Source: Deltaproteobacteria bacterium (GTDB lineage: Bacteria > JACQOV01). From it: 64,000 nt of DNA. Where the stretch lies: positions 1,335 to 65,334 of the forward strand of contig JACQOV010000095.1 of NCBI GenBank assembly GCA_016202395.1. Direction: 5' to 3'. The first letter of the stretch is position 1. Every line of letters begins with the position of its first letter. Below, piece by piece: positions 1 to 64,000 of this stretch. The position numbers and the translations under genes were made by a program. The notes under the pieces are model-generated. The model did not search any database, had not been told where the DNA came from, and worked only from the letters and a program-made list of their open reading frames with translations.

Positions 1-1762
1 AAACGCTGGTCGAGGTGATCTTGATCTTTCGATCGATCTCCCCTGCCTTAACAACCTCTTTGGCAATCTTTCGGGCGACGGAGGCAAGCTCCCGTTCCAA
101 GTTGCGAACACCCGCTTCCCGCGTGTACTTTCGAATAATAGCTAGCGTTGCCGACCGGATGAACCCGATATTTTCTTTCTTAAGCCCGTGAGCTTCGATC
201 TGTTTCGGAACCAAAAACTTCTCGGCGATATTGAACTTCTCATCCTCGGTGTAACCCGCGATGCGGATAATCTCCATCCGGTCTTTCAAAGGATTGGGGA
301 TCGGGTGCAAGGTGTTGGCTGTCGTGATAAACATGACCTCGGAGAGATCGTAATCCAAATCCAGATAATGATCCTGAAACATATGATTCTGCTCGGGGTC
401 TAGAACCTCCAATAGAGCTGCGGAAGGATCTCCTCGAAAATCCATGCTCATTTTGTCGATCTCATCCAAAAGATAAACAGGATTGGCGCTCCCTGCTTTC
501 TTCATCCCTTGGACGATTTTTCCTGGAAGCGCCCCGATGTAGGTTCTCCGATGTCCCCGGATCTCGGCTTCATCGCGAACCCCACCCAACGAAACTCGGA
601 CAAACTTTCGACCGGTTGCCCGAGCAATCGATCGAGCCAGAGAGGTCTTTCCAACCCCAGGAGGCCCCACGAAACAAAGAATCGGCCCTTTCATCTTTTT
701 GACGAGAGTCTGAACCGCGAGGTACTCCCCGATCCGTTCTTTGACCTGTTTGAGCCCGTAGTGATCCTCATCCAAAATCTTCTCGGCCTCTTTGAGATCG
801 ATCTTTTCCTCAGTTCGTTCTCCCCAAGGAAGGGATAAGATCCAGTCGATGTAGTTGCGAACCACGGTCGCTTCCGCAGACATCGGCGACATCATCTTGA
901 GTTTTTTGATCTCCGATTTGACCTTCTTGGAGGCCTCTGCCGAAAGCTTCTTCTGTTCGGTCTTTTCCTCAAGCCCTTGGATTTCTGTCTTAAACTCATC
1001 CTTCTCACCCAACTCTTTCTGGATGGCCTTCATCTGCTCGTTGAGATAGTACTCTTTTTGAGTCTTCTCCATCTGCTTCTTCACCCGAGTTCGGATACGA
1101 CGCTCCAATTGCAGAATCTCAAGCTCCGATTGGAGAAGTTCATAGATCTTCTCCAGCCGCGACATCGTCCCATCGATCTCCAAAACCTTCTGTTTATCCT
1201 CCAATTTCAGGCTGAGATGGGCAATAACGGTGTCAGCCAACCGCGAGGGATTGTCAATGCTGGAGACCGAAACCAGCATGTCGGGCGGGATCTTGGGATT
1301 GAGCTTCACGTAAGTTTCAAAAGTGGAAATAACGCTGCGAACCAAGGCTTCGACATCCGGCCCTTGAACAAGCTCCTCTTCAATCTCTTGGATCTGAGCT
1401 CCAAGGTAATTGTCAATGGGAACGAACTGAAGAATTCGAGCCCGCCTCTTCCCCTCGACCAACACTTTGACCGTTCCATCCGGGAGACGCAAGAGCTGCA
1501 AGATCGTGGCAACCGTTCCCACCAGATAGATATCCTCAGGTTTGGGATCGTTAACCTTGGCATTCTTCTGCGCCACGAGAAGGATATCCTTATCCCCCTT
1601 CATCCCCTCTTCGAGGGCCACAACCGACCTCTCACGCCCCACAAACAAGGGAACCACCATGTGCGGGAAGATAATAATATCGCGCAGCGGGATTAAAGGG
1701 ACTTCCCTTCCCAACCCGACATTCTGCGGATCCTTCTCACCCTCTCCAGTTTTATAAAACAT
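1..1762 (-). CDS. lon: ATP-dependent Lon protease, N-terminal ~587 aa; the 3' end runs off the window
   Basis: Reverse-complement translation from the ATG at 1762 gives [44 protein letters not shown]... (Lon N-domain). Near coordinate 1 it reads ...[14 protein letters not shown]..., the Lon AAA+ signature. It follows clpX in the conserved tig-clpP-clpX-lon order. Plus-strand ORFs 188..403, 509..838 and 977..1696 are antisense shadows. Confidence 0.9.
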
Positions 1763-1767
1763 CGCCT

Positions 1768-3018
1768 TTAAGTCCCCACCTTCTTCTCATAAACGAGTAT
1801 AGGAGATTTCTTGCCGTAAACCACCTCTTCGTCCACCACCACCTCTTTAACGTCGCTCCGAGAGGGGATATCGTACATCACATCCAACATGACACTTTCC
1901 AGGATCGCCCGCAAGCCGCGGGCCCCTGATCCCCGCCGAAGGGCCTCCGAAGCAATGCCCACCACAGCCTCCTCCGTGAATTTAAGCTTTACATCCTCAA
2001 AGTCAAGTAGTTTCTGATACTGTTTCATCAAGGCGTTTTTCGGTTTCCTTAAAATGTCGATCAACGCCTGCTCGTCCAACTGATCCAGCGTGGCAATCAT
2101 AGGGAGACGGCCGATAAACTCAGGGATCAGGCCAAACTTGAGCAAATCCTCCGGCTCCACCTGATGGAGAAGCTCGCTTACTTTTTTATCCTTTTTGCTG
2201 TGAATCTCAGCGCCAAAGCCGAGCTGCTTTACTCTCAAACGCTGTTCTATCATTCTATCTAGTCCCTCAAAAGCCCCGCCACAAATAAAAAGAATCCCTG
2301 AAGTATTGACCTGAACAAAATCCTGCTGCGGGTGTTTGCGTCCCCCCTTGGGAGGCACACTGGCCATGGTCCCTTCGATAATCTTAAGGAGAGCCTGCTG
2401 CACCCCCTCTCCCGACACGTCGCGCGTAATAGAGGGGTTCTCAGACTTTCGAGAGATTTTGTCGATCTCATCGATGTAGACAATCCCCCGTTGCGCCTTT
2501 TCAACATCATATTCCGAGTTCTGCAAGAGGTTCAAAATGATGTTCTCCACATCCTCACCGACATATCCCGCCTCGGTCAAACTGGTCGCATCCGCAATCG
2601 TAAACGGAACATCCAGAATTCGGGCCAACGTCTGAGCCAATAACGTTTTCCCAGATCCTGTGGGGCCAATCAGCAAGATGTTGCTTTTTTGGAGCTCGAC
2701 ATCATCCAAATGCCCTTTCGAATCGATCCTTTTATAATGGTTATGAACAGCAACGGAGAGAATCTTCTTGGCTCTTTCCTGCCCAATCACATACTGGTCC
2801 AAGACTCTTTTAATCTCCGCTGGTCTTGGGATCTTTTTCTTGGCGTTAGAAAATTCTTCTCGCTCGTACTCCTCGGCGATAATGTCATTGCAAAGCTCAA
2901 TGCACTCATCGCAGATATAAACCGTGGGCCCCGCAATAAGCTTCCTCACCTCCCTTTGACTCTTCCCGCAAAAGGAGCAGTTGAGCTGTCCGTTGTCCTC
3001 TCGACGCTTTGTGATCAA
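1768..3018 (-). CDS. clpX: ATP-dependent Clp protease ATP-binding subunit ClpX
   Basis: 416 aa. N-terminal zinc-binding C4 motif (CSFCGKS...CDEC), Walker A GPTGSGKT, and the ClpX IGF-loop region GFGA. Confidence 0.95.
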
Positions 3019-3019
3019 G

Positions 3020-3634
3020 TTAACCTCCGACGACCTTCTTCGGTTTCTCTACTTCACGATGCTCCACCACCTGATCTACAATCCCATATTTCATCGCCTC
3101 GCCACCGGTCATATAGAAATCGCGATCAGAATCTTTCATGATCTTATCCAAAGTCTGCCCCGTGTGCTCGCAGAGAATCCGATTCAACTCCTCCTTCATC
3201 CGCAAAATCTCTCGAGCTTGGATATCGATATCGGTGGCCTGCCCATGAAAACCGCCACTCGGTTGATGGATCAAAATCCGGGCATGCGGCAACGCAAATC
3301 GTTTTCCCCGCGCCCCTGCCGCCAACAGCAATGCCCCCATGCTCGCGGCAAGCCCCATGCACAAGGTCGAAACATCCGGTTTCACATACTGCATGGTGTC
3401 ATAAATCGCCAACCCCGCCGTCACGATCCCGCCGGGGGAGTTAATGTAGAGGTGAATATCTTTGTCGGGATCCTCCGACTCCAAAAAGAGTATCTGAGCA
3501 ATCACCAAATTAGCAACGTCATCATTAATGGGGGAGCCTATAAAAACAATCCGATCTTTTAACAGGCGCGAATAGATGTCGTAGGCGCGCTCTCCTCGGT
3601 GAGTTTGTTCGACGACCATGGGAATCAGATTCAT
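3020..3634 (-). CDS. clpP: ATP-dependent Clp protease proteolytic subunit ClpP
   Basis: 204 aa. Ser-His-Asp triad context ([11 protein letters not shown]). Sits directly upstream of clpX. Confidence 0.95.
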
Positions 3635-3725
3635 AAAACCTCCTCATGACTCAGTGCAGCGAGAAATGGAGTCTCTGTTAATTATAGTGCTTCCCTCTCA
3701 AAAATCAAGACAACTCTGCAAAAAT

Positions 3726-3793
3726 GTCATCCCCGCGAAAGCAGTGACCCAGTCTTATGGATGTTACTGGATCCCCGTTCTCACGGAGATGAC
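3726..3793. repeat. Two degenerate REP-like units (GTCATCCCCGCGAAAGC... and GGATCCCCGTTCTCACGGAGATGAC) in the tig-clpP intergenic region
   Basis: Same hairpin-plus-ATGAC architecture as the units at 6141-6234, 58829-58945 and 60488-60512. Confidence 0.6.
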
Positions 3794-3794
3794 G

Positions 3795-5072
3795 TTAGGA
3801 AATTCTGGATTGTGAAAGGAGGAATTCTAGAACTTTTTGGTGCCGAAGATCCGCACGAACGCCCGCCATAAGACCTTGCTTCTCGTAGACCGGACGAATC
3901 TGCTCCACAGGATGTTTCATCTGTGCTGAGAGTTTTTGAAAATGCTGATCGAGATCGCCCTCTTCAATCTCAATCGACTCTTTGCGAGCAATCGCCTCTA
4001 ACAGAAGAGAAGCTCTCACCCGCTGTTCTGCCTCAGAACGATAATTTGTCCGCGCCGCTTCAGGATCCCAACCGATCTTTTTAGGGTCGATCTTTTGCTG
4101 CGCGAATCGTTGCTCCGTATTGTAAACCATCCATTCGAGCTCGGATTCGATCATCGAAACAGGAAGATCAAAGGGGTTCTTCTCAATCAGTTGTCGAACC
4201 AACTGATGGCGAAGGTCGGCTTGGGCCTGATGTTCTTCTCGCGCTGTTAATTGAGAGCGAATCTTCGATTGGAGTTGATCCAAGGTCTCAAAATCCCCAA
4301 CACTCTTTGCAAACTCGTCATTGAGTGAGGGAAGTTCTTTAGTTTTGATCTCCTTAACCGTAACTCGAAAGAGGATCCCCTTTTGAGCAAGCTCTTTCTT
4401 GGGATAATTTTCAGGGAACGTCACCTGGATCTCTCGAGCGCCTCCAGAACGCTCCCCCATCAGCTGCTCTTCAAAACCCGGGACAAACTGGTTCGAGCCA
4501 ATCTCTAAAAGGTAATCGGTGGCGCTTGCCTCGGGGATTTTTTTGCCTTCAAGACTCCCCTCAAAATCGATTCGAACAAAATCCCCTTTTTGAACCCCAC
4601 GATCTTCCACTAACGGCTTGAGTTGAGCTAAACTATTCTGAACCTTCTCCAGCTCTTTCCGAATCTCCTCTTCACCGACGTGAACCTTCTTATTTTGAAG
4701 CTCAAATCCTTTGTACTCCCGAACCTCCACTTGAGGGCGAATCTCAAAACGGGCCACATAATGAAATTCTTCTCCAGGAACAATGTTGATCTTCTCTAAA
4801 ATCGGCTTGGAGATAGCCTCCAAAGAGAGTTGCTGTAACGCCTGCGGATAGGAACTAGAGAATAATTTCTCGGCCACATCGTGGCGAACCTCATTCCCAT
4901 AAACTCGCTCGAGCACCGGCCGAGGGATTTTGCCTGGACGGAACCCTTTGACCTTGGCCCGCCTTTGAGCCTTGCGATAGGCATCCTCAAATTCCTTGTC
5001 GACCTCGACCTTGGGAACTTGAACGCTAATCCTTTTTTCAATGGAACTGATCTCTTCCAAGTCGATCTTCAT
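3795..5072 (-). CDS. tig: trigger factor (peptidyl-prolyl isomerase chaperone)
   Basis: 425 aa. N-terminal ribosome-binding signature GFRPGKIP and an FKBP-like middle domain. Position upstream of clpP. Confidence 0.9.
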   Translation of the reverse strand: MKIDLEEISSIEKRISVQVPKVEVDKEFEDAYRKAQRRAKVKGFRPGKIPRPVLERVYGNEVRHDVAEKLFSSSYPQALQQLSLEAISKPILEKINIVPGEEFHYVARFEIRPQVEVREYKGFELQNKKVHVGEEEIRKELEKVQNSLAQLKPLVEDRGVQKGDFVRIDFEGSLEGKKIPEASATDYLLEIGSNQFVPGFEEQLMGERSGGAREIQVTFPENYPKKELAQKGILFRVTVKEIKTKELPSLNDEFAKSVGDFETLDQLQSKIRSQLTAREEHQAQADLRHQLVRQLIEKNPFDLPVSMIESELEWMVYNTEQRFAQQKIDPKKIGWDPEAARTNYRSEAEQRVRASLLLEAIARKESIEIEEGDLDQHFQKLSAQMKHPVEQIRPVYEKQGLMAGVRADLRHQKVLEFLLSQSRIS

Positions 5073-5090
5073 AAATTCCTAACCCATTCA

Positions 5091-5172
5091 TGCCGAGGGG
5101 GGGAGTTGAACCCCCACGTCTTTCGACACATGGTCCTAAGCCATGCGCGTCTGCCAATTTCGCCACCTCGGC
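5091..5172 (-). tRNA. tRNA-Leu (anticodon TAG), class II with long variable arm
   Basis: Hand-folded cloverleaf: acceptor GCCGAGG/CCTCGGC, anticodon stem CATGG/CCATG, loop CTTAGGA, 12-nt variable arm, T-loop TTCAACT. No encoded CCA. Confidence 0.85.
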
Positions 5173-5191
5173 TCACTCTGTCAAGGGCACC

Positions 5192-5755
5192 TTAAATTTT
5201 GCCAACGAGATCTAGGCTTGGCTTGAGGGTCTTTTTGCCGGGCCTCCAACTGGCGGGACAAACCTCCCCCTTGTTCTCCCGGACAAACTTGGCTGCCTGA
5301 AGTTTTCTCAAGATCTCTTCAGCGCTCCGACCAATGCTGTTGTCATGGATCTCGATCGCTTTGAGAACGCCATCGGGATCAATAATAAAACTCCCTCGCA
5401 ATGAAAGCCCTGCCGCTTCGATGTAGGTTCCAAAGAGACGGCAAAGATTTCCCGTCGGATCCGCAATCATCGGATAGCGGATCTTTTGGATCGAGGGGGA
5501 ACCATCATGCCACGCTTTATGAACGTAGACCGTGTCGGTGCTAACACTAGCCACCTCAGCCCCTTCCTTTTTAAACGAATCGTAGAGCCCCGCGGCCTCT
5601 TCCAACTCCGTTGGACAAACAAAAGTAAAATCGGCAGGATAAAAGAGAAGAACCAACCACTTTCCAGAATAATCGGAAAGCTTGAACTTCTTGGTTTGAT
5701 TATTCTCAAAAACATCGACCTGAAACTCAGGGACTTTTTCGCCTACTTTAACCAT
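5192..5755 (-). CDS. 2-Cys peroxiredoxin (AhpC/TSA family)
   Basis: 187 aa. Peroxidatic Cys motif FTFVCPTE and resolving Cys VCPASW. Confidence 0.9.
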   Translation of the reverse strand: MVKVGEKVPEFQVDVFENNQTKKFKLSDYSGKWLVLLFYPADFTFVCPTELEEAAGLYDSFKKEGAEVASVSTDTVYVHKAWHDGSPSIQKIRYPMIADPTGNLCRLFGTYIEAAGLSLRGSFIIDPDGVLKAIEIHDNSIGRSAEEILRKLQAAKFVRENKGEVCPASWRPGKKTLKPSLDLVGKI

Positions 5756-5844
5756 GGCTTGTACCTCCTTTATGAAGTTAAAATCTCTAAAAGATTTTCA
5801 AATCTACGATCCCATCATTCTAAAGTCAATGGGATCTCCTAAAA

Positions 5845-5921
5845 TGGTCGGGGCGCCCGGATTTGAACCGGGGACCCTCTGCTCCCAAAGCAGATGCGCT
5901 ACCAGTCTGCGCTACGCCCCG
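5845..5921 (-). tRNA. tRNA-Pro (anticodon TGG) with encoded CCA
   Basis: Acceptor CGGGGCG/CGCCCCG (C1:G72, as in bacterial tRNA-Pro), anticodon stem TCTGC/GCAGA, loop TTTGGGA, T-loop TTCAAAT, then ACCA. Confidence 0.85.
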
Positions 5922-6140
5922 ATGAGAAGAGTGTATGTTTAGACGGTTTTCCAATGATAGTGGGATCGTCCTCCCGCGTCAATGCTGGATGGATCACGGA
6001 CATCCAAATCCTGGTTCCGTAAGCTCGAAGTTTCAGGCGGCTTTTGGGGTACTGTCCACACGGAGTAAAAACCCTAAGGCATGAAGAACAACATAAAGAC
6101 TTGAAATACTCCACAGTCATGTCAAAGTCCGCAGTCGATC

Positions 6141-6234
6141 GTCATCCCCGCGGAAGCGGGGATCCAGTTCTTTCAATGGACTGGATTCCCACTTTCGTGG
6201 GAATGACATGGGTCCCCGTTTTTACGGGAATGAC
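6141..6234. repeat. Cluster of three REP-like palindromic units, one inverted and two direct
   Basis: Unit 6141-6165 is gtcatccccgcggaagcggggatcc. Unit 6183-6207 is ggattcccactttcgtgggaatgac. Unit 6211-6234 is gtccccgtttttacgggaatgac. Each is a short hairpin followed by (G)GRATGAC. Confidence 0.75.
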
Positions 6235-6387
6235 GGATGGAGTGGCAGAATGATGTGATCCTGCCCTCATATACTCCTTCGACTCTAAATGGCGGATTGT
6301 TGCTATGGGAAAATAAAAAATCTCCTTGGAATTTTAAATCAACGACTTATAAAGGAGTGTTACGAGAATTTTTTGAGAAATAGGTCG

Positions 6388-7029
6388 TTAGTCCGCTTGC
6401 GAAGCAATTTTCATAGCTTCTAATTCTTTACGGTCACGCTCGTTACAAATTTCTGCATAAAATTCAGCTCGCTTTTCTGCATACTTCTTCTTATCTACAA
6501 AATCTAATTTGGATTTAGACTTTAGCAGTAAGATGGACGAGTATTGGCGCAACAAGAGTACATCCAACCAAAGCAGGATAAAAGATAAGAACAAAGCAAC
6601 AATAATGATTGGGCAGATACTATTTGCAACTAAATACGTTTGTGCAATATTATATAATGGATAAGAAGAAAACAGTAAAGAAAGGAGAACCACAATAATT
6701 AAATGAGCTGATTCAAGAAGACTATCCACATAATCACACCAAATATAATTTTGGATGGGATCCTTCTCAATGCGAGCAATTTTATACAAATTGTCCTCAT
6801 CTATGCTTCTTAATAGCCATAAGAGAATTCTAAACACAAAAAATAATAAAATTAATTCTACTACAAATAAAGCAATCGTCCCCCAAAGCCATGCTAAGAG
6901 ATATATCGGCTCGAAGAAATCATCCTTATCTTCATGCCAATAAAGCACCCAAGAAATGGATACAAAAAGGCCTCCAATAAAACTATATACTTCAGAACGT
7001 TTGAGTGAATTTAAAGGTAGTAAGGTCAT
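6388..7029 (-). CDS. hypothetical polytopic membrane protein with a charged C-terminal tail, in an AT-rich patch
   Basis: 213-aa ORF. Several hydrophobic segments and a strongly AT-biased codon composition relative to neighbours. No recognisable motif. Confidence 0.5.
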   Translation of the reverse strand: MTLLPLNSLKRSEVYSFIGGLFVSISWVLYWHEDKDDFFEPIYLLAWLWGTIALFVVELILLFFVFRILLWLLRSIDEDNLYKIARIEKDPIQNYIWCDYVDSLLESAHLIIVVLLSLLFSSYPLYNIAQTYLVANSICPIIIVALFLSFILLWLDVLLLRQYSSILLLKSKSKLDFVDKKKYAEKRAEFYAEICNERDRKELEAMKIASQAD

Positions 7030-7032
7030 GTT

Positions 7033-7097
7033 CTAAATTAAAAATTTGGCGCGCCCGGGAGGATTCGAACCTCCGACCCTCTGTTTAGCTTACTATT
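7033..7097 (-). repeat. Partial duplicate of the tRNA-Arg(UCU) 3' exon (with CCA) plus the last ~15 nt of its group I intron; an att-like direct repeat
   Basis: ggcgcgcccgggaggattcgaacctccgaccctctgtttagcttactattcc matches 9389-9445 (gtgcgcccgggaggattcgaacctccgaccctctgcttagcttactactcc) with 2-3 mismatches. The 5' half of the tRNA is absent. Confidence 0.8.
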
Positions 7098-7485
7098 CCT
7101 TAACAGAAAAACCTAGTTTAGCGGCTATCTTTTTTTGAGGAACGTCCAAAGTTAGAAAAAGCAGATCTGAGGACCGAGGGGACAAATAAAGGGCACATGC
7201 AAGATGCCACGCATCGGCACCCCGCAAATAACCCTGCTTTAATACTGCGCTGATCTCTGGATTCAAAGGACGATCTGGCAAAACCCACCGAACTGCATCC
7301 AGAGACGCGCTTGCGAATTGAATGTCGATGGCTTCTCGAACAAAAACGGATCGTAACTCAGCCTCCAGCAAATTGGAAGAGAAAACGGCATCGAGCTTTT
7401 GCAGCGACCGCCTCATCGCTTTTCCACCCCGCTCATTAAAGAGAATCGCCACAATAACAGAGGTATCGATGTAGGCGATTTTCAT
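7093..7485 (-). CDS. vapC: PIN-domain toxin (VapC family)
   Basis: 130 aa. MKIAYIDTSVIVA start with the conserved acidic PIN residues. Directly downstream of, and abutting, an antitoxin gene. Confidence 0.8.
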   Translation of the reverse strand: MKIAYIDTSVIVAILFNERGGKAMRRSLQKLDAVFSSNLLEAELRSVFVREAIDIQFASASLDAVRWVLPDRPLNPEISAVLKQGYLRGADAWHLACALYLSPRSSDLLFLTLDVPQKKIAAKLGFSVKE

Positions 7486-7755
7486 TTAGTCCCTGGATTG
7501 GAGAAATCGTCGCAGAGCCCCAGGCCGCTTGGCCATCGGTCGAATCTCTCCTGGACGAGCTGCAGAAGTCGTAATAATTCCGGAAAGTTCTAACTCACCC
7601 AATCGTTTAACGATGCCGTTGTGGGAAGTTAAAGGAACCACCTTGGCTATATCGTGCCCACGTTCTGTAATGATGACGAAGCGATGCTTCTTGACTAGCC
7701 GGATTACCTCGCTCAACCTGCTCTTGGCCTGGTAAATAGAATATCTTAAAGGCAT
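7486..7755 (-). CDS. Phd/YefM-type antitoxin
   Basis: 89 aa. The N-terminus (YSIYQAKSRLSEVIRLV..HRFVIITERGHDIAKVVPL) resembles the YefM/Phd fold. Its stop abuts the vapC start. Confidence 0.7.
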   Translation of the reverse strand: MPLRYSIYQAKSRLSEVIRLVKKHRFVIITERGHDIAKVVPLTSHNGIVKRLGELELSGIITTSAARPGEIRPMAKRPGALRRFLQSRD

Positions 7756-7881
7756 AAAGCAAGTATACTTAATCTGGTCAACTTGGTCAAGTCAAAATTG
7801 GCGCTCCCGACTGGACGCTTTTAGAACCGCGTGTGCTGAAATTACACTTACAGCCTGAAAATTTTGCATAGGCACTCCATT

Positions 7882-8883
7882 TTAAGTGCTTTGGGCCCTG
7901 ATTGCTTCAAAACCATTATTCAGCCGGTTTAAGAGAAACGGCTTCATGTTCTGAATTGCCTTTAACGGATCAATGCAATCAGCCTTTTCTATTTTTGAGA
8001 TATAAGGGCCGCTTCTTAACGATAATCTGATTATCGGTTCGTAATATTGACCAGTTTGAGGATTTACTGTGGCCAATTGCTCTATTTTGGCTAGTGCCGT
8101 ATGCCGTTTTGTCAGAATAACTTTATAGAAAACTAATGAAAATAGGCCAACCAAGATAACCAAATTACTGCTATGAGGATCTATACTACAGAACAATGTA
8201 TGGATTCCGAATGGAATTGGTCCAAACGCATTAATGATCGTTCGATCTTGCACAATGCTTACAATTGGGTAGTTGGGAAATTCTCCTGCTTTAATAAAAT
8301 TGCGAATAGCATCATATTCATTACCTTGTACTACGCCAGGACTACGTTGTTTGATCCACCACTCAAATGCGATTTTTGCAACTGCCCTCATGCAGAATGG
8401 ATTGTAAAAAATTGCGAAGTCGAAATGAAGATAAAAGGCCACGTCACTGATATCAGAAGACTGCATGTCTTCCCATGTAGTATTCGGATACTTTTCAGAA
8501 TAACTTTTCCTAGCCTCTTCAAGTTGATCAATAGGTCCTATAAAGGCAATTTTCTTTTTCTTACCATCAGAAGATATCGCTGTTTTATAGGAGAAAAGTC
8601 GTTGTTTAAGATCCTGTGGATTACGAACCTTTATCCGTTGTTTCACATCGCCAAAGTCAGCTTCTAACTCTAGCGCAGGGCGCTTGCCACGTTTCCCAGT
8701 AAGCTGAAGAAAGTTGGTAATAGGTGCGAGAGCCTTAATGATGACCTGTTCCACTTTCCCAAAATCATTGTTGCAAGATCGACCAACTGCACCTAACAGT
8801 GTTGGCCCCGTTCCTAATCCTTCGGGAATAATATGAGACTCGGAATCAGTTTCCTGGTTTTGACAATAAACACATTTAATCAT
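7882..8883 (-). CDS. Uncharacterised protein with an N-terminal HNH-like nuclease motif (HNH_5-like architecture)
   Basis: 333 aa. Begins MIKCVYCQNQETDSESHIIPEGLG...SCNNDFG (C-x2-C ... H ... C-N-N). The rest is uncharacterised. AT-rich codon usage. Confidence 0.55.
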   Translation of the reverse strand: MIKCVYCQNQETDSESHIIPEGLGTGPTLLGAVGRSCNNDFGKVEQVIIKALAPITNFLQLTGKRGKRPALELEADFGDVKQRIKVRNPQDLKQRLFSYKTAISSDGKKKKIAFIGPIDQLEEARKSYSEKYPNTTWEDMQSSDISDVAFYLHFDFAIFYNPFCMRAVAKIAFEWWIKQRSPGVVQGNEYDAIRNFIKAGEFPNYPIVSIVQDRTIINAFGPIPFGIHTLFCSIDPHSSNLVILVGLFSLVFYKVILTKRHTALAKIEQLATVNPQTGQYYEPIIRLSLRSGPYISKIEKADCIDPLKAIQNMKPFLLNRLNNGFEAIRAQST

Positions 8884-8894
8884 TGCTCAAGTCC

Positions 8895-9257
8895 TTAGTC
8901 CGGCTCCCTTTTCAGGCTTTGAATCAATTTTGTAAGCATCTGGCAAACAGCCTGAAGATCGTCGCGTAACTCTGTTTTCTGAATCTCAACAATCAATCCC
9001 AATTCAAAACCAAGCTCAATCAGCGGCACACATTCGAAGGCTGATCCGCGAGAAATAAAATAAAAATTAGCTTTGTCTTTGGCATGCCAACGTCCGGAGC
9101 CTTCGGCAAGATTAAGCGTAATGCTGGTAGCTGCCCTATTAAGTTGGTCGCACCAACTGTATTGGCCTTTGACTTCCTTTGTAATTGTTAAAATCTTTTT
9201 AGAAAAGCTGAGAGCTCTTTTATAAACGTCCAGATTTTCAAATGCGAATTGACTCAT
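8895..9257 (-). CDS. four-helix-bundle protein of the 23S rRNA intervening-sequence protein family
   Basis: Family-typical motifs FAFENLDVYKRALSF, NLAEGSGR and FISRGSAFE. The long ORF reaches 9383, but the family-typical start is the internal Met (MSQFAFENL) at about 9257. Confidence 0.7.
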   Translation of the reverse strand: MSQFAFENLDVYKRALSFSKKILTITKEVKGQYSWCDQLNRAATSITLNLAEGSGRWHAKDKANFYFISRGSAFECVPLIELGFELGLIVEIQKTELRDDLQAVCQMLTKLIQSLKREPD

Positions 9258-9391
9258 AACGTTTTCTCTTCCCGAAGAACGGATTACGAACCACGTGAAC
9301 GAAAATTTGCGGCATTTAGAACCGAGTAAAGACTTGTAATTCGTTGACGTTTTTCGTTTTTCGGGAAAAATTCGCTGCCGCAAATTTTTGG

Positions 9392-17336: not shown

Positions 17337-18903
17337 AAGGTCCTTCGGTAATCACCGGAGTTTTTTCAAAATTATGGACTGGGGGGGGAGAGCTAATTTG
17401 CCACTCCAAAGTTTTTCCGCCCCAGGGGTTATCCGCCGCTTTTTCTTTCTTAAAAAGAGACGCAATAAAATAACCAAACATAAGAAGCATTCCCGCTCCG
17501 ATAAGCCACGATCCCACGGTGGAAACAAGGTTCCAATGAGCATATTGGGGAAGATAATCATGGTAGCGCCGGGGCATCCCATCGCTCCCGAGCCAAAATT
17601 GGGGCAAGAACGTCACGTTGAATCCCACAAAGTTGAAGGCCCAAGAGATTTTTCCCAATGTCTCTGGATACATCTTCCCAAACATTTTCGGCCACCAGTA
17701 ATGAAGCCCCGCGAGCAAGCCCATCACGGTCCCCCCCATCATGACATAATGGAAATGAGCCACCACAAAATAGGTGTCATGAAGATGAACATCGACTGAC
17801 AAGGCCGCTAAGAAAAGCCCTGTGAGCCCTCCGATGGTAAATAGAAAAATGAACGCCAAAGCATAAAGCATGGGGGTTTTCAGTTGGATGGAACCTTTGT
17901 AGAGGGTTGCCGTCCAGTTAAATATTTTAATGGCCGTGGGAACCGCCACGAACATAGTGAGAATGGAGAAAAGGAAATTGGCCAGAGGGGATTGACTGCT
18001 CACAAACATGTGATGTCCCCATACAATAAAACTAATAAAAGCAATCGCCAAGCTGGAGTAGGCAATCGCCTTGTAGCCAAAGATGTGCTTGCGCGAGAAA
18101 ACAGGAATAACTTCCGAGACGATCCCCATGCCAGGCAAAATCATAATGTAGACCGCCGGATGGGAATAGAACCAGAAGAAATGCTGGAAAAGAACCGGAT
18201 CTCCGCCCAGCTTCGGATCAAAAAAACCGACTCCCAAAACGCGTTCCATCACCAAGAGAAGGGTTGTGATGCCGATGACCGGGGTTGCTAGAACTTGGAT
18301 GATGGCGGTGGCATAGATCGCCCAGATAAAGAGAGGCATCCGATAAAAAGTCATCCCTGGAGCGCGCAATTTGTGAACGGTTGTCATAAAGTTCAGCCCC
18401 GTCAAGATTCCGGAAAATCCCATCACAAAAACACCCAAGGTCGCTAAAACCACGCTCGTTGCCGTTCGAATGCTATAGGGGGTGTAAAAAGTCCAACCGG
18501 TATCGACCCCACCGGTCAACAGGGAAAGAATCAAGAGAGTGGCCCCTCCAACAAAGATGTAATAACTTGCGAGATTCAGACGAGGAAAAGCCACGTCCTT
18601 GGCGCCGATATGGATGGGGAGGAAAAAGTTCCCCAGAGCGGCAGGGATATTGGGAATAATAAACATAAAGATCATGATCGCGCCATGGAGGGTAAAGAAT
18701 TTGTTGTAGAGATCGGGGCTAAAGAGAGGGCCGGGCTGGAGCAGTTCCAATCGAACCAGGAGACCAAAGATCCCCCCCACCGCAAAAAAGAACATCGTGG
18801 TAAAGAGGTACATGATTCCGATCCGCTTGTGATCCAACGTAGTGAACCACGATTTCACTCCGCCTTCTTCTAAATAACTTTTATGATGTGAATGTTCAGC
18901 CAT
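17317..18903 (-). CDS. coxA: cytochrome c oxidase subunit I
   Basis: 528 aa. Heme-copper oxidase His ligands (WGHHMF, HFHYVM) and GHPEVY-like [13 protein letters not shown]. Confidence 0.95.
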
Positions 18904-18913
18904 CGTTGAATCT

Positions 18914-19906
18914 CTATTTCAAACTTTTTACGTACGCCACCAATGCATTCACTTCCTCGTCTGTCAACACTCCGCGAAATGTGGGCATCAGAGGAGGGAA
19001 TCCCTTGACTAATTTCAGTTGAGGATCCATCAGGGATTCTCTTAAATAATTCTCATCAACAACCACCTTCGATCCATCCGCCAGTGTTTCCTGTTTTCCA
19101 AAAATCCCAAACAGGCTCGGCCCCACCAATATCTTCCCCTTCTCTACCGCGTGACAAGCCATGCACCCTTTTTGAGTAAAGACCTGTCTTCCCTTCTCTG
19201 CCAGATTGACGGCCAAGTGGACTGAATGGGCGGCCCCTTTTTTACCACCTGTGGTCGCAGCAACTTGCGCTTGCCCCCCTTCTGCCTGCCACCGCGCGTA
19301 TTCTTCAGGCTCAAGAACCTTCACTTTTGCAAACATCTGCGCATGAGCGGTCCCGCAGTATTCGGCGCAGAAGACCTGGTGTTCACCGGCCTCCGTTGCC
19401 TCAAACCAAAGCTTCGTATAGGCCCCGGGAACCAGGTCTTGTTTGAGACGGAAGTCGGGGACATAAAAACTATGGAGCACATCGGCCGACGTCATAATCA
19501 ATTGAACCGGTTTCCCCTTAGGAACAACCAGTTCATTGACCAACGTTCTTCCATTATCATATTCCACTTGCCAGAGCCACTGTCGACCTAAGATTTGTAT
19601 CTCCAGGGCCTCTGCTGGACTCTGGATAATCTCTTTATAACCTATCCAACCCCAAGCGAAAATCGCCATGACAACAGCCAAAAGCCCAACGGCAACGGCA
19701 TTCTCCGCCACCGAATGCCCTGTAATGTAGGGGGTTTTATCCGATTCGGTTCGACGTCGATATCGAAAAACAAAATAGATCAGAGCCCCAATCACTGCCA
19801 CAAAACTAATGAGACTGATCCAAAGGATAAAATCATAAAGAACATCAACCTTTGGAGCTAGCGTAGAAGCTTGAGGTAATGACGAGCGACTAAGTAACCG
19901 AAACAT
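18914..19906 (-). CDS. coxB: cytochrome c oxidase subunit II with fused C-terminal cytochrome c domain (caa3-type)
   Basis: CuA site (HSFYVPDF...[12 protein letters not shown]) and a C-terminal CMACH heme c motif. Confidence 0.9.
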
Positions 19907-20774
19907 TTTCCTTCCTTCGATGTTGAATCCCTAAATAGAATAAAAAAGCAATGATTCCAACCACGGTGGCTCCCCCCGCAATTTTCATAAGGTTTGTAGC
20001 GAACAAGGCGTACCTTCGCCCCTTGGGATCGTAGTGATAGCAGAACAGAAGAAACTTATCAACAGGATTTCCAATCTTTCCTTGGGATGCCTCCAGCAAC
20101 GCCAACTTGAGATCCCGAGGAGGGTAATCGATCCCATAAAGATAGCGGGAGATCTCCCCCTGTGGAGTGAGCACAAAGACTGCGGCCGCGTGAGCGTACT
20201 GTTTTTGATCCTCATCGTATCGGTACCGAAACCCGATCTCCTGCGCGAGTTGACGAACATGGGACTCGGATCCCGTTAGAAAGTGCCATCCCTCTCTCGC
20301 TTCCGAGCGCTTGTAGAGTTTTAGATAGGCCTCTTTCTTTGTGGCGGCTAACTCAGGCCCCTCTCGAGGATCGATGCTCACAGTCACGATCTGAAACTCA
20401 TCCCCCGCAGTCCACCTCAAACCGGTGAGCCCTTCGGTGAAGCCGTTCAGAAGGAAATTGCAAAGGTTGGGGCATTCGTAGTAGACAAGATTTAAGAGAA
20501 CGGGATGCTCTCCATCAAAAAAGGCCCGTAGTGGAACTGGCGCCCCTGTTTCGTCAACAAATTCCAAGTCAAGAGAGATCGCATCCCCTAGATTTTCCTC
20601 AATTCCAACCTCCTGCAACTCCACAGGAACCGGCTCGGCAGCGTGGGAGAGACTCCATCCTCCTAAAAACATACATAGAATAAATCCCGTACCTCTCGTA
20701 AGAAGGGTCCGAACCATAGTCATGGAGTTACCATGATCCCCCAAAGGGGTCAAGCTTGCAATTTCAGACGGCAT
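19890..20774 (-). CDS. SCO1/SenC family copper chaperone / thiol-disulfide oxidoreductase
   Basis: CPNLC motif in a thioredoxin-like fold with an N-terminal TM segment. Upstream of coxB. Confidence 0.8.
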   Translation of the reverse strand: MPSEIASLTPLGDHGNSMTMVRTLLTRGTGFILCMFLGGWSLSHAAEPVPVELQEVGIEENLGDAISLDLEFVDETGAPVPLRAFFDGEHPVLLNLVYYECPNLCNFLLNGFTEGLTGLRWTAGDEFQIVTVSIDPREGPELAATKKEAYLKLYKRSEAREGWHFLTGSESHVRQLAQEIGFRYRYDEDQKQYAHAAAVFVLTPQGEISRYLYGIDYPPRDLKLALLEASQGKIGNPVDKFLLFCYHYDPKGRRYALFATNLMKIAGGATVVGIIAFLFYLGIQHRRKENVSVT

Positions 20775-20830
20775 TCGATACCAATAATTTGGGGATGAGG
20801 TACGCCCTAAACCCTAATCCCTTGGGAGTT

Positions 20831-20907
20831 GCGCCGTTAGCTCAGCTGGATAGAGCATCAGACTTCGAATCTGAGGGTCGGGGGTTCGAATCCCTCACGG
20901 CGCACCA
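20831..20907 (+). tRNA. tRNA-Arg (anticodon TCG) with encoded CCA
   Basis: GCGCCGT-TA-GCTC-AGCTGGATA-GAGC-A-TCAGA-CTTCGAA-TCTGA-GGGTC-GGGGG-TTCGAAT-CCCTC-ACGGCGC-A-CCA. Confidence 0.85.
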
Positions 20908-20949
20908 TGGTTTTTCGCTAAAATAACCAAAGAAATCCTTAGGAGTGCC

Positions 20950-21873
20950 TTATCTTTTCTCAAGAGCTGCCTTAAGCTTTCCCAATTGTTTTTTTCTCTT
21001 TTCCTTCTCCATTTTCTGAATATTTTGACATTTCCATCGGAGAGCAGGCAGGCTCTCGATACCCTGAGCGTCGATCAAATTCCACCTTGGCTCTCCTTCA
21101 TTTACAGAAAGAAGAAACTCCTTTTCGCTGTTTGAGAGTTTATCCCTTATCAACCCGGGTAGTTTCCTCTGGCATTTCATCAAATTCTCACATGAAAGAA
21201 CCATCTCCGTCATGCCACGAAAGCTGCTTTCATATTCCTTCCGAATGTCTTTACTATTCGGATCAAGTAATTCATGGATCGGACGATCGTGCCCTGCAAG
21301 ATAAATAACAAAGGCTTTTAGTATCTCTTCAGTGATCCCTTCATGCTTAAGAAGTATCATAACATCAAATAGATCGCGGGGATGCTGGCGATCAAGGGCC
21401 GCACAGAGTTTACCCGCATAAAGTTCGGGAACCGAAAGAATGTTGCTTGTCACAGACAATTCAAATTTATCCTGAGCTGTTTTTACCAATGAGCGTTTTT
21501 CCGGAGGAAAAACAGAGCCACGAAAAACAATATTGGGCTCAATCTTAACAATGCCTTCCCCCGATTTAACGACGACTTTATTTATGAATTCTACACCTTT
21601 TTCCTGTTTCTTTACCAATTGAATTGTGCAATGCATCTTCTCTTTTATTTCATTTGCTATTCGATGGAGTGCCTCTCCAATATTTTTCAAAGAATCCTCC
21701 CACCTCTCAAGGTGAAGATAGGTAAGATCGATATCAATAGAGATGCGCGGCATCTCCCTAACGAAAAAATTAATGGCCGTTCCGCCTTTCAAAGCAAAAC
21801 AATTTTCACTTGCAACGTAGGGCAAAATACGCAACATAAGCCTCGCCTGATTGAGGTAAGTATTACTATTCAT
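20950..21873 (-). CDS. nucleotidyltransferase toxin of the AbiEii/AbiGii family (type IV TA / abortive infection)
   Basis: 307 aa. N-terminal FALKGGTAINFF followed by DIDL(TY), a pol-beta-like NTase motif typical of AbiEii (DUF1814). Confidence 0.8.
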   Translation of the reverse strand: MNSNTYLNQARLMLRILPYVASENCFALKGGTAINFFVREMPRISIDIDLTYLHLERWEDSLKNIGEALHRIANEIKEKMHCTIQLVKKQEKGVEFINKVVVKSGEGIVKIEPNIVFRGSVFPPEKRSLVKTAQDKFELSVTSNILSVPELYAGKLCAALDRQHPRDLFDVMILLKHEGITEEILKAFVIYLAGHDRPIHELLDPNSKDIRKEYESSFRGMTEMVLSCENLMKCQRKLPGLIRDKLSNSEKEFLLSVNEGEPRWNLIDAQGIESLPALRWKCQNIQKMEKEKRKKQLGKLKAALEKR

Positions 21874-23489
21874 GCTTCTAACTCTTTTGTCCTGTACCGT
21901 TTTATATCTTCAAGATGCCACGGTGTAAATGTTGCTAAAATAATCTCTGAGACTTCTTTGAGCCATTCTGATGGTTTCTTTTCATAAATTCCGGGGTCGA
22001 ACATGTCAAGGATATTCTTTTGTTCATCTGTATTTCCAAACCAGTCACAGGGATGGTGAAGATAATTCCTCTCGAACATCTTTCTTCTAGAAGACAACTC
22101 ATCAAACACAATCCACACTTGCCTCGTATCGTACGGATAATGGCTGAGTTGCATAGCGGCTTCTGCAATCCTCCCATAATAGTAATTGATGAAAGAAGAA
22201 TCATCGTGGCGCCTAATTTCCGGGATGTCTGTCTTCAATTGTTTTACGCTAAGTTCTAAGTCCTCGGGCGATTGGCCAATATATTTTACCTCAACGTTCC
22301 AACGCTTATCGGCCTCTTGGTAATCAATGTCAGGTGACTTGTTGCCCCAAGCTTCAAGATCAAGTATCCTTGCGCCTTCCTGTCTAAGACGCTGAGCCAC
22401 AACAAGTTCGATTAAAGCCGCTAATGTATTGTTTGACGCCCTGCGCTGTCTCTTTAGATCGTGCTCTGGCACATGCCGTAACCAATTTTCTTTAAGCCTG
22501 TTCCTGAAATCCTTTGAACCACGCTTTTCAATATTAAATTTCTTCAAAAGTTGATCAAGGATTAGGAGTTGCTCATTTTCAAATGCCAAATAGAGCATAG
22601 ATCCAAAATAACCATGCTCTCTACCATACGTCAGTTGTATATCTTTTTCAGGACACATCAAACGTATAGCAACAGATCTCTTCCGTTTATTTTGCAATAT
22701 GCGCATCTGACGTCTGGAATCTACAAAAGGCTCACAAGGTACTGTAATATTATAAATCGGATCGAGTCTTCCTCCTTTCACAATGACACGTTTTCCTTTC
22801 CCAAAATTAACTTGGTTTAGATCCAACTGATTGACCCATTCATGTTTACATTCTTCAGCTAGAAACATAAAAAGACGCGCAACCTTTACGGATCGACATT
22901 TTTCCAAAAGTGTTTGTACAAGTTTGGGTCTAAGCGTGGTCAGCCCTTCCATCAAGAGTCTCGCAGTTTCAAAAGACTCATCCTCAGGTACAAAGTGAAG
23001 AACCTCCATGATTGCTCTTTCGGGCGATGAAATAGTAATAGTATATGTGCCTAAATCCTCTGTCGTGAAGCCTCTTCTAATATTTGGATCAAAAAGTCGA
23101 AGTGCAACATAGTGGATATCTGTACCCCAATTGTACATTATGAACCACCGTGGAAGTTTTACACATGGTGCGCCAAAAAGTGTAACATCCCCCTCTTTCA
23201 AAGGAAGAAAGTGAGCCAAACCCTGACGCTGTAGTGCCGTCTTACCACCAACGTGTATAGGCAACCCCATTTGCTGTTGAATGGCACAAAGTCCACCGGT
23301 CCATGAAACATCGTCACTTACGCGGGCAAAGGCTCCGCGACCGATTTTCTCGAGCCAACCGGACCGGTAATAAACATCTGCAAGCTGCCGATAGATGCCG
23401 TTCTTGGACAACCACGGCTGAGTAACAACGCACTGCTGAGAAATTTTTTGCAACAATTGGTTTAATTTATTCTTGTTACGACCTTTCAT
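21870..23489 (-). CDS. AbiEi-like antitoxin/transcriptional regulator with a long C-terminal extension carrying a PD-(D/E)xK-like motif
   Basis: 539 aa. The N-terminus (LNQLLQKIS..VVTQPWLSKNGIYRQLADVYYRSGWLEKIGRGAFARV) is AbiEi wHTH-like. The C-terminal region has ...SPDIDYQEADKRWNVEVKY (PD...E-V-K). Its stop overlaps the AbiEii start. Confidence 0.65.
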   Translation of the reverse strand: MKGRNKNKLNQLLQKISQQCVVTQPWLSKNGIYRQLADVYYRSGWLEKIGRGAFARVSDDVSWTGGLCAIQQQMGLPIHVGGKTALQRQGLAHFLPLKEGDVTLFGAPCVKLPRWFIMYNWGTDIHYVALRLFDPNIRRGFTTEDLGTYTITISSPERAIMEVLHFVPEDESFETARLLMEGLTTLRPKLVQTLLEKCRSVKVARLFMFLAEECKHEWVNQLDLNQVNFGKGKRVIVKGGRLDPIYNITVPCEPFVDSRRQMRILQNKRKRSVAIRLMCPEKDIQLTYGREHGYFGSMLYLAFENEQLLILDQLLKKFNIEKRGSKDFRNRLKENWLRHVPEHDLKRQRRASNNTLAALIELVVAQRLRQEGARILDLEAWGNKSPDIDYQEADKRWNVEVKYIGQSPEDLELSVKQLKTDIPEIRRHDDSSFINYYYGRIAEAAMQLSHYPYDTRQVWIVFDELSSRRKMFERNYLHHPCDWFGNTDEQKNILDMFDPGIYEKKPSEWLKEVSEIILATFTPWHLEDIKRYRTKELEA

Positions 23490-23735
23490 GATTTACATAT
23501 TACAATAACAATAAACTAATTACAAGGTTTATTATAAGTTTAAAAAGTCCATTAAAAATGGACATTAATTAAAAATAATAAACCTTGTTTTGTTATTTTA
23601 AGGATTGGTAAAAAGAACCATGCGAATATCAGTCAAGTTTCTGGTAAAGTTGAATTTGACAGGCAGCCTTGCAAACAAAACGAACGTTTTGTAGTATTTA
23701 TAAATCGGGCTTACGTACACTCAATACTTTGTAAT
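23490..23735. promoter_or_regulatory. Extremely AT-rich leader with nested inverted repeats (ACAAGGTTTATT / AATAAACCTTGT flanking GTCCATTAAAAATGGAC), upstream of the AbiEi-like gene and next to tRNA-His
   Basis: Inverted repeats read directly at about 23516-23528, 23551-23567 and 23578-23592. Likely operator/promoter or recombination site. Confidence 0.45.
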
Positions 23736-23807
23736 GGTGGCTATGGTGTAAGGGCAGCACGAGAGACTGTGGCTCTCTGAGTACGGGTTCGAATCCCGTT
23801 AGCCACC
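23736..23807 (+). tRNA. tRNA-His (anticodon GTG) with encoded G-1
   Basis: G(-1)-GTGGCTA-TG-GTGT-AAGGGCA-GCAC-G-AGAGA-CTGTGGC-TCTCT-GAGT-ACGGG-TTCGAAT-CCCGT-TAGCCAC-C73. Confidence 0.85.
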
Positions 23808-23898
23808 CTTTAAATTCCCGCCGGTGGGAATTTAACCCTGAGGTTTAGGCAGTTCATTTGCGTCTTGTGTAAAACGAATAAGTGTTTAGGCGAGGAGC

Positions 23899-24402
23899 GT
23901 GCTTAGGGGTGAAGGCCTAGAGCTAAATATGAAATCAAGAATTAAAAGAATTATAGCAAGAGAGGGGTTAATAATAATTTCTTTAGCTATTCTTGCCACA
24001 GTTTGTATTTTCTTGTCTGATTGGCAATCAGCACATATTTCAAAACCGATAGTAATTAGTCAAAGGGAACTACAGCCTATTCTAGACTTAGTAAAAAGAA
24101 TTGATAAGAAACATATTATTTGCCCAAGTGGATATAAAATTGAATTTGAGTCTTCGCCAGACAACCAAGATATTTATTGGGCGTGCCAGAATGCTAAATC
24201 AGACGGGTCGGTTAATGATTTAAGTAAAATGTCAGATAAAGAGTTGCTTGATCTGGCTGAAATCCCAATAGAGGAAAGACCCTTGGTACAAAGAATCGAT
24301 TTTTCGGCATGGGGAATGAGTTTCCTTTTAGTTGTATATCCGGCATACCTGTTGTTCCGTTTTATTTTTTGGGCCATTAGAACGCTAAGACAGAAAGGGT
24401 AA
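23899..24402 (+). CDS. hypothetical small membrane protein (AT-rich)
   Basis: 167 aa with an N-terminal TM and a C-terminal TM. No motif. Confidence 0.4.
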   Translation: MLRGEGLELNMKSRIKRIIAREGLIIISLAILATVCIFLSDWQSAHISKPIVISQRELQPILDLVKRIDKKHIICPSGYKIEFESSPDNQDIYWACQNAKSDGSVNDLSKMSDKELLDLAEIPIEERPLVQRIDFSAWGMSFLLVVYPAYLLFRFIFWAIRTLRQKG

Positions 24403-24434
24403 CAGAAAATCAAGGCAAACGGCGGGTCAATACC

Positions 24435-25601
24435 ATGAAACAGATGGATCTCGATTTTTTGGATCTCAATAGCTTTCTTACCAACGAAGAGCGGGTTTTG
24501 CGAGACACTGTCCAAGGGTTTGTAACTCAAAAAGTTCTCCCCACCATCGAAGAGCACTATCAGAACGGCACTTTCCCTGCGCATCTTATCCGCGAGATGG
24601 GAGAGCTTGGATTCCTTGGCGCGAATCTTAAAGGATACGGTTGCGCCGATGTGAGTCCGCTGGCCTATGGGCTGCTCAGTCAAGAGCTCGAGGCCGGGGA
24701 TGCTGGAATACGGAGTTTCGTCTCGGTCCAAAGTTCGCTCGCCATGTACGCCATCCATACTTTTGGGAATGAAGAACAGCGGCAGCAATGGCTTCCTCCT
24801 ATGGCTAAGGGGGAAAAGATCGGCTGCTTTGGCTTGACGGAGCCTGATTTTGGGTCCAACCCTTCTGGGATGCGCACTCGAGCGGAAAAAACCGGCCGAG
24901 GCTATGTGCTCCATGGCGCGAAGATGTGGATCACCAATGGATCGATTGCCGATGTTGCGGTGGTGTGGGCAAAACTCGATGGCGTGATCCGCGGTTTTTT
25001 GGTGGAGAAAGGAACCCCTGGCTTCAAGACGCAAGAGATGAAACAGAAGCATTCGTTCCGTGCCTCCAACACCTCGGAACTCCTCTTCGACCGCTGTGAG
25101 ATCCCCAAAGAGAATCTCCTTTCTAAAACGGATGGACTGCTCTCTCCCCTCTCCTGTTTGAATCAAGGACGATTCGGTGTCGCTTGGGGAGCCTTGGGGG
25201 CCGCCACGGTTTGTTACAACGTTGCGAAGGATTACGCCCTTTCCCGAAAACAATTTAACGACCGACCTATTGCCTCGCATCAACTCGTTCAAGAAAAACT
25301 AGCGGAGATGCTCACGGAAATCACCAAAGCGCAGCTTTTGTCGCTTCGGGTCACGCAACTCAAAACCGAGGGGAAAGCCCAACACGTCCACATCTCGATG
25401 ATGAAGATGAATAACACTCAAATGGCGCTTCATGTCGCGCGAACGGCGCGCTTCATCTTGGGTGGAAGCGGCATCATGAGCGAATACCCGGTCATGCGAC
25501 ACATGTGCAATCTGGAAACAACCGTCACTTACGAAGGAACCAACGATATTCAGAAGCTGATCCTCGGAAAAGAAATCACCGGGATCCAAGCATTCTATTA
25601 A
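24435..25601 (+). CDS. acyl-CoA dehydrogenase (glutaryl-CoA dehydrogenase-like)
   Basis: 388 aa. ACAD fold motifs (GCFGLTEP..GS, WITNG) and a C-terminal YEGTNDIQ. Confidence 0.85.
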   Translation: MKQMDLDFLDLNSFLTNEERVLRDTVQGFVTQKVLPTIEEHYQNGTFPAHLIREMGELGFLGANLKGYGCADVSPLAYGLLSQELEAGDAGIRSFVSVQSSLAMYAIHTFGNEEQRQQWLPPMAKGEKIGCFGLTEPDFGSNPSGMRTRAEKTGRGYVLHGAKMWITNGSIADVAVVWAKLDGVIRGFLVEKGTPGFKTQEMKQKHSFRASNTSELLFDRCEIPKENLLSKTDGLLSPLSCLNQGRFGVAWGALGAATVCYNVAKDYALSRKQFNDRPIASHQLVQEKLAEMLTEITKAQLLSLRVTQLKTEGKAQHVHISMMKMNNTQMALHVARTARFILGGSGIMSEYPVMRHMCNLETTVTYEGTNDIQKLILGKEITGIQAFY

Positions 25602-25631
25602 GGCTATTAAGGCGCCCTCAAGGAGAAAAAC

Positions 25632-26102
25632 ATGCAAACGACAGAAATACTAGCTCCATTGAAGTCCCAAATCGGCCAAGAGGTTCACGTTGGGCCTTGG
25701 CTTACAGTCACGCAAGATCGAATCAATCAATTTGCCGAGGCTACGGAGGACAAGCAATGGATCCATACCGATCCCAAGCGGGCTCAGAAAGAGTCTCCCT
25801 ACGGCAGCACGATCGCTCATGGTTTTTTCACTCTCTCTTTACTCCCATTTCTCATGGGAACAGTGGCTCAAGACAAACCGGATGTCCCAGGAGTTCAATG
25901 GATTGTGAATTACGGATTGAACAAAGTTCGATTCCCAAATCCGGTGAAGGCCGGCTCTAAAATCCGGGCACGAACAGAACTTCAAGAGGTGGAGGAGGTC
26001 GCTGGCGGCGCCCGCGTTTTTAAAAAAGTTACAGTCGAGGTGGAAGGAGAATCTAAACCGGCTTGTGTGGCTGAAACCATCACTCAATACTTTTTTAAAT
26101 GA
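25632..26102 (+). CDS. MaoC-like (R)-hydratase, hot-dog fold
   Basis: 156 aa, MaoC dehydratase signature region (IAHGFFTLSLL). Confidence 0.8.
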   Translation: MQTTEILAPLKSQIGQEVHVGPWLTVTQDRINQFAEATEDKQWIHTDPKRAQKESPYGSTIAHGFFTLSLLPFLMGTVAQDKPDVPGVQWIVNYGLNKVRFPNPVKAGSKIRARTELQEVEEVAGGARVFKKVTVEVEGESKPACVAETITQYFFK

Positions 26103-26512
26103 CGAAATTTCCAGTTAAAACCACCCTGCGAGTGCGATTCGCTGAAACCGATGGGGCGGGGATCGTCTTCCACGGCAACTTCTTTGTTTACTTTGAGGTG
26201 GCCCGTGTGGAGTATGTAAAAAAGTTGGGAATCGACGTCCGGAAATGGGGAGAGGACTTCCAAGCGCTCCTCGCAGAGGTGGGTTGCCGGTTCAAATCGC
26301 CTGTTCGGTTCGAAGATGTGCTAGAGATCTCTATTGGAGTGAGCGAGATTAAAAATCGCTCCTTTCGAATGGAATATCGAATCCACAATCAGGAAACGGG
26401 AACTCTCGTAGCCGAGGGGCACACCGTCCATGTTTGGCTCGACCCCAAAACCTGGAAGCCAATGAAACTCCCTTCAGAACTCATTCAAAAAATCAAAGAG
26501 CTGGAAGAGTGA
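26099..26512 (+). CDS. acyl-CoA thioesterase (YbgC/4HBT family)
   Basis: 137 aa. N-terminal RVRFAETDGAGIVFHGNFFVYFE, typical of the 4HBT family. Confidence 0.8.
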   Translation: MTKFPVKTTLRVRFAETDGAGIVFHGNFFVYFEVARVEYVKKLGIDVRKWGEDFQALLAEVGCRFKSPVRFEDVLEISIGVSEIKNRSFRMEYRIHNQETGTLVAEGHTVHVWLDPKTWKPMKLPSELIQKIKELEE

Positions 26513-27197
26513 TTTGTTGGGCCCAGGGGCAATGGCGACATTTCGGACCCACTTCGGGAGTTTCTTCCTTCGATAAAACATCGACCGCAGAAAGAAAGAT
26601 CTGACGGGCCCGCTCCGGTTCGGTCTGAACCCGGACCGGCTCGGCATGAAAGCGAACCTGCCCTTGATCGGTGCATTCGAGCGGATGAAAAAAGAGGAGA
26701 TAGCCATACGAAAGATGGTTGTAACCGTTCTCTGCCAAAAGCAACGTGTAGGTGTCCAATTGGTTTTGATAATAGGTGTGGGTGTTGTCCCGAATAGGAT
26801 AGCCGCGCGTTTTGTAATCGAGCGGGATGTAGGCATCATCTAAAATGAGACAGTCGTCGAGAGCTCCCATCAAAACCGCTTGAGTGGCGGGATCGGTGTA
26901 TCGAATCCCCTTCTTCCAATTCCTCCAGATCTCGAGAAGCTCTTGATCGGAGACTAATGTCCCTTCGATTTTGCCTCGAAGCTCCGGAGGAAGTATTCCG
27001 GACTGCCGAAAACGATCGAAGTGCTTTTTAATCACCTCATCCATCCCGCTGGGGAGGGTTGGCATGATGTTGGGAGGTCTCTTGATCCCACGGACCTTGT
27101 CGAGCCAAAAACAGCGAGGGCATTCCAAGAATAAACTGATCGAGCTGTAGGATAAAGTAATGGGCTTATTCATCGAGACCTGCAAAGTAAAAACCAA
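26493..27197 (-). CDS. PD-(D/E)xK nuclease superfamily protein (Cas4/DUF83-like, 4-Cys)
   Basis: N-terminal C-x2-C (CPRCFW) and C-terminal C-x2-C (CRHCPW) flank a RecB-like nuclease core (DDCLILDDAYIPLDYKTR). Confidence 0.65.
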   Translation of the reverse strand: MVFTLQVSMNKPITLSYSSISLFLECPRCFWLDKVRGIKRPPNIMPTLPSGMDEVIKKHFDRFRQSGILPPELRGKIEGTLVSDQELLEIWRNWKKGIRYTDPATQAVLMGALDDCLILDDAYIPLDYKTRGYPIRDNTHTYYQNQLDTYTLLLAENGYNHLSYGYLLFFHPLECTDQGQVRFHAEPVRVQTEPERARQIFLSAVDVLSKEETPEVGPKCRHCPWAQQITLPAL

Positions 27198-27757
27198 TTC
27201 GGCGTCGGGCTCTCCTCTTTCCCTTTATAGGCCCGACCGATGACGACATCGGGAGAAACCCATCGTAGATAATCCTTCATCCCGGCGTAAACAAAACGGG
27301 AGATCCCCGATTCATTGGGGCGGATTTCGGGCCAATCTTGGGGCCGGCTCGACGGAATCTCCGTGTAATCGATGACCACAGCCCCAGGCTTTCCCATCGC
27401 TGGCTTCACTACGTAATACCCTGGACCGGTGAGCCACGCCAAAGATTGATGATTGTAACCAGCAATCTTCCCATCGGGGGTCCGATAGAAAACTTTCTGA
27501 AAGTGAGTAAAAACAGGAAGGCTGTTTTTCCCCTCAAACGGAAAAGGGAGAAGCGCGGGCGCACCGGCTGGAACAAGAAAATCGAGCGTGACTGGCTCCG
27601 GGGCCTGCTGCGCAAGATCCCACAACCGCTCTTGTTGCCTTCGATTCAACGCAACCACTTGTCGGACCCTCTCCTCTTTGGACAAAGAGTTGAGATGTCG
27701 GGTGATCTCGGAAAGACTCCCCCCTTGTGTCTCAATGAACTCGATGAGCGTTTTCAT
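27170..27757 (-). CDS. hypothetical protein; partner of the Cas4-like nuclease
   Basis: The ORF extends to 27895, which would overlap metE by 130 nt. The likely start is the MKTLIEFIETQGG Met at about 27757. No recognisable motif. Confidence 0.45.
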   Translation of the reverse strand: MKTLIEFIETQGGSLSEITRHLNSLSKEERVRQVVALNRRQQERLWDLAQQAPEPVTLDFLVPAGAPALLPFPFEGKNSLPVFTHFQKVFYRTPDGKIAGYNHQSLAWLTGPGYYVVKPAMGKPGAVVIDYTEIPSSRPQDWPEIRPNESGISRFVYAGMKDYLRWVSPDVVIGRAYKGKEESPTPNWFLLCRSR

Positions 27758-27765
27758 AGCACCTC

Positions 27766-30063
27766 CTACCGTTTCTTTCTTCGGAGCTTCGCAAACTGGA
27801 GCCTCATCACCTGGGCTGAGAGGACCATATTCCGAAGAGAGGGAAGAACCTCTCCCCATTTTCGCGTCTTCAAACCACAATCGGGATTCACCCAAATCTG
27901 CCCCTCCGGGATCACCTGAACCGCTCGACGCAACAGACCGACCATCTCATCGGCCAGCGGAACCCTAGGAGAATGAATATCATAAATCCCAGGTCCAATG
28001 CCACTCCGGTACTTAAATTTTTGAAAACTCTCTAAAAGCTCCATCGGGGATCGGGACGATTCGATAGAGATCACATCGACATCCATCTCGGCAAGGGCGG
28101 GAAGGATATCGTTGAACTCCGCATAACACATGTGGGTGTGGATCTGGGTTTCATCTTTCACAGAGGAGCTGGCTAAACGGAAACACTCTGCAGCCCACTT
28201 GAAATATCCGGGCCAATCGCTCCTCCGCAAAGGGAGCGCTTCGCGAAAAGCCGGTTCATCGATCTGGATCACTCGAAGACCGGCTTTCTCAAGATCGAGG
28301 GCCTCTTGACGAATAGCCCACGCAATCTGCCGAGCCGTCTCCCAGCGGGGCTGGTCGTCCCGAACGAAGGACCACTCCAATATTGTGATAGGGCCAGTCA
28401 GCATCCCTTTCATCGGCTTAGAGGTCAGCGACTGAGCAAATTGGGCCCATCGAATCGTCATCGGTTTAGGCCGAACGATGTCCCCATAAAGGATGGGGGG
28501 TTTGACACAACGGGAACCATAACTTTGCACCCAACCGTTCTGCGTAAAAGCAAACCCTTCGAGCCGTTCCCCAAAGTACTCCACCATGTCATTTCGCTCA
28601 AACTCTCCATGGACCAGAATATCCATCTGCATCTGTTCCTGAAAGCGCACTGCCTTTCGAATCTCATTCTCTAAAAAGATCTCGTATTCGGAAAGAGTGA
28701 TTCGTCCTGCTTTGAAATCGGCTCGGGCCGCTCGCACCTCCGGTGTTTGAGGAAAGGAGCCGATCGTGGTTGTAGGAAAAATGGGAAGCTTTAAAGAACG
28801 CTGCGCCTTCTTCCTTGTGGAATAAGGGCTGCAACGCTGGAGCATCTCAAGAGTTATTTTTTGAAGCTGCTTTCGAACCCGCGGTTTTAAAACGCGACCT
28901 GATTGTTTACGACTCTGTTCGGCTTGATCCGCTTCCTCAAAAAGGGGTTGAACCTTCTCCAAACCTTCATTCAAAGCACGAGTCAACGCCACAATCTCCT
29001 GAAGTTTCTGTTTCGCAAACGCCATCCACGACTTCATCTCTGTATCCAGACTGGTTTCCAGATCCAGATCGATGGGAACATGAAGAAGGGAACAGGAAGG
29101 GGCCACAAAAATCCGCTCACTCCCTATCTTTTCAATAACGCGTTCTAAAAGTGTGAGTGACTCGCGCAAACGATTGCGCCAAATATTTCTTCCATCGACA
29201 ACCCCTAAAGAGAGAACCCAATTCTCAGGGAGAGATCGCAAAATCGAATCGAGATCCCCTTTCCCCCGAACAAGATCGAGATGAATCCCCTCTACCGGAA
29301 GCGACAAAACCGTTTTGAGATTCTCTCGGTAGGCCTCAAAATAGCTGGTCAAAAGAAATTTCATTTGCCCTTTTTTCTTCGACAAATAAGAATACGCCTC
29401 GCGGAACGCTTGCAGCTCTGCGGGAGTCCGATCCAAAACAAAGCAGGGTTCATCGATCTGAATCCAATCGGCCCCTTCTTGAGAAAGCCGATTCACCATC
29501 TCCCCATAAACTGGCAAAAGGTTTGGCAAAAGATGAAGCGGCGCCATTTTTTTCTCTTTCGACTTCCCCAAAAGCAAAAAGGAGACGGGGCCCAAAAGAA
29601 CAGGACGTGTGAGAATGCCTAAATCCTTTGCCTCCCGAAACTCATCGACAATTTTGGTGGAAGCAAAATGGAATGCCTGTTTCGAGGTGAACTCCGGAAC
29701 GAGGTAGTGATAGTTGGTGTCGAACCATTTGGTCATCTCCATGGCGGTTAGGTTCTCTCCACCGCGAGCCATGGCAAAATAGGTTTTCAGGTCGATTTGA
29801 GAACGATCCGATCCGTACCGCTCTGGAATGGCCCCCACCATCGCGCAAGTGTCCAAGACGTGATCGTAGAGGGAAAAATCGTTGGAGGGGATCTGTTCGA
29901 TTCCTAGCGCCTGTTGCAGGCGCCAATGGCGCCTTCGAAGCTCTCGCCCCACCGTTAGAAGCTGTTCTTCGCTGATCTTCCCCGACCAAAATGACTCGAG
30001 GGCGCGCTTCAGCTCGCGATCTCGCCCAATCCGTGGAAAACCTAAATGGGTGGCAACGGCCAT
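27766..30063 (-). CDS. metE: cobalamin-independent methionine synthase
   Basis: 765 aa. MetE N-terminus (LGFPRIG..REL) and two UroD-like domains. Confidence 0.95.
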   Translation of the reverse strand: MAVATHLGFPRIGRDRELKRALESFWSGKISEEQLLTVGRELRRRHWRLQQALGIEQIPSNDFSLYDHVLDTCAMVGAIPERYGSDRSQIDLKTYFAMARGGENLTAMEMTKWFDTNYHYLVPEFTSKQAFHFASTKIVDEFREAKDLGILTRPVLLGPVSFLLLGKSKEKKMAPLHLLPNLLPVYGEMVNRLSQEGADWIQIDEPCFVLDRTPAELQAFREAYSYLSKKKGQMKFLLTSYFEAYRENLKTVLSLPVEGIHLDLVRGKGDLDSILRSLPENWVLSLGVVDGRNIWRNRLRESLTLLERVIEKIGSERIFVAPSCSLLHVPIDLDLETSLDTEMKSWMAFAKQKLQEIVALTRALNEGLEKVQPLFEEADQAEQSRKQSGRVLKPRVRKQLQKITLEMLQRCSPYSTRKKAQRSLKLPIFPTTTIGSFPQTPEVRAARADFKAGRITLSEYEIFLENEIRKAVRFQEQMQMDILVHGEFERNDMVEYFGERLEGFAFTQNGWVQSYGSRCVKPPILYGDIVRPKPMTIRWAQFAQSLTSKPMKGMLTGPITILEWSFVRDDQPRWETARQIAWAIRQEALDLEKAGLRVIQIDEPAFREALPLRRSDWPGYFKWAAECFRLASSSVKDETQIHTHMCYAEFNDILPALAEMDVDVISIESSRSPMELLESFQKFKYRSGIGPGIYDIHSPRVPLADEMVGLLRRAVQVIPEGQIWVNPDCGLKTRKWGEVLPSLRNMVLSAQVMRLQFAKLRRKKR

Positions 30064-30070
30064 CTTCTCT

Positions 30071-31093
30071 TTACCCTGTTCTCAAAAGGTATCTTTCGCG
30101 ATAAATGCTAACCAACGTAAACATCACCACAATCAAAAGTGGCCCCATTAAAAGCCCCTTGATTCCGTAAAGATGAACTCCCCCTAAAAGACCAAAGAAG
30201 AGCCAAAGGAATGGCAGCTTCGCCCCACGCCCAATCAAAACTGGCCTCAAAAAATTGTCGACCAACCCCACTACCACCCCTCCCCATACGACCAGAAAAA
30301 TCCCCGCTGCAAACCGTTCTTCCAGGCACAGAAGAAGGGCAATCGGTCCCCAGACAACCGGCGGCCCCACGAAAGGGATACAAGCGACCAACGCGGTTAA
30401 AAACGCCAATGTGACGGGGGCTGTGGCCCCCGCAATCCAATAGCCGATGCCCGAGGCAACCCCTTGAGCCGCGGCGGCGATAAAGACGCCGCGAACCACC
30501 GCCAGGGTTGTTTCCGAGAGCCGTTCCACAATGAGCTTTTTATCCTTGGGATCCATCGGAATGAGTTCCTGAATCTTGGTTAAAAAGGTGGGGCCATCCC
30601 GAAACAGGAAAAAAGTGGCCATCATGAAAACACCGACGTTCACCACAAACTGGAAGGTGTTTTGAAGCGTCTTTTTCCCAGACTCTAGAACAAAATCACT
30701 AACCCCTTGAGCCACACTCCGGAGCATTTCCCGGAGATCCATTCCATAAGGGATAAAAAAACTCTCCAACTTTTTGAAAAGGGGCCAAGAACCTTGCAAG
30801 AAATCCTCGGTTCTCGGAAGAATCCGAGCCACCTCTTGAATCGCATTCCAAAGAAAGAAAAGGAGTGGAATCCCGATCGTGAGAACCACAACAGCGGAGC
30901 TCAGGAGGGCGGCGAGATTCTTCCTATCTTTGAGAAAAATCTGCACGTTTCGGTGCAGAGGGTAGGCAATCAAAACGGCCACCCCCGCCAAAAGCAACCC
31001 CCCCACAAAAGGGGAAAGGATCAGCAAAAGCTGATAAAGAAGAAAAAGAAAGAGGGCGACAAAAAAATAGACTGATAGCTTCTCCCGTGTCAT
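30071..31093 (-). CDS. AI-2E family transporter (PerM/UPF0118)
   Basis: 340-aa polytopic protein with the AI-2E family topology and conserved glycine-rich helices. Confidence 0.75.
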   Translation of the reverse strand: MTREKLSVYFFVALFLFLLYQLLLILSPFVGGLLLAGVAVLIAYPLHRNVQIFLKDRKNLAALLSSAVVVLTIGIPLLFFLWNAIQEVARILPRTEDFLQGSWPLFKKLESFFIPYGMDLREMLRSVAQGVSDFVLESGKKTLQNTFQFVVNVGVFMMATFFLFRDGPTFLTKIQELIPMDPKDKKLIVERLSETTLAVVRGVFIAAAAQGVASGIGYWIAGATAPVTLAFLTALVACIPFVGPPVVWGPIALLLCLEERFAAGIFLVVWGGVVVGLVDNFLRPVLIGRGAKLPFLWLFFGLLGGVHLYGIKGLLMGPLLIVVMFTLVSIYRERYLLRTG

Positions 31094-31131
31094 GGTGTTT
31101 TAATAACAGACCCAACACGCAGTAGCAAGGT

Positions 31132-31392
31132 TTGACTTTTTCATCGTTTTGCGCCATGTTAGTAAGAAATATGGACTATCATAGATATATCACTATCGAA
31201 CCTGGGAAAAGGGGAGGGAAACCTTGCATTCGAGGATTACGAATCGCGGTGTACGATATCCTAGAATATCTCGCCTCTGGAATGACGGAGGAGGAAATCC
31301 TGAACGATTTCCCAGATCTTACCCCTGAAGATATCAAGGCTTGTTTGGCTTTCGCGGCCGATCGTGAGCGGAAACTCCTAGCGCTGGCGTGA
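31132..31392 (+). CDS. DUF433 family antitoxin-like protein
   Basis: Motif ITIEPGKRGGKPCIRGLRIAVYDIL..G. The start may be the internal MDYHRY Met. Confidence 0.7.
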   Translation: MTFSSFCAMLVRNMDYHRYITIEPGKRGGKPCIRGLRIAVYDILEYLASGMTEEEILNDFPDLTPEDIKACLAFAADRERKLLALA

Positions 31393-31721
31393 AACTCCTT
31401 TTAGATCAAAATATCTCCCACCGGCTCGTTGCCATCCTCAAAGGCCTCTTCCCAAAGGTGTCCCATGTGCGAGAGCACGGGTTGAAACAAGCCGATGATG
31501 AAGCCGTTTGGGAATTTGCTCGCAAGAACGATTTTATGATCGTTTCGAAGGATTCCGATTTTCATCAAAGAAGCTTCCTCTATGGATATCCCCCTAAGAT
31601 TATTTGGTTGCGCGTTGGAAACTGTTCAACTCAAGACCTTGAAAATATTTTTAGAACTTATCGAAAGACCATTGAAAAATTCTATCAAAATGAGGAGGCT
31701 TCTTTCCTAATATTACCATAA
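31389..31721 (+). CDS. DUF5615 family PIN-like protein (cognate partner of DUF433)
   Basis: GTG start overlapping the upstream stop. MKLLLDQNIS... is typical of DUF5615. Confidence 0.65.
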   Translation: MKLLLDQNISHRLVAILKGLFPKVSHVREHGLKQADDEAVWEFARKNDFMIVSKDSDFHQRSFLYGYPPKIIWLRVGNCSTQDLENIFRTYRKTIEKFYQNEEASFLILP

Positions 31722-31738
31722 TTTGACAGGAAAACTTT

Positions 31739-32542
31739 ATGAAACTCAAAAATCGGGTGGCGATTGTGACAGGAGCGAGTCGAGGGGTTGGACGATCTGT
31801 GGCTCTGGCTTTGGCCCGCGAGGGATGCGACATCGCGCTCGCGGCGAAAACGGTGGAACCCCACCCTAAACTCCCCGGGACTCTAGGGAGTGTGGCCCAA
31901 GAGGTGGAGGCCCTGGGGCGAAAGGCGTTGTCGATTCAAACCGATGTTCGCTTTGTGGATCAAATCGAGGCTATGGTGGAGAAAACGGTCGAAGCCTTTG
32001 GCCGAGTCGACATTCTCATTAACAACGCCGGAGCGGCTTGGTGGTATAATATGGAAGAGACTCCTGAGAAAAAATTCGATCTTGTGATGAATGTCAACTG
32101 CAAAGGCCCTTTCTTTGCCGCTCAAGCGGTCCTCCCTCACATGAAGAAAAACCGATGGGGACACATCGTGAACATGTCCCCTCCGATCCAGCCTGAGATG
32201 GCCGGAGGAAAGATTGCCTACATGATTTCCAAATTCGGGATGACCCTTCTCACCCACGGACTTGCCAAAGAAGCAGCGGGATCCAACATCGCTGTCAATT
32301 CTCTTTGGCCCGTCACACTCATTGAAAGTTTGGCCACGATTAACCTTGGGTTAGGAACTCCCGAAAATTGGAGGAAGGCCGATATCTTAGCCGATGCCAC
32401 GGTCGCTATTGTTACAAAAGAACCCCGTTCGCGAAGTGGCCAAGCTCTATTCGACGAGGATGTTTTGCGCGAAGAGGGGATAAAAAACTTTGATCATTAT
32501 GCTTGTGTTCCTGGCTCTACCCCCATGGTCATTCCTTGGTAG
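31739..32542 (+). CDS. SDR family oxidoreductase
   Basis: TGASRGVG Rossmann motif and NNAG. The catalytic YxxxK context is present. Confidence 0.85.
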   Translation: MKLKNRVAIVTGASRGVGRSVALALAREGCDIALAAKTVEPHPKLPGTLGSVAQEVEALGRKALSIQTDVRFVDQIEAMVEKTVEAFGRVDILINNAGAAWWYNMEETPEKKFDLVMNVNCKGPFFAAQAVLPHMKKNRWGHIVNMSPPIQPEMAGGKIAYMISKFGMTLLTHGLAKEAAGSNIAVNSLWPVTLIESLATINLGLGTPENWRKADILADATVAIVTKEPRSRSGQALFDEDVLREEGIKNFDHYACVPGSTPMVIPW

Positions 32543-32697
32543 CACAAACGCAATAAATGGCGTTATACTTTGTTGCCCTCGTCGGCCACTCCCTGCGGCG
32601 TACCTCCAAAGTACGCCTCGGTCGGGCCTCCTCGGGCGCCGCGTCTAACGCCATTTCTTGCGTTTGTTAGAATGTCACTTTGTTTGATACATCTATA

Positions 32698-33843
32698 TTA
32701 AACTCGACCGCTCACAACAACTTGGTAGCCCTCATAAGTTTCCTGTGCTGTTCTTTCCCATGAAAATTCCTTGGCTCTTTGAAAACCTCTCTGAATGAGG
32801 CTTTTCCGAAGATCGGGCTTTTCAATGAGTTGTAACATCCCATCTCGAATCGATTCCACATCGTGTGGATCGACCAAGATCGCCGCATCGCCAGCCACCT
32901 CCGCCATTGAGGAGCAATTGGAAGTAATCACCGGGCAGCCGCACTGCATCGCCTCCAAAATCGGCAACCCAAAACCCTCGACCAGTGAGACATACGTCAA
33001 CGCAAAAGCCTGGCTATAAAGAGAGGCTAATTCTTCATCGGTAACCCCCACCCAGGAATGAACATAGTTCTGCACAGAATATCTTTTGGCCATCTCTTGA
33101 ATCTTCTCACGTGGACCGCTGATCAACAATAAACGAAAACGTTTCCGAATATCGGCTGGCAATAATGAAAAGGCTTCAATTAAACCCAGAACGTTCTTCC
33201 TAGGATTAAGACTGCCTACATATAAGAAAAAAGGGGCCTCCCTCGGAATCCCGTATTTTGAGAAAATCTTTTCATGGGGGGCCGTCGGCTTAAACTCGGG
33301 ACCCGCCGCTTCAAAGGTCACACGAATCCGATCTCTTGCGCTCGGTGCATACTCCACAATGTCATTTAAGACCGAATAAGAAGGCGCAAAAATTAACTGG
33401 GAATTTTTCAAAATGAAATGGAAACTTTTTTCGAAAGCGCGAGTCCGACTCGCTTTGGTCTCTTTCAGACCAAGTTGAATCGGAATGATGTCATGAACGG
33501 TAGTTACCAAATTGTGAATACGCCCCATCGGGATATGGCAGGGATCCGTTGCATGAATAATGTCGAATTGTGGAGCCAACTTTCGTAAAGCGATCCCATT
33601 CACACGCCTCATGAGGGATCGAAATAAGGGACCTAACATACTCTCATGGAAAAACTTACGCACAAATGGAATATTGAAATCCTTATAGAGCGAATCCTGA
33701 TTGCGAGCTGCTCGCCGGGCTGTCGTCAATACCTGTAACTCCAATGTGGGATAAAGGTGGACTAAGGCGTTAATAAGATTACGATGATAGACATTCATCC
33801 CCACGGCATCAACAATGTGCATGGAATAAACTCCAACCTTCAT
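32698..33843 (-). CDS. glycosyltransferase family 4 (tandem paralog A)
   Basis: GT-B C-terminal EGFGLPILEAMQCGCPVITS. The C-terminal 95 aa are about 85% identical to the next gene. Confidence 0.85.
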   Translation of the reverse strand: MKVGVYSMHIVDAVGMNVYHRNLINALVHLYPTLELQVLTTARRAARNQDSLYKDFNIPFVRKFFHESMLGPLFRSLMRRVNGIALRKLAPQFDIIHATDPCHIPMGRIHNLVTTVHDIIPIQLGLKETKASRTRAFEKSFHFILKNSQLIFAPSYSVLNDIVEYAPSARDRIRVTFEAAGPEFKPTAPHEKIFSKYGIPREAPFFLYVGSLNPRKNVLGLIEAFSLLPADIRKRFRLLLISGPREKIQEMAKRYSVQNYVHSWVGVTDEELASLYSQAFALTYVSLVEGFGLPILEAMQCGCPVITSNCSSMAEVAGDAAILVDPHDVESIRDGMLQLIEKPDLRKSLIQRGFQRAKEFSWERTAQETYEGYQVVVSGRV

Positions 33844-34997
33844 GATACCTCCCCTCGCAGAACCGCTTGATAGCCTTTATAAGTTTCTTGAGCGGTTTTC
33901 TCCCAAGAAAATTCTTTGGCCCTTTGGAATCCCTTTTTAGTAAGGCTCTGACGAAGGTCAGGCTTTTCAATCAGCTGCAACATCCCATCTCGAATCGATT
34001 CTACATTGTAAGGATCGACTAAAATAGCCGCATCCCCTGCAACCTCGGGCATAGAGGAGCAATTCGACGTGATGACAGGACAACCACATTGCATCGCTTC
34101 GAGAATCGGAAGGCCAAACCCTTCGGAGAGTGAAGGATAAACACAAGCGAAAGCTCCATTATAAAGATGGACGAGATCTGAATCCGAAATCCCCGCCAAA
34201 TGGAGAAATCTCTCCGATAATGAAAGGTCTCGAACCTTTTCATAAACTTTCCGCTTTTGAGATGCGCTCCCATCCCCTGCGATAAAAACGAGCTTGAATT
34301 TTTCCTGAATGTTTCGGGGTAAAGTGGCAAAGGCCTCTATGAGACGTAATAGATTTTTTCTATAAAAAATATCGCCCACATAAAGAAAATAACTTGTTTT
34401 CGGATCAAGCCCCCATTTTCTAAGGAGATCTCGATTGAGCGGTGTCGGACGAAATTGTTCATGGGTCGCTTCATAGGTGACCCAAACTTTCCCTTCAGAG
34501 TCAGGAAAGTATTTTAGGAGCTCTTGAGCCACAAAGTGGGAAGGAACGCAAATGAGTCGGGAATGCTTAACAATAAAAGGAACATTGAGTTTTACTGCTT
34601 CTTCGGCCTTCGTCATCTCGTTCCACTCATAAAAACAGGTTAAATCGTGGATCGTGGCCACGAAATTGGAAATCTTAACCCTAGGAAACCGGACCGTATC
34701 GGTAAAGTGAATGATATCCATCTTTTTTGAAATCATTTCCCATTTCCATTGATTGATAAGTCGAATCAAGGGAGCTCCTACAGACCCCAACATGCTGGGG
34801 TGCAAAAGATCCGTGTTGTAATGGATATTATCTTGAGTCGTAAAGTGATTCCTCAATTTCCTCGCCTTGTGACGAGTCGTCAAGAAATAGATTCCATCCT
34901 CTCCAGAGATTCTGGCCATCGATCGTGAAAGATGTCGTGTATAATTCCATGTTCCACCACGCGGATAATGGTAGATTTGGTAGTATCCTATTTTCAT
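33840..34997 (-). CDS. glycosyltransferase family 4 (tandem paralog B)
   Basis: Same EGFGLPILEAMQCGCPVITS motif. Stop/start overlap with paralog A. Confidence 0.85.
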   Translation of the reverse strand: MKIGYYQIYHYPRGGTWNYTRHLSRSMARISGEDGIYFLTTRHKARKLRNHFTTQDNIHYNTDLLHPSMLGSVGAPLIRLINQWKWEMISKKMDIIHFTDTVRFPRVKISNFVATIHDLTCFYEWNEMTKAEEAVKLNVPFIVKHSRLICVPSHFVAQELLKYFPDSEGKVWVTYEATHEQFRPTPLNRDLLRKWGLDPKTSYFLYVGDIFYRKNLLRLIEAFATLPRNIQEKFKLVFIAGDGSASQKRKVYEKVRDLSLSERFLHLAGISDSDLVHLYNGAFACVYPSLSEGFGLPILEAMQCGCPVITSNCSSMPEVAGDAAILVDPYNVESIRDGMLQLIEKPDLRQSLTKKGFQRAKEFSWEKTAQETYKGYQAVLRGEVS

Positions 34998-35000
34998 TAT

Positions 35001-35948
35001 TCATCTCAACAACTCTTTAAAATATTTGATCGTCCTTTTCAAACCCTCTTCAAAATTTACCTTGGGCTGCCAATCGAGCTCTTTCATCGCAAAGGTGATG
35101 TCAGGTCGCCTTCTCAGGGGGTCATCTTGTGGAAGGGGCTTTTGAACAATCTTTGAAGAAGAACCTGTGAGCTGGATAATCTTTTCAGCGATCTCCAGAA
35201 TTGAATTCTCATGTGGATTTCCTAGATTCACTGGACCCGTTAAAGAGTCTTCCGAATTCATCATGCGAATCAATCCCTCAACCATATCGTCCACATAACA
35301 GAACGATCGCGTCTGAGTTCCATCACCATAAATGGTAAGATCGTCGCCTTGAAGAGCCTGCACGATAAAATTACTAACAACTCGACCATCATTGGGATGC
35401 ATGTTGGGCCCGAAGGTATTGAATATGCGAACGACCTTAATCTTTAAATTCAACTGTCGATGGTAATCAAAAAATAAAGTTTCCGCACAGCGTTTTCCTT
35501 CATCATAGCAAGATCGAGGACCGATGGGGTTCACATGTCCCCAATAATCCTCCCTCTGAGGATGAACTTGGGGATCTCCATAAATCTCACTGGTAGAAGC
35601 CTGAAGAATAGGGGCCTGAAGCCTTTTAGCCAGTCCCAGCAAATTGATCGCACCATGAACGCTTATTTTCGTCGTTTGAATAGGATCGTGCTGATAATGA
35701 ACAGGGGAGGCAGGGCAAGCGAGGTTATAAATCTCATCCACTTCTACGTAAAGAGGGAAACAAATATCGTGCCGCAGCATTTCAAAGTAAGGATTGGATA
35801 ATAAAGGGACGATGTTTCGTTTAGAACCCGTAAAAAAGTTATCCACACAAATGACTTCATTCCCTTCCTTTAACAATCTGCTGCAAAGATGGGATCCAAT
35901 AAAACCGGCTCCCCCTGTTACCAAAATCCGCTTCCTCTCTTGTTTCAT
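35001..35948 (-). CDS. uxs: UDP-glucuronate decarboxylase (UDP-xylose synthase)
   Basis: 315 aa. High identity to UXS1-type enzymes across [55 protein letters not shown] and RIFNTFGP. Confidence 0.9.
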
Positions 35949-35986
35949 CTCTATCTTCCTATTATCAATGCGCCAAATTTGCTATA

Positions 35987-37096
35987 GTGGCCTGCCAAAC
36001 AAAAACACCGATGGATTATAGATGCATCAAAGACTTTAGTAAAGAAACCTTCCCTGAGCATCGAGGCTGTATAAAATTCAAAGATATCCTCGAAAAAGAA
36101 TATCGTTATTGGTTTCTGGCTAAAGAAAAGGTTACCTCCGAGCTTTTAAACCACACTTCCCACGTCGATAAAACAGATCTGGCTAGGAGCCTCTACGGGG
36201 AAAGAGATCTATTATTTAGAAGAAAGAGAAACAGAACGCGCTTTCAAATCGTTGGCAATAAATTATACTTTATTGGAGGCTATTCTCGAGCCCACGCAAG
36301 AGAAAGACAATGGAGAAAGATTCTAAAAAAGTTATTAGAGTATGCTCCCCTTGTAGATACCGATTTCGTTATCAATATGCTCGATGAACCCTGCGTGATC
36401 AAACATTCCTGCGTGCCACTATTTTCCATCTGCAAAACGGACGCTCACGAGGACCTGCTGTTACCTAACTTTTTTGGAATGCAAACTTTTACAGATCCGT
36501 ATTCGTGGGAGCAGAAAGAAAATAGATGCATTTGGCGTGGAAGCACTACTGGCGGAGGAAACCTTCATGGGTGTTGGAAAAAATATCCAAGAAGCGTTTT
36601 GGTGCGGCTCAAAGAGCAATTCCCAGATCTGGACGTTGCCTATACGGGCTTTGTTCAATATGACAAGAGAACACTTCCTTCGATGCAAAATTCCTTATCG
36701 CTAGGGCAATATGTCTCCCTCAAAGATCAGTGCGCCTACAAATACTTTGTTCAAGTGGATGGTAACACCACCGCCTGGCGTTTCGTGGATCTTTTGGCAT
36801 CGAACTCAGTCGTTTTCAAACAAGAATCTCCATTTTACGAGTTTTATTATCCGCTTCTAAAAGCCAATGAGCACTATATTCCTATTGGACCTTATTGCGA
36901 GGATCTGCCCCAAAAGATCGAATGGGCAAAAGGAAATGACTGTGAGGCCAAAAAGATTTCTGAAAATGCAAGCCGGTCCGTACGTGAAAACTTAACGATC
37001 CACGATTATTATTGTTACCTATGGAATACTCTAACACTCTATACTCAACTCTTAGGCTTCAAAGTGTCTGTGCACAGCAAGGCTAAAAGGGCCTAA
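35987..37096 (+). CDS. CAP10 / glycosyltransferase family 90 domain protein (LPS or capsule-modifying glycosyltransferase)
   Basis: 369 aa. GT90-like C-terminal region (FVQVDGNTTAWRF..YYP). AT-rich. Confidence 0.6.
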   Translation: MACQTKTPMDYRCIKDFSKETFPEHRGCIKFKDILEKEYRYWFLAKEKVTSELLNHTSHVDKTDLARSLYGERDLLFRRKRNRTRFQIVGNKLYFIGGYSRAHARERQWRKILKKLLEYAPLVDTDFVINMLDEPCVIKHSCVPLFSICKTDAHEDLLLPNFFGMQTFTDPYSWEQKENRCIWRGSTTGGGNLHGCWKKYPRSVLVRLKEQFPDLDVAYTGFVQYDKRTLPSMQNSLSLGQYVSLKDQCAYKYFVQVDGNTTAWRFVDLLASNSVVFKQESPFYEFYYPLLKANEHYIPIGPYCEDLPQKIEWAKGNDCEAKKISENASRSVRENLTIHDYYCYLWNTLTLYTQLLGFKVSVHSKAKRA

Positions 37097-37139
37097 AGGA
37101 TCCCCCTTTTTGGATATCCATTAAATAGATTCTTCCCCA

Positions 37140-37724
37140 TTAGGACTCGCTATTAACGCTTAAAAATCTAGTCACCGCTTCTAACAGGTTTTCTGAGATA
37201 ACTATCGGCTTTAGATCATCATTCTTAGATAAACGATTTTCAAATTCCCCAAGGCCAAAACCTGTTTTTACCAAGATGCTTTGGATTCCAACATTCTGAG
37301 CTAGTTGAAGATCGATGGATTGATCACCGATAAGACAACATTGAGGCAAATCAAGGCCATGCTCTTTCACCGCTTGTTCGATCATGCCGGTCTTAGGTTT
37401 CCGACAACGACAATTCTCTCGGTAAGGAGGGTTCCCTTCAGGATGATGGGGGCAATAATAAACCCCATCGAAATGGGCTCCTTCTTTCCGTAAATGTTCT
37501 TTCAAAATCTCATGAGTCTCACAAACAAAGGATTCTGGGAAGAAACCGCGCGCAACCCCGGCCTGATTCGTTATTAGGATTGCTTTAAATCCACTTTCAT
37601 TAACCTTACGGATGGCCTCTGCCGTCCAAGGAAAAATTCGAAAACGAGAAATATGGTTAATGTATCCCATCTCCTCGCAAACGGTTCCATCTCTATCGAT
37701 AAAGATCGCTTTGTCCTTTTTCAT
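37140..37724 (-). CDS. gmhB: D-glycero-D-manno-heptose 1,7-bisphosphate phosphatase (HAD-IIIA)
   Basis: DRDGT motif and CxC zinc motifs (CRCRKPK). The likely start is the MKKDKAIFIDRDGT Met within ORF 37140..37799. Confidence 0.8.
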   Translation of the reverse strand: MKKDKAIFIDRDGTVCEEMGYINHISRFRIFPWTAEAIRKVNESGFKAILITNQAGVARGFFPESFVCETHEILKEHLRKEGAHFDGVYYCPHHPEGNPPYRENCRCRKPKTGMIEQAVKEHGLDLPQCCLIGDQSIDLQLAQNVGIQSILVKTGFGLGEFENRLSKNDDLKPIVISENLLEAVTRFLSVNSES

Positions 37725-38746
37725 GAAAATAACGCTCGAATCCTTTTCTCTAAAAGGGGCCACCCTTCCGTCACCTCCCACTCGATCGCCAATACCCATA
37801 CCGGAATATCGGAAGAGAATCGATCAAGGCGCATTGCGTCTTTTTCCGTCGTCACAATCGCATCGACTTGTTGAGCCCTTGCCATTTCCAAAATCCTTTT
37901 CCAATCCCGATCGCGGTAAAAATAATGGTCTGGGAAAGGCAATGGTTGTACCACCTTCGCTCCTAATTTGCCAAGCGTTGTCATAAAGGAATCCGGTTGA
38001 GCAATTCCACACACCGCAAGGATTCTCTTCCCTTTCAACCGATTCAGCTCCTCCATCTTGCGAACTCGTAGAGCCCAAAACCCCTTGGGACGATGACAAG
38101 ACCGAAGAATGGGCCTCGTGGGCACAACGCGACGCAACGGAACAATGGTGGAATCCATCCGATCTACTTCATCGACTCGGGTCAAACACAAAAAATCTGC
38201 GCGCTGAAGCGCCGACAAAGGCTCTCTCCAAGGCCCAATCGGGAGCAATCGACGATTCCCAAAGAATGAACTGCCATCGATCAATACCATATCAAGATCT
38301 CTTTGAAGTCGAAAATGCTGAAAACCATCATCCAACAAAAAAACATCGACCGGAAAACGCTTTAAAGCCCAATGGGCCGCCTCCACTCTCTTCTTTCCAA
38401 CAACAACAGGAATTCCAGGAAGCGTGCGAGCCATCAATAAAGGCTCGTCCCCCACCTCCTCCACCGAATCGTTGGGAGAGACCAGGCGGATCGAGTCGGG
38501 ATCCTTTCTTTTGTATCCTCGACTCAAGATAGCCACCTCTTTTCGAAGTTCCTCTCGAATCCATCGAGCTAAAGCAATGACCGCAGGGGTTTTCCCTGTC
38601 CCCCCCACTGTGAGGTTTCCAATCGAAATCACTGGAACAGGAAGTTTTGTAGATAGAGCCCATCCTTTTTTATAGGCAAAAACGCGACATCTCACAGCGA
38701 AGCCATAGAACCATGAGAGAGGTGCAAGCCAGCTCTGCTTTGTCAT
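37721..38746 (-). CDS. lpxK: tetraacyldisaccharide 4'-kinase
   Basis: P-loop ISIGNLTVGGTGKTP, characteristic of LpxK. Confidence 0.9.
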   Translation of the reverse strand: MTKQSWLAPLSWFYGFAVRCRVFAYKKGWALSTKLPVPVISIGNLTVGGTGKTPAVIALARWIREELRKEVAILSRGYKRKDPDSIRLVSPNDSVEEVGDEPLLMARTLPGIPVVVGKKRVEAAHWALKRFPVDVFLLDDGFQHFRLQRDLDMVLIDGSSFFGNRRLLPIGPWREPLSALQRADFLCLTRVDEVDRMDSTIVPLRRVVPTRPILRSCHRPKGFWALRVRKMEELNRLKGKRILAVCGIAQPDSFMTTLGKLGAKVVQPLPFPDHYFYRDRDWKRILEMARAQQVDAIVTTEKDAMRLDRFSSDIPVWVLAIEWEVTEGWPLLEKRIRALFS

Positions 38747-40050
38747 AAAATTCCCCTCAACAACGGATCTAAAAGACGAAGGTTACGATCGGTGGCTCCA
38801 ACTATCTTTTTAATCTCTTCGGACGTTCGTTGAGAGGCTTGCTCTACCTGATCAGGGGCCAGAAGGAACTGAGAAACGCCTCGAACGAGATCCTCGGCCC
38901 CTCGAGCTTCCTTCCCTAAACCGGTTCGCAGTAAAAGATCTCTTGCCTCTTGAACCTCCGAGGTATAGGGGCCAAATAGAACCGGTTTCCCCAAAAGAGC
39001 GGGCTCAAAAAGATTATGCCCTCCGATCGACACCAAAGTCCCTCCCACAAAAACGACAGAGGCATAGTGATAAAATTGTATCAATTCCCCCAGAGTATCC
39101 AACACCAACACCGCGATTCCAGGAATGGGATTAGAACCGTTGAGTTCCGAGCGACGCAGCGGCTTGAATCCAAAAGACTCCACCTTTCCAACGAAATCCG
39201 AAACCCGATCCAGATGCCGAGGAGCCAACACCAGTCGAAGATCGGGAAAATACTCCCTCAATCGAGAGTAGGCTTGAAGGATCGCTTCAGGCTCCCCGGT
39301 TCGAATACTCCCCGCAACCCACCACCGTCCCTCTCCCAAAAAATGGAGAGGGACGCTTTTCGCCGAAGAGACCCAATCGACCCACAAGTCCAATTTGGTG
39401 TCCCCCGTGACAGAGATTCGATCAGAAGGGATCCCTAAGTCGATCAATCGACGCTGGATCTCCTCATTTTGCACTCCGAAATGGGTCACCGATTCCAAAA
39501 GAGGACGAGCAATCCACCGAAAACGTCGGAAACGACGATACGAACGAGCAGACAACGATCCATTAAAAACTAAAACGGGAATCTTTAGAATTCTCGCCGC
39601 CAAAAGAAAATTGGGCCAGAGCTCTGACTCATACAAGATCACAACCGTAGGATTCCATCGCCTCAAACTTCTTAAAGAGATCCACAAAAGATCCAGAGGA
39701 AAGAGTTGGGCCTGCAGCTCAGGGAACTTTTTATGGATAAGATCTCTCCCTGTTGGAGTCATGGAGGTAAATAAAATAGGGGAGCTGCCGTGTTTAGAGA
39801 GCAGCTTTTTAAGCAAGGGGGCGGCCGCCAATCCTTCCCCCATCGAAGCGGCATGAACCCAGAAACGGGGAGCCTTCCCTCGTTTTATTTCTCTGTTAAG
39901 GGCAAGCCGCTCTTTCCACTGTTTGCGCAAATCCTGTTTAAAAAGAAGGTAGAGGACAAGAAAAGGGCCTGCCGTCAACAATAGAATGAAAAGCAAAATA
40001 TTGTATAGAATAAAAAAAACTATTTTCATAACTATTGGGTTTCCCCTCAC
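38743..40050 (-). CDS. waaA: 3-deoxy-D-manno-octulosonic acid (Kdo) transferase
   Basis: 435 aa. N-terminal TM, WVHAASMGE motif, and C-terminal GT-B fold (GGHNLFEPA). Confidence 0.9.
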   Translation of the reverse strand: MRGNPIVMKIVFFILYNILLFILLLTAGPFLVLYLLFKQDLRKQWKERLALNREIKRGKAPRFWVHAASMGEGLAAAPLLKKLLSKHGSSPILFTSMTPTGRDLIHKKFPELQAQLFPLDLLWISLRSLRRWNPTVVILYESELWPNFLLAARILKIPVLVFNGSLSARSYRRFRRFRWIARPLLESVTHFGVQNEEIQRRLIDLGIPSDRISVTGDTKLDLWVDWVSSAKSVPLHFLGEGRWWVAGSIRTGEPEAILQAYSRLREYFPDLRLVLAPRHLDRVSDFVGKVESFGFKPLRRSELNGSNPIPGIAVLVLDTLGELIQFYHYASVVFVGGTLVSIGGHNLFEPALLGKPVLFGPYTSEVQEARDLLLRTGLGKEARGAEDLVRGVSQFLLAPDQVEQASQRTSEEIKKIVGATDRNLRLLDPLLRGIL

Positions 40051-40096
40051 CCATGGCCCTCTCCCCGCTTTGCGGGGAGAGGGTTCGGGTGAGGGG
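40043..40096. repeat. 54-bp GC-rich palindromic element, family B, copy 2
   Basis: cccctcaccc-atgg-ccctctccccgc-tttg-cggggagaggg-ttcg-ggtgagggg. It overlaps the waaA start and encodes the PLPAKRGEG tail of the upstream ORF. Confidence 0.75.
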
Positions 40097-40700
40097 ATTT
40101 TAGAAGCTCCTCTGCTCTCTGTGAAAGAATTTTTAACTGCTCCTCCACTTGAACCCGAATCCTCTCACGTCCCTGCGAATCCTCGCCGGATGCAACTGGA
40201 ATAGGATCCCCTAAAACAATCACTCCTCGTGTCCCCGGCAAAGGGATTTGATATCGATCCCAGGCCTTCGACAAAATCTTTCTCCATTGGGCCCGCGCCG
40301 CTCCAGGAACGATCGGCCGACCGGTCCGTTGAGCCAATGTCACAACCCCCGGTTTTACGATCCCTGCAGGTCCTCGAGGCCCATCGACAGCTAAAGCAGC
40401 GCTCCAACCTTCTTCAATCCAACGAGCCATCTCAAAAAGGGCTCGGCCCCCTCCCCGATGGCTTGAGCCTCGAACCACCCCATAACCGAATCTCTTCAAG
40501 ATTCGAGCTTGAATCTCTCCATCGCGACTTAAACTCGAGGGGATCACAATTTTTCGATGCCGAAAGGCATGATACAGCAACGCCTGATCCCCATGGAGGA
40601 AGGCATAGATTACCGGCCCTGTTGGAGGTGTTCCCTCCACGATTCGGAGTCGCCACGTTGCGCTTAATGATCGGATGAGAACGGATCCAACGGAGGCCAC
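40047..40700 (-). CDS. DUF374 / lysophospholipid acyltransferase-like protein associated with Kdo transferase
   Basis: Motifs RSLSATWRL, HGDQ and LAVDGPRGP. The ORF track extends to 40898, overlapping msbA by 179 nt. The true start is probably just downstream of the msbA stop, around 40700. Confidence 0.7.
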   Translation of the reverse strand: MASVGSVLIRSLSATWRLRIVEGTPPTGPVIYAFLHGDQALLYHAFRHRKIVIPSSLSRDGEIQARILKRFGYGVVRGSSHRGGGRALFEMARWIEEGWSAALAVDGPRGPAGIVKPGVVTLAQRTGRPIVPGAARAQWRKILSKAWDRYQIPLPGTRGVIVLGDPIPVASGEDSQGRERIRVQVEEQLKILSQRAEELLKSPHPNPLPAKRGEGHG

Positions 40701-40719
40701 ACATGGCGTCCACCAGGGT

Positions 40720-42468
40720 CTATCCCGCCGCGGTGGCTTCGAAACGCTCTGGCTGGTCTCGGAATTGTAATTCGTAAAGGCGTTGATATTCCCCTCCATG
40801 ACGGATAAGTTCGGAGTGACTTCCCGACTCAACAACCGCTCCATTGCGGAGAACGATGATCCGATCGGCGTGACGAATCGTTGAAAGGCGATGAGCAATC
40901 ACAAAAACGGTTCTTCCCTCCATGAGCCGATCGAGGGCCTTCTGCACCTCTTTCTCCGATTCCGCGTCTAAAGAGGATGTGGCCTCATCGAGGATCAAGA
41001 CAGGAGCGTCTTTAGCCAAGGCTCTTGCGATGGCAATCCTTTGTTGCTGTCCTCCCGAAAGACGAACTCCCTGTTCCCCAATGACGGTGTCATAGCCCTG
41101 CGGAAGTTTCTGGATAAAATTATCGGCGTGAGCATCGACGGCGGCCTGACGAATCTGCTCCGGCCTCTTTCCCAAATCCCCGTAAGCGATGCTATTGTAG
41201 ATCGTGTCGTTAAAAAGGATCGTCTGCTGCGTAACAATGGCAATCTGGGAGCGAAGGGATTCCAGAGTCCCATCTCGAATATCGACCCCATCGATCTCGA
41301 TAGAACCTTCTGTCACGTCATAGAATCGAGGAATCAGATTGACCAACGTCGACTTCCCAACGCCACTGGCTCCCACAACCGCTAAAATCTCTCCTTTGGG
41401 AACCGCCAAATCCAGATTTTTGAGGATCATGTCGTGGCCGTAGCTGAAAAAGACGTTCTTCAAAACAATCTCCTTGGAAAAGGGCTTGAGCTTCATGGCG
41501 TGACGTTTTTCTTTTACGGTCGGTTCCATATCAAACACCGCAAAAACCCTCGAGGCCGCCGCAATGACCTGCTGAATCTGATTGTTGAGCCCTGTCGTTT
41601 TGGAGATCGGTCGATACATGAGCAAGATCGCGGTCACAAAAGAGATAAAGGTCCCGGGTGTAGAGGTCCCCGCAATGACTCGCGATCCCCCATACCACAT
41701 CACCAAAGCGAAGACGATTGCCCCCATCACCTCAAAAAAGGGCGAGCCCATCTCTTGGACCCGAACCGATTTAACGGTGGCTCGAGTGTAGTGGCGATTC
41801 TCTTCCTCAAACCGTCCGAGTTCATGTCGCTCCCGCCCAAAGGCTTTCACAATCCGAGCTCCGCTAAAGGTCTCCTGCAAGATCGAGTTCAACCGTCCAA
41901 TCCGATCTTGGCTTCTGCCGCTGTACTTCCGAATCTTCTTGCCCAACTGGACCATCAGCAAGGCTGTCAAGGGGAAGATCAACAGCGAGATTGAAGCCAG
42001 CCTCCATTCTCGGTAAAAGGCAACCCCTAACAAGGCAACGATGGTGAGAGGATACTGGACAATGTTGCTTAAAGAACCGGTCAACTGCTGCATCAGCCCC
42101 ACATCACTGGTAATATGGCTCATGAGCTGTCCTGTGCCTGTCTTATGGAAAAAATCGAGCGATAACGAATGGATCTTCTCGAAAAGGTCCCGACGGATCC
42201 GAGCCACAACCCGAAGTCCAATCGATTGAATGAGCGTGCCACTAAGATAGCGTAAAACACCCCGAACCAGGTAAACGGCAACGAGCCCCAGGGGAAGAAT
42301 CGTGAGCATTCGAACATCTTTTTTGACAAAGATTTCATCCAGAACAGGCTTAACGAGGTAAGCGATCGCCCCCTCACTGGCTGAAATCCCCAGAGCGCAA
42401 AACGCCGCCAGGACGAGTTTGGCCGAAGAGGATCTGTAGTACCGAAGTAATCTTAGAAATACATTCAT
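40720..42468 (-). CDS. msbA: lipid A export ABC transporter ATP-binding/permease MsbA
   Basis: 582 aa. Six N-terminal TM segments plus an NBD with GASGVGKST, LSGGQQQR and ILDEATS. Confidence 0.9.
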   Translation of the reverse strand: MNVFLRLLRYYRSSSAKLVLAAFCALGISASEGAIAYLVKPVLDEIFVKKDVRMLTILPLGLVAVYLVRGVLRYLSGTLIQSIGLRVVARIRRDLFEKIHSLSLDFFHKTGTGQLMSHITSDVGLMQQLTGSLSNIVQYPLTIVALLGVAFYREWRLASISLLIFPLTALLMVQLGKKIRKYSGRSQDRIGRLNSILQETFSGARIVKAFGRERHELGRFEEENRHYTRATVKSVRVQEMGSPFFEVMGAIVFALVMWYGGSRVIAGTSTPGTFISFVTAILLMYRPISKTTGLNNQIQQVIAAASRVFAVFDMEPTVKEKRHAMKLKPFSKEIVLKNVFFSYGHDMILKNLDLAVPKGEILAVVGASGVGKSTLVNLIPRFYDVTEGSIEIDGVDIRDGTLESLRSQIAIVTQQTILFNDTIYNSIAYGDLGKRPEQIRQAAVDAHADNFIQKLPQGYDTVIGEQGVRLSGGQQQRIAIARALAKDAPVLILDEATSSLDAESEKEVQKALDRLMEGRTVFVIAHRLSTIRHADRIIVLRNGAVVESGSHSELIRHGGEYQRLYELQFRDQPERFEATAAG

Positions 42469-43613
42469 AAAACCGTTTCTAAAAAGAGACGGGCGGCGCG
42501 TTCCGAGGCCCTTCGCTCTCCCAAACGATGGGGAATCTCCCCTAACCCTTCAACGATATCGGATCGCCAACCCGCTAAGATAGATGCCACCTCCAATGCG
42601 ATCCTCCCTGCCGTCACCTCCCCTTGAATCAGCTCCGGCACCAAAGGCCTCCCCAGTACTAAATTCGGCATCGCGATGAATGGAACCTCGACTAGCACCC
42701 TCCCTATCCCATAAGTCAACCACGAGGTCTTATAAACCACGACCATCGGCTTCGCCAAAAGAGCTGTTTCCAGTGTGGCTGTCCCTGAGGCCACCACCAC
42801 CACGTCGGAGGCTGCAATGGCGTTATAGGCCTCCCCCTCCACAACCGTAACAGGAATCGAGGGGGCTGACAACCACGGATCACAATCTAATCGGGAGATC
42901 CCTGAGGCCAAAGGGAGAAGAAACTGGGTAATCCCCTCTTCCTTCCAAAGCCTCTCAGCAGCCCCCAACATCGGCTTGAGGAGGCGCCGGATCTCGCTCA
43001 TCCGGCTTCCTGGCATTAAAGCGACAACCTTCTTGTTCGAATCGAGCCCATATCGGGTTAGAAAGGCCCATCGATCCTGCGTCGCTCGAACGCGTTCGAC
43101 CAGAGGGTGCCCCACAAACTCAACCGAAACCCCACGCGAGCGATAAAAATCGACCTCGAAAGGGAAAACCACCGCCATTTTGCGAACATACCGGGCAATC
43201 GAGGCCACTCGGCCGGGTCTCCAAGCCCAAACCTGAGGGCTAATATAGTAAAAAACAGGGATATTCAGATGATAGGCCTTGCGAGCCATCCGGAGATTGA
43301 AATCAGGAAAATCGACCAAAACGACCGCGTGGATCTCTCCATTCTCTAACAACGCCCCTAACTTCCTCCAGGCCGCCAACACCTTTCCCATCTTAGGAAG
43401 AACCTCGGTCAACCCGACAACAGCAACCTCCTCCGATGGAACAACGATAGAGACTCCTTGACGCCGAAGCTCCTCACCCCCCATCCCAACAAACTCGACT
43501 TCCACGTCGAGACGGCGCACTTCACGAACAAAAGCGGAGGCATGCAGATCTCCCGAGGCCTCTCCAGCGATGATTAAGACCTTTTTCTTCATAGAGAAAC
43601 GGTTTAGGGGCAA
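42465..43613 (-). CDS. lpxB: lipid-A-disaccharide synthase
   Basis: 382-aa GT19 family protein. N-terminus KKVLIIAGEASGDLH. Confidence 0.9.
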   Translation of the reverse strand: MPLNRFSMKKKVLIIAGEASGDLHASAFVREVRRLDVEVEFVGMGGEELRRQGVSIVVPSEEVAVVGLTEVLPKMGKVLAAWRKLGALLENGEIHAVVLVDFPDFNLRMARKAYHLNIPVFYYISPQVWAWRPGRVASIARYVRKMAVVFPFEVDFYRSRGVSVEFVGHPLVERVRATQDRWAFLTRYGLDSNKKVVALMPGSRMSEIRRLLKPMLGAAERLWKEEGITQFLLPLASGISRLDCDPWLSAPSIPVTVVEGEAYNAIAASDVVVVASGTATLETALLAKPMVVVYKTSWLTYGIGRVLVEVPFIAMPNLVLGRPLVPELIQGEVTAGRIALEVASILAGWRSDIVEGLGEIPHRLGERRASERAARLFLETVL

Positions 43614-44548
43614 AATGCCCCAATCTCTTTTTGAATCTTGAGGGCAACCTCCAAAGCCGCCCGAGCCTCCCTCCCCGTAACAAGAGGCCTCCCCCTTTCT
43701 CGAACGGAAGCGATGAAAGATCGCAGCTCTTCTCGCAGAAGATCGGCTTTTTCAAAAGTGAAGGTCTCCGCCTCAATTTGAGGCCACGCCTCGTCCTGGG
43801 ATCCCCCCACTCGACGACAAACCATAACGGAAGGCTCTTCAAAATTGATCGAGGCATAGAAATCGGATTGAAAGATCCTGAACTTTCTCTGACGCTCCAA
43901 AGAGGCGCGGCTGGCTGTGATATTGGCGGTGCAACCGTTGAGAAAACGGAGACGCACATTGGCAATATCCACATTCTTTGAGATGACAGGAACCCCCACC
44001 GCATCGATCGACTGAATGGGAGACGCAACCCATGTGAGGATCAAATCGATATCATGAATCATCAAGTCCAGAATCACATCGACATCGTAGTTGCGCTCGG
44101 GAAAAGGACCCATCCGATGAACCTCAATAAACCGAGGATTTTGCAACATCGGCTGAATCTTCTGAATCGCAGGATTAAATCGCTCCAAGTGACCGACTTG
44201 AAAAATACACCGATGCTCTTCGGCCTGTTGGATCAACTGATCCGCCTCGGCAACAGAGGCTGAAATCGGTTTTTCCAACAAAACGTCTTTCCCCGCCGCT
44301 AAAAAAGGGGAGGCGATCTCAAAATGTTGCGAGGTGGGCACAACAATGCTCACCGCATCAACATGGGGGAGAAGATCTTGGGCTCGATAAAAAGGCTTCG
44401 TTCCATATTGAGTGGCAATCGAATCGGCTCGTGAAGAATCCACATCCGCAACTCCCACCAAATGAACCCCCTCCATCTGAGCGTATTTTTCGGTATGGAA
44501 GCGACCGAGATACCCTACCCCTACAACCCCTACCTTAATTGGCCTCAT
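43604..44548 (-). CDS. Gfo/Idh/MocA family NAD-dependent oxidoreductase (GnnA-like position inside the lpx cluster)
   Basis: N-terminal Rossmann motif IKVGVVGVGYLGRFH and a Gfo/Idh/MocA C-terminal domain. Confidence 0.75.
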   Translation of the reverse strand: MRPIKVGVVGVGYLGRFHTEKYAQMEGVHLVGVADVDSSRADSIATQYGTKPFYRAQDLLPHVDAVSIVVPTSQHFEIASPFLAAGKDVLLEKPISASVAEADQLIQQAEEHRCIFQVGHLERFNPAIQKIQPMLQNPRFIEVHRMGPFPERNYDVDVILDLMIHDIDLILTWVASPIQSIDAVGVPVISKNVDIANVRLRFLNGCTANITASRASLERQRKFRIFQSDFYASINFEEPSVMVCRRVGGSQDEAWPQIEAETFTFEKADLLREELRSFIASVRERGRPLVTGREARAALEVALKIQKEIGAFCP

Positions 44549-45321
44549 CGGCAGATCCCTCGTTCGCTCTGACGTATGAAGTCGACAAGAAAGGTTACCG
44601 GTTGGGAATCCCCTACCTCTTCCGTTACCCGTTTGAGGGCTTCTTCCAATCTCAATCTAGAACGGAAGATTAATTTGTAAGCCTTCTGGATCTTTTCAAT
44701 CGAAGGACTATCGAAACCTCGCCGCTCCAATCCAATAACATTCACCCCGCGAAGAGACGCCCGATCCCCTTGAGCGATCATGAAAGGGGGAATGTCCATC
44801 GCCACCATCGATCCTGCGCCAATTAAGGCCGATTCCCCGATACGCACAAACTGATGGATTCCACAAAGTCCCCCCAGTATTGCGTGATCCGCGATTGAGA
44901 CGTGTCCTGCTAAGGCGACGGAGTTGGCTAAAACAACCGAACTTTCGATCTCGCAATCGTGAGCTACATGAGAACAGGCCATGAAGAGATTCCTATGACC
45001 GATGGTTGTGATCCCTCTTCCCCCCGGGGTTCCAATGTGAACCGTTGCTCCTTCTCGGAAAACGTTATCATTCCCTATCTTTAAGGAGGTCGGTTCGCCT
45101 TTGTATTTGAGGTCTTGAGGGATCTCTCCGACGGAGGCAAATTGAAAGAATTTATTGCCAGAGCCAATTTCTGTTCTCCCCCGGAGAACCACATGGGGCC
45201 CCACCCATGTCCCCTTTCCCACTTTGACATGAGGTCCTACGATGGAATAAGGTCCAACCTCGACATCCTCGTCAAGCCAAGCCCCTTTTTCTACGATTGC
45301 GGTTGGATGAATTTGAGTCAT
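44545..45321 (-). CDS. lpxA: acyl-ACP--UDP-N-acetylglucosamine O-acyltransferase
   Basis: Left-handed beta-helix hexapeptide repeats. The start is taken at MTQIHPTAIVEKGA, overlapping the lpxD stop by ATGA. ORF-track start 45414 is an upstream in-frame extension. Confidence 0.9.
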   Translation of the reverse strand: MTQIHPTAIVEKGAWLDEDVEVGPYSIVGPHVKVGKGTWVGPHVVLRGRTEIGSGNKFFQFASVGEIPQDLKYKGEPTSLKIGNDNVFREGATVHIGTPGGRGITTIGHRNLFMACSHVAHDCEIESSVVLANSVALAGHVSIADHAILGGLCGIHQFVRIGESALIGAGSMVAMDIPPFMIAQGDRASLRGVNVIGLERRGFDSPSIEKIQKAYKLIFRSRLRLEEALKRVTEEVGDSQPVTFLVDFIRQSERGICR

Positions 45322-46361
45322 TCCTTCTCCAGCTTCTGTAAGCGACGCTCTAGTTCTGCAACCTTCTTCCGTAGCCTGGGAAGCTCTTTCACGGACATTG
45401 CTGATCGTCTCCAAACGGAGACCGGCATGGCAGGGTAACCCATCATCTGTTCGCCCGGCTCAATATTCTGCCCTACTCCTGACTTGGGCCCTACGATAGC
45501 CCCATCACCGATCTTCATCCCCTGTGCCACTCCAACCTGTCCTGCAAGAATCACCCCTTTCCCAATCTGAGAACTCCCTGAAATCCCCACTTGCGAAACC
45601 AGAACGGAATGAGGACCGATGACAACGTTGTGAGCGATCTGAACCTGATTATCGATTTTAGTTCCACGCCCGATCACGGTCTCTCCTAACGTAGCACGAT
45701 CAATGGTGGCTCCGGCGCCAATCTCCACATCGTCTTCGATCCGAACAATTCCGACATGGGGGATTTTAACCCTCTCCCCGTTCTCCACGGCGTAGCCAAA
45801 GCCATCACTCCCGATGACAGCTCCACTGTGGACAATCACTCGATCCCCTATTTTGCATCGATTTAGAACGGAGGTATTGGGATACAAAACCCCCTGCTGC
45901 CCAATCGTGCAATCCTCCCCCACATAGACCCCAGGATAGAGAACGGTCCCTCGGCCAATCCGAGAGCGCTCTCCCACATAGGAGAATGGAAATAGGATGG
46001 CCTCTGAAGCAACGCTCGCGGTAGAAGCGACCATAGCTTGCCCTGACAAAGGCTTGGGATGGGAGACGGGATAGAGAAGCCCCAAGATCCTTGCAAACGC
46101 CAAGTAGGGGTTGGAAGCAATTAAAAAACTCCGTTCGCCTGCCAAAGAAGGAGCCTTCTCAATGACAATGGCCGAAGCTTGAGTTTGATGGATCCATGAT
46201 TCAAAGCGGCGATGGGCTAGAAAAGTGATCTCCCCCACTCGAGCGCTCTCAATAGGCGCCGCACCGGTGATGAGATGATCCTTTCCCACCAGCTTCGCCC
46301 CTACCTGCGAGGCAAGATCTTTTAAAGACCACTTCTGAACTTCCAAAATAGACTCTCCCAT
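45318..46361 (-). CDS. lpxD: UDP-3-O-acylglucosamine N-acyltransferase
   Basis: 347 aa. N-terminal LpxD domain plus hexapeptide repeats. Confidence 0.9.
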   Translation of the reverse strand: MGESILEVQKWSLKDLASQVGAKLVGKDHLITGAAPIESARVGEITFLAHRRFESWIHQTQASAIVIEKAPSLAGERSFLIASNPYLAFARILGLLYPVSHPKPLSGQAMVASTASVASEAILFPFSYVGERSRIGRGTVLYPGVYVGEDCTIGQQGVLYPNTSVLNRCKIGDRVIVHSGAVIGSDGFGYAVENGERVKIPHVGIVRIEDDVEIGAGATIDRATLGETVIGRGTKIDNQVQIAHNVVIGPHSVLVSQVGISGSSQIGKGVILAGQVGVAQGMKIGDGAIVGPKSGVGQNIEPGEQMMGYPAMPVSVWRRSAMSVKELPRLRKKVAELERRLQKLEKE

Positions 46362-46900
46362 TATTGCGTTTTGGTTTGCTTTTGGCGATTAAAAGCTTCC
46401 AATACCAACGGCGTCAGATCTAAAGAATCAGGAGCATATAAAATGCTGCTCTGGGTTTTCTCCAGAATCACCGTATAGTTGCGATCCTGCCCCATCTTCT
46501 CGACAATCTTAATCAGATCTCCCAAGATATCTTTGGTCATCTGAACATCTTGATGTTGGAGCTCAACATCAAGCGACTTAAAAGTCTTGAGGAACTCCTC
46601 CTTCTTCTGGTTGAATCCCTCTTCTTTCTTCTGATAGGCCTCTGGGCTCAAGATCGCTTTCTGTTTGTCGAGCTCCTCTTTCATTTTTTTAAGAGAATCC
46701 TCCAACTCTTTAAGTTTTTTCTGACTCTCTTTCTGTTGCTGCTCGAGTTCTCCACGCGCTTGTTTTCCCGTATCCGATTCCATCAACACCTTTTGAAGAT
46801 CGACATAACCGATCTTGGGAGATTCCTCTCGGGCTCCCACCAAAAGGACCGCGAAAAAGAACAACACCGCCAAATAAATACCTCTCTCTTTCATTGCCAT
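46361..46900 (-). CDS. skp: OmpH/Skp periplasmic chaperone
   Basis: 179 aa. Signal peptide and long coiled-coil rich in K/E/Q. Canonical position between bamA and lpxD. Confidence 0.8.
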   Translation of the reverse strand: MAMKERGIYLAVLFFFAVLLVGAREESPKIGYVDLQKVLMESDTGKQARGELEQQQKESQKKLKELEDSLKKMKEELDKQKAILSPEAYQKKEEGFNQKKEEFLKTFKSLDVELQHQDVQMTKDILGDLIKIVEKMGQDRNYTVILEKTQSSILYAPDSLDLTPLVLEAFNRQKQTKTQ

Positions 46901-46908
46901 ACCTCCTT

Positions 46909-49224
46909 TTAAAAAAAGGTTCCTATTGAGAACTCAAATTGACTGCTCTTCTCATCTCCTTGTCGATCCAACGGAAATCCCCATTCAAATCGTAGAGGTC
47001 CCAAAGGAGAGAACCACCGCACTCCCACCCCGACCGATTCACGAAACTCAAAAATATCGATCTGCTCTTCTTCAGAGAAAGCGTTGCCGGTATCCAAGAA
47101 GAGAAGCCCTTTGACCTTCGCTTGCTCCACGATCGGAAAAAGGAGCTCTACGTTAAAGAGTAACATCTTATTGCCACCCAGTGTAAAGGTCTCCGAAGAG
47201 AAAGAACGATCCAAAAGGGTAGAAGGAAACTCCTCTGTCGATCCAATGGTTTGGAAATCAAATCCTCGCAAGGTATTGATCCCTCCAAGCCGAAAACGTT
47301 CCGAAAAAGGGAGAGGATCGCGCTCATCGGTAATGCCATAACCAAAACGCCCCCCCAAAGCGAGCACGGTCTTCCAAAAGAGAGGACGATAATAAGTGGA
47401 AGAGGTGGTGAGTTTCGTGAAATCAAAATCTCCGCCTAAAAAGTCGCCGGCTCGTTCCACAGCAACAGAGTGAACGGAACCTCTCGAGGTATCATAGGGG
47501 TGGTTGCGCGAATCATAGGCCCAACTGAGCGAGATGCTGCTGGTCACACCATCCTCAATTAAACTCAACGCGCCATCGAGAATGTCTGTAATCTCCACAT
47601 CTTCATAACGATAAGAGCTAAAGACTCGCGTATAGTCGCCCACTTTATAGCCAAGACGCAACGTTCCTCCTAAACTTGCGCGCGTAAATTCCGTGAATTC
47701 TCGACGGGAACGGAATAGGCTGATTCCTGTGGACCAACGGGTGTCGAAAAGATACGGTTCAAAGAATGAGAAATCAAAAAACTCCCTTCTCCCGCCAAAC
47801 TCGGTATTGAGGCTTACCCGCTGTCCCCGACCGAACAGATTTCCCAACGACAACCGTAGTGTTCCAACCAGTTGATCGACCGTGCTATACCCGAAACCTG
47901 CGCTCAGCGTTCCTGTTTGCCCTTCTTTAACTTGCACCAACACATCCATCAAATCTTCTCTCGTAGGCTCGGTTGTGATATTCATCTCCTCGAAGAAACC
48001 AAGCGCCTCGATTCGCTCCTTGCTTTGATGCAGTCCAGAGCTATCGTAAACTTGCCCTTCCACGATCTTCATCTCACGCCGAATCACTTTGTCGCGTGTC
48101 TTGGTGTTGCCCGACATCCGAATCTCATCGAAATAAACAAGATCCCCTTTTCGGATATCAAACGTGACGTCCACACGGCGTTTCTCCTCATCCACGCGAG
48201 TTAAAGGACTGACATCGGTAAAAGCAAACCCCAGGCTGGCGTAACGATCCGTCAATCGCCCGATATCCTCTCCTAGCTGGGAGCGACTGAAGACCTCCGA
48301 GGTTTTTGTTTCGATCTCGGAGAGAAGCTCCCGCTCCGTAAATAAAAGATCCCCCTGCACTTGGACATCACCCACAAAGAATTGTTCCCCTTCTTTTATG
48401 GTAAAGAAAATATCGACCCACCTTCGATCGGGGCTCAATGTGACACGGGGCCCATTGATTTGATGCTGGATGTACCCCTGATCAAAATAAAGACTGGAAA
48501 GGGCCAAGCGATCTCGATCTAAAAGATCCTCATCATATCGACCCGAGGAAGAGAGAAAAGAGAACAGGCCCGCCTCCCGCGTCACCATCATCTTTTTTAA
48601 TTCTTTCTCAGAAAAAACCGAATAGCCCGAAAAGTAAATGTGACGCACCTTTACACGATCTTTCTCTTTAAATCGAAACGTGATCTCCATCTCTCCAGGC
48701 TCTTTTTCTTCAACCGATCTTTCGATCTCCGCTAAAAAATATCCCTCCTCCACATAAAGATTTCTAAAGCGATCGATGCTCGCCTGAATCTTTCCCGGAT
48801 CGTAGAAATCCTTCACATGGATCTCTAAAACCTCCTGAAGATCTTCTGTTTTGACCTTTTTATTTCCCTCCCAATGAATGGCTTTAACAACCGGCTTCTC
48901 AATAACACGGTAGATCAAGATTACCCCTTCTTCTCTCTCCTCGATCTCCACTTGGATATCTTTAAAATATCCGAGCTCATAGAGTCGTTTCAGATCGTTG
49001 GAGATTGACTCCCGTGACAAAGGGGAGGCCACCGAGCTATGAATAGCGTCCCGTATGGCATCTTCTCCCACCAAACGAGCCCCTTCCACTCGGATCTCAA
49101 CGATCTTCCCCTCTCCCGTAAAGGCTATGGAATAAAATACCAAAATCGAGAGCGCTAAAAAATGACCTATTCTCCGCAAGAAATCTTCTCCGTTATAATC
49201 CATTTGAGGAAACAACCTGACCAT
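46909..49224 (-). CDS. bamA: outer membrane protein assembly factor BamA
   Basis: 771 aa. POTRA repeats and a C-terminal 16-strand beta-barrel ending ...FEFSIGTFF. Confidence 0.9.
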   Translation of the reverse strand: MVRLFPQMDYNGEDFLRRIGHFLALSILVFYSIAFTGEGKIVEIRVEGARLVGEDAIRDAIHSSVASPLSRESISNDLKRLYELGYFKDIQVEIEEREEGVILIYRVIEKPVVKAIHWEGNKKVKTEDLQEVLEIHVKDFYDPGKIQASIDRFRNLYVEEGYFLAEIERSVEEKEPGEMEITFRFKEKDRVKVRHIYFSGYSVFSEKELKKMMVTREAGLFSFLSSSGRYDEDLLDRDRLALSSLYFDQGYIQHQINGPRVTLSPDRRWVDIFFTIKEGEQFFVGDVQVQGDLLFTERELLSEIETKTSEVFSRSQLGEDIGRLTDRYASLGFAFTDVSPLTRVDEEKRRVDVTFDIRKGDLVYFDEIRMSGNTKTRDKVIRREMKIVEGQVYDSSGLHQSKERIEALGFFEEMNITTEPTREDLMDVLVQVKEGQTGTLSAGFGYSTVDQLVGTLRLSLGNLFGRGQRVSLNTEFGGRREFFDFSFFEPYLFDTRWSTGISLFRSRREFTEFTRASLGGTLRLGYKVGDYTRVFSSYRYEDVEITDILDGALSLIEDGVTSSISLSWAYDSRNHPYDTSRGSVHSVAVERAGDFLGGDFDFTKLTTSSTYYRPLFWKTVLALGGRFGYGITDERDPLPFSERFRLGGINTLRGFDFQTIGSTEEFPSTLLDRSFSSETFTLGGNKMLLFNVELLFPIVEQAKVKGLLFLDTGNAFSEEEQIDIFEFRESVGVGVRWFSPLGPLRFEWGFPLDRQGDEKSSQFEFSIGTFF

Positions 49225-49876
49225 CTTGAAGATGGAGACACCGATCCAAACGCTGTGCCCATATTGAATTATGGGTCGCGATGATCTGTGTTATTCCAAC
49301 GCTCTTTTGAATACTTCGCAAAAGATCGTAGATCCCCTCTCCGGTGTGCGTGTCCAAATTCCCTGTCGGTTCATCGGCCAGAAGGAGTTTGGGGCTTAAA
49401 ACCAGGGCACGGGCTATCGCAACTCTCTGTTGCTCTCCCCCTGAGAGTTCTGCAGGTCGATGCCCCATCCGATGGGATAAACCCACTTGATCCAAAAGAT
49501 CTTTAGCTCGACTTACCGCCTCTCTGTAAGGAAACCGACCAATGAGCGCTGGCATCAGAACATTCTCCAACGCCGAGAATTCGGTCAGCAGATGGTGAAA
49601 TTGGAAAACAAAACCGATGAATCGATTCCGAAACTGCGCGAGGGCCCGCGGAGAATGACGCGTAATCTCCTCCCCCTCGTATAGGATCTGGCCAGAGGTG
49701 GGTTGATCTAAAGTTCCCAACAGATGAAGCAAGGTGCTCTTGCCGGCGCCAGAGGCCCCCACAATTCCCACCATCTCCCCTTCTTGGATCTCTAAATGGA
49801 TCCCCTGCAGAACTGGGATAGCCCGATCCTGCATGGGATACGACTTAAAAAGGTTGCAAACTTGTAAAAAACCCAT
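49193..49876 (-). CDS. ABC transporter ATP-binding protein (LolD/MacB-like)
   Basis: [24 protein letters not shown] and [11 protein letters not shown]. Confidence 0.8.
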
Positions 49877-50010
49877 AAAAAACGCTTCACTAGAAAGGTT
49901 AAATGGGCTACACTAACATAGCCTTGAGCAAACCTCAACCTTTTCAGGAAGCTCAAGTGTAGGGAGGAAGATGCTTTTTCTCCCACTTAAACCGAACAGA
50001 AAAAGGAGGT

Positions 50011-50484
50011 GTGGATATGAGCCGTTTTCTGAAGAGAGGAATCTTAGTCGTTCTACTCCCTGGGTTGCTGGGGATGGGGACATTCTCCGTCAACCCTCAA
50101 GAGGTTCCGATGCCGGAGGATAATTTTAAGGTCAAAGTGACCGATGATCTGGGGATCGTCACTGAAGTAAAACATTTCACCTGCGACGGCGACACCTCCG
50201 TTGCCGCGGAAAGAGGGAAAGCCCATTTGAGAATCCCTCTTGGAAATATTCAAAGAGTGAAGGTCTCCGCCGAGGACTCCTCTACAATGGAGAAAGTGGA
50301 GATCCAGGTCACGCTGAATGAGGGAACAACACTCACTGCGATCGGGATGGCAAAACAACGATGCCAAGGGATTACAATCTTAGGAAACTATTCGATCAAA
50401 TTCTCGGAGATTCGCTCTATTGAAGTGATCGCCTTGGAGCGCGCTAAACCTCTTAACGGGGGCGAGTTTCCTCCAACCAATTAA
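50011..50484 (+). CDS. hypothetical secreted protein
   Basis: 157 aa with a signal-peptide-like N-terminus. No motif. Confidence 0.4.
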   Translation: MDMSRFLKRGILVVLLPGLLGMGTFSVNPQEVPMPEDNFKVKVTDDLGIVTEVKHFTCDGDTSVAAERGKAHLRIPLGNIQRVKVSAEDSSTMEKVEIQVTLNEGTTLTAIGMAKQRCQGITILGNYSIKFSEIRSIEVIALERAKPLNGGEFPPTN

Positions 50485-51544
50485 GAATAAAAGGGAAAAC
50501 TTCTTTGGGAGCGGATTCCCCCACCAGGAGATCGCTATGGCCGTAATCGATAGAATCCCCATTGGCACGACTGAACTCACGGAACACCTTTTCAGAAGAA
50601 CCCAGATGTTCGTAGGCGTAAAGAACCGCCTCCGTCGGGGCTAAGTGATCCACATTCCCAGCGATAATTAAAGCGGGAGCCTCAATTCGATAGAGATTTT
50701 TTTGATAACTCCATTGACGATCCACCCTTCGAAAATCTTTGGAGTCGATCCAATCGAGCCACTGCTCAAATTCTGCCGTCGTGACAGGACTTGGCACGTT
50801 CGCCAACGCATACCACACCATCTGACGCGTCACGTTGTCAGGATTGAGCATGAGATGAGCAAACCAGGTGTTGGGAGGAATCAGGAGGAGAAAAGGGAAA
50901 AACCACCGAGATAAGGTTTCAACGTACAAGGCATCCCACGGCCCTTTCACAAAGTTTTGGGCTAATTTGCGAGCTTCAGGCCGAAGCTCAAAAAAATCGT
51001 GAAGATAATCAAAACGAGCCGGGGATCCGGCAGTCACGATCCGCAGGGAAAAAGGGGCGGAGTGTGTGGAGAGATAAGCATAAATCGCCATCCCCCCTAA
51101 ACTGTGACCGATCCAAACCAGATCCGAGGATTGAGCATGCTCTGAAACAAAATGAAGGACCGCGGGGAGATCTTGAAAAACGTAATCATCAAAGGTCCAG
51201 TTGTATGGGGCCTTCCCTCCCCCCACGCGATGGCTGTTTCCTGCTCCACGACGCTCCACCACCCAAGCCTCATACCCACTTCGCCAAAGGAAACGGGCTA
51301 AACTGTACTTTTCATCCAGATCGAGATTAAAGCGGTTCGCCCCCAATCCATGACAAAGGATCACCGTCCCCTTCGGTTCCCCCTCCGTTGGATAATGGTA
51401 GAGGGGCAAAATCCACCCGTCGTCCGTGGCGACATCGTATCGCTCCGGCGCTGGGATCTCTAGGCGATAAAAAGAACGAAGGATAAATGAAAAAAGAGGG
51501 ATTAACAAAAAACAAATTAAAATTAGCACAAAGTATTTCATCAT
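50453..51544 (-). CDS. alpha/beta-fold hydrolase (tandem paralog 1)
   Basis: Nucleophile elbow GHSLGG. N-terminal TM/signal. Confidence 0.75.
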   Translation of the reverse strand: MMKYFVLILICFLLIPLFSFILRSFYRLEIPAPERYDVATDDGWILPLYHYPTEGEPKGTVILCHGLGANRFNLDLDEKYSLARFLWRSGYEAWVVERRGAGNSHRVGGGKAPYNWTFDDYVFQDLPAVLHFVSEHAQSSDLVWIGHSLGGMAIYAYLSTHSAPFSLRIVTAGSPARFDYLHDFFELRPEARKLAQNFVKGPWDALYVETLSRWFFPFLLLIPPNTWFAHLMLNPDNVTRQMVWYALANVPSPVTTAEFEQWLDWIDSKDFRRVDRQWSYQKNLYRIEAPALIIAGNVDHLAPTEAVLYAYEHLGSSEKVFREFSRANGDSIDYGHSDLLVGESAPKEVFPFILNWLEETRPR

Positions 51545-51556
51545 GGCATATCTTTT

Positions 51557-51610
51557 CCCCTCACCCTTTTCCCTCTCCCCGCTAAGCGGGGAGAGGGTAG
51601 GGGTGAGGGG
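51557..51610. repeat. 54-bp GC-rich palindromic element, family B, copy 3
   Basis: cccctcaccc-tttt-ccctctccccgc-taag-cggggagaggg-tag-gggtgagggg, nearly perfect. Lies between the two hydrolase paralogs. Confidence 0.8.
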
Positions 51611-52762
51611 TCAAAAATCGGTTTGATTGAGCCAACTCACAATAAAGGGAAACACCTCATAGGGAGCCTCTCTTCCCAAAATAAGATCGATATGACCATA
51701 ATCGTCTCGATCCCCATTCCATCGGCCAAATTCCCGAAAAGTTTTCTCCGTGGAAGAGGCCTGTTCGTACGCGTAAAGAACTGCCTCCGTCGAGACAAGA
51801 TTATCGACACTCCCCGCAATAAAAAGGGCCGGGACATCCATCTTAGAAAGATGATCTCGGTAACTAAATTTTCGATCGGCAGCTCTAAAATCGCCCGAGG
51901 TCGCCCAATCATACCATTGCCGCCATTCCAATACCGGGAGATCCTCCCACGAATTGGCGTGCAACTGCCAAAAGTCCCTTTCATCCAGGTTTTCAGGATT
52001 AAACAACACGTGCCACAACCATTGATCATGAGGAGAGACCATGAGCCAGGGATAAAATGTCCGCGCCAGAGTTCTCAACGGCAAGGTTTTGAGTGGGCCA
52101 TTAACCGACCGCCACGCCACCTTTTGGAGCAAAGGGTTCCTTTGGAAAAAATCATGAAGATATTGAAACTCTCCTGGAGAGGCGATCGAAACCAATCGAA
52201 AGGGGGGCTCCACCTCATGGGTCGTGAGATACGCATACATCACCATGCCGCCCGCGCTATGCCCTAGCCACACCAGGTCCGAGGTCTTTGCCTGTTGTCG
52301 AACAAACTTTAAGATGGCTGGGAGATCTTTCACCACATAATCATCAAAGTTCCAATCGTAAGGTTTTTTAGCCCCACCCATTCGGTGGCTATTTCCTGCC
52401 CCACGTCGTTCCATCACCCAAGCCTCATAGCCTTCTCTAGCCAGATACCGAGCCAGGCTGTTCTTCTCATCGAAATCCAGATCAAACCGGTTCACAGACA
52501 AACCGTGGCAGAGGATCACGGAGGCTTTCGGTTTCGTCACCCCTTGCGCCGGATAGTAGTAAAGAGGCAAAACCCATCCATCTTCCGTCACCACCTCGTA
52601 TCGCTCTGTTTCGGCCGTCTCCAAGCGATAGGATGCGGGAATAAAACAGGCCGAGAAAGGCAAGAGAACAAGAAGAGTCTTGCATAGAAGGAAAAGAGGC
52701 CGCATCGGATCTCTTTTAAGGAATCCGGACAAGGCTAGGAAGCTCATCAAAACCTCGATCAA
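51611..52762 (-). CDS. alpha/beta-fold hydrolase (tandem paralog 2)
   Basis: Nucleophile elbow GHSAGG. About 50% identical to paralog 1 across the full length. Confidence 0.75.
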   Translation of the reverse strand: MIEVLMSFLALSGFLKRDPMRPLFLLCKTLLVLLPFSACFIPASYRLETAETERYEVVTEDGWVLPLYYYPAQGVTKPKASVILCHGLSVNRFDLDFDEKNSLARYLAREGYEAWVMERRGAGNSHRMGGAKKPYDWNFDDYVVKDLPAILKFVRQQAKTSDLVWLGHSAGGMVMYAYLTTHEVEPPFRLVSIASPGEFQYLHDFFQRNPLLQKVAWRSVNGPLKTLPLRTLARTFYPWLMVSPHDQWLWHVLFNPENLDERDFWQLHANSWEDLPVLEWRQWYDWATSGDFRAADRKFSYRDHLSKMDVPALFIAGSVDNLVSTEAVLYAYEQASSTEKTFREFGRWNGDRDDYGHIDLILGREAPYEVFPFIVSWLNQTDF

Positions 52763-53111
52763 AAGAGAAGATCCTTTCGATTTTTAAACGTTTCATTTGG
52801 GCCGCATGAATCGCATCTCGAGCCGAGAGATTCGGATAAGAAAAAAGAATATCCTTCGCAGAAAGAACATCGTGTTCTATCATGGGATACACCTCATCGA
52901 CCATCCCATATAAGGCATCAAAAGCGGGTTGTATGGCTTCCTTGTTTTGAACAGCCGTGTACCGGTGCATGATTTCCTGAAAGACCTCCGTATTGGTGAC
53001 AAGTCGCTCTTTTTCGCTAACCAACCTTTCTAGCAGGATTTTGGCCTCTCTTTTACACGGATGATCACCGCCAATCAGATACATCGGGACGTTGGAATCG
53101 ATGAAAATCAC
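52716..53111 (-). CDS. vapC: PIN-domain toxin (VapC family), second copy
   Basis: MIFIDSNVPMYL N-terminus with PIN acidic residues. Confidence 0.75.
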   Translation of the reverse strand: MIFIDSNVPMYLIGGDHPCKREAKILLERLVSEKERLVTNTEVFQEIMHRYTAVQNKEAIQPAFDALYGMVDEVYPMIEHDVLSAKDILFSYPNLSARDAIHAAQMKRLKIERIFSFDRGFDELPSLVRIP

Positions 53112-53353
53112 CCGAGATATCCTTTTTCGATTTCATCCAACATGCGATCGATATCGGCGGTAGGAAAATGATGTTTATAGGCAACACGAATGCTGTCTAA
53201 CTTTTGAGAAGGATCCCTGCGAGACTTCTGCTCCACCGTCTGGCGCAAAATTCGACGCACCCATTCCCCTAGACTCAAACCTGCTTGGTGAGCTAGGGTC
53301 TGAAAAGTGCGATATTCCCTGGGAGCCATTAAAACTTGTAATCTCTTACTCAT
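53108..53353 (-). CDS. antitoxin for VapC (small DNA-binding protein)
   Basis: 81-aa ORF immediately upstream of vapC with overlapping stop/start. Confidence 0.55.
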   Translation of the reverse strand: MSKRLQVLMAPREYRTFQTLAHQAGLSLGEWVRRILRQTVEQKSRRDPSQKLDSIRVAYKHHFPTADIDRMLDEIEKGYLG

Positions 53354-53453
53354 AGGATGAGTATACCCTACTCACCTTAAAAGTCAACTTTCCCAAAATA
53401 ATCTACCCCCTCTATGTTGTCGTAATGAAAATATCTGCTATAATCATGCCGCT

Positions 53454-54821
53454 ATGAAAATCACTTTTGTGGGAGCCGGATATGTAGGGCTTGTCAGCGG
53501 GGCGTGCCTCTCTGATTTCGGGCATGAGGTCACATGCATTGACACAAACCCGGAAAAGATTGAACTCTTAAGCCGAGGGAAAAGCCCAATCTATGAGCCT
53601 GGATTAGAACCTCTTCTTCAAAAAGGGATAGGGCTGAAGCGTCTTTCCTTTACCACCGACTGGAATCAAGCCATCCCTGAGGCCGATGTGGTCTTTATCG
53701 CTGTTGGAACCCCCTCCTCCCGACGGGGAGATGGCTACGCCGACTTGAGCTATGTTTACTCCGCGGCTCGGACTTTAGCCCCACTCCTGAAGGGATACAC
53801 GGTGGTGGTGAACAAATCGACCGTTCCTGTTGGAACTGCCCGAGAAGTTTCCCGAATTATCAAAGAGGTGAATCCTTCCACCGATATCGATGTGGCTTCC
53901 AACCCTGAATTTTTGCGAGAAGGGGCGGCTATTTACGATTTTACTCATCCAGATCGGATTGTGATTGGAGCGGATTCCGAAAGGGCGCAGGAAAAATTGA
54001 AGGAGGTTTATCGACCTCTGTATCTTGCCAATACCCCTTTTGTTGCTACCAATCCTGAAACCGCGGAGCTCACCAAATATGCTTCCAATGCTTTCTTAGC
54101 CACAAAAATCAGTTTTGTGAACGAAATGGCTAATCTTTGTGAAGCGGTTGGAGCCCATGTGGGAGACCTGGTTCATGGACTCGGACTGGACAAACGAATT
54201 GGCCCGAAGTTTTTGCATCCTGGACCGGGCTATGGCGGCTCTTGTTTTCCTAAGGATACTCTTTCACTCGTGCGAATCGCTCAAGAACACGGGGCTCCCA
54301 CTCGAATCGTAGAAACCGTGGTGGAGGTCAACAACGCTCAAAAGGCCCGAATGGTCCGTAAAATCCGCCAGGCTTTGGGAGGGAATGAATCGGGAAAAAC
54401 CTTAGCGGTGCTGGGTCTTACCTTTAAGCCAGAAACCGATGATTTGCGGGAGGCTCCAGCGTTTTCCATACTTCCCCCTCTCATGGAAAAAGGATTGCGG
54501 ATCCGAGCCCACGATCCCGTGGGAATGATTGAGGCCAAGAGACTCCTCCCCGAAATCTTCTATTGCGGCAATCCCTACGAAGCTTGCGAAGAGGCCGACG
54601 CAGTCTGTTTAATGACCGAATGGAATCAGTACCGAGCCCTTGATTTAGAACGGGTGAAAAGCAAGATGCGCCAGCCTATCTTCATTGATTTGCGTAACGT
54701 TTACACACCTGAAATCATGAAACAAGCAGGTTTCTATTATGTGAGTATTGGAAAGAAAGATGTAATGACTCTTTTAGAATCACAATGGCCCCAAAAGAAA
54801 GAAAAAAGAGGCTCTTTGTAA
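53454..54821 (+). CDS. ugd: UDP-glucose 6-dehydrogenase
   Basis: 455 aa. N-terminal MKITFVGAGYVG and a catalytic Cys (GGSCFPKD). Confidence 0.9.
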   Translation: MKITFVGAGYVGLVSGACLSDFGHEVTCIDTNPEKIELLSRGKSPIYEPGLEPLLQKGIGLKRLSFTTDWNQAIPEADVVFIAVGTPSSRRGDGYADLSYVYSAARTLAPLLKGYTVVVNKSTVPVGTAREVSRIIKEVNPSTDIDVASNPEFLREGAAIYDFTHPDRIVIGADSERAQEKLKEVYRPLYLANTPFVATNPETAELTKYASNAFLATKISFVNEMANLCEAVGAHVGDLVHGLGLDKRIGPKFLHPGPGYGGSCFPKDTLSLVRIAQEHGAPTRIVETVVEVNNAQKARMVRKIRQALGGNESGKTLAVLGLTFKPETDDLREAPAFSILPPLMEKGLRIRAHDPVGMIEAKRLLPEIFYCGNPYEACEEADAVCLMTEWNQYRALDLERVKSKMRQPIFIDLRNVYTPEIMKQAGFYYVSIGKKDVMTLLESQWPQKKEKRGSL

Positions 54822-55345
54822 TTTTCGCCGCGGGAAAGGATCGCCCCGGGATCGCTGCAGGTTTAACCGAGGCCCTTTACCGAACCGGTTGCAACATCGA
54901 GGACTCCACGATGACCCTCTTGAAGGGTGAATTCTCGATCATCCTCACCGTGACGGCCTCTTCGAAGCTCGCTTTTCAAACCTTAGAGAAAGAAATCCAA
55001 AAAGTAGCGGAGCGATTGAGCCTCTACACCAGCGTCAAGAAAGTTTCTCATCCCCCATTCCTCAAAAATTCCAAAGGAGTTCCCTACCGAATCACTTTGT
55101 ATGGAACCGATCATCCGGGAATCGTTTATGGGGTGACAAAGTATCTGGCGCAGAAAAAGATCAATGTGATCGACCTCCAAACGAAATCGATCCCCCAGAA
55201 AAAAGGGACCCTCTATTCCATGGTGATCGAAGTGGACATCCCCAAACAAAGAAGTGTCAAACAGGTTGGCTCAGATCTCCAATCGATCGCCAAAAAACTT
55301 CGAGTCACCTTAGACTTCGATGCCATCGATGTGGTGACTCTCTAA
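54785..55345 (+). CDS. ACT-domain protein (two ACT domains; GcvR/UPF0237-like)
   Basis: Two ACT-like segments (VIFAAGKDRPGIAAGLTEAL and ITLYGTDHPGIVYGVTKYL). Confidence 0.6.
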   Translation: MAPKERKKRLFVIFAAGKDRPGIAAGLTEALYRTGCNIEDSTMTLLKGEFSIILTVTASSKLAFQTLEKEIQKVAERLSLYTSVKKVSHPPFLKNSKGVPYRITLYGTDHPGIVYGVTKYLAQKKINVIDLQTKSIPQKKGTLYSMVIEVDIPKQRSVKQVGSDLQSIAKKLRVTLDFDAIDVVTL

Positions 55346-55350
55346 AAGCT

Positions 55351-55845
55351 ATGGCTCCCCTGCCTATTCGGCTCTACCCCGATCCTTTGCTAAAAAAAGT
55401 CGCGCAAGAAGTGGCGCAATGGGACTCTTCCTTGCAATGCCTGATCAACGATATGATTGAGACTCTCTACCATTCTCCCGGTGTGGCCCTCGCGGCCCCT
55501 CAAGTGGGGCATTCGATTTGTCTCACCGCAATCGATGTTTCCAGGAGTCCTCGAGCAGGGGAAAATCATGGGCTGATCATCCTTATCAACCCTCGAATTA
55601 TTCAATGGGAAGGGGAACACCGATTTCGGGAAGGGTGCTTAAGCGTTCCAGAATTTTTGACGAACTCGGTTCGGGCAGAAAAAGTTCGAGTGAAAGCTTT
55701 GAATCGAAATGGAATTCCTCAAGAGTTTCATTGTGAAGGATTAGAAGCCATTGCCGTGCAACACGAGATCGACCATTTTGAAGGCAAACTCATCCTCGAC
55801 CACGTCCGTTCCCCCCGCGACCTCTTCCGCCGAAAAGAGCGTTGA
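55351..55845 (+). CDS. def: peptide deformylase
   Basis: Motifs GVALAAPQVG, EGCLSVPE and QHEIDHFEG. Confidence 0.9.
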   Translation: MAPLPIRLYPDPLLKKVAQEVAQWDSSLQCLINDMIETLYHSPGVALAAPQVGHSICLTAIDVSRSPRAGENHGLIILINPRIIQWEGEHRFREGCLSVPEFLTNSVRAEKVRVKALNRNGIPQEFHCEGLEAIAVQHEIDHFEGKLILDHVRSPRDLFRRKER

Positions 55846-55908
55846 AATCTTGGGGGGGGACTCCTCCTGGGCCACGAGTCAAGCGATTTTGTGGCGTTTA
55901 TTCCACTC

Positions 55909-57066
55909 TTATCTTATAATTTCACCGGACCAAAGTTTCCTTAAAAAATCTAAAACGGGTAAAACTTCCATCTCCTCGAAAACAGCTTTCCGTTCTCCAC
56001 CAAACACTCCATAGCCCTTTACTTTTGTCTTTCCCATCTCCTCACAAACCATCTTTAAACCGCGCTGATAACGACTTTCCCACCGTGTCCCTACTTTGCA
56101 TTCTATGGCAACGAATCCCTTCTGAGTTTCAAAAAGAAAATCCACTTCGACTCCATTGTGGTTGCTCCAAAAATAAACAGGATACCCTAATTTGGAATAA
56201 GTCATGTAGGCCCTCAATTCGTGCAAAATCCAGGTTTCCAATAAAGGACCTAACTCTTCCTGCGTAGGAGGATACGGCAAACGTTCCGACAACGCACGAA
56301 CCACTCCAGAATCGAAAAAATAAAATTTAGGATGAACAACCTGCTTGGTAGCTCTCTTGAGTTTCCAGGGGAATAACCAAGATCCGACTAAAGTATCTAT
56401 TAGAATATTAAAATAGCCCTGCACCGTCTGACGAGCTACTTGTGCATCTCGTGAGATCCCTGACACATTGGTGACTTGACCATTTTGGCGAGCGGCTATC
56501 TCCAAAAAACGACCAAAATGACCAATATTTTGAGTCAAAGCTTCCCCTTTGATCTCCTCCCCTAAGTAAACCTCAGCATAGGTTTTTAAATAGGATCCCG
56601 GATCCGATCCAGTCACAGCCATGGGCAACATTCCATATTGCAAAATCCGAAACGGCTCCATCTTGAATTCTATCTCGGCAGACACCAATGGAAAAAATTG
56701 CGCCATTCGAGCCCTTCCCGCTAAAAGGTTAGTCCCTCCGCGCTTCAACTTTCTGGCGCTCGAACCACAAAGAACAAATCGAATGCGATGTTTCTCTATG
56801 AGACGATGAACCTCATTCAACAAATCCGGAACCTTTTGAACCTCATCCAGAACCACCCAACTGTTGGGTTTCAAAGGATGAAGCTCCCTATACAAAAGCC
56901 CCGGCTCTTTGCTCAATCGAAGAGATTCTTCGGTATTCAGCAAATCATAGGTTGGAACATCCCGAAAATTCTGGTGAATCCACGTGGATTTTCCTGTCCC
57001 ACGAGGCCCCAAAAGAAGGATGGACGTTTCAGGCACTTCTAGGATTCTTGTATACATATACAGCAA
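55909..57066 (-). CDS. AAA family ATPase with C-terminal DUF4143-like domain
   Basis: Walker A GPRGTGKST; about 385 aa. Confidence 0.7.
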   Translation of the reverse strand: MLYMYTRILEVPETSILLLGPRGTGKSTWIHQNFRDVPTYDLLNTEESLRLSKEPGLLYRELHPLKPNSWVVLDEVQKVPDLLNEVHRLIEKHRIRFVLCGSSARKLKRGGTNLLAGRARMAQFFPLVSAEIEFKMEPFRILQYGMLPMAVTGSDPGSYLKTYAEVYLGEEIKGEALTQNIGHFGRFLEIAARQNGQVTNVSGISRDAQVARQTVQGYFNILIDTLVGSWLFPWKLKRATKQVVHPKFYFFDSGVVRALSERLPYPPTQEELGPLLETWILHELRAYMTYSKLGYPVYFWSNHNGVEVDFLFETQKGFVAIECKVGTRWESRYQRGLKMVCEEMGKTKVKGYGVFGGERKAVFEEMEVLPVLDFLRKLWSGEIIR

Positions 57067-57105
57067 TTATACTGGAAATATGCTGTATGTCAATGCATTT
57101 TTAGG

Positions 57106-58833
57106 TTAAGCGATTTTGTGGCGTTTGCCTTGGAGGTAGTCGATGAGAAGGTATTGTCCCAAGGTGTCGGGGCGCGTGAAGAAGGAGCGGCCTTTGTTAA
57201 TGCGGGTCATCTGCTCCACAAAAGCGACGAGGGCTGGCTCTTCATCCAACATGAAAGTATTGATCTTAATCCCCGCTCGAGTGCAACGCTGAACCTCTCG
57301 CAAAGTCTCTTCAGAAGCTCGCGGGCTCACCCCCATCACCGGCCATTCCACATGCAGTTGCCCCTCTTGAAAATAACAAGTCGGCTGGCCATCGGTAATG
57401 ATAATGATCTGCTTGTTGGCATGGGGCTGGTGGCTCAATATCTTAGAGGCCAAACGCAGGCCATCTTGCAGATTGGTCCAGGGATCCCCCAAATTAATGT
57501 CGAGCATCGGGAGATCTTTCGATTTTAATTCTATCGCTGTTGTGAAAAACCCAACGATGTGAAAATCATCACGGGAAAATTTGGTTCGGATCAAATGGTC
57601 TAGAGCGAGCGAAACCTTCTTGGCCGCATGAAATTTATCATTCCACGACATCGACCAACTCATGTCCAAAAGGAGAACGGTGGCGGAACGGGTCGTCTGT
57701 TCCGATTCAAAAACCTCAAAATCTTTTTCGCGGAGTTCAATCGGAAAACGGATGGAATTGGAACGGGAGAGCGCGTTCTTAAATGTCTCAACGTAATTCA
57801 GGTGAAAGGGATCCCCATACTGATAGGGCCGACTCCCCTCATACGAAATACTCTCCACCCCTCTCCGGTACAACTCGTGACTCCCAATGCGATCTTTCTT
57901 CAACGAAGCATAGATGTCCTTTAGGGCCTTTTGACCGATCCGTCGAATCCCTTTGGGAGTGAGCTCGAGTCGTCCCCCCGCAAGCTCCAGGTAACCATAC
58001 TCCTCCAAAACCTGAGAAAAACCGGCCAAGGCCTTCATCTGTCCAACCGCTTGCGGGCCTAAAATTTCACCCACCTCTTTTTCGGAGACAGAGCTCAAAT
58101 CCCCAATCTGCATCGATTGCTCCATCGATTTCATCTTTTTAAAGAGCTCCATCAACTCCAGCCCCTTCACAAAATCGGCCGCCTCTTGCCCCTGAAACCG
58201 CTTTCCATAGCGATCGATGAAATTCTCTAACACCTTGACCGCTTGAAGAGAGCCTTTGAGCTTTTCGAAATCTTTTTTGGCCTCGGGATCATTAAACGGA
58301 TAACGATCCAACGCCTCGATCGACTGGCTTAAAGAATGGGGCAGATGATCGAGATGATCTTGACGACGGGAGATGTCATGGGTATGGCGCAGACGCTCCT
58401 TCTCCAGTTTCTCTCGTTCTTCGGAATCTAAATCGCTCTTTTTTTCTTTTTCCCCAATCTCTTGAAGTTTTTGTTGAAGAGTCTTCTCCAAACTCCGTTT
58501 TTCCTTGCTCAAAACATCCTGCAACTTTTGGCGGATCCCTTTTAAAACATCCTCTAAATGATAACGATTAAAAATCTCTTGCCGCTTCTCCTGAAGTTTG
58601 CCCAGGAGATCGCTCAATCCTGAAAAACGCAGGTTGCGCTCTTCCAGAGAGAACCCATCCCACAGGAGACGATCCAATCCCCACTGGACCTCTCCAGAAT
58701 CGGCGATCCGTTCCATAAGCTCGTCAAATAAATTCCCCGCATCCCCCTCCGACCATATCTGAGAGCCATCCCACCGGCTGTATCGATATCTTTCTTTCAC
58801 TCCACCTCCATAAATAGGGTCCCTTATCGTCAT
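57106..58833 (-). CDS. VWA domain protein with long N-terminal coiled-coil/acidic region
   Basis: 575 aa. C-terminal VWA with MIDAS motif DMSWSMS. The ATG lies inside a REP unit, so the true start is uncertain. Confidence 0.7.
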   Translation of the reverse strand: MTIRDPIYGGGVKERYRYSRWDGSQIWSEGDAGNLFDELMERIADSGEVQWGLDRLLWDGFSLEERNLRFSGLSDLLGKLQEKRQEIFNRYHLEDVLKGIRQKLQDVLSKEKRSLEKTLQQKLQEIGEKEKKSDLDSEEREKLEKERLRHTHDISRRQDHLDHLPHSLSQSIEALDRYPFNDPEAKKDFEKLKGSLQAVKVLENFIDRYGKRFQGQEAADFVKGLELMELFKKMKSMEQSMQIGDLSSVSEKEVGEILGPQAVGQMKALAGFSQVLEEYGYLELAGGRLELTPKGIRRIGQKALKDIYASLKKDRIGSHELYRRGVESISYEGSRPYQYGDPFHLNYVETFKNALSRSNSIRFPIELREKDFEVFESEQTTRSATVLLLDMSWSMSWNDKFHAAKKVSLALDHLIRTKFSRDDFHIVGFFTTAIELKSKDLPMLDINLGDPWTNLQDGLRLASKILSHQPHANKQIIIITDGQPTCYFQEGQLHVEWPVMGVSPRASEETLREVQRCTRAGIKINTFMLDEEPALVAFVEQMTRINKGRSFFTRPDTLGQYLLIDYLQGKRHKIA

Positions 58834-58945
58834 TCCCGTGCAAACGGGAATCCAGTTCTTTTTACTGGATTCCCACTTCCGTGGGAATGACGTGGATCCC
58901 CGTTTTTACGGGGATGACCTGGATGCCCGCTTCCGCGGGCATGAC
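58829..58945. repeat. Cluster of four REP-like units, one inverted and three direct
   Basis: 58829-58853 gtcattcccgtgcaaacgggaatcc. 58867-58891 ggattcccacttccgtgggaatgac. 58894-58918 ggatccccgtttttacggggatgac. 58921-58945 ggatgcccgcttccgcgggcatgac. Confidence 0.8.
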
Positions 58946-58955
58946 GTTGGGAACA

Positions 58956-60380
58956 TTAACTGCGATATTGTGTTTTGTCCCCTAAATTCTGCTTATTGAG
59001 CTTGTTGTTGAGATGCAACCCTTCCAGAATGAACTCGATGGCAGAGGCTTTCAGGCCGGTCGTGCGATCCGCCTCCAGTTTCTTGAGGGCCTCTTCAAGC
59101 GCTGGAACCTCTTGAAGCAGATCGAGATAATCTTGCGCCGACATCTCTTCGGAGACCTCCATCACACCGCCACTTTCAAACGATTCGAGGAGCGGGTGGA
59201 ACTGATCTACCTTAAAATATCGATCGAACACCGCGCGAACGGCTTTTCGAATCAAGTTCTGAATGATCTCTCCTTCCCCTTTCTCCTCCCCCGAATACTC
59301 CAGCTCGATCTTCCCCGCGGTGGTTGCCATCAAAGCTCGCAAGTCGCTCACTCGAGGGGCAATCTCCGATTCCCCCAAATGCAACGCTCGCTTTTCCGCA
59401 TTGCTAATGAGACTCTCGTAGTTGCTAATTGACATCCGAACGCTCACACCCGATCGCTGATTGATCTCAGAGGCGCGACGAGCCAAGAAGGTGAGCTCCA
59501 CAAGGATCTCTTTCATGAAAGGGGGCACTGAAAGTTCCAGCGAGGTGTTAAAAGAACGCCGCTCCTGTTCCACAATCTGAATCTCAATTTGAGGATCCCT
59601 CGGATAGTGAGTCCGAATCTGGGCTCGATAGCGATCTTTGAGTGGAGTGATAATTCGTCCTCGGCTTGTATAATCCTCTGGATTGGCTGTAGCCACCACA
59701 AAGACATCCAGGGGAAGTCGGACCGGAAAACCTTTGATCTGAACATCCCGTTCCTCCATAATGTTAAAGAGTCCCACCTGCACCTTCTCGGGAAGATCCG
59801 GAAGCTCATTGATCGCAAAGATCCCTCGATTCACTCGTGGGATTAAACCAAAATGGATCGCCATTTCATCGGAAAGATACCTCCCCTCCGCCAGCTTGAT
59901 CGGATCGATCTCTCCAATAAGATCAGCAATCGTCACATCGGGGGTGGCCAACTTCTCGGAATATCGCATGGAGCGATGGATCCAGACGATCTCCACCCGA
60001 TTCCCGAGTTCAATGACCTTGAGCTGACATCGCCTGCAAATGGGGACAAAAGGGTTGTCATTGATCTCACAACCTTTGATGATAGGGATGACCTCATCGA
60101 GCAACCCCACTAATCCTCGAATCAGTCGCGTCTTGGCCTGTCCGCGTTCTCCCAGCAAAATCATGTCGTGCCCCGCCAAGATCGCATTCTCGATCTGCGG
60201 AACCACGGTATCCTGGAAACCGAGTATCGTTGGGAAGAGCGGCTCCTTCTCTTGAAGTCGCCGGATCAGATTGTGACGCATCTCCTCCTTAATCGATACC
60301 ACCGAGTAACCTGAGGTTTGCAGTTCTCCAAGGGTTCGGATCTCCTCTTTGTAACGTAAAATTTCTTCGGGGGAATTCAT
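58956..60380 (-). CDS. AAA+ ATPase of the ChlI/MoxR-like clade, partner of the downstream VWA protein
   Basis: 474 aa. Walker A-like GERGQAKTRL, sensor VVATANPEDY and arginine-finger region. Confidence 0.65.
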   Translation of the reverse strand: MNSPEEILRYKEEIRTLGELQTSGYSVVSIKEEMRHNLIRRLQEKEPLFPTILGFQDTVVPQIENAILAGHDMILLGERGQAKTRLIRGLVGLLDEVIPIIKGCEINDNPFVPICRRCQLKVIELGNRVEIVWIHRSMRYSEKLATPDVTIADLIGEIDPIKLAEGRYLSDEMAIHFGLIPRVNRGIFAINELPDLPEKVQVGLFNIMEERDVQIKGFPVRLPLDVFVVATANPEDYTSRGRIITPLKDRYRAQIRTHYPRDPQIEIQIVEQERRSFNTSLELSVPPFMKEILVELTFLARRASEINQRSGVSVRMSISNYESLISNAEKRALHLGESEIAPRVSDLRALMATTAGKIELEYSGEEKGEGEIIQNLIRKAVRAVFDRYFKVDQFHPLLESFESGGVMEVSEEMSAQDYLDLLQEVPALEEALKKLEADRTTGLKASAIEFILEGLHLNNKLNKQNLGDKTQYRS

Positions 60381-60487
60381 CGGTTTTTGCCTCCTTTTCT
60401 TATTTTACCTCTCTATGCCCTGAAAAGACATGCAAAAAGCATGCCTCGGAGGAGAAACCAAATAATGATTTATTTTCAATGGGTTCT

Positions 60488-60512
60488 GGATCCCCGCTTA
60501 CGCGGGGATGAC
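60488..60512. repeat. Single REP-like unit ggatccccgcttacgcggggatgac
   Basis: Same family as 6141-6234 and 58829-58945. Confidence 0.75.
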
Positions 60513-60564
60513 AGAAAACTGTAACTTTTTGGCACAACTGGCTCAAACTTGTCCTGAGAGCTCC

Positions 60565-63219
60565 CTACCGAAGGAAAAGGGCAAACTCCTCCTGCAGCTC
60601 CCTAATCTTCTTCGTTCCGGTCGGGGGAAGCTTCCATCGATATTCCACTTTATCCTCCTCTTCCACGGCAGATCTCAAAATCGCCCCCTCCTCTTCAAAA
60701 AAGGAAAGGGCCTCTCGAATCAGAACAGAGGAGATCGATTCCCGACGCAAAACGTCCCCCAACGCATAAAGCCGCTCGCAGAACCGCTGAATGCCGCGAA
60801 GGATCTCTTTCTCTTCCAGATCCTGAAAACGGTGGTAGGCAATGGCCTTGGCAACCGCTAAATATCCTTCCAGAAAGTTCTCGATCAGCCCTCGATTTCG
60901 ATGCAATCGGTGGAGCCCGCGACGCAGGAGAACTACCGACTGAGAGTCCTTTCGCTGAAGGAGCCCCGTTTCCACAAAATAGCTCAACCAATGATGAAAG
61001 CTGGATTCACTGCCCCCTCCCTCCAACCAAAAGAACTCTTTTCGAAGCAGCTGACAAAGCCGATGGTATCTTTGAAGAGCGTGATCTAAAGGGATCTCTT
61101 CCTCTTCGTAACTCAATAGAGCCGTGGCTGCCAATCCCATCCCTAAGAAAAAATGGATGATGTTATTTTTATAGTAATCCAGTTTTTTTCGCTCCCCTTC
61201 ATTCACATAGTAAACCGAAAAATTGTCGATCGTGAGAGAACGAACCAAGCCGCTGCGCTCTAGAATCTGAACCCCTTGAGAAAAGGCGGCTTCAAGATTG
61301 TTAAATGCCTCGGAGATGCGAATTCCCTCTTTTCGAAACCGATCGACATGGAACCGAAAACGGAGAAGCAACTCCTCTTGCGAAATTCCACGCTTCGTAT
61401 GAGAAAGGAGTAGAATCGAAAGGAGGGCCATGGGGGTGACCGTGGTCACTCGATTAATCCCTCTGCAAATCTCAACTCCCAGATTTTGCACTACCTCTCG
61501 GAGTGGATCTTCATTCGTCGCAGTCCCAGGGATTAGGGCGGATTGGCTTAAGTGTAAAGGTTCCCCAATCTGCACATAAACACGTCCAAATTTCTTCACC
61601 AAAAAGCGCCCTGCCTTCACAATCACTCCAATCGATTCGGCCTCCTTCTGCTTCCCTTCCAGCTCCTCCGTGTAAGCCCTCTCCTCAAGAATCCGCTCAT
61701 AAGCGATGGAAATCGGGACGAAAGCCACATCCTGCCGAATCTCCTGGCCCGCTCGAACGATCATCCCTAAAAGCCCCAACTTGGGAGGCAACATTTTCCC
61801 CGTCCGACTCCGAGTCCCCTCGATAAAAAACTCCAGGGGATGGCCGCGCCGAACCAAGGTTTTGAGATATTTTTCCAGAAGCAGACTGTAGAGACGATCC
61901 CCTCGGAACGAACGACGGATGAAAAAAGCCCCCGCCGAGCGGAACATAGGCCCTAAGGGCCAGAAGGAAAGATTAATCCCCGCGGCAATATGGGGAATCG
62001 TCATATCTCTCTGATAAAAGAGATAAGCAAGAACGAGATAATCGACATGACTGCGGTGATTGGGAAGCAGAACAATGGTGCGATCTTTGGCAAGCTCTCG
62101 AAGCCGCCGAAACCCCTCTTCATCGACAGAAAGCCCTTCAAACAAGCGTTTCCAAATAAAAGTGAAAAGGAGATAGAGAAACTCCACCCAACGAGGGTTG
62201 TAATCGGCAACGATCTCTTTTAAAATTTTGCGCGCCTCTTTCTCAATCTCCTCCAAAGGCCTCTCTTGCTCTCGACCGATCTCGATCAGTCCATCCCGAA
62301 CCTCTCGGAAACCTAAGAGATCCTCGATCACTTGAGTCTGAGAACGTCGAGGAGGCCCCGAGATTACCCTCTCTTCTCGCGCCAGATGGTAACGAAGCAT
62401 GAGCCAGAGTTTTCGAGGGGCATGGGCAATCTCCCCTTGCTCACGCATCCCTTGTAGAAAATCTCGAAGAGGGACTGCCTCCGCGAAATGGACCGTGGCC
62501 CGGTTGAAGTTCCTTAAAAAAATCCCAACTTTACGCAGTTTGCCCGGATAATCGGTGGCCCCAAATAGGATATCGGTGAGAGAACGCTCTAACCTTTTGG
62601 GACGTTTGTGCCAAAAGATAATCTGAGGAACAAGATAGATGGGGCGAGAAACCTCTTGCTGAAGGCGAACCAAGGCCTGTTGAAGGCTTTCCCGTTCCTC
62701 CTGGGTTGGAAATTTTAAGAAGGTCCGAGAGCTTCGCATGAAAATAATCGAGCTTTCCCCCGCTTGCGTGACCGAGGTCAAAAAATCGGCCTCCGCGTAT
62801 CCTCGAAAGCGTCGAATCCCCAATCGAGCCAAGATCAACGCAATGGCGCGACGCAATACCTGCCAAAGAGGACGCCAGAAGATTGTTCGAATCCCGTTGG
62901 CGAAACGGGCCACCGGGAGCCCTTCTTTTTGATAGAGGAAATTAAAGTAGAGATAGTCGATCACACTGGAGGTTCGCATCACATAGAGAACGACCCCTTG
63001 GTTGGCGAGCTCACGCAGCCGATCGATCTCTTCCAGTGACACCGTGAACCGACGGAAGAAGGGGCTCAAGCACTCCATAAAGAAACGGGCAATAAAACTT
63101 CTTGGACCCAGAAAATGAACATCGTCTCGAGGAGGGAAAGGGAGCCGGGGCTCACGAAAAGGGAGCTCTTCTTGACTTAAATCTTGACGTCGATTAGACT
63201 TTTTCTTAGCAAGTTCCAA
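60565..63219 (-). CDS. plsB: glycerol-3-phosphate 1-O-acyltransferase
   Basis: 884 aa. Acyltransferase motifs NHRSHVDYLVL, FIEGTRSRTGK and PISIAYE. Confidence 0.85.
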   Translation of the reverse strand: MELAKKKSNRRQDLSQEELPFREPRLPFPPRDDVHFLGPRSFIARFFMECLSPFFRRFTVSLEEIDRLRELANQGVVLYVMRTSSVIDYLYFNFLYQKEGLPVARFANGIRTIFWRPLWQVLRRAIALILARLGIRRFRGYAEADFLTSVTQAGESSIIFMRSSRTFLKFPTQEERESLQQALVRLQQEVSRPIYLVPQIIFWHKRPKRLERSLTDILFGATDYPGKLRKVGIFLRNFNRATVHFAEAVPLRDFLQGMREQGEIAHAPRKLWLMLRYHLAREERVISGPPRRSQTQVIEDLLGFREVRDGLIEIGREQERPLEEIEKEARKILKEIVADYNPRWVEFLYLLFTFIWKRLFEGLSVDEEGFRRLRELAKDRTIVLLPNHRSHVDYLVLAYLFYQRDMTIPHIAAGINLSFWPLGPMFRSAGAFFIRRSFRGDRLYSLLLEKYLKTLVRRGHPLEFFIEGTRSRTGKMLPPKLGLLGMIVRAGQEIRQDVAFVPISIAYERILEERAYTEELEGKQKEAESIGVIVKAGRFLVKKFGRVYVQIGEPLHLSQSALIPGTATNEDPLREVVQNLGVEICRGINRVTTVTPMALLSILLLSHTKRGISQEELLLRFRFHVDRFRKEGIRISEAFNNLEAAFSQGVQILERSGLVRSLTIDNFSVYYVNEGERKKLDYYKNNIIHFFLGMGLAATALLSYEEEEIPLDHALQRYHRLCQLLRKEFFWLEGGGSESSFHHWLSYFVETGLLQRKDSQSVVLLRRGLHRLHRNRGLIENFLEGYLAVAKAIAYHRFQDLEEKEILRGIQRFCERLYALGDVLRRESISSVLIREALSFFEEEGAILRSAVEEEDKVEYRWKLPPTGTKKIRELQEEFALFLR

Positions 63220-63276
63220 TAGTTACCCTCTATTTGTCATCCTTTGTGCCTCAGGATGACAAGTTGAAAGTATACA

Positions 63277-64000
63277 ATGTTAAAGGATCGATGCATACTC
63301 CTCGGCGTCAGCGGCGGCATCGCTTGCTATAAAGCGGTGGAGCTCCTACGGCTTCTCAAGCAAGCCGGGGCCAACGTCACCGTCGTCATGACCGCTAACG
63401 CTCAAAAGTTCGTCACTCCTCTCACCTTTCAAACCCTCTCCGGCAATCCGGCTTTAACCGACACCTTCCGCCTCGAGAATCGAAGCGAGATTGAACACAT
63501 CGCGGCAGTGGATCGCTCGGAACTCTTTGTGATCGCTCCTGCCACGGCCAACCTCATCGGGAAGATCGCCGGTGGAGTGGCCGATGACATGGTTACCACA
63601 ATGGCGCTCGCTTGCACAACCCCTTTGTTGATCGCTCCTGCCATGAACGTGCACATGTGGGAGAACCCCGTTCTTCAACAAAATATCGCTAAACTCAAGG
63701 CCTTAAAGCACGAGGTGATCGAGCCTGGAGAGGGGGAACTCGCCTGCGGTTACGTGGGGGCCGGCCGAATGGCGGAGCCAGAGACGATCTTCGAACACAT
63801 CCAACAGTATTTAGGGCCTCAAGACCTTAAAGAAGAAACGATTTTAGTGACAGCAGGCCCCACTCAAGAGACCCTCGACCCTGTTCGTGTCCTAACGAAC
63901 CGATCGTCAGGGAAAATGGGGTATGCCATCGCTCAAGCCGCAAAACGGCGAGGGGCGCAAGTGATCTTGATCTCGGGCCCCACACGTCTTTCTCCTCCAA
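63277..64000 (+). CDS. coaBC: bifunctional phosphopantothenoylcysteine decarboxylase / phosphopantothenate-cysteine ligase, N-terminal part; runs off the window
   Basis: Hand translation from the ATG at 63277 gives MLKDRCILLGVSGGIACYKAVELLRLLKQAGANVTVVMT...PAMNVHMW... (flavoprotein domain). Not in the ORF track because no stop lies within the window. Confidence 0.85.
   Translation, partial: MLKDRCILLGVSGGIACYKAVELLRLLKQAGANVTVVMTANAQKFVTPLTFQTLSGNPALTDTFRLENRSEIEHIAAVDRSELFVIAPATANLIGKIAGGVADDMVTTMALACTTPLLIAPAMNVHMWENPVLQQNIAKLKALKHEVIEPGEGELACGYVGAGRMAEPETIFEHIQQYLGPQDLKEETILVTAGPTQETLDPVRVLTNRSSGKMGYAIAQAAKRRGAQVILISGPTRLSPP

Follow-up and report, generated by a model that had tools for sequence, protein, structure and literature searches.

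Proteins of the HNH_5 family (Pfam PF14279) carry a His-Me finger module that has been solved in relatives of ~110 aa, among them Gmet_0936 (PDB 4H9D), a zinc ribbon of the form CxxC ... H ... CxxC-N in a beta-beta-alpha layout whose zinc ligands have been described (PMC3765158). PtuB of the Septu system, the partner of the PtuA ATPase, is of the HNH_5 type, and PF14279 has been used to annotate the HNH partners of AAA15/21 ATPases (PMC11464382). McrA-type Type IV HNH enzymes and END nucleases are each encoded by a single gene without a methyltransferase and join one nuclease module to a larger non-catalytic part, and for the END nucleases a modular nuclease-plus-sensor model has been set out (PMC12191111). 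Type II restriction enzymes have an adjacent gene for a cognate methyltransferase, and free-standing homing endonucleases reside in phages, introns or inteins at recurrent target sites.

We analyzed a gene for a 333-residue protein of the HNH_5 family within a 64,000-nucleotide stretch of DNA (the window, meaning the whole stretch), the features of which are collected in Table 1. The reading frame given in a preliminary description of this DNA is intact from its ATG to the stop codon, a Shine-Dalgarno-like AAGGA can be read 8 nt ahead of the ATG, and the product is identical to the NCBI entry 'MAG: hypothetical protein HY538_07770 [Deltaproteobacteria bacterium]'. Against the relatives in loci L026 and L003, dN/dS was 0.10-0.13 overall and 0.085-0.117 for the HNH part alone, as low as elsewhere in the protein, and the open reading frame is thus real, functional and under purifying selection. 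As an explanation of the whole locus we favor, with a rough probability of 0.45, a stand-alone and horizontally mobile nuclease of a two-part family, whose most likely role would be in genetic conflict.

Table 1. Features of the HNH gene, its product and the surrounding islet, in window coordinates
Feature	Position	Strand	Details
333-aa HNH_5-family protein gene	7882..8883	-	ATG 8883-8881; stop codon 7882-7884 counted in
HNH (His-Me finger) zinc-ribbon module, residues 1-58	8710..8883	-	Pfam HNH_5, model elements, column frequencies
Variable beta-rich middle region, residues 59-150	8434..8709	-	Skipped by distant relatives; lowest pLDDT blocks
Conserved family-specific core, residues 151-275	8059..8433	-	Helix with R166 and K170; sheet with H228 and Y253
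Linker and C-terminal helices (300-332), residues 276-333	7885..8058	-	AF2 secondary structure
Four-helix-bundle protein gene (PF05635 / TIGR02436)	8895..9257	-	Pfam 3.1e-24; TIGR02436 1.9e-23
Phd/YefM-type antitoxin gene	7486..7755	-	PF02604 E 1.6e-5, below gathering score; TIGR01552 20.7 bits, cut-off 20.8
PIN-domain (VapC-type) toxin gene	7093..7485	-	PF01850 PIN E 1.2e-11, 45.7 bits against cut-off 23.6
tRNA-Arg(UCU) gene with group I intron	9389..9760	-	Exons 9726-9760 and 9389-9430; intron 9431-9725
Direct repeat copy 1	9382..9441	-	Last 11 nt of group I intron, tRNA-Arg(UCU) 3' exon and 7 nt beyond
Direct repeat copy 2, att-like remnant	7040..7099	-	Repeat family D1

The N-terminal string C-x2-C...H...C-N-N, from which an HNH core had been proposed, can be read as C4-x2-C7 ... 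S16-H17-I-I-P ... C37-N38-N39. When compared with Pfam HNH_5, the protein itself scored only 18.9 bits against a gathering score of 27.5 (E 0.0015, with residues 4-43 aligned to profile positions 1-45 of 56), but 27 of 42 diverse relatives matched the same profile, with a best E value of 5.3e-16, and PF14279 is carried by the closer homologues P0004-P0008, which are 39-50% identical over their full length. Judged by these profile scores, homology of the N-terminus to HNH_5 is secure only at the level of the family, through the relatives. The AF2 model places strands at residues 13-17 and 28-34 and a helix at 35-51, the beta-beta-alpha layout expected of the module, with H17 and N38 present. 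The proposed core therefore holds for the family and for the predicted fold, although not by the protein's own score. In the alignment with 4H9D, C4/C7, H17, C37 and N38 fall on Cys38/Cys41, the His of 'DH', Cys76 and the Asn of 'CNN', respectively, although this profile match is not significant by itself (E 1.1).

The module departs from described HNH_5 proteins at several positions. The second zinc knuckle is incomplete, reading G34-R-S-C37, and owing to G34 the protein lacks the four-ligand zinc set (CxxC ... CxxC); position 34 is Gly in this protein and its two closest relatives and Cys in the other 208 of 211 aligned sequences (99%). In many HNH enzymes the residue directly before the His is an Asp or Glu that binds metal, whereas residue 16 is Ser, not an acidic residue, in this protein and the same two relatives. 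Our protein also has no counterpart of the middle Asn in the H-N-H triad. Column frequencies show C4, C7, C37, N38 and E45 to be 98-100% conserved or conservatively replaced. Position 17 is His in 74% of the family and Asp in 26% of 206 sampled members, the latter mostly in a ~450-aa class, while N38, E45, R166, K170 and H228 stay 92-100% conserved in both groups. As far as the alignment tells, the clade of our protein has lost one zinc-binding Cys (G34) and keeps H17, N38 and E45. Given the missing Cys and acidic residue, and the exchange of His for Asp in 26% of sampled members, the catalytic competence of the protein is uncertain. Moreover, since this exchange occurs while N38, E45, R166, K170 and H228 are invariant, the common function of the family may not be canonical HNH catalysis.

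No motif had been recognized in the remaining ~290 residues, yet this stretch holds the most conserved positions of the family, namely K170 (100%), R166 (99%), H228 (96%) and Y253 (93%; 7% of members have Phe). In proviral loci, distant relatives align with profile positions ~1-70 and 150-275, passing over the middle region, for which one marginal match to PDB 2k5q was found (E 0.04), and residues 276-333 are conserved only among closer relatives. Structure prediction, which had been suggested for this part, gave an AF2 model of the 333-aa protein with pLDDT 89.9 and pTM 0.88, but Foldseek searches of the model against the PDB and BFVD returned no similar fold for the C-terminal ~270 residues, which also have no match in Pfam, PADLOC or NCBIfam. 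Sequence-based searches of the PDB, started from the single sequence, from the whole-protein profile or from that of the C-terminal part, retrieved only 4H9D, in the HNH part, and 2k5q, both too weak to be used. Three motif types were considered for the C-terminal part and rejected: HEPN, as the Rx4-6H pattern is absent; PD-(D/E)xK, as there is no conserved acidic pair with a Lys; and the type IB topoisomerase/tyrosine recombinase order R-K-R-H-Y, as the Asp17 group does not conserve R194, Y253 can be Phe and no fold match was found. The phage family phrog_35254 does match the central conserved region (residues 129-214 on profile positions 199-284, E 2.5e-5) and 15 of the 42 relatives (best E 1.7e-14), but it is uncharacterized and so adds no functional information, and the HNH family is itself rare in phage collections.

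Searching with a profile restricted to the C-terminal part retrieved only HNH_5 proteins of ~330 aa, the matches without a Pfam tag being gene calls truncated at the N-terminus, and no protein with a different N-terminal domain, as effector swapping would produce, was found in this search. Because matches to the full profile span positions 1 to ~265 and the C-terminal profile finds HNH_5 proteins only, the architecture, as seen in these searches, is a fixed one of two parts, in which the C-terminal part occurs only fused to HNH_5. This additional region, with R166, K170 and H228, also sets the protein apart from the solved HNH_5 relatives.

Conservation is strongest outside the HNH module, one reason to ask whether this module is a dead relic, kept as a zinc-finger scaffold, with the real activity (nucleic-acid binding, regulation or an unrecognized enzyme) residing in N38, E45, R166, K170 and H228. 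The replacement of His17 in a quarter of the sampled members, the absence of Cys34 and of an acidic residue 16 and the sub-threshold Pfam score all point the same way, but H17, N38 and E45 are retained in the clade of our protein, His is kept in most of the family, and the dN/dS of the HNH part is no higher than that of the rest of the protein. In addition, neither a DNA-binding fold such as HTH or wHTH nor another enzyme family was detected in the protein with Pfam or Foldseek, and we consider a relic unlikely.

The protein had been called an orphan, which proved wrong: it has 8 close homologues at 39-100% identity, and a profile search at E ≤ 1e-3 recovered 3185 sequences, each representing a cluster formed at 50% identity. 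They fall into two length classes of ~330 and ~450 aa and span Acidobacteriota, Bacillota, Chloroflexota, deltaproteobacterial MAGs and other lineages, and a literature search found no paper characterizing a ~330-aa HNH_5 protein of this kind. The family is thus widespread and uncharacterized. In an all-against-all BLAST of 836 neighbor ORFs from 30 loci, no neighbor recurred except recombinases and an excisionase-like HTH protein (HTH_17). Because no neighbor is conserved across these loci, the gene is stand-alone, as had been supposed. There is likewise no conserved adjacent antitoxin gene of the type II toxin-antitoxin (TA) kind in the 30 loci. Septu shares with our protein the Pfam family of its nuclease module but differs in that no ATPase neighbor is present in the window or at the loci of the relatives; the PADLOC model of PtuB was not matched, and the C-terminal part is different. 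Unlike in Type II restriction-modification, no DNA methyltransferase gene is found among the islet genes, and none recurs near the relatives.

The surroundings of the relatives were mixed, bearing out the proposed mobile setting for some loci and not for others. GmrSD, HTH_17 and AAA_25 are found at one locus and a transposase with a serine recombinase at another; a UPF0175/DUF3368 TA pair lies near one relative, Fic near another, and PIN and HTH near a third; a type IIG enzyme was also seen, and a relative on a Bacillus thuringiensis plasmid has XerS and TnpB nearby. Relatives on proviral contigs are accompanied by TIR and Mrr_cat, by a ResIII helicase, or by DUF2971 and a CAAX protease. Several others sit among plainly housekeeping genes, and in this small sample the known defence genes (GmrSD, type IIG enzyme, TIR, Mrr, ResIII) occur in a few loci, while many others have housekeeping neighbors. 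PADLOC-DB v2.0.0, to which the proposal of an anti-phage nuclease had pointed, held no family matching the protein at E ≤ 1 and no defence model for the 42 diverse relatives, which gave just two single weak matches (E 0.004 and 0.009). NCBIfam returned nothing for the protein; for two relatives it gave a weak match (E 4e-4) to 'HNH nuclease-like protein HlpB', which we set aside, as the papers retrieved for this name deal with HNH domains in general and the match presumably reflects no more than a generic HNH domain.

From these features we infer the following roles for H17, N38, E45 and the C-terminal set. One-metal cleavage of nucleic acid would be the task of the N-terminal zinc-ribbon module, with H17 as the general base and the metal held by N38 and the invariant E45, seven residues on in the same helix. 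The C-terminal ~270 residues would act through R166, K170 and H228 in binding or selecting the substrate, or else in completing or controlling the active site, and the protein would need no dedicated partner. On the sequence evidence, nuclease activity has a somewhat better than even chance of being correct. The most likely role would be in conflict with foreign DNA, as a solitary restriction-type or abortive-infection-type nuclease; such a defence role is plausible and a reasonable inference, to which we give slightly less than even odds.

The closest logic would be that of the modification-dependent (Type IV) enzymes, which our protein resembles in being encoded by a single methyltransferase-free gene, in combining one nuclease module with a larger non-catalytic part, and in its occurrence in variable or mobile DNA, some relatives being found beside GmrSD, Mrr or TIR genes. 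However, the nuclease module is N-terminal in our protein, whereas the HNH of McrA is C-terminal. No modified-base reader (SRA, EVE/PUA, YTH or winged helix) could be recognized by Foldseek in the PDB or BFVD, and, unlike the modular sensors of modification-dependent nucleases (PMC12191111), the C-terminal part did not turn up with any other nuclease type in the search with its own profile. The absence of such a reader fold and of any other effector, the missing PADLOC match and the housekeeping neighborhoods of some relatives are points against defence.

A bolder and rather doubtful extension is that the C-terminal ~270 residues form a new fold, which would license the HNH module on sensing either a feature of the DNA or a cue of infection. 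In that case the family (>3000 clusters at 50% identity) would amount to a widespread anti-phage or anti-plasmid system made of one protein and absent from current defence catalogues, with a non-canonical active site (His or Asp at 17, N38, E45, R166, K170, H228) drawn from both parts. If the protein is a nuclease with a role in defence, a common single-gene system would be added to the catalogue of prokaryotic immunity, along with a compact nuclease bearing a new substrate-recognition domain. The presence of Asp instead of the catalytic His in a quarter of members, set among invariant Asn, Glu, Arg, Lys and His residues, would be an unusual variation of the His-Me finger active site. Should the protein prove inactive or simply selfish, the finding would be an ordinary one.

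The AT-skewed codon usage noted earlier is confirmed by a GC of 0.40 and a GC3 of 0.34 for the HNH gene, compared with a GC3 of 0.48-0.60 for the flanking housekeeping genes. The gene lies in a 2.3-kb islet (7100-9381) together with the four-helix-bundle gene and phd-vapC, the TA pair that had been reported beside it and that is directly downstream. The islet is bracketed by the two copies of direct repeat family D1 (60 nt, 92% identity), which bear out the link to a tRNA gene, as they repeat the 3' exon of tRNA-Arg(UCU). DNA homology to the relatives with 78-84% identity stops within 3-70 nt of the open reading frame. Taken together, the atypical composition, the confinement of homology to the open reading frame and the tRNA-repeat-bracketed islet identify the gene as accessory and horizontally acquired, as first proposed. 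No integrase is encoded in the islet. In this genome the gene is cargo of an integrase-less islet at an intron-containing tRNA-Arg gene, with the four-helix-bundle gene and the phd-vapC addiction module as fellow cargo, and the local lesson is that such genes travel in tiny TA-stabilized islets of this kind.

The upstream, co-directional four-helix-bundle gene, whose stop codon is 11 nt before the HNH start codon, shares the low GC of the HNH gene, and five genes here share the minus strand, of which the repeat-bounded islet contains four. This arrangement, and the TA or PIN genes adjoining the relatives in L027 and L036, could suggest a toxin restrained by a neighbor, either the four-helix-bundle protein as immunity protein or antitoxin or Phd-VapC, in a multi-gene addiction or abortive-infection cassette. 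But the four-helix-bundle gene stands beside no other member of the family and no other neighbor recurs, the relatives at 84% and 78% identity have flanks unrelated to those in the window, and phd-vapC is a self-contained pair of host-like GC. We regard such a cassette as very improbable.

The abrupt ends of DNA homology around the open reading frame, with flanking genes that differ between the closest relatives, bear on a further reading, that of a selfish HNH endonuclease of the homing type. Such a free-standing gene would spread on its own by cutting cognate sites lacking it and being copied in at repair, with no benefit to the host. Two paralogues in locus L007 and a group I intron 500 nt from the HNH gene are also in keeping with homing, and so is a distant member in a provirus that lies, in opposite orientation, between the tail genes for tape-measure and Dit, where free-standing endonucleases are classically found. 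Against this, tblastn of the protein found no match in 50,697 phage records, a ~450-aa relative matched a single record over 46 residues only, and 2.9 million viral contigs held only 5 loci of the family, which is nearly absent from phage genomes. The insertion sites are all different, with no common target gene; no consistent terminal repeats surround the open reading frame; Pfam detected no NUMOD- or IENR-type DNA-binding module; and the gene lies outside the intron, past the tRNA 3' exon. Homing is, on this evidence, quite unlikely.

A 23-nt inverted pair with 74% complementarity (7839-7861 and 8909-8931) was considered as possible transposon-like terminal repeats and judged a product of chance, because the open reading frame has an unrelated pair around it in L026 and no pair in L003, L007, L027 or L004, and the upstream arm lies outside the DNA held in common with L026. 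The Rfam Intron_gpI match in the tRNA gene (9458-9736; 45.1 bits, E 3.4e-9) is below the gathering score of 50, and ARAGORN called tRNA-Arg(tct) on the spliced exons and made no call on the unspliced window. When repeat copy 2 is joined to the 5' exon, a C-A mismatch results in the anticodon stem.

The interpretation best supported by our analysis is that the 333-residue product is a solitary, mobile, accessory protein in which an HNH nuclease module is joined to a family-specific second part. The open reading frame proved to be as the preliminary description gave it in position, start, and length. An AAGGA motif lies 8 nt 5' of the ATG, overlapping the preceding gene's stop codon, and the product is identical to the NCBI entry 'MAG: hypothetical protein HY538_07770 [Deltaproteobacteria bacterium]'. 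Codon comparison with its closest relatives, at loci L026 (84% amino acid identity) and L003 (78%), yielded a dN/dS of 0.10–0.13 overall, indicating a real gene under selection, and of 0.085–0.117 over the first 58 codons. A word-indexed search gave eight homologues, down to 39% identity. When the alignment of these eight was used for an exhaustive profile search, E ≤ 1e-3 was reached by 3185 cluster representatives (clustered at 50% identity), 1e-10 by 431, and 1e-30 by 59, and the label 'orphan' can no longer be maintained. Most matches cover profile positions 1 to about 265. The relatives fall into two length classes (about 330 aa and about 420–470 aa), and the source databases name them only 'HNH endonuclease' or 'hypothetical protein'. 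The family is widespread and uncharacterized, with an unusual active-site pattern and a second domain without a match in the structure libraries searched.

At 18.9 bits (E 0.0015), the protein alone fell short of the 27.5-bit gathering score of Pfam HNH_5 (PF14279), but PF14279 is present in homologues 39–50% identical to it, and 27 of 42 diverse relatives match HNH_5 (best 5.3e-16). The homology to HNH_5 is secure at the family level, despite the sub-threshold score. The protein belongs through HNH_5 to the HNH/His-Me superfamily, whose 2017 classification places HNH_5 in group 1 and as a small separate group 8 without described function (PMC5714182). The AF2 model, built from 72 sequences (pLDDT 89.9, pTM 0.88; five models spanning 85.9–89.9), has strands at 13–17 and 28–34 followed by a helix at 35–51, a beta-beta-alpha arrangement. 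Alignment of the family profile to the solved HNH protein 4H9D (zinc ligands from PMC3765158) put C4/C7, H17, C37, and N38 on the zinc cysteines, the His of 'DH', and 'CNN', at a non-significant E of 1.1. The HNH-like N terminus reported previously is therefore upheld through the relatives, but without its third zinc cysteine: position 34 is Gly in the protein and its two closest relatives and Cys in the remaining 208 of the 211 sequences aligned. Apart from the orphan status, an intact zinc finger is the point at which an otherwise largely correct preliminary description failed.

The residue before H17 is Ser (in the family Ser 52%, Glu 37%), whereas HNH enzymes commonly carry an acidic metal ligand there. 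Nor does the family conserve the middle Asn of the H-N-H triad, and position 17 is Asp instead of His in 53 of 206 sampled members, mostly of the ~450-aa class. Together with G34, these features weaken a simple 'HNH nuclease' label. In the ~450-aa class (members seen in Clostridium and Bacillus; for example proteins P0158, P0113, and P0077) the pattern with Asp for the catalytic His reads 'SESDIIPDALTN ... CxxxHNN', and the fourth zinc ligand C37 is usually His. The exchange of His for Asp in a quarter of the family favors an alternative in which the HNH module is a non-catalytic relic and the protein works through the invariant N/E/R/K/H set, which the His17 and Asp17 groups have in common (N38 98%, E45 99%, R166 99%, K170 100%, and H228 96%). 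If the module is an active nuclease, as we prefer, H17 would act as the general base and N38 and E45 as metal ligands in one-metal His-Me catalysis, and the C-terminal part, with R166, K170, and H228, may bind substrate or complete the active site.

The remaining ~270 aa matched no Pfam, PADLOC, or NCBIfam family in the protein or its relatives. Their sole match is phrog_35254 (function unknown; residues 129–214, E 2.5e-5), which is also matched by 15 of 42 relatives (best 1.7e-14). A C-terminal-only profile recovered 158 proteins, and those among the matches listed were either about 330 aa long with HNH_5 or gene calls starting at an internal Met in the HNH motif, so this part is tied to HNH_5 and is no shuffled sensor module. 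In distant members from proviral contigs, the match covers profile positions of about 1–70 and 150–275 and skips the middle, which limits the conserved core to the HNH module and residues of about 150–275.

Features of the islet and its borders
Feature	Position	Strand	Description
Membrane-protein gene (our reading)	6388-7029	minus	213 aa, hydrophobic; GC 0.34, GC3 0.31
Direct repeat, 60 nt	7040-7099 and 9382-9441		92% identical; brackets exactly the four-helix-bundle gene, HNH gene, phd, and vapC
vapC	7093-7485	minus	co-directional with HNH gene
phd	7486-7755	minus	co-directional with HNH gene
HNH gene	7882-8883	minus	ATG start, 333 aa
Four-helix-bundle protein gene	8895-9257	minus	PF05635 / TIGR02436
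tRNA-Arg(UCU) gene, split by intron	9389-9760	minus	exons 9726-9760 + 9389-9430 joined give canonical tRNA-Arg(UCU)
Group I intron, 295 nt	9431-9725	minus	splits tRNA-Arg(UCU) between anticodon positions 34 and 35

In the window, the stretch from tRNA-Pro to mtgA contains five co-directional genes. The repeat corresponds to a tRNA 3' end and includes the last 11 nt of the group I intron and the whole 3' exon; 5' of copy 1 (9382-9441) lies the tRNA 5' half, with the intron between the two. Rfam Intron_gpI matched 9458-9736 at 45.1 bits (E 3.4e-9), slightly below its gathering cutoff of 50, and ARAGORN did not call the tRNA-Arg(UCU) gene on the unspliced window. Joining the distal copy to the 5' exon gives a C-A mismatch in the anticodon stem. 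A repeat of a tRNA 3' end is what site-specific insertion at such a gene leaves behind, which makes 7100-9381 a 2.3-kb islet; because the repeat spans the intron end and the 3' exon, the inserted element carried a copy of the intron-containing tRNA end. No integrase lies within the 2.3 kb between the copies. The tRNA-linked location and the neighboring toxin-antitoxin (TA) pair, phd-vapC in the same islet, are thus borne out, as is the AT-skewed codon usage. The region is a mosaic in composition: GC3 is 0.34 in the HNH gene, 0.41 in the four-helix-bundle gene, 0.46–0.50 in phd-vapC, and 0.48–0.60 in flanking housekeeping genes.

The four-helix-bundle gene, with its stop 11 nt 5' of the HNH start, has low GC in common with the HNH gene. 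Its family ('23S rRNA intervening sequence protein') includes DGR Avd proteins (PMC10053308), and it is unlinked to the HNH family elsewhere in a neighbor comparison of 30 loci. The membrane-protein gene, just outside the repeat on the tRNA-Pro side, may be a second, older insertion; its product had no significant match in Pfam, PADLOC, or NCBIfam. The 3' end of tRNA-Lys(CTT) (12061-12133), at 12104-12133, recurs 104 nt downstream at 12208-12237 (30 nt, 90% identical) and may be the att-like remnant of a further insertion or excision event.

Between the window and loci L026 and L003, nucleotide homology is confined to the open reading frame (window 8896-7812 and 8887-7879), and the neighbors at these loci are unrelated to those in the window, with Rrf2 and cytochrome c at one and unknown ORFs and a metallophosphatase at the other. 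Across the 30 loci no neighbor recurs save recombinases and an excisionase-like HTH, which argues against a toxin controlled by a neighboring gene. Some neighbors hint at mobile elements or conflict: single loci carry a DDE transposase with a large serine recombinase; HTH_17, AAA_25, and GmrSD; a UPF0175/DUF3368 TA pair; Fic; or PIN and HTH, and XerS and TnpB lie near a member on a B. thuringiensis plasmid. The top Pfam families among 139 neighbor ORFs are phage integrase (3) and resolvase (2), with housekeeping enzymes also present. Just 5' of the homologue at L026 lies an inverted repeat (67-158; 32 nt, 94% complementary) built of CAAC/CATCAAC-type short repeats. One metagenomic contig, L007, contains two divergent paralogues (209-1222, plus, 337 aa; 2052-3215, minus, 386 aa) 830 nt apart, with an ORF of unknown function between.

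Among known families, Septu PtuB was ruled out by the lack of an ATPase partner and of a model match, and a Type II enzyme by the lack of a methyltransferase. Because searches of the protein revealed no reader domain, it cannot be filed under Type IV. It resembles in logic the single-gene, nuclease-plus-sensor modification-dependent restriction enzymes, but these undergo domain shuffling (PMC12191111), of which the HNH family has none. A role in conflict, as a methyltransferase-independent restriction-type or abortive-infection-type nuclease, fits the solitary status, mobility, TA/recombinase company, and a few defense-rich neighborhoods; set against this are the absence of the family from PADLOC v2.0.0 and the heterogeneous contexts of its relatives, and the anti-phage or abortive-infection role proposed from the sequence is plausible but only partly supported.

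Viruses seldom carry the family. Among 50,697 phage records the protein had no match, and a ~450-aa relative aligned to a single phage record through no more than 46 residues; 2.9 million viral contigs contained only five family loci. This rarity in phages and the want of a common target site count against a selfish homing-type endonuclease, which mobility at single-gene size would otherwise suit. Neighbors at the viral-contig loci are TIR and Mrr_cat, a ResIII helicase, or DUF2971 with a CAAX protease, and at one locus the family gene lies between tape-measure and Dit tail genes. The TIR-domain protein and the Mrr_cat restriction endonuclease are encoded on either side of a distant member on a proviral contig (L032, 6656-10113), in what looks like a defense hotspot.

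Follow-up and report, generated by a model that had tools for sequence, protein, structure and literature searches.

NorQ/NorD and CbbQ/CbbO are two-gene modules in which a MoxR-class AAA+ protein and its VWA partner serve metal insertion into, or reactivation of, a client enzyme. In the NorQD complex, a finger lies in the pore, the C-terminal tail sits on the post-sensor-1 loop, and there is one NorD per NorQ hexamer (PMC9976466, PMC13036017). A core pair of AAA+ chaperone and vWA co-chaperone is also found in the vWA-MoxR ternary systems, which are recognized by a conserved third component, variable C-terminal effector domains and diversification (PMC7159879, Kaur et al. 2020). The chelatase subunits BchI/ChlI and BchD/ChlD, and the fused chelatase-like model TIGR02442, represent a further group. 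Finally, Mycobacterium tuberculosis carries the pair Rv0958/Rv0959 (MSMEG_5512/MSMEG_5511 in Mycobacterium smegmatis), whose ATPase Rv0958 goes by the name 'possible magnesium chelatase'. In the literature searched, members of this last family have high-throughput mentions only, and no client, interaction or ATPase activity is described for any of them.

We studied an AAA+/VWA gene pair in a stretch of 64,000 nucleotides from a deltaproteobacterial contig, hereafter the window. Both genes lie on the minus strand. The ATPase gene (58956..60380) encodes 474 aa, and a Shine-Dalgarno sequence, AGGAGG, is read at 60390..60395 (minus strand), 9 nt before its ATG at 60380. The longest open reading frame of the VWA gene (57106..58833) starts at ATG 58833 and encodes 575 aa. 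The sizes and positions of both frames given in the preliminary description match the open reading frame list exactly, but the longer VWA start is disfavored, and the gene most likely starts at GTG 58800 (57106..58800, 564 aa). A GGAGG lies 4 nt before this codon (58805..58809, minus strand); homologues align from residue 16 of the 575-aa frame onward only; the NCBI protein P0121 is 100% identical over 564 aa to the product started there; and ATG 58833 falls within the last copy of a repeat described below.

The neighbors are those named previously. On one side lie a DUF4143/AAA_14 ATPase gene downstream of the VWA gene (55909..57066, minus strand) and a peptide deformylase gene (55351..55845, plus strand; EGCLS and HEIDH motifs read directly), and on the other lies plsB (60565..63219, minus strand; Pfam Acyltransferase and GPAT_C domains). 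The G+C content of the pair is that of its flanks, and an Rfam scan of 56800-60800 found nothing. A consensus scan placed a perfect sigma-70 promoter only past the VWA stop codon, ahead of the DUF4143 gene, and no terminator-like site on the sense strand between the ATPase and VWA genes, which are probably still co-transcribed.

Judged by domain content and gene order, the pair is an ordinary copy of the widespread, already catalogued Rv0958/Rv0959-type module and not a new system. With the mycobacterial pair it has in common the domain set of the VWA partner: Mb0984_helical (PF27532), Rv0959_3rd (PF27098) and VWA_2 (PF13519), the first two being precomputed assignments for P0121, whereas a local Pfam scan gave VWA_2 alone (E 6e-8, residues 385-483). 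The same three domains are present in all 120 listed VWA homologues. PF27532 is named after Mycobacterium bovis Mb0984 and PF27098 after Rv0959. The novelty implied by the preliminary description is thus not borne out, as the VWA protein bears domains already named for these proteins. Immediately upstream, on the same strand, is an ATPase of the group of about 465 aa. We infer that it belongs to the Rv0958 orthologous group from the Pfam family names, gene adjacency, annotations and length, the Mycobacterium marinum orthologue being encoded by a gene of similar length (1,392 bp; PMC11237697). The window copy differs in that repeat elements part its two genes, and in that a reduced coiled-coil part makes its VWA protein short, at 564 aa versus 668-754 aa in Chloroflexota.

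The earlier characterization of the two proteins as a ChlI/MoxR-like AAA+ ATPase and a VWA-MIDAS protein is correct, and the motifs GERGQAKT, VVATANPED and LLLDMSWSMS are found in the translations. In the alignment of ATPase homologues (A1), Walker A (GERGQAKT, residues 77-84) maps to 60129..60152, Walker B (IFAINE, residues 187-192) to 59805..59822, and the segment from sensor 1 (N233, VVATANPED) to the arginine finger (R250, LKDRY), defined by invariant columns, to 59631..59696, all on the minus strand. K83, E192, N233, R250 and R315 are invariant. The protein therefore has the features of the helix-2-insert clade (ChlI/MoxR/MCM), namely the Walker A Lys, Walker B Glu, sensor 1 Asn, Arg finger and sensor 2 Arg, with one exception: the canonical Walker B Asp is replaced by Asn191, which is invariant in A1 and shared by 19 of 22 diverse family representatives. 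Together with the invariant Glu192 and Asp195 it forms a family signature, NELPDL. In 31 of 42 close homologues, Ala stands in place of the Gly that precedes the Walker A Lys. An insert after strand beta-2 carries three cysteines, C104, C115 and C118 (60027..60071, minus strand; A1), invariant among close homologues and found in just 7 of the 22 diverse representatives. The AlphaFold2 model (pLDDT 77) adds two further marks of the clade, a pre-sensor-1 beta-hairpin at residues 213-220 and an insert after helix 2 at residues 144-181, the most conserved segment of the protein and one modeled with low confidence.

Sequence comparison places this ATPase closest to the chelatase motors. Its PDB and NCBIfam matches are exclusively ChlI, BchI and BchD, the best solved relatives being ChlI (8osf, E 1e-10) and BchI, and a PDB profile search returned no MoxR, RavA, CbbQ or NorQ chain at E <= 1. 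Pfam families AAA_5, AAA_3, Sigma54_activat and Mg_chelatase match weakly over residues 140-250; for AAA_3 (PF07726, MoxR) the score is 27.1 bits, at a cut-off of 27, over 93 residues. By structure, Foldseek ranked MoxR 2r44 first (E 5e-7), with ChlI 8osh and NorQ 9qh9 also among the top matches. Of more than 8000 homologues scored, the top 120 show mostly 58-65% identity and are spread across phyla; those listed are typically 465-467 aa long, and more than 100 of this length, at about 60% identity, come from many phyla. Relatives at about 60% identity number in the hundreds and occur in Chloroflexota, Binatia, deltaproteobacteria, Nitrospinota and others, and at E <= 1e-30 the family forms 709 clusters at 50% identity. 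The top match, P0001 (631 aa), has an internal partial duplication and was left out. Looked up by exact match, neither of the two window proteins led to a contig on record.

The VWA domain occupies residues 362-557 in the 564-aa numbering (57130..57717, minus strand), as delimited by an alignment of 44 homologues (A2), the AlphaFold2 model (pLDDT 83) and Pfam VWA_2. Mean column identity in A2 is 60%. The DxSxS motif (LLLDMSWSMS) maps to 57652-57666 on the minus strand, and the MIDAS residues D379, S381, S383, T442 and D470 are invariant in all 44 homologues. The N-terminal half is predicted to be helical, the VWA domain reaches the C-terminus, and the C-terminal tail is conserved and basic. 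Outside the AAA and VWA parts, Pfam gave sub-threshold matches, HemN_C (E 0.03) and MgtE_N (0.002), and nothing stronger. The best structural matches of the VWA domain are those of NorD (9qhe, 9qhg, 9qh6; E 2e-7), and the TFIIH p34 and p44 VWA domains are also among them.

Adjacent AAA and VWA genes, in this order and on the same strand, are present in 61 of 81 related loci. In 11 related loci with enough sequence, the ATPase gene lacks a VWA neighbor: none occurs in the 8 kb to each side, or in as much of that stretch as the contig covers (at the shortest about 2.4 kb downstream). The partner thus need not be encoded in cis. A search for conserved third-gene partners, by clustering of open reading frames in the 81 related loci and the window region, found none, nor was one conserved in four Pfam-annotated loci (L082-L085). 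The ten recurrent neighbor families inspected, including an ABC substrate-binding protein, a cupin/HTH regulator, HIT, a TrkA-type channel, radical SAM, an AIR-synthase-like protein and PilT, all reflect clade-specific synteny. The flanks vary by clade and consist of housekeeping genes: plsB in the window and in its closest relative, L082, and in Binatia-type loci the order cmk-rpsA-hup-HIT-AAA-VWA-mutS-glnD. The view that the pair is not embedded in any obvious pathway thus holds, with no metabolic client, such as a chelatase H subunit, Rubisco or NO reductase, conserved in the 81 loci or in L082-L085. Homologous pairs therefore do not sit consistently beside a known metabolic client, the arrangement named beforehand as speaking against the preliminary description.

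The pair had also been described as flanked by palindromic repeats. These are indeed present between the two genes and upstream of the ATPase gene, but nothing similar was found downstream of the VWA gene, and only the ATPase gene is bracketed. The pattern search located four REP-like 26-nt palindromes between the genes (58829..58945), one on the plus strand (58829-58854) and three on the minus strand (58866-58891, 58893-58918 and 58920-58945), and a single one between plsB and the ATPase gene (60487..60512, minus strand). Further copies lie at 3768 and at 6141-6234. In total, the pattern GTCATNCCC-N8-GGGNATCCA has 9 copies in the window versus 0.07 expected, a number reached in none of 100 shuffles. 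As in enterobacterial REP/BIME elements, these are short, imperfect, multi-copy palindromes of about 26 nt, strictly intergenic, clustered in both orientations inside operons, with stems kept by compensatory changes; they differ in belonging to another sequence family (GTCAT-YCCCGYG-N-CRCGGGR-ATCCA). The 8-bp stems are paired at 98.6%, and double-sided changes number 10 where shuffles give 3.1, none of 500 attaining as many; the intergenic region folds as mRNA at -77.2 kcal/mol (z -6.6).

Could these repeats mark the boundary of a cassette? We rejected this, because the same repeats occur at 3768 and 6141-6234 and because L082 has the order plsB-AAA-VWA without them, the cluster being replaced there by a 9-bp gap. 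The best reading of these sequences is that the cluster represents a lineage-specific, secondary insertion of a genome-wide repeat family, rather than a conserved part of the system.

Taken as a whole, the pair is, rather probably, an ordinary member of a widespread core-genome module, a stand-alone housekeeping AAA+/VWA remodeller to which the repeats are secondary. Direct observation covers its family membership, the adjacency of the genes, the lack of a conserved third gene, and a MIDAS site and AAA+ catalytic residues that are both intact. For a mechanism, NorQ/NorD, CbbQ/CbbO and BchI/BchD offer an analogy. In this sketch the ATPase would form a hexameric ring, on which one VWA protein would dock via its VWA domain and conserved basic C-terminal tail. 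A client protein, not encoded beside the pair, would be gripped by an acidic residue at the MIDAS metal site. As ATP drives the ring to move, the VWA protein would transmit the motion through its long, helical N-terminal half and so remodel the client. The outcome could be insertion of a cofactor or metal, or release from a complex. The hairpins between the genes may make the upstream, ATPase-coding part of the mRNA more stable than the VWA-coding part, in which case a 6:1 stoichiometry of ring to adaptor would fit. The partner resembles NorD in its helical N-terminal part, linker, C-terminal VWA domain with full MIDAS and conserved C-terminal tail. Unlike in the NorQ/NorD and CbbQ/CbbO modules, no nor or cbb client gene lies beside the pair, and the ATPase differs from NorQ and CbbQ in being ChlI-like by sequence, with about 130 extra C-terminal residues and an Asn-Glu Walker B.

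The nucleotide site itself invites a different view. The family-wide Asn for Asp in Walker B and the frequent Ala in Walker A count against a housekeeping remodeller, and the ATPase may turn over ATP slowly, or serve as a switch rather than as a motor. The pair would then be an ATP-gated scaffold or regulator, possibly made redox- or metal-sensitive by the three cysteines, which are invariant in close homologues and placed beside the pore and helix-2-insert region; a precedent is NorQ, which a disulphide in the ATP site inhibits reversibly (PMC13036017). However, hydrolysis is favored by the invariance of the catalytic Glu192, sensor 1, the arginine finger and sensor 2, and the cysteines are missing from most of the wider family, so that we hold such a switch to be unlikely, if worth keeping in mind. 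We give still less weight to the proposal that the pair remodels the transcription or DNA-repair machinery. MSMEG_5512 is on a high-confidence list of proteins cross-linked near RNA polymerase, but the tagged protein recovered no DNA (PMC7092591). In loci of the Binatia type, mutS follows directly, its start overlapping the VWA stop codon by 4 bp; this adjacency is seen in 5 of 85 loci, from a few related lineages only. A winged-helix-like hairpin in the VWA protein, 'GGRLELTPKGIRRIG', also speaks for the proposal, yet its HemN_C match stays below threshold, and the similarity to TFIIH p34 and p44 is of a kind that generic VWA folds give.

Two readings suggested by database names and by published AAA+/VWA pairs fare worse, and we consider both very improbable. 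An NTP-dependent vWA-MoxR conflict system, in which the pair would sense an invader and release an effector, was an option left by the preliminary description, and AAA+/vWA pairs are indeed the core of such systems (PMC7159879). The adjoining DUF4143/AAA_14 ATPase matches the PADLOC candidate PDC-S01 (E 6e-53), and a VapBC-like pair lies about 4 kb away. However, the DUF4143 gene, with its own promoter, is missing at that position in L082, and PADLOC gave only noise for the two pair proteins. Beyond the core pair, the hallmarks of the ternary systems are absent: the loci examined contain no VMAP, iSTAND, FtsH or beta-propeller third component, no effector domain follows the VWA domain, the flanks are housekeeping genes, and, with about 60% identity between phyla, the ATPase shows the reverse of diversification. 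The conflict-system reading is thus largely refuted. The name 'magnesium chelatase' would instead make the pair the motor (I and D subunits) of a genuine tetrapyrrole Mg- or Co-chelatase. The top sequence matches are ChlI, BchI, BchD and the putative cobaltochelatase TIGR02442, to whose AAA and VWA halves the two proteins align, one half each, and in M. marinum a B12-resistance screen yielded a transposon insertion 49 bp upstream of the orthologue (PMC11237697). NCBIfam scores of 33-39 bits nevertheless fall an order of magnitude under the curated cut-offs (467-779 bits); for TIGR02030 (ChlI/BchI) the ATPase scores 38.7 against 466.95, over residues 73-280 only. No H or N (substrate-binding) subunit gene and no Mg-chelatase D subunit gene is found beside the pair, in the window or in the related loci examined. 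Moreover, the family is frequent outside phototrophs, for example in Dehalococcoidia and Mycobacterium, its Walker B is NE rather than DE, and its helical partner is without the AAA-like N-terminus of BchD. We therefore rejected this reading.

On its own, the window pair adds little, as a further copy of a Pfam-catalogued module annotated in thousands of genomes. The family is more interesting: it stays about 60% identical from phylum to phylum, occurs in Mycobacterium as well as in many environmental phyla, has Asn for the Walker B Asp, and sits in housekeeping surroundings with no adjacent client in the loci examined and no function reported in the literature searched. At its most far-reaching, and we think this improbable, the family would be a core remodeller acting on a central machine, for instance that of transcription, DNA repair or ribosome assembly, and a prokaryotic counterpart of AAA+/MIDAS machines like Rea1/midasin. 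It would have a non-canonical Asn-Glu Walker B, in this subclade a Cys triad serving as a metal or redox switch, and in the present genome a ring-to-adaptor ratio tuned by the REP hairpins. Finding the client would add a missing piece to the picture of bacterial AAA+/VWA remodellers, beside the chelatases, NorQD, CbbQO, RavA-ViaA and CoxDE, and would also mend a very common misannotation, as 'magnesium chelatase' or 'sigma-54 interacting regulator'.

The AAA+ ATPase gene lies at 58956..60380 (-) and encodes 474 aa; the VWA ORF downstream of it, in its longest form, spans 57106..58833 (-) and encodes 575 aa from an ATG at 58833. Both ORFs of the preliminary description are thus in the window, with the quoted motifs present in their translations, and the neighbours it listed are all found at their places: the DUF4143/AAA_14 ATPase (55909..57066, -), peptide deformylase (55351..55845, +) and plsB (60565..63219, -). 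For the VWA gene, the start is most likely GTG 58800, giving a product of 564 aa, because GGAGG is found 4 nt upstream, because the ORF read from this codon is the same protein as P0121, an NCBI entry from a deltaproteobacterial MAG to which the window protein is identical, and because the alignment with homologues begins only at residue 16 of the 575-aa ORF. ATG 58833 falls within a copy of a REP-like palindrome. The exact 474-aa ATPase sequence has no record in the protein collection, though its VWA neighbour on the same contig does. The G+C content of the pair region resembles that of its flanks.

P0121 carries precomputed Pfam matches to PF27532 (Mb0984_helical), PF27098 (Rv0959_3rd) and VWA_2, as do all 120 homologues among the matches listed. 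The first two families take their names from a Mycobacterium bovis protein, Mb0984, and an M. tuberculosis one, Rv0959. Rv0959 has Rv0958 as its upstream neighbour, whose annotation reads 'possible magnesium chelatase'; the M. smegmatis pair consists of MSMEG_5512, annotated 'magnesium chelatase', and MSMEG_5511, annotated 'von Willebrand factor, type A'. Judged by Pfam family names, gene adjacency and protein length, the pair is a member of this catalogued yet uncharacterised Rv0958/Rv0959 family. The ATPase family is very large, with more than 8000 candidates scored and 709 clusters at 50% identity (E <= 1e-30). Identity to the best 120 of these more than 8000 candidates is mostly 58 to 65%, with a few nearer relatives at 75 to 95%; these 120 come from Chloroflexota, Binatia, deltaproteobacteria, Nitrospinota, Dadabacteria, Ignavibacteriales and others. 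The top-scoring match, P0001, is 631 aa long and has a partly duplicated AAA module, probably an assembly artefact.

Among 81 related loci, the VWA gene is directly downstream of the ATPase gene on the same strand in 61, and near it without being adjacent in two; seven loci were too short to judge. It is absent from the fetched locus (at most 8 kb on each side, contig permitting) in 11, of Syntrophaceae-like and Nitrospinota type, in three of which the downstream reach is just 2.4 to 4.4 kb. In these loci (L005, L009, L011, L012, L014, L023, L027, L028, L030, L035 and L039), the ATPase is full-length and about 60% identical. No third conserved gene, a partner for which the preliminary description had suggested looking, came out of clustering all flanking ORFs of the 81 loci, and the recurrent neighbours are clade-specific synteny. 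In the Pfam-annotated loci the surroundings are of housekeeping type: the order is plsB-AAA-VWA in the closest relative (L082) and aroA-cmk-rpsA-hup-HIT-AAA-VWA-mutS-glnD-xerC in L083 and L085, and in L084 glycosyl-hydrolase and transglutaminase genes surround the pair. Neither a client of known AAA+/VWA machines nor a defence component was seen in the window region or in the related and Pfam-annotated loci, which bears out the initial remark that the pair sits in no obvious pathway. In L083 (8590-8593) and L085 (8587-8590), both Binatia-type, the VWA stop codon and the mutS start share 4 bp, an arrangement suggestive of translational coupling in such genomes. In L085, the ATPase and VWA genes are separated by an inserted beta-lactamase-family gene.

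The Pfam matches of the ATPase, weak and partial, cover residues 140-250 (AAA_5, 1.4e-6; AAA_3, 4.3e-6; Sigma54_activat; Mg_chelatase, 2.9e-4). Its only solved relatives by sequence are ChlI (8osf, 1e-10), BchI and archaeal LonB, and a family-profile search of solved structures returned no MoxR, RavA, CbbQ or NorQ chain at E <= 1. In the AF2 model (pLDDT 77), the AAA+ core includes a pre-sensor-1 hairpin (213-220), a highly conserved insert (144-181) is modelled at low confidence, and about 130 additional residues form a helical domain at the C-terminus; Foldseek matched the model to MoxR 2r44, ChlI 8osh, NorQ 9qh9 and LonB, each weakly. K83, E192, N233, R250 and R315 are invariant. At the Walker B motif (residues 187-192; 59805-59822, -), where the family-wide sequence is NELPDL, the family alignments show Asn instead of the Asp that coordinates Mg in 42/42 close and 19/22 diverse homologues; P0285, a divergent representative, has the canonical Asp. 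In the P-loop, 31 of the 42 close homologues have Ala for the Gly in front of the Lys. The Cys triad C104, C115 and C118 is invariant in close relatives and found in seven of 22 diverse representatives.

In the AF2 model of the VWA protein (pLDDT 83), long helices with a charged coiled-coil region (residues 62-151) and further helices are followed by a small hairpin-helix unit (271-300), a disordered linker (302-316) and the C-terminal VWA domain (362-557), the part matched by Pfam VWA_2 (6e-8). Across 44 homologues, none of the five MIDAS residues varies, and the basic C-terminal tail is conserved in their alignment. In structural comparison, the NorD VWA domains from the 2026 NorQD cryo-EM structures match best, and generic VWA domains (Rpn10, TFIIH p34/p44, Rea1-MIDAS) come next.

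The question arises as to how such a pair might work. In NorQD, one NorD serves each NorQ hexamer, inserting a VWA finger into the pore and placing its C-terminus on the post-sensor-1 loop; rotation powered by ATP stretches the linker and remodels a client that is gripped at the MIDAS site (PMC9976466, PMC13036017). The pair studied here is seen to belong to the family, to consist of adjacent genes and to keep its MIDAS site and AAA+ catalytic residues intact, and from NorQD we infer the mechanism: ATPase and VWA partner would share a NorQ/NorD-like division of labour, on a client presumably encoded in trans. With its Asn-Glu Walker B, the ATPase might instead follow a slow-switch variant of such remodelling. 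The NCBIfam matches of the ATPase are to BchI-ChlI, BchD-ChlD and the fused putative cobaltochelatase TIGR02442, whose AAA half is matched by the ATPase and whose VWA half is matched by the partner; these reach 33 to 39 bits, against cut-offs of 467 to 779. The pair may be likened to NorQ/NorD and BchI/BchD in mode of working; it belongs to neither, since it scores below the cut-offs and has no client association. The conflict-system option of the preliminary description (vWA-MoxR type, PMC7159879) is not supported, as the pair has none of the defining features of these systems.

The palindromic repeats noticed initially do exist; they flank the ATPase gene only, however, rather than the whole pair. 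The pattern GTCATNCCC-N8-GGGNATCCA has nine occurrences in the window where 0.07 would be expected, always in intergenic positions: four copies between the two genes (58829-58945), one upstream of the ATPase gene (60487-60512) and the others in intergenic gaps at 3768-3793 and 6141-6234. The 8-bp stem is maintained by compensatory changes (98.6% of cells paired; 10 double changes versus 3.1 in shuffles). The cluster at 6141-6234 is laid out like that at 58829-58945, with one forward copy, a GTTCTTT spacer and reverse copies, and single exact matches occur in two unrelated loci, L023 and L076. As the gap between the two genes in L082 is 9 bp and has no REP, and as it is 1 to 50 bp in most family loci, the cluster is a lineage-specific insertion of a genome-wide repeat. 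The inter-gene mRNA stretch (58795-58960, 166 nt) folds at -77 kcal/mol (z -6.6); no U-run follows the fold, and a consensus scan picked up nothing terminator-like on the sense strand between the two genes. In E. coli, REP/BIME hairpins keep 3' exonucleases off the mRNA upstream of them and can reduce expression of the downstream cistron. Speculatively, an effect of this kind would suit a 6:1 ring-to-adaptor ratio.

The DUF4143 gene, a match to PDC-S01, one of PADLOC's candidate defence families (E 6e-53), is a unit separate from the pair, since a perfect sigma-70 consensus promoter of its own (TTGACA-16-TATAAT, 57093..57066, -) precedes it and since it is missing at the corresponding position in L082; for the latter reason it looks like a lineage-specific insertion. 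Further along, a 131-aa PIN/VapC-like ORF and an 81-aa upstream ORF overlapping by 4 bp (52716-53353, -) look, from reading the translations by eye, like a putative VapBC-type toxin-antitoxin pair, and 50453-52762 (-) contains two paralogous ORFs in tandem, 363 and 383 aa long, that fall in one similarity cluster (cluster 521).

The literature located on the mycobacterial orthologues offers high-throughput hints only: proximity to RNA polymerase without DNA association (PMC7092591), presence in the ClpC1 interactome, an altered level in a pafBC mutant, and a B12-resistance transposon insertion upstream of the gene (PMC11237697). The interest of the pair stems from the functionally uncharacterised family as a whole.
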